Source of the DNA: an uncultured archaeon
GTDB taxonomy: Archaea; Asgardarchaeota; Lokiarchaeia; Sigyniarchaeales; SOKP01
Length of the DNA: 14,646 nt
Direction: 5' to 3'
Assembly (NCBI GenBank): GCA_964583985.1
Contig: CAZOYD010000079.1
Span: forward strand, 1-14,646
This document shows, in pieces, positions 1 through 14,646 of the stretch (position 1 is the stretch's first letter; the number at the start of each line of letters is the position of its first letter). The notes below the pieces were generated by a model that had not been told where the DNA came from, did no database searches, and worked only from the letters and a program-made list of their open reading frames with translations. The translations under genes and the position numbers were made by a program.

Positions 1-43
1 AAAAACTCACTTACTTAAAAAACATTTGGTTTTGTTTAAAAAA

Positions 44-919
44 ATGACTCAAGAAATAGCAATCAAATTTCACAGGCCTATTGATCATAATAATATTAAT
101 GTCGTAGAAACTCTGATATATCCCATATTTGCGAAAAGAAACGATGAAAATAAGTACTATCTGGAGGAAATTCGATCATTATTCCTGACTGCCATGAAAA
201 ATGCAAACCTTAATTCTTTTAAAAGAAACGTATTTTGGCTATTTGTAAGTAGAATTATAGCTAAGGGCGCAAAAAGTGGAATACCACTTATTGAGGTCGA
301 GGAATCACTCCGAAAATTCATCAGAAAACGTGCTAAAAATGAAGTAGATCAGAAATTTATCTCAATGCAACGTGCAAAAATGAATTTTGAAAATATAAAA
401 GAATACATTGATGGTGAGAAGATACTAGACTTGGGCGCGGGTGATGGGTTTTTAGCATTAGAGATTAATAAACAGCTTAACAAGGAAGTGTTATTGGTAG
501 ATATTTTGGATTATAATTCTACAGATTTACCTTTGATTTTATACAATCCGGAGGGCAAACTACCATTACCAGATAATGGAGTAGATTCCACCATACTATA
601 TACCGTATTGCATCATTCAAGTGACCCCCAGCATCTATTATTGGAAGCCATGAGAGTTACTAAAAAACGCTTAATAATTAAAGAGGCTTATATTGAAAAA
701 GAAGTGAATCGGATGACAAATAGCTTTTTTGATTGGTTTTATAATCGCGTAGTTGGCGACGAAGATATCAATGTACCTCTTAATTTTTTAAAGATGGAAG
801 GATGGGAAATAATTCTAAAATCACATGGGTTTGAGGTGATTGAAACAAGATATGTTGGAATTGATGAACCTGTTGTACCAGAGCATCATGTATATATTAT
901 TGCGGATAAAATCAACTAA
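44..919 (+). CDS. Class I SAM-dependent methyltransferase (Methyltransf_11-like) with N-terminal helical extension
   Basis: Motif I ILDLGAGDG, acidic end of beta2 (LLVD), LPLPDNGVD, ILYTVLHH, and LLEAMRV..RLIIKE. The start is uncertain: ATG at 44, TTG at 26, and the frame has no stop back to the window edge. Confidence 0.85.
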   Translation: MTQEIAIKFHRPIDHNNINVVETLIYPIFAKRNDENKYYLEEIRSLFLTAMKNANLNSFKRNVFWLFVSRIIAKGAKSGIPLIEVEESLRKFIRKRAKNEVDQKFISMQRAKMNFENIKEYIDGEKILDLGAGDGFLALEINKQLNKEVLLVDILDYNSTDLPLILYNPEGKLPLPDNGVDSTILYTVLHHSSDPQHLLLEAMRVTKKRLIIKEAYIEKEVNRMTNSFFDWFYNRVVGDEDINVPLNFLKMEGWEIILKSHGFEVIETRYVGIDEPVVPEHHVYIIADKIN

Positions 920-1038
920 ATATTGAATTAGAAAAAAATATCGCGAGATATTTATGAAGATCAGTGGATATAATCAATGAACTTTTTTTTCAGAAAAAGA
1001 ATACGATTTTATCGCGAAGCTAAAATAGAATATAAATT

Positions 1039-1059
1039 AAAAAATTATCTTAATTTTTT
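1039..1059. terminator. Putative bidirectional terminator hairpin between convergent genes
   Basis: Perfect 9-bp AT stem AAAAAATTA-tct-TAATTTTTT, giving a T-run on each strand; an additional T8 tract lies at 983-990. Confidence 0.4.
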
Positions 1060-1068
1060 GCTATGAAA

Positions 1069-1467
1069 CTACTCAATTAATCTTTTCTCCCCTGAGAGCT
1101 TTTGTATTTCAGTTATGTTTTGTGATGCTTCCAGGCAACCAATATACTTTCCTTCATTATCTCTCAGAGCATAATATTCAATCATTACTTTTTCTTTCTT
1201 ATCTTCTATAGTTAAATCGATCCAGAAACGAGCTTTATTCTTTTTACCGTTTTTGAAATCATTAATAATTTGCTCTACTTTATCGAGGCTTGATTTAGGA
1301 TGACAGTTACGAACATTTTTGCCAATAACTCCTTTAGGACGTTTAAAAATTCGAGTTTCATGTTTATTCCAAGCCAAAACTTCATCGTTCTTATTGAGTA
1401 CTGAAAATTCTATGGGGATTGTTTCAAGAATAGCGTTTAAAACATCTTTAGGTAATTGTCCAATCAT
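1069..1467 (-). CDS. Stand-alone PAS domain protein (PAS_10 / DUF438 C-terminal type)
   Basis: ILETIPIEFSVLNKNDEVLAWN, RIFKRPKGVIGKNVRNCHP, ARFWI and YYALRDNEGKYIGCLEASQNIT..L.GEKRL match the PAS_10 pattern. Confidence 0.88.
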   Translation of the reverse strand: MIGQLPKDVLNAILETIPIEFSVLNKNDEVLAWNKHETRIFKRPKGVIGKNVRNCHPKSSLDKVEQIINDFKNGKKNKARFWIDLTIEDKKEKVMIEYYALRDNEGKYIGCLEASQNITEIQKLSGEKRLIE

Positions 1468-1581
1468 ATTTCTTCACTTTATTTGTTTTATTACGATAAA
1501 AGTTATACCTTCTACAAAAACTTTTATCATTCATTTTATAAGAATAATTATTTTTTAAGTAATTATAGGGAGATTAATCCC

Positions 1582-1595
1582 AATTGATATCAATT
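1582..1595. promoter_or_regulatory. 14-bp perfect palindrome, candidate operator in divergent promoter region
   Basis: AATTGATATCAATT is self-complementary and is directly preceded by the inverted repeat GGGA-gattaa-TCCC (1568-1581). The function is inferred only from position. Confidence 0.3.
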
Positions 1596-1657
1596 CCCAA
1601 AAAGCAAAATAACATGAATTTCTGTAAATTTATTTGGGATATATAATTTTTAATCTA

Positions 1658-2695
1658 ATGAAAGCTAAAACAAAACGCATATTAATTGGATGCGCGACAG
1701 TTGTTATTATCTTGCTCATGATTGTTTATGTTGATTTTACAACTATTTTAAATCATTTACAGCAAATTTCTATTATTGGAATTATTTTATTTTCACTAGA
1801 TTATACGATAGCATTCATTTTTAGAGCTCAAAAGTTAAAATTGGTTTTTAAAGGCATCAACTTAGACCCAAGATATTTCACAATATATGGCGCCATTGGT
1901 ACTGGTTGGGCAATTAATGAACTTACACCTGCAAAACTAGGTGATTTGGTGAAAATGGAATATATCAGGCAAAGAGAAACCAACATTCCACTAAGTAAAA
2001 GTTTATGCGCTGTTTTAATTGACAGGTTTATAGATTTGATAATACTTTTTTCAATCACTTGTTATACATTAGCCTATATTTATTTAAGTGGCGTTTCTTA
2101 CACTTCTGAACTGAATTTACCTTTCTTTATTATAGTAGGAGCTATCCTTTTGCTTGTTATTGCTATTGGTTTAGTTTTATTATTTTTTAAAACAGATTGG
2201 ATTCTGAATATAATAGGAAAGATTTCAAATAAGCTTAGAAACCTTCTCGAAAGGTTTATTAAAAGATTTATTGAAGGTTTGAACGATTTTCGAAAAGATA
2301 AAAAAAATATAATTCTCGTGTTGTTGTATAATATTCCCACGTGGTTTTTTGAATCCATAACCTTGGTTATTATATTTTACTTAGCGGGATATCAGATTAA
2401 CATATTCATAATTATTTTAGCACAAATTATTACATTCTTCACAAAAACAATTCCAATTACCCCGGGAGGATGGGGTGTTTCTGAAATCGTTGGAGCCTTG
2501 CTAATTTCACTATTTTATCCATTAATGCCCTACAATGAGATTTTATCACTCTTTATATTGGATCATATACTGAGATTGATATATGTATTTATATATGGAG
2601 GCATTTCAACAGTTGCGATTAATTTCAAATTTAAGAATGTAGATCTTTCAAAATCAGAAACTACTAACTCAATAAAAACAATAAATTCGCTATAA
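1658..2695 (+). CDS. Lysylphosphatidylglycerol-synthase-TM / UPF0104 family membrane protein (putative flippase)
   Basis: Multiple TM segments; FRAQK, INELTPAKLGDLVK, VLIDRFIDL, IPITPGGWGVSE and ILDHILR correspond to the family motifs (N..TP...GE..K, ER..D, P.TPGG.G..E). ATG at 1658 preferred over TTG at 1634. Confidence 0.88.
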   Translation: MKAKTKRILIGCATVVIILLMIVYVDFTTILNHLQQISIIGIILFSLDYTIAFIFRAQKLKLVFKGINLDPRYFTIYGAIGTGWAINELTPAKLGDLVKMEYIRQRETNIPLSKSLCAVLIDRFIDLIILFSITCYTLAYIYLSGVSYTSELNLPFFIIVGAILLLVIAIGLVLLFFKTDWILNIIGKISNKLRNLLERFIKRFIEGLNDFRKDKKNIILVLLYNIPTWFFESITLVIIFYLAGYQINIFIIILAQIITFFTKTIPITPGGWGVSEIVGALLISLFYPLMPYNEILSLFILDHILRLIYVFIYGGISTVAINFKFKNVDLSKSETTNSIKTINSL

Positions 2696-3403
2696 ATATC
2701 TCAATCTTAAAACTATTAAATTCAATAAGATAAATATGGGATCTAACGGTTTAATTTTTGAACCTTCTTCATGTTTCCATTCTATTGGCAATTGATATAC
2801 CTTTAATTTATTTTTTCTAGCTAAATATAATATTTCAACATCAAATTCCCATCTAAAAGCTTTTAAATTCTTGAAAACTTGAATAGCAGCATTCTTGGTA
2901 AATCCTTTAAATCCACATAATAGATCATTGATATTAATCCTGAATAAGATATTTGAGTATAAATTAAAGATCTTACTCATCAACCTTCTACGTAAGGGTT
3001 GTGGATTGGTGATATTTGACGCTAATGAAATGCGGGACCCGACGATGATATCATATTTATTTTTTCGATAAAAAGTATACATATTCGATATTTCTTCTGG
3101 TTTAATTGAACCATCAGCATCTATAAAAAGTACAAACTCACCTCTTGCTTTTAAAACTCCCATTAAAACGGCATGTCCTTTTCCTTTATTTTCAGAATAA
3201 CTTATAAGTCTCACGTTTTCTTGATTTTTTATTATACTCCTTACAACATCTTTTGTATCATCATTTGAACCATCATCTATAATTATAATTTCAAATCTTT
3301 CTAAATTTAGAGAGCTAAAATTGATTAATTCTCCAAGAAACTTTGGAATCCTTTTCCCTTCATTATACGCGGGAATCAAAATGCTAAGATCAATATCCTT
3401 CAA
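2690..3403 (-). CDS. GT2 glycosyltransferase, dolichyl-phosphate beta-glucosyltransferase (ALG5/DPG synthase)-like
   Basis: LSILIPAYNEGKRI, IIIDDGSNDDT, NKGKGHAV..G...ARG, FIDADG (DxD), CGFK, WEFDVEIL and PIEW....GSKI. TTG start. Confidence 0.85.
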   Translation of the reverse strand: MKDIDLSILIPAYNEGKRIPKFLGELINFSSLNLERFEIIIIDDGSNDDTKDVVRSIIKNQENVRLISYSENKGKGHAVLMGVLKARGEFVLFIDADGSIKPEEISNMYTFYRKNKYDIIVGSRISLASNITNPQPLRRRLMSKIFNLYSNILFRININDLLCGFKGFTKNAAIQVFKNLKAFRWEFDVEILYLARKNKLKVYQLPIEWKHEEGSKIKPLDPIFILLNLIVLRLRYL

Positions 3404-3588
3404 TTTTAATATCGACAGATTGGTTAGTAATTGTTTATCAAAAATGTAGAAGATTAAAGTTGCTGTATTTTAATCTACAAATTCATAAAACTATTAAAAT
3501 TTATACTTCTAATCATAAAAAACTTTTAATTTAATTAATCTTATGCAAATTTATTAAATTTCTCTTCTAATATACAAAAATGGTATAG

Positions 3589-4680
3589 ATGATGATTCTT
3601 AAACGTAATGAAAAGGGGAAATGGAAAATAAAAAATCCCTATATATTAGGCATGTTTTTTATTGCAATCGGAATAGGAATAAGAATTGCAATGTTAATAT
3701 ATTATTATATTGTTCATCTTAATTCTGGAATCTCATGGGGTGATGTTTTTATAAATTATCATACTACAGACTCAATGTTTACAGGAGAATGGATTTGGGA
3801 AATAACTGAATTAGAATACCCTCCATTAACCCTGTATTTATTAATTTTTTTTAAGATGATATCTTTTGGTATTTTTGAACTCTTTGTTTTTTATGCTTTT
3901 CTATTAGAACTTCTTACGGCACTCTCTTTTTATTTTATTCTTAAAAAGTTTAACATTGATAACCGATACCTTGTTTTAGGATTATTTTTAATTAATCCAT
4001 TTGTTTTCTTAAATAATGTATTCAGCCCTTTGAACTGCGGGTATCACATAACAGATAGTTTCTTCTATATATTTTTATTAATTTCTTTATATTATTACCC
4101 TAAAGAAGATAAGTCTTTATTCTATCTTTTTTCGGGGCTAACTATGAGTGTAAAATGGTTTACACTGCCTGCAGCAGCATATTTCTTCTTAAAATTTATT
4201 TTTGAGAAAAACTGGAAGGAGATAAAACGAATTGTAATCTTTCTTGGCATTCCCTTGCTCATATTTTTGATAAGCCCAATATTATACTTACCGAATTACA
4301 TTGACCTCTATATTGGATGGTTATCCAGTAGTGAAGAAGCAGCATTTTATAATCCACCATTCATTGTCAAGATCTTGATCTTTGGGAGCGTGTTTTTGAT
4401 CTATTTGATCCTTAGAATTAAAAAAGCGGATCTATTAGAAATCACCTTCTTTTCAATAATAGTAATGTTTTCAATATTGTTTTGGAGAAGAACTTATGTT
4501 AGGTACCTCACTCCATTAGTCTTATACGGTCATTTGAAATCGAACGACTCCATCTTGGAAATAGATATTGATTTTAAAATAACCCGAGTCAATTTTCAAA
4601 TTGGAAATCACATGCTTACATATTTACTATCTGTATTGGGATGTTTGGTTTCAATTGCTATAATAATATTTATTTTTTAG
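3589..4680 (+). CDS. Polytopic GT-C-fold glycosyltransferase (GT87 / PIG-M / ALG6-ALG8-like)
   Basis: About 9-11 hydrophobic segments. The first external loop has WGD and LEYPPLTLY; later come FLINP and GLTMSVKWF (Lys at a TM end) and a late RY. It is divergent from the GT2 gene. Confidence 0.62.
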   Translation: MMILKRNEKGKWKIKNPYILGMFFIAIGIGIRIAMLIYYYIVHLNSGISWGDVFINYHTTDSMFTGEWIWEITELEYPPLTLYLLIFFKMISFGIFELFVFYAFLLELLTALSFYFILKKFNIDNRYLVLGLFLINPFVFLNNVFSPLNCGYHITDSFFYIFLLISLYYYPKEDKSLFYLFSGLTMSVKWFTLPAAAYFFLKFIFEKNWKEIKRIVIFLGIPLLIFLISPILYLPNYIDLYIGWLSSSEEAAFYNPPFIVKILIFGSVFLIYLILRIKKADLLEITFFSIIVMFSILFWRRTYVRYLTPLVLYGHLKSNDSILEIDIDFKITRVNFQIGNHMLTYLLSVLGCLVSIAIIIFIF

Positions 4681-4757
4681 ATAATTTATATAAAAATTAA
4701 AGAATTGTAGTTAAGATATTCATAGTAAAATTATTTCAGAGAGATTAATTTAGTGTA

Positions 4758-5912
4758 ATGAAGATGGAAGAAAAACAGATCATAAAAGGAAATAATAATT
4801 TTTCAATAGCTATATTTCAAGCTTTGAAATCACCCAATGAAAATATATTCTTTTCATCTCTTAGCATTTACACAATTCTTTCAATTGTATTTGCTGGAGC
4901 CCGAGGTCTAACTGAAACACAAATTAAAGAGATTCTCCACATCAAACTTGATCAAAATCGATTCCATTCAGAGCTCAAGAAAATGTTAAGACTCTTTCAA
5001 CGTGATACAGGCTCAGAACTTAGCATGGCAAATTTATTATGTATTAATAATAATTATAAGCTACTTGAAAAATTTCTGTGGACTGTTGAAGATACTTATG
5101 GTGGAGCAATTTGGGAATTAGACTTCAATGCGATTTCAGATACTTGTTCGAAAATAAATTCATGGGTGGCAGAGCATACTCAAGGAAAAATAAAGGATGT
5201 TATTCATACACTTAATGAGGATCTTGGTATTTTATTAGTGAACGCTATATATTTTAAGGGTACTTGGGAAAATTTATTTAAAGAAAATGATACTAAAGAG
5301 GAAAAGTTTACATTACTTTCTGGCAATACGATTCTCGTTCCAATGATGCACCAAAAAAATAAATTTCGGTATTTAGAGGAAGATGGATGTCAAATCCTTG
5401 AAATGTCATATAAAGGGATAAGAGTTTTTGGCTCATTAGAACATATTTCAATGATTATCATCCTCTCTGAAAAGAAAGACGGAATTGAAAACATAGGAAA
5501 AAGTTTAACAAATGAAAAAATAGAAAATTACTTAGAAAAACTTAACCATATTTGGGAGAGAGAAATAAACGTTTTCTTCCCTAAGTTTAAAATTGAAACA
5601 AATTATGAGCTAAAAAAAATATTATTCAATTTAGGGATGACATCCGCTTTTTCTGATGGAGCAAATTTCTCAGGGATTGCTTTAGATCCCCCCAGATATA
5701 TTTCTCAAATCATTCATAAAGCATATATTGAAGTTAATGAGAGAGGAACTGAAGCTGCAGCTGTTACTGCAATTAGGGTATTAGGTGCTGGAATGGTTCC
5801 AATTGTAGAACCAAAAGAATTTCGTGCAGATCATCCCTTCTTTTTTCTGCTAGTAGACTCTAACACGAGAGCTATATTATTTAGTGGGAGAATTATGAAT
5901 CCCAAACTATAA
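4758..5912 (+). CDS. Serpin (serine protease inhibitor family), no signal peptide
   Basis: NIFFS.LSI, GARGLTETQI, INSWVAEHTQGKI, LVNAIYFKGTW, VPMM, PKFKIE, hinge EVNERGTEAAA, FRADHPFFF and ILFSGRIMNP. Confidence 0.97.
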   Translation: MKMEEKQIIKGNNNFSIAIFQALKSPNENIFFSSLSIYTILSIVFAGARGLTETQIKEILHIKLDQNRFHSELKKMLRLFQRDTGSELSMANLLCINNNYKLLEKFLWTVEDTYGGAIWELDFNAISDTCSKINSWVAEHTQGKIKDVIHTLNEDLGILLVNAIYFKGTWENLFKENDTKEEKFTLLSGNTILVPMMHQKNKFRYLEEDGCQILEMSYKGIRVFGSLEHISMIIILSEKKDGIENIGKSLTNEKIENYLEKLNHIWEREINVFFPKFKIETNYELKKILFNLGMTSAFSDGANFSGIALDPPRYISQIIHKAYIEVNERGTEAAAVTAIRVLGAGMVPIVEPKEFRADHPFFFLLVDSNTRAILFSGRIMNPKL

Positions 5913-5945
5913 TTTACTTGAAACAATATTTATTTTAGATAAAGA

Positions 5946-6365
5946 ATGGAGAAATTATTTCCTATTAATATTAATCCTCAATTATGCGTTCGATGTCAAA
6001 AATGTTCTTATTCTTGTCATCCAAAAGCAATCTTTTTTAGAGATTCTTTAAGATTTGTTGATTATAATAAATGCGAAGGATGCCTTAAATGCGTTGAAGT
6101 TTGCGAACATAATGCTATTGAAGTAATCTCAATAGATGAGGGTAAACTAACTGAATTTAAAATAGATCGTGATAAATGTACTGTTTGCAAGAAATGTTTG
6201 GAGCCTGGATTTTGTTTTCAAAATTTATTTGAGAGTAAAACTGACCCAGAAACAGGAAAAACTATAATAGTATTTAATAAAGAGAGAATGGATTCATGTG
6301 AAAGTTGTTTAAAATGCTTCACTAATTGTCCTAATAATGCCATAATTCCCGTTATTTCACAGTAA
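5946..6365 (+). CDS. 4Fe-4S binding protein (ferredoxin with four cluster motifs)
   Basis: 16 Cys in four motifs: CVRCQKCSYSC, CEGCLKCVEVC, CTVCKKCLEPGFC, CESCLKCFTNCP. Confidence 0.92.
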   Translation: MEKLFPININPQLCVRCQKCSYSCHPKAIFFRDSLRFVDYNKCEGCLKCVEVCEHNAIEVISIDEGKLTEFKIDRDKCTVCKKCLEPGFCFQNLFESKTDPETGKTIIVFNKERMDSCESCLKCFTNCPNNAIIPVISQ

Positions 6366-6370
6366 TTTTC

Positions 6371-6398
6371 AATTATCCGATAAAATGTCCGGGTAATT
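6371..6398. terminator. Stem-loop between convergent ferredoxin and RCK-protein genes
   Basis: AATTATCCG (6371-6379) pairs with CGGGTAATT (6390-6398) with one G-U on the + transcript, inside a 47-bp convergent gap. Confidence 0.35.
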
Positions 6399-6412
6399 AA
6401 AATAATAGAAAA

Positions 6413-7579
6413 TCATAATTTAATTCCCTTTTTAGGATAAATAGATGACTCCGGAGTGACTATCATTTGGAGCATTTCTAGCGCATTTTGAGAAGTAGAA
6501 AATGTTTTGGCTTTATATCTGTCTACCAAATCTATTAATTCTTCATCAGCTATTCTCACATATATTTCTATATTTGGATATCTTAAACTAAACTTGGATG
6601 TGAGGTAAAGAGCTTCATCAAATTCCGTCTCTAACTTCCAACAAATAAAAACTTGAGTGACTACATCTAAATTCACATGAGGTCGTATATCAGTGAGAAA
6701 TCGAACTAATTTTTTTATCATGTGCAACTTTTCGGATTCCACGAATTCGATGCCATCGTTTTCATCATCAAAAAGATAAGTATCACGAGAATGTTCTGCT
6801 GAAATATGATGTGCAATACGATGAGTCAATCTATCTCTCCCAATAACGACTGCTTTACCTTCCTTGTCTTTGCACCATTCGTGAATTAAGTCCATTGCCC
6901 ATTTCGAAGTAGAAAAAGGATATACATTTAGCTCTTCTTGCTTAAGATACTCTTGAACATGATCTTCAAAGACTCGTACATATATCGGGCAGTCCTTGTT
7001 GATTTTTCGTATTTTTTCAGAACAGATAAGCGAGATTCGAACATCATCCACGCATATGAATATTTCTTTAACATCCTCCAAATTAGCTGTTTCTAAGTTA
7101 GCATCATCGGTCGGATCTCCTACTATAACAGGATGTCCATTATTTATGAGATCTTCAACTAATTCTGCATCATCTTCTATTGCAGAGAATTTTTCGTTGT
7201 TTTCAATACAATATTCAATAATCCTTTTTGCTAAATGATCATAACCGATAACAAGCGTGTGATTATGCCTATGTTTGGCGAGAATTCTACTAGTAACAAC
7301 AGGGTTATATTTTTCTAATAATTCTCCGACAATGAAGCCGAATACGATTACTTCCAAAAGAATGGGCCAAATTAGAGAATAAAAATTAGAAAAATCACTA
7401 ACAATGTGAGGGTGTCTAATTGTCATAGATATCAGAAATAAATCCCAAATACTTTGAAAAGGATCAGTCAAAGCAAAAAAGGTAAATCCAATTAGCCAAA
7501 ATATGAATATCAATAAGAATTGAATTTTATACTGTTTAATTTTGAGTTGGATTGATATTAAGGAGTTTAAGAGATTCAT
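6413..7579 (-). CDS. 2-TM membrane protein with tandem TrkA-N/RCK domains (degenerate MthK/Kch-like channel)
   Basis: Two hydrophobic helices (aa ~21-37 and ~66-87). RCK1: HNHTLVIGYDHLA, AIEDD, VIVGDPTDDANLETANL, IRKINKDCPIYVRV. A second degenerate RCK: AVVIGRDRL...YPNIEIYVRI. Confidence 0.8.
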   Translation of the reverse strand: MNLLNSLISIQLKIKQYKIQFLLIFIFWLIGFTFFALTDPFQSIWDLFLISMTIRHPHIVSDFSNFYSLIWPILLEVIVFGFIVGELLEKYNPVVTSRILAKHRHNHTLVIGYDHLAKRIIEYCIENNEKFSAIEDDAELVEDLINNGHPVIVGDPTDDANLETANLEDVKEIFICVDDVRISLICSEKIRKINKDCPIYVRVFEDHVQEYLKQEELNVYPFSTSKWAMDLIHEWCKDKEGKAVVIGRDRLTHRIAHHISAEHSRDTYLFDDENDGIEFVESEKLHMIKKLVRFLTDIRPHVNLDVVTQVFICWKLETEFDEALYLTSKFSLRYPNIEIYVRIADEELIDLVDRYKAKTFSTSQNALEMLQMIVTPESSIYPKKGIKL

Positions 7580-7876
7580 GTAATAACATAAGAAAATATA
7601 AAATAAAAATTATATAGTTAAGAAGGTTATTTTTTTATCAATTGTTTTTTCAAAAAATCTGGAAGAATAAAGAGCAGAATCCCTTTTTATCTCTTTATAA
7701 TGAGTAAATAATCCAAAAAAGAACTCATATTAAAATCTCTCTAAATCTATAACTAATTTTCTTCTTTATCCTTTTCAATCTCATGTAAATCATAATGTTG
7801 ATAAGTTTAATTGATTTTATATCTTCTAATAGAAAATTATGAGAAGAAGTCTAACTCAAGCGAATTAACGATAAAA

Positions 7877-9298
7877 TTGAATGAACAAATTAAATCTCTT
7901 ACAGTAATGAAATTTGGCGGTTCTTGTCTCAAAGATGGAGAATCCTTTAAGCACACAGCTTCAATAATCAAGAAGTATTTGAAAAAGTCAAAGTTAATTA
8001 TTGTTACCTCAGCAATAAATGGTATTACAGATCAACTCATGGAATTTTATAAAAGCTCAAATGATCTGAACTTAAAAAGAGGATTGATTTTGGATCAAAT
8101 CTATGAAACACACGCTCAATTAATTAATGAACTTCTTCCCGAAAATTCAGAATATTATGAAAATAATGTCGAAAATCTTAAGCAAAACGTAAGAGAATTA
8201 AATAATTTAAGTCAAGTGATTAACCTTCTTCGTCCTAGTAAAAATCTACAAGATCTTATCGTTTCCTATGGTGAAAAATTAAGCACGTTCCTCTTGTGTA
8301 CATATCTTAATAGTTTAGGATTCAAATCGGAATTCATATCTTCAGATGAAATAATCCAAACTGACGACAATTTTGGTAGTGCGTTTCCTCTGTTAGATGA
8401 AACTGAAGAATTGGTGAAAAAAAGAATAATTCCCCTTTTAAATTCAGGTTTATGTGAAGTTGCATGTATTACGGGATACTTTGGTTCCACGAAAGATAAA
8501 AAAATAACAACATTAGGAAGAGGTGGAACCGATTTAACTGCAGCAGTACTTGCATTTTCCTTATGTTCATTTTATAGTTGTAAGGTGGTATATTGGAAAG
8601 ATGTGAAAGGATTTTTAGATGTGGATCCTAAAATGTGCGACAAATCTGTCCTGTTGAGAAAAATTTCATATCTCGAAGCAAAAGAACTTGCATTTTTTGG
8701 AACGAAAGTGCTGCATCCTCTCTGTTTAGATGTGAGTGAAAAGGGAAAATTCCCTTCGGAAATCAGAAGTTTTTATGATCCTTATACCGATGAATTCACG
8801 ATGATTACCCAAGAATATTCAAAGGATGTAATGGGAATAAGGGCAATCAGTTATATTTATCGATTATCCATGGTTACGATCAAAAGTGGGACAATGGTTT
8901 CATTACCTAAAACAGCCTCAAGATTATTCTTTTTATTAGATGAAAATAATATCACTATCAAATTCATTTCACAGAGTTCTTCTGAAAACAACATTACATT
9001 TGTAATACAATTGGAAGATTCGATGAAAGTGAGTGCTTTACTCAGAAACTCTGAATTTTTTGGAAAGCAATGGTTTAGCATAAAAATCGACAATAACATA
9101 TCTCTAATAGCGGTAATTGGGGCTGGGATGATGTATACTCCAGGTATTGCAGGAAAAATTTTCACTACTTTGGGAGATAATGGTATCAATGTTAGAGCAA
9201 TTGCTCAAGGATCTTCTGAATTAAATTTCACAGCGATTATTGAAAGAGAAAATTGTAAAAAGGCGATAAATGTCTTATATGATGCATTTATTGGTTAA
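7877..9298 (+). CDS. lysC: Aspartate kinase, monofunctional, two C-terminal ACT domains
   Basis: VMKFGGS, IVTSAINGITDQL, SYGEKLS, TTLGRGGTDLTA, DV.G...DP, SYLEAKELAFFGTKVLHP, and ACT motifs ISQSSSE and IAQGSSE. Likely start is TTG 7877 (the ORF track starts at 7811; the first ATG is 7907). Confidence 0.93.
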   Translation: MNEQIKSLTVMKFGGSCLKDGESFKHTASIIKKYLKKSKLIIVTSAINGITDQLMEFYKSSNDLNLKRGLILDQIYETHAQLINELLPENSEYYENNVENLKQNVRELNNLSQVINLLRPSKNLQDLIVSYGEKLSTFLLCTYLNSLGFKSEFISSDEIIQTDDNFGSAFPLLDETEELVKKRIIPLLNSGLCEVACITGYFGSTKDKKITTLGRGGTDLTAAVLAFSLCSFYSCKVVYWKDVKGFLDVDPKMCDKSVLLRKISYLEAKELAFFGTKVLHPLCLDVSEKGKFPSEIRSFYDPYTDEFTMITQEYSKDVMGIRAISYIYRLSMVTIKSGTMVSLPKTASRLFFLLDENNITIKFISQSSSENNITFVIQLEDSMKVSALLRNSEFFGKQWFSIKIDNNISLIAVIGAGMMYTPGIAGKIFTTLGDNGINVRAIAQGSSELNFTAIIERENCKKAINVLYDAFIG

Positions 9299-10524
9299 TA
9301 AAAACCTGCAAAACGACTCTTAGAAATTTGTTCCCTTTCTTCCTGTAAATCCTCGAATGGCTTATTTCTTATAAGAGCATTATTACAAATTTCCTTGCCT
9401 ATGACCACTTTTGGGTTATCAGCCCAATTTACATTTAATAAGAGGCATAAGTGATACACTGTAGCTTGAATGAAAGCAATTAAATGACCAAGATTTAATT
9501 CACCATCTTCGTATAATGAAATCATTGTTGATGGGAGCCCTTGTTCAATTAAAGCTTGAAAAGTCGCTGCAGCTTCATAATTTACAATGGTTTGAGCAGA
9601 TTTGCCATAAATAAAATTAATATGAGAATCCAAAATGATATCGTTCTTCACTTTTTCTATAATCCATAATATTGGTGAAACACTTTTACTATTTCCACCA
9701 AGCAAAAATTCTAAAACGGAATGTTGGCAGAGAGGTGCACTTTGGAAAGTACCCATTAAACCCTTTCCATCCTTTCCAGTACTTTCAGAAATCTCTTGAA
9801 CAAAAAGACCGACCGCACCCTCAATATTTTTACTATATGGCATTGAAAATAAATTTCTAATACCTTTTTCATATAAACTATAAAGAAATCCAGCAAATTC
9901 TATTGCAGGATTGATTGATTCCTTCATATACAATGAATATCCTTGGTCTAATCCCTTTATAAACGCGTCTACATTTACGCCAGAAATAAGTGCGGGAACG
10001 ATTCCTACATTCGAAATTGAGCCTGCAAATCGACCGGAGAGATCGGGTACATCAAGGATCGGAGCGCCCATTTCTTCTAAAATTGAGAGCATTGTACCTT
10101 TAGATGATAATCCAATAAATGGATATCTTTCTTTAGCAAAGATGCCAATTGGAGAATTTATATCTAATGTTTCTCCTCCTCGAGAAATTGGAATGACGAT
10201 TGAGTTTGACGGTTTCGTGAGTTCTAAGCACATATTTAACTCAGATGAGCGTGAACTTGTAATTGGAAAAATTTGTTTTTGGGAAAGATGAGATAATGCC
10301 AGTAATGTCTGAATTGACCCTCCTGTTCCCAAAACTATTACATTTTTAATTTGGTTTAGATCAAAAAGTGAGAGTTTTTCATGTATTAAATCAAAATCTA
10401 TGTAAGATTTGGTATCAGTAAAGAAAGGTTTATCCCAATTATTCTTATTGGATTTAATTATAGAGAGATATTTGAGAAGAAGATTATTGGGAAGTTTTGG
10501 ATAGTATTCAATTTTAAGATTCAT
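9295..10524 (-). CDS. pgi: Glucose-6-phosphate isomerase family protein (double SIS fold), divergent
   Basis: VLGTGGS, ISRGGET, SGRF, QEISESTGKDGKG, QHS and DNPKVVIGK align with the PGI motifs GIGGS, SKSGTT, GGRFS, Q...ES.GK, QHS and DQPGVE.GK. Confidence 0.8.
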   Translation of the reverse strand: MNLKIEYYPKLPNNLLLKYLSIIKSNKNNWDKPFFTDTKSYIDFDLIHEKLSLFDLNQIKNVIVLGTGGSIQTLLALSHLSQKQIFPITSSRSSELNMCLELTKPSNSIVIPISRGGETLDINSPIGIFAKERYPFIGLSSKGTMLSILEEMGAPILDVPDLSGRFAGSISNVGIVPALISGVNVDAFIKGLDQGYSLYMKESINPAIEFAGFLYSLYEKGIRNLFSMPYSKNIEGAVGLFVQEISESTGKDGKGLMGTFQSAPLCQHSVLEFLLGGNSKSVSPILWIIEKVKNDIILDSHINFIYGKSAQTIVNYEAAATFQALIEQGLPSTMISLYEDGELNLGHLIAFIQATVYHLCLLLNVNWADNPKVVIGKEICNNALIRNKPFEDLQEEREQISKSRFAGFY

Positions 10525-10705
10525 CAAAATATCATTGCTAGATTATTAATTATTTAGATTATAATATTCTAATTTTCAATTAGATTTATAATTCTTTCCT
10601 CCTCTGAAAATTATATAATATATAAAAAAAAAATTAATATATTGCTACTTTATAAAATTCATATTAGTAAAATTTACGTAACGATTTTGCAAGGAACGTT
10701 TCTAA

Positions 10706-11068
10706 ATGTCAGATGAACAATTATTACTTCTCCTCAACAATTTATTTGATAATGTTGATGGAGTGAGATCAGCTGCAATCGTATCGAAAGAAGGATTAAT
10801 TGTTCATTCCATATTAGAAGAGGGAATCATGGAATTAAATTTGGCAGCAATGACCGCTACAATTTTATCAGTAGCTGAGCGGGTGTTAGAAGAATTAAAA
10901 TCAGGATTACTGGATGTATGCATACTGCAAGGAGAAGAGGGGAATTTCGCAGTGATGGAAGCGGGAAGAGATCTAATTTTGGCATTATGTATAGATTTGG
11001 ATGCAAGAATGGATATTTGTTTCATAGAAATGCGTAAAACTTCAGATGCGATTAAAAACATGTTCTAA
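10706..11068 (+). CDS. Roadblock/LC7 (MglB-like) domain protein
   Basis: 120 aa; GVRSAAIVSKEGLIVHS, LAAMTATILSVAERVLEEL..G, ILQGEEG...VMEAG and a C-terminal helix give the canonical Roadblock pattern. Confidence 0.92.
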   Translation: MSDEQLLLLLNNLFDNVDGVRSAAIVSKEGLIVHSILEEGIMELNLAAMTATILSVAERVLEELKSGLLDVCILQGEEGNFAVMEAGRDLILALCIDLDARMDICFIEMRKTSDAIKNMF

Positions 11069-11076
11069 TTTTTTTT
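11069..11076 (+). terminator. Archaeal oligo-T terminator candidate
   Basis: T8 tract immediately after the Roadblock stop codon. Confidence 0.45.
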
Positions 11077-11170
11077 CCATACTTATTAGTTGGTTAATAC
11101 CTTCTAAAAATTTAAAAATTTGAAGTCTATTTCATTTAAAATAGCGGTAATTCTATTTTTTCTTTATTAT

Positions 11171-11185
11171 AATAGAGTTTATAAA
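11171..11185 (+). promoter_or_regulatory. Candidate BRE/TATA promoter of radA
   Basis: Purine-rich AATAGAG followed by TTTATAAA (11178-11185), ending 33 nt before the radA ATG, which fits a short-leader archaeal transcript. The AT-rich background lowers specificity. Confidence 0.45.
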
Positions 11186-11217
11186 ATACACTAAAATTTA
11201 ATCAACTGTGATTAATT

Positions 11218-12492
11218 ATGGCTAAAGCAAGTGAAATTGAAGAAGAAAGTAATATTGAAATGGGGAAACCATATTTTTGTACCGAATGTAAGCGAAATCA
11301 CACAAAAGGTAAGATTTATAAGGAGCACGCGGAATTTGCTCGATTCGAAGATGAAGAAGAAAATAAAGAAGAACTAGAATTAGAAAATGATAAAAAAGTA
11401 ATCGAAGATGAAGAATTAGATGAAGAAATAGGAAGCGATTACGATGATGATGCAGAACTAGAAGAAGCATTTCATGAGTTAGAAGAAATGGAAGAAGAAC
11501 CAGATTATGATGATGATGCAGAACTAGTGTCGATTGATGGAGAACCTTTAGAAGGCGTTGATGCTGTCAAAAAATTACCAGGAGTTGGAGAAGCTACACT
11601 AAAAAAGTTAATTAAAGCAGGATTTGGGAGTCTTGAATCCATTGCATATACCCCTCCTTCCATCATTCAAGATGCTTCAGGTTTAGGAGAAAAAACTACA
11701 AGTAAATTAATTAAATCTAGCATGCAAAAGCTAAATATCGGATTTAAATCCGCTGAGGTGGTTTGGGAACATAGAAAAAATATTGCCCGAATTACAACAG
11801 GAAGCCAAGAGTTAGATGATCTCCTTGGAGGCGGTCTTGAAACTGGATCTGTAACAGAATTTTTTGGAGAATTCAGAACAGGAAAAACTCAAATTGCTCA
11901 CCAATTATGCGTGAATGTGCAATTAAAACGAGAGCAAGGTGGTTTAGAAGGAACTGCCTTGTATATCGATACAGAAGGCACGTTTAGACCAGAACGCATC
12001 ATTCAAATGGCTGAAGGTTTAGATCTTGATCATAATGAAGTTCTTAAAAACATCATTTTCGGAAGAGCTTATAATTCTGATCATCAAGTTCTCTTGATAA
12101 AAGAAGCTGCAAGTTTGATTAAAGAAAAAAACATCAAATTAATTATAGTGGATTCGGTAATTGGACATTTTAGAAGTGAGTATGTTGGTAGGGGAACTCT
12201 AGCAAACAGACAACAATTAATTAATGTTCATCTTCATGATCTATTAAGATTATGTGATATTTATCCCGATTTAGCAGTAATGATTACTAATCAAGTACAG
12301 TCCAAACCAGATGTGTTTTATGGTAATCCATTACAAGCAGCGGGAGGAAATATTGTTGCTCACGGTTCTACTGTAAGGCTGTATTTGAGAAAAGGTAAGG
12401 GTGAACAGAGAGTAGCCAAAGTTGTCGACGCACCCCACTTACCTGAAGGAGAAGCAGTTTTTAGCATTACAGAACATGGAATTTCAAATTAA
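11218..12492 (+). CDS. radA: DNA repair and recombination protein RadA with N-terminal zinc-finger/acidic extension
   Basis: HhH LPGVG, polymerisation motif [20 protein letters not shown], Walker [21 protein letters not shown], Walker [27 protein letters not shown] and [10 protein letters not shown]. Confidence 0.97.
11437..11527 (+). repeat. In-frame 25-nt direct repeat (DYDDDAEL x2) in radA acidic region
   Basis: GATTACGATGATGATGCAGAACTAG (11437-11461) and GATTATGATGATGATGCAGAACTAG (11503-11527): 24/25 identical, 66-nt period. Confidence 0.9.
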
Positions 12493-12586
12493 ATTTATTG
12501 TTACTATTTTTCTTTAATCCAATAATAAGAGATCTTCATCTTATTTTATTAAATAATTTAAAAATAAAAAGTAGTTAAAAAAAATA

Positions 12587-14646
12587 TTATTTCAATTTAT
12601 CCATTTCCTTTGCTTTATTCGTGAGTCTTTTTACTTCTTTCATCATATCAGTAACACCCAATTTAAAGATCTCGGAAGCAATCTTTGAAGCATCTTTGAA
12701 ATTTGCTGCTGATTTAGCATAGTCCTTTTTCTTCATGGCGTCTTTTGCTTCTAGTTCCACTAGTTTTTTTTGGTGTTGTAAGTCTTCTATTGTAGTTTTC
12801 CTTATATTTTCCTGTAATTCAATGAATTCGGTCGATAACTCCCAATTTGATGCAATGACTGCTGCTCTACGATAAGTTTCAATTGATTTTATAAAATCTT
12901 TTTTATTTTTCAGACTATTTGCTGCTTTTATCAGGATTTTCAATTGCTTCTTGGCTGTTTTCTTATCCTCTATGACGGTTGTTCCCACTTTTGATTTTAT
13001 TGGAGCAGAAACTATCTCTTGATGTGATGTAAAACTTGCAAGATAAGCTTCTCTTTCAACAGGACCCACTTGAGATAGATCAGAAACCAACTTTTGTTTC
13101 TCTTCATTTGTTAAGTTTGTTATTTTTGAGACTTTCTGATTTATAAGGTTTATTTCTTGTTGAGATATTGGTTGAGCTTCTATTGCAGAAATTTCAATTG
13201 GAATTAGTATCTTTTTGTCTCTTAGCTCTTTGATACCCATAAATATTTCTGCAGTATCTCTATTTGTCGATTCACTGGCTTGTTTAAGTAGAGTGGCTAT
13301 GAAGAAAAATTTCCTGTCTGCTTCTTCACAACAAGTATGAGCAACTTTCAAAATTTCTCTTGAATGAGATGTCTTTAAATCTTTAACATCTGAAAAATCG
13401 TAGGATATTCGGTGAGGCAATATTATGGAAGTGTTGAGAAGATCATCAACGATTTGACCTGCATTTATGAAATGATTAAGCTGTCCTCTCCATTTTGGCA
13501 AAATGTCCTTGTAAGCATTTTCAAAAGCTTCGATAAATCGCTTCAAGTGTCTTCGAAGTATCAACGACCCTTTCTTAGCTAAAACTAATGCAACTCTAAT
13601 ATAAACTCCATCCGCTAGCAATAACATTTTATCTCCATAAGAAATTTCATTTAACGCTTCTTGTGCAACCATTTCCTTTCCAAACGATGATACTGCTGTA
13701 AGAAATCCACCAATTAACTCGGGATCAATTACTTCAGAACCATATGATTTGAAGAAAATACAAGTCCCCGTTCCTTTGTATAAAACTAGTATATGCTCTA
13801 AATTAATAGCATCATCAAAGATGGTTTTCACTTCAGTTAATATCCGTTGTTTCTCCCGTTTTTTAGGAACTACCACTCCTCTATATACACCTACTGAAAC
13901 AGCAGTAGCTAAAACCAATATTCCGATAAGAATAAAATAAGGAATTAAATCCGAAAATGAAAATGCGGGATTTATTCCAATATCTGCAATGTAAATAAAG
14001 GTTGATAAGTGGTAGTATGCAGTTGCGAGGATAACAGTAAGATTCATAGTGAGAGCGTTAATATTGACAATGATCTCAAATTCAGACTCCCCCGTACCGT
14101 TTGTTATGACTGGATTTAAAGTGGCAGCAGCAATTCCATTGAAGAAAGGTGTGATTTGTATCTCTGATCCTTGGATTGGCAACCAAATTCCATTGAAATA
14201 TTCCGCTCTTAATACTAATGTAAACGTATTTCCTGCATCAACATTTGGTGGTTGATACACTGAAATTAACCTAACTTGATATTTCGCAATAATGGTAAGA
14301 TTGAAGGCGAAAGAAGCATTCTCGTAATTGACCTTTGAAATCGTAATATTTATCAAATATCTACCCGGAACTAGAGCAGGATTTGATGTAAATATTGTCC
14401 CAATATGAGATTGAGATAGAAAATTCAGATTTTCAACAAGCGTACCACTGTCATTATTACCAAGATTAAGGTAATGTACTAAATAGGTGTCAACATCACC
14501 AATTACTAAGCTATCAAGGAATTCTGAATCGGTGATATTGAAATTAATATCTATATCACTTCCTTCAAAAATCGTATAGTTATTAATACCGCTAGGAGAA
14601 AGAAGCCCTCCAGGATCTTCCATGGAAATGAGATTTATCTGTGTAT
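12587..14646 (-). CDS. Large single-pass membrane protein (5'-partial): beta-rich glycosylated ectodomain, TM, cytoplasmic longin-like domain, helical C-terminus
   Basis: The frame stays open past ATG 14623 to the window edge (..TQINLIS-MEDP). There are 8 N-x-S/T sequons before the TM (13868-13948), a basic stop-transfer PKKREKQR, then HILVLYKGTGTCIFFKSY...DPELIGGFLTAVSSFGKE, typical of Asgard longin-like domains. Confidence 0.8.
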   Translation of the reverse strand, partial: TQINLISMEDPGGLLSPSGINNYTIFEGSDIDINFNITDSEFLDSLVIGDVDTYLVHYLNLGNNDSGTLVENLNFLSQSHIGTIFTSNPALVPGRYLINITISKVNYENASFAFNLTIIAKYQVRLISVYQPPNVDAGNTFTLVLRAEYFNGIWLPIQGSEIQITPFFNGIAAATLNPVITNGTGESEFEIIVNINALTMNLTVILATAYYHLSTFIYIADIGINPAFSFSDLIPYFILIGILVLATAVSVGVYRGVVVPKKREKQRILTEVKTIFDDAINLEHILVLYKGTGTCIFFKSYGSEVIDPELIGGFLTAVSSFGKEMVAQEALNEISYGDKMLLLADGVYIRVALVLAKKGSLILRRHLKRFIEAFENAYKDILPKWRGQLNHFINAGQIVDDLLNTSIILPHRISYDFSDVKDLKTSHSREILKVAHTCCEEADRKFFFIATLLKQASESTNRDTAEIFMGIKELRDKKILIPIEISAIEAQPISQQEINLINQKVSKITNLTNEEKQKLVSDLSQVGPVEREAYLASFTSHQEIVSAPIKSKVGTTVIEDKKTAKKQLKILIKAANSLKNKKDFIKSIETYRRAAVIASNWELSTEFIELQENIRKTTIEDLQHQKKLVELEAKDAMKKKDYAKSAANFKDASKIASEIFKLGVTDMMKEVKRLTNKAKEMDKLK

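Follow-up and report, generated by a model that had tools for sequence, protein, structure and literature searches.

A conserved RadA paralogue with a putative C2H2-like mini zinc finger in one family of Lokiarchaeia

The recombinases archaeal RadA and eukaryotic Rad51 and Dmc1 share a helix-hairpin-helix (HhH) domain, a GFxxA motif, Walker A and B and a common ATPase core, and Asgard archaea are the archaeal group closest to eukaryotes. Another RecA-superfamily protein is also named RadA and also carries a zinc-finger-like element at its N-terminus, namely bacterial RadA/Sms, which is marked by a C4 finger, a KNRFG motif and a Lon-like C-terminal domain. RadA paralogues were reported in 2025 for some Asgard lineages, less robustly for Lokiarchaea, and the Rad51/Dmc1 split was placed after the divergence from the known Asgard RadAs (PMC12722695). 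The main text of that paper makes no mention of zinc or of an N-terminal extension, and in full-text literature searches we found neither a published description of a finger head on RadA nor a paper that had described the finger family before. Here we analyzed a window of 14,646 nucleotides (contig CAZOYD010000079.1, positions 1–14,646, forward strand; assembly GCA_964583985.1) from an uncultured archaeon (Archaea; Asgardarchaeota; Lokiarchaeia; Sigyniarchaeales; SOKP01). One of its genes encodes a protein that has everything listed above for RadA and Rad51/Dmc1 but differs from them in about 113 extra N-terminal residues, which form a finger-like head and an acidic linker (Table 1). This finger RadA is a real, conserved and lineage-specific domain fusion on a recombinase.

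Table 1: Features of the finger RadA gene and its upstream region (positions in the window; residues of the encoded protein).
Feature	Position	Strand	Basis or remark
TATA-box-like element TTTATAAAAT	11178..11187	+	about 31–40 nt upstream of the ATG; putative promoter element
GTGAT, Shine-Dalgarno-like	11208..11212	+	5 nt upstream of the ATG; putative ribosome-binding site
Finger-bearing RadA paralogue (P0001)	11218..12492	+	ORF, 424 aa, stop codon included
N-terminal peptide MAKA(S/T)E and variable spacer, residues 1–17	11218..11268	+	alignment of N-termini
C2H2-like mini zinc finger (putative), residues 18–43	11269..11346	+	invariant residues, AF2 model, hhalign
Proposed ligand C21	11278–11280	+	
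Proposed ligand C24	11287–11289	+	
Proposed ligand H28	11299–11301	+	
Proposed ligand H37	11326–11328	+	
Acidic linker, probably disordered, residues 44–113	11347..11556	+	composition; low pLDDT in full-length model
Acidic-aromatic helix motif, residues 74–90	11437..11487	+	conserved in part of the orthologues
Partial second copy DYDDDAELV, residues 96–104	11503–11529	+	sequence
RadA N-terminal HhH domain, residues 114–171	11557..11730	+	Pfam HHH_5
GFKSA, residues 175–179	11740..11754	+	read from sequence; position of the FxxA polymerisation motif
RecA-fold ATPase core, residues 186–423	11773..12486	+	Pfam Rad51
Walker A GEFRTGKT, residues 217–224	11866–11889	+	aligns with the plain paralogue

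The body of the protein was assigned by its Pfam domains. HHH_5 (PF14520) covers residues 116–166 with an E-value of 4e-8 and 34.1 bits against a cut-off of 27, and Rad51 (PF08423) covers residues 186–423 with an E-value of 2.6e-96 and 322 bits against a cut-off of 22; in a Rad51-family search of the whole genome the core scored 324 bits. The GFKSA motif aligns with GFKPA of a plain short paralogue from the same genome, and we take its position to be that of the FxxA polymerisation motif with the role known for RadA/Rad51. With the Rad51 core, the HhH domain, Walker A and a motif at the FxxA position all present, the finger sits, as judged from the sequence, on a functional-looking RadA in which HhH domain, polymerisation motif and ATPase core are intact. 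In contrast, bacterial RadA/Sms forms a separate family of DnaB-like helicases that also contain a Lon-like domain, and its finger has a C4 ligand set and not the C2H2 set found here. None of the searches that we ran detected a sequence relationship between the two, and the only Pfam domains of the finger RadA are of the Rad51 type and HhH. That the bacterial protein belongs to a different family had already been stated in the original prediction, which was made from the DNA sequence alone, and the shared name is a coincidence.

The head of the finger RadA is translated and conserved. Among 96 distinct aligned N-termini there is little or no variation at M1, A2, K3 and A4, and upstream of the gene (C/T)TATAAAAAT(T)ACAC, matching the TATA-like box of the window, was found at an equal distance from the ATG in 12 orthologous loci, with GATGAT or GTGAT in the same place as the Shine-Dalgarno-like element among the orthologues. 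In 29 orthologous loci the finger codons 18–41 show 58, 69 and 355 differences from the window at codon positions 1, 2 and 3, respectively, corresponding to 284 synonymous versus 96 non-synonymous codon differences, from which it follows that this stretch is translated and under purifying selection. The start at 11218 that had been assumed for the gene is thus supported by the MAKA N-terminus, the two upstream elements and the pattern of synonymous substitutions, and on the same grounds a downstream start, for example at Met91 (11488), was ruled out.

The finger itself reads G16-K-P-Y-F-C21-T-E-C24-K-R-N-H28-T-K-G-K-I-Y-K-E-H37-A-E-F-A-R-F43 and is followed directly by the acidic tract. This is exactly the C21-x2-C24-x3-H28-x8-H37 arrangement that had been noticed within 11218–11346, which encode residues 1–43. 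Residues 16–43 are basic, with 7 K+R versus 3 D+E, and the signature of the finger family is PY[YF]CxxCxRxHx[KR]GKIYxxH. All of the 120 best homologues of the finger RadA possess the C-x2-C-x3-H-x8-H spacing, so that the conservation of the Cys and His residues in orthologues, on which the original prediction depended, holds without exception. These homologues are 405–437 aa long, start with MAKA-like N-termini and come from sources named as Promethearchaeota or with other Asgard names from single studies. The majority of them align along the full query and the rest in separate pieces, because the linker is variable. In the alignment of the 96 distinct N-termini Y19, C21, E23, C24, H28, K30, G31, K32, I33, H37 and A41 are invariant. 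In the alignment called A3 the members were chosen by their Cys/His pattern, so the invariance of the four ligands there is by construction; the unfiltered counts are the 120 of 120 best homologues and 80 of the 98 matches of the profile search described below. Being conserved, the Cys/His motif lies far above chance. No Pfam family matched residues 1–115, and reading the N-terminal extension by eye revealed no F-x-x-A or BRC-like motif inside it.

The finger appears, from profile comparison, to be derived from the C2H2 class. Aligned with hhalign against 67 classical C2H2 units it gave a probability of 95% and an E-value of 3.3e-8 over 22 columns, in which knuckle falls on knuckle, H28 on the conserved Phe, Y34 on the conserved Leu and H37 on the first His. 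With the classical fingers (Krüppel/TFIIIA-type; C-x2-4-C-x12-H-x3-5-H) it shares the (E/G)KPY-x-C-x2-C knuckle, and also the C21-x2-C24-x12-H37 spacing and the Tyr in the Leu column of the PF00096 type. Our profile searches retrieve classical C2H2 arrays through the EKPYxCxEC knuckle, and this knuckle of 11 residues is the sole sequence resemblance of the finger to solved structures. However, the alignment ends at H37 and the last His of the classical fingers has no counterpart: instead of a second His 3–5 residues after H37 there is the invariant A41, and residues 38–43 contain no His or Cys in the protein of the window and none that is conserved among the homologues. Furthermore, the core Phe four residues after the second Cys is replaced by the invariant H28, the finger is present as a single copy and not as an array, and Pfam zf-C2H2 does not match the RadA head at E-values up to 1. 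Neither Pfam nor PHROGs contains a family that matches the head or ten other finger members above cut-off; one fusion to an AAA ATPase has a weak zf-met match below cut-off (E 0.0013). As the last His is missing and H28 takes the place of the core Phe, and as the profile link is significant, the finger is best called C2H2-like with a shifted ligand set, which leaves it outside the classical family.

An AF2 model of residues 12–50, built from an alignment of 105 rows, has a moderate pLDDT of 77 and shows a β-hairpin (19–21/26–28) and a short helix (32–36), again resembling classical fingers; the finger most likely adopts the β-β-α shape of the C2H2 class. When the 39-residue finger model was compared with the PDB using Foldseek no E-value fell below 2.6, with classical C2H2 fingers at the top ranks, and with VIA-align Z stayed below 2 in both a second look and a wide search; a domain of 39 residues is too small for these scores to reach significance. 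Short Cys-Cys-His modules with a His soon after the second Cys are also known from the CCHHC fingers of MyT1/NZF and the retroviral CCHC knuckles, of which the CCHHC fingers also share the distance of 12 residues from the second Cys to the second His. Yet these have another Cys spacing and a terminal Cys ligand that is absent from our finger, and none of the profile or structure searches with the finger retrieved them.

Most likely, judging from the invariant residues, the finger holds one zinc ion by C21, C24, H28 and H37, where H28 would be the fourth ligand by elimination only. The pattern could also be metal-free, as a conserved short linear motif or a small fold without a metal, since the classical fourth ligand is absent and no structural match confirms a zinc site. 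We regard this as highly improbable, because every one of the 120 RadA homologues retains both Cys and both His, their exact spacing recurs in 80 of 98 profile matches and the homology to the zinc-binding C2H2 knuckles is significant.

To see how far the head extends we followed it through genomes. In the window's family 117 of 133 genomes have a match to its profile. Two sister families have matches in 7 of 14 and 1 of 4 genomes, which are weak or fall on other proteins, and about 250 other Asgard genomes from outside the order yielded only two marginal matches. The finger head is lineage-specific, as had been suspected, in that it belongs to one family of Lokiarchaeia and is essentially absent from other Asgard RadAs. 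A degenerate DNA pattern (Y-[YF]-C-x2-C-x3-H-x2-G-K-I-Y-x2-H), run against 185,579 genomes, one per species, returned at least 115 matches, nearly all of them in Promethearchaeota MAGs. The few apparent bacterial and Bathyarchaeota carriers among them encode a Lokiarchaeal-type finger RadA or small finger protein and were judged to be mis-binned. The same scan of IMG/VR gave one match, a finger-bearing RadA of 465 aa on a 225-kb contig, and as this sole match is just another finger-bearing RadA, IMG/VR lends no support to a viral origin of the finger; two standalone finger proteins from other searches do, however, lie within phage-like runs of small ORFs. The gene is surrounded by ordinary chromosomal genes, with Roadblock/LC7 just upstream and aspartokinase, a TrkA-N protein, ferredoxin, serpin, glycosyltransferase and others beyond. 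With such neighbours and its presence in most genomes of the family, an origin from a mobile element was ruled out.

The original prediction had taken for granted that a RadA begins with a short tail, and this fails for Asgard RadAs, many of which have a basic head and an acidic linker. In place of the finger, an extra HhH precedes an acidic linker in one genus of the window's family, and in two other families it is a Lys-rich tail that does so. A short basic start and then an acidic-aromatic motif such as DYEDFE are found in many further Asgard RadAs. Since related RadAs bear other basic heads at this place, the layout of basic head and acidic linker is general in Asgard RadAs, with head, linker, HhH and core in the same order, but only in the finger clade is the head a Cys/His finger.

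The genome of the window (3.8 Mb, 138 contigs) contains three strong and two weaker Rad51-family genes. Besides the finger RadA these include the plain RadA (P0121), which has 330 aa, no head and 68% identity over 305 residues, and a divergent third protein of 417 aa with an extra C-terminal HhH and 42% identity. The protein had been recognised correctly as a RadA, but it is not the only one, being one of two close paralogues in its genome. Both forms, of about 335 aa and about 415–440 aa, are present in nearly every good genome of the family. In a maximum likelihood tree of 63 RadA cores (quick search, SH-aLRT support only) the finger RadAs are monophyletic (99) with a finger-less RadA of 364 aa from one genus as sister (93), the short RadAs make up a clade of their own (99), as do all RadAs of other Asgard families (100), and the branching order of the Lokiarchaeal clades is without resolution. 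According to this tree the gene was duplicated within Lokiarchaeia, in an event other than the Rad51/Dmc1 split. Between five matched genomes the identity of the core is 85–95% for the finger paralogue, versus 77–91% for the short one. The finger copy is not a decaying duplicate, as its core is the more conserved of the two.

We also asked whether the finger occurs on other proteins. Among 1.84 billion representative proteins, 98 matched the finger profile, and the 80 with the exact ligand spacing comprise N-terminal fragments of RadA, many small proteins and other fusions. From the other 18, 13 are of the array type and were matched at several stretches (11 with classical C2H2 units), three have a loop that is one residue longer and two are truncated. 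According to Pfam the fusion partners are Top6A/Spo11, HIRAN, ParB_N, T5orf172/MUG113 and an AAA ATPase. The Top6A/Spo11 fusion was found in one genome only and, being only about 47–50% identical to the usual Top6A of the family, it is an extra or divergent copy. Fusions without a clear family have 632–1619 aa and a weak match to an ‘effector-associated domain’. A recurrent Lokiarchaeal protein of 85–93 aa consists of the finger and a conserved LRPIAKRQ helix. In the genome of the window the finger was found only on RadA. Other fusion partners, which the original prediction had suggested looking for, therefore exist: the finger is a separable domain that is reused on other, mostly DNA-related, proteins, and its return on DNA enzymes such as Top6A/Spo11, HIRAN and ParB-like proteins makes it a reusable module.

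Three features suggest a DNA-related role for the finger, namely its basic charge, its fusion to DNA enzymes and the DNA-binding heads at the equivalent position of related RadAs. The last of these is the main comparative argument for a contact with DNA, since HhH domains and Lys-rich tails are DNA binders. We consider it probable that the head is a zinc-stabilised basic module which contacts DNA or targets RadA to it from a flexible acidic tether, perhaps with a self-inhibitory function. The basic finger would then serve as an additional DNA- or nucleic-acid-contacting head, by which protomers or filaments of RadA are either held on DNA or guided to a certain DNA structure. The mediator role put forward in the original prediction is likewise putative. 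Reach would come from the acidic linker, which may in addition inhibit the protein by folding back onto basic surfaces. On its own, however, a C2H2 finger is as a rule too small to bind DNA strongly or specifically.

C2H2-type fingers are also able to bind proteins, and some partners of the finger, the AAA ATPase and the proteins of 632–1619 aa, are not obviously DNA proteins. The finger could thus be a protein-binding tag that docks RadA and its other carriers onto one conserved Lokiarchaeal hub such as a chromatin protein, a clamp, RPA or a ubiquitin-like modifier, comparable to UBZ-type C2H2 fingers that read ubiquitin. The surface residues K30, G31, K32, I33, Y34 and K35 are almost invariant across the RadAs, and [KR]GKIYxxH is largely kept in unrelated fusions, which fits one fixed ligand, as does the diversity of the partners with the AAA ATPase and the large proteins among them. 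However, a DNA backbone is an equally ‘fixed ligand’, DNA is the substrate of most partners with a known family, and the heads that replace the finger in related RadAs bind DNA, so that we rate a protein tag as unlikely.

The acidic linker has 54–81 residues in 120 orthologues, with a median D+E fraction of 0.51 and a K+R fraction of 0.03. Its motif [YF]x[DE][DE]x[DE][LIFV]x[EDQ][AV][FL] is present in 61 of the 120 orthologues and for this reason appears less fundamental than the finger. A helix at residues 77–89 was predicted with low confidence in the full-length AF2 model, whose mean pLDDT of 57, low even in the core and probably due to the shallow alignment (about 75% identity), makes it uninformative on docking of the head. 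A complex prediction between the head (1–115) and HhH plus core (116–424) scored 0.00 without controls and counts neither way. Acidic tails regulate RecA-family proteins, and finger and linker might pair with each other or with the DNA-binding surfaces of RadA and so gate the assembly of filaments: RadA would inhibit itself until DNA or a partner lifts the block, and the head would have no targeting role. The general layout of Asgard RadAs, a basic head followed by a linker that is about 50% acidic, would agree with such a gate, as would the acidic-aromatic helix motif in about half of the orthologues. Nevertheless, this motif is missing from the other half although the finger is invariant, the same finger is found on proteins without an acidic linker, and the full-length model contains no confidently predicted intramolecular contact; a purely auto-inhibitory head is decidedly unlikely, and a DNA-contacting head on an acidic tether stays our preferred reading.

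A more far-reaching idea, which we hold to be quite unlikely, is that the finger is a Lokiarchaeia-specific address label for DNA-transaction proteins. The finger RadA, some Top6A/Spo11, HIRAN and ParB-like proteins and the finger-only proteins would then share one target, such as a structure in DNA, a mark on chromatin or a hub protein. Labour would be divided between the finger RadA and its plain paralogue much as between Rad51 and Dmc1, but with an independent origin, and the small proteins made up of the finger alone could either regulate RadA or be its competitors for the target.

In summary, two close RadA paralogues are maintained in a large Lokiarchaeal family, and the one that is better conserved has a built-in accessory head; in other organisms such accessory functions come from separate mediator proteins. 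The finger is a compact Cys2-His2 domain without a curated family, and its ligand is worth finding. As a prokaryotic relative of C2H2 fingers with a shifted ligand set it bears on the origin of a mostly eukaryotic domain. Furthermore, the comparison of the finger RadA with its natural plain paralogue offers a handle on how heads and acidic linkers tune recombinase filaments.

The putative C2H2-like mini zinc finger at the N-terminus of the window's RadA is also found on other proteins, and among them is a Top6A/Spo11 homologue from another genome, which carries it at the same end as RadA (see the table below). This protein shows only ~47–50% identity to the usual Top6A of the Lokiarchaeia family to which the window belongs and is therefore probably an extra, divergent copy. 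A 403-aa protein is encoded downstream, adjoining it. Two HIRAN-domain proteins of 550–616 aa carry the finger immediately upstream of the HIRAN domain. For the 1619-aa protein that starts with the finger Pfam gave weak hints only, including 'effector-associated domain 8' below the cut-off, and it may be a conflict-system protein.

Using a degenerate finger-DNA-pattern scan over one genome per species, we also identified a recurrent Lokiarchaeal protein of 85–93 aa (L092, L110, L131, L138, L156 and other loci) with the finger at its N-terminus, then a short spacer of acidic composition and, at the C-terminus, the conserved helix LRPIAKRQ(L/I)xRLLKKM…LYxxEIxKLI; the protein matched no known family. 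From the same scan, a Lokiarchaeal-type finger RadA or small finger protein is encoded on three contigs (L097, L109 and L144) from MAGs assigned to Mesohalobacter, Bathyarchaeota and Nanopelagicaceae, and these are probably binning errors in public assemblies. A finger-RadA is also present on a 225-kb 'viral' contig from IMG/VR, which may be of cellular origin. The methyltransferase-like ORF near this RadA appears, from its sequence, to be interrupted by a putative LAGLIDADG-type intein-like insert.

Features described in this part, with their positions and strands
Feature	Position	Strand	Remark
Top6A/Spo11 homologue, TP6A_N and Toprim domains, N-terminal finger	L042:2214-3452	+	Genome G223
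HIRAN-domain protein with RadA-type finger	L045:45-1694	-	Second example P0188
1619-aa Lokiarchaeal protein, finger at its start	L036:2529-7385	+	L163 likewise
DNA methyltransferase-like ORF	L087:4636-6852	-	IMG/VR contig, near finger-RadA
Serpin, full-length	window 4758-5912	+	Pfam Serpin, E 2.8e-113
Roadblock/LC7 (MglB-like) gene	window 10706-11068	+	Pfam E 4e-13
678-aa protein	window 12587-14623	-	Convergent with RadA 3' end
Third RadA paralogue P0122, 417 aa	L003:1183-2436	-	G000 contig C8, same genome as window

In the window itself 150 nt separate RadA from the Roadblock/LC7 gene, which precedes it on the shared strand. The 678-aa protein had no significant match in a Pfam search; it has one predicted membrane segment and its C-terminal part is rich in Lys and Glu. 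A serpin gene is also present in this archaeal window.

The third RadA paralogue, P0122, shows 42% identity to the window's RadA. Its ATPase core is followed by an acidic stretch and an extra HhH-like segment at the C-terminus, so that its layout mirrors that of the N-terminal heads. Within the family, the genus g2 (L049, L057) has a long RadA in which an added N-terminal HhH (…IPGIGNATAKKL…) and an acidic linker replace the finger, and the g2 genomes holding this HhH-headed form also encode a RadA of 364 aa, which is the sister of the finger clade.
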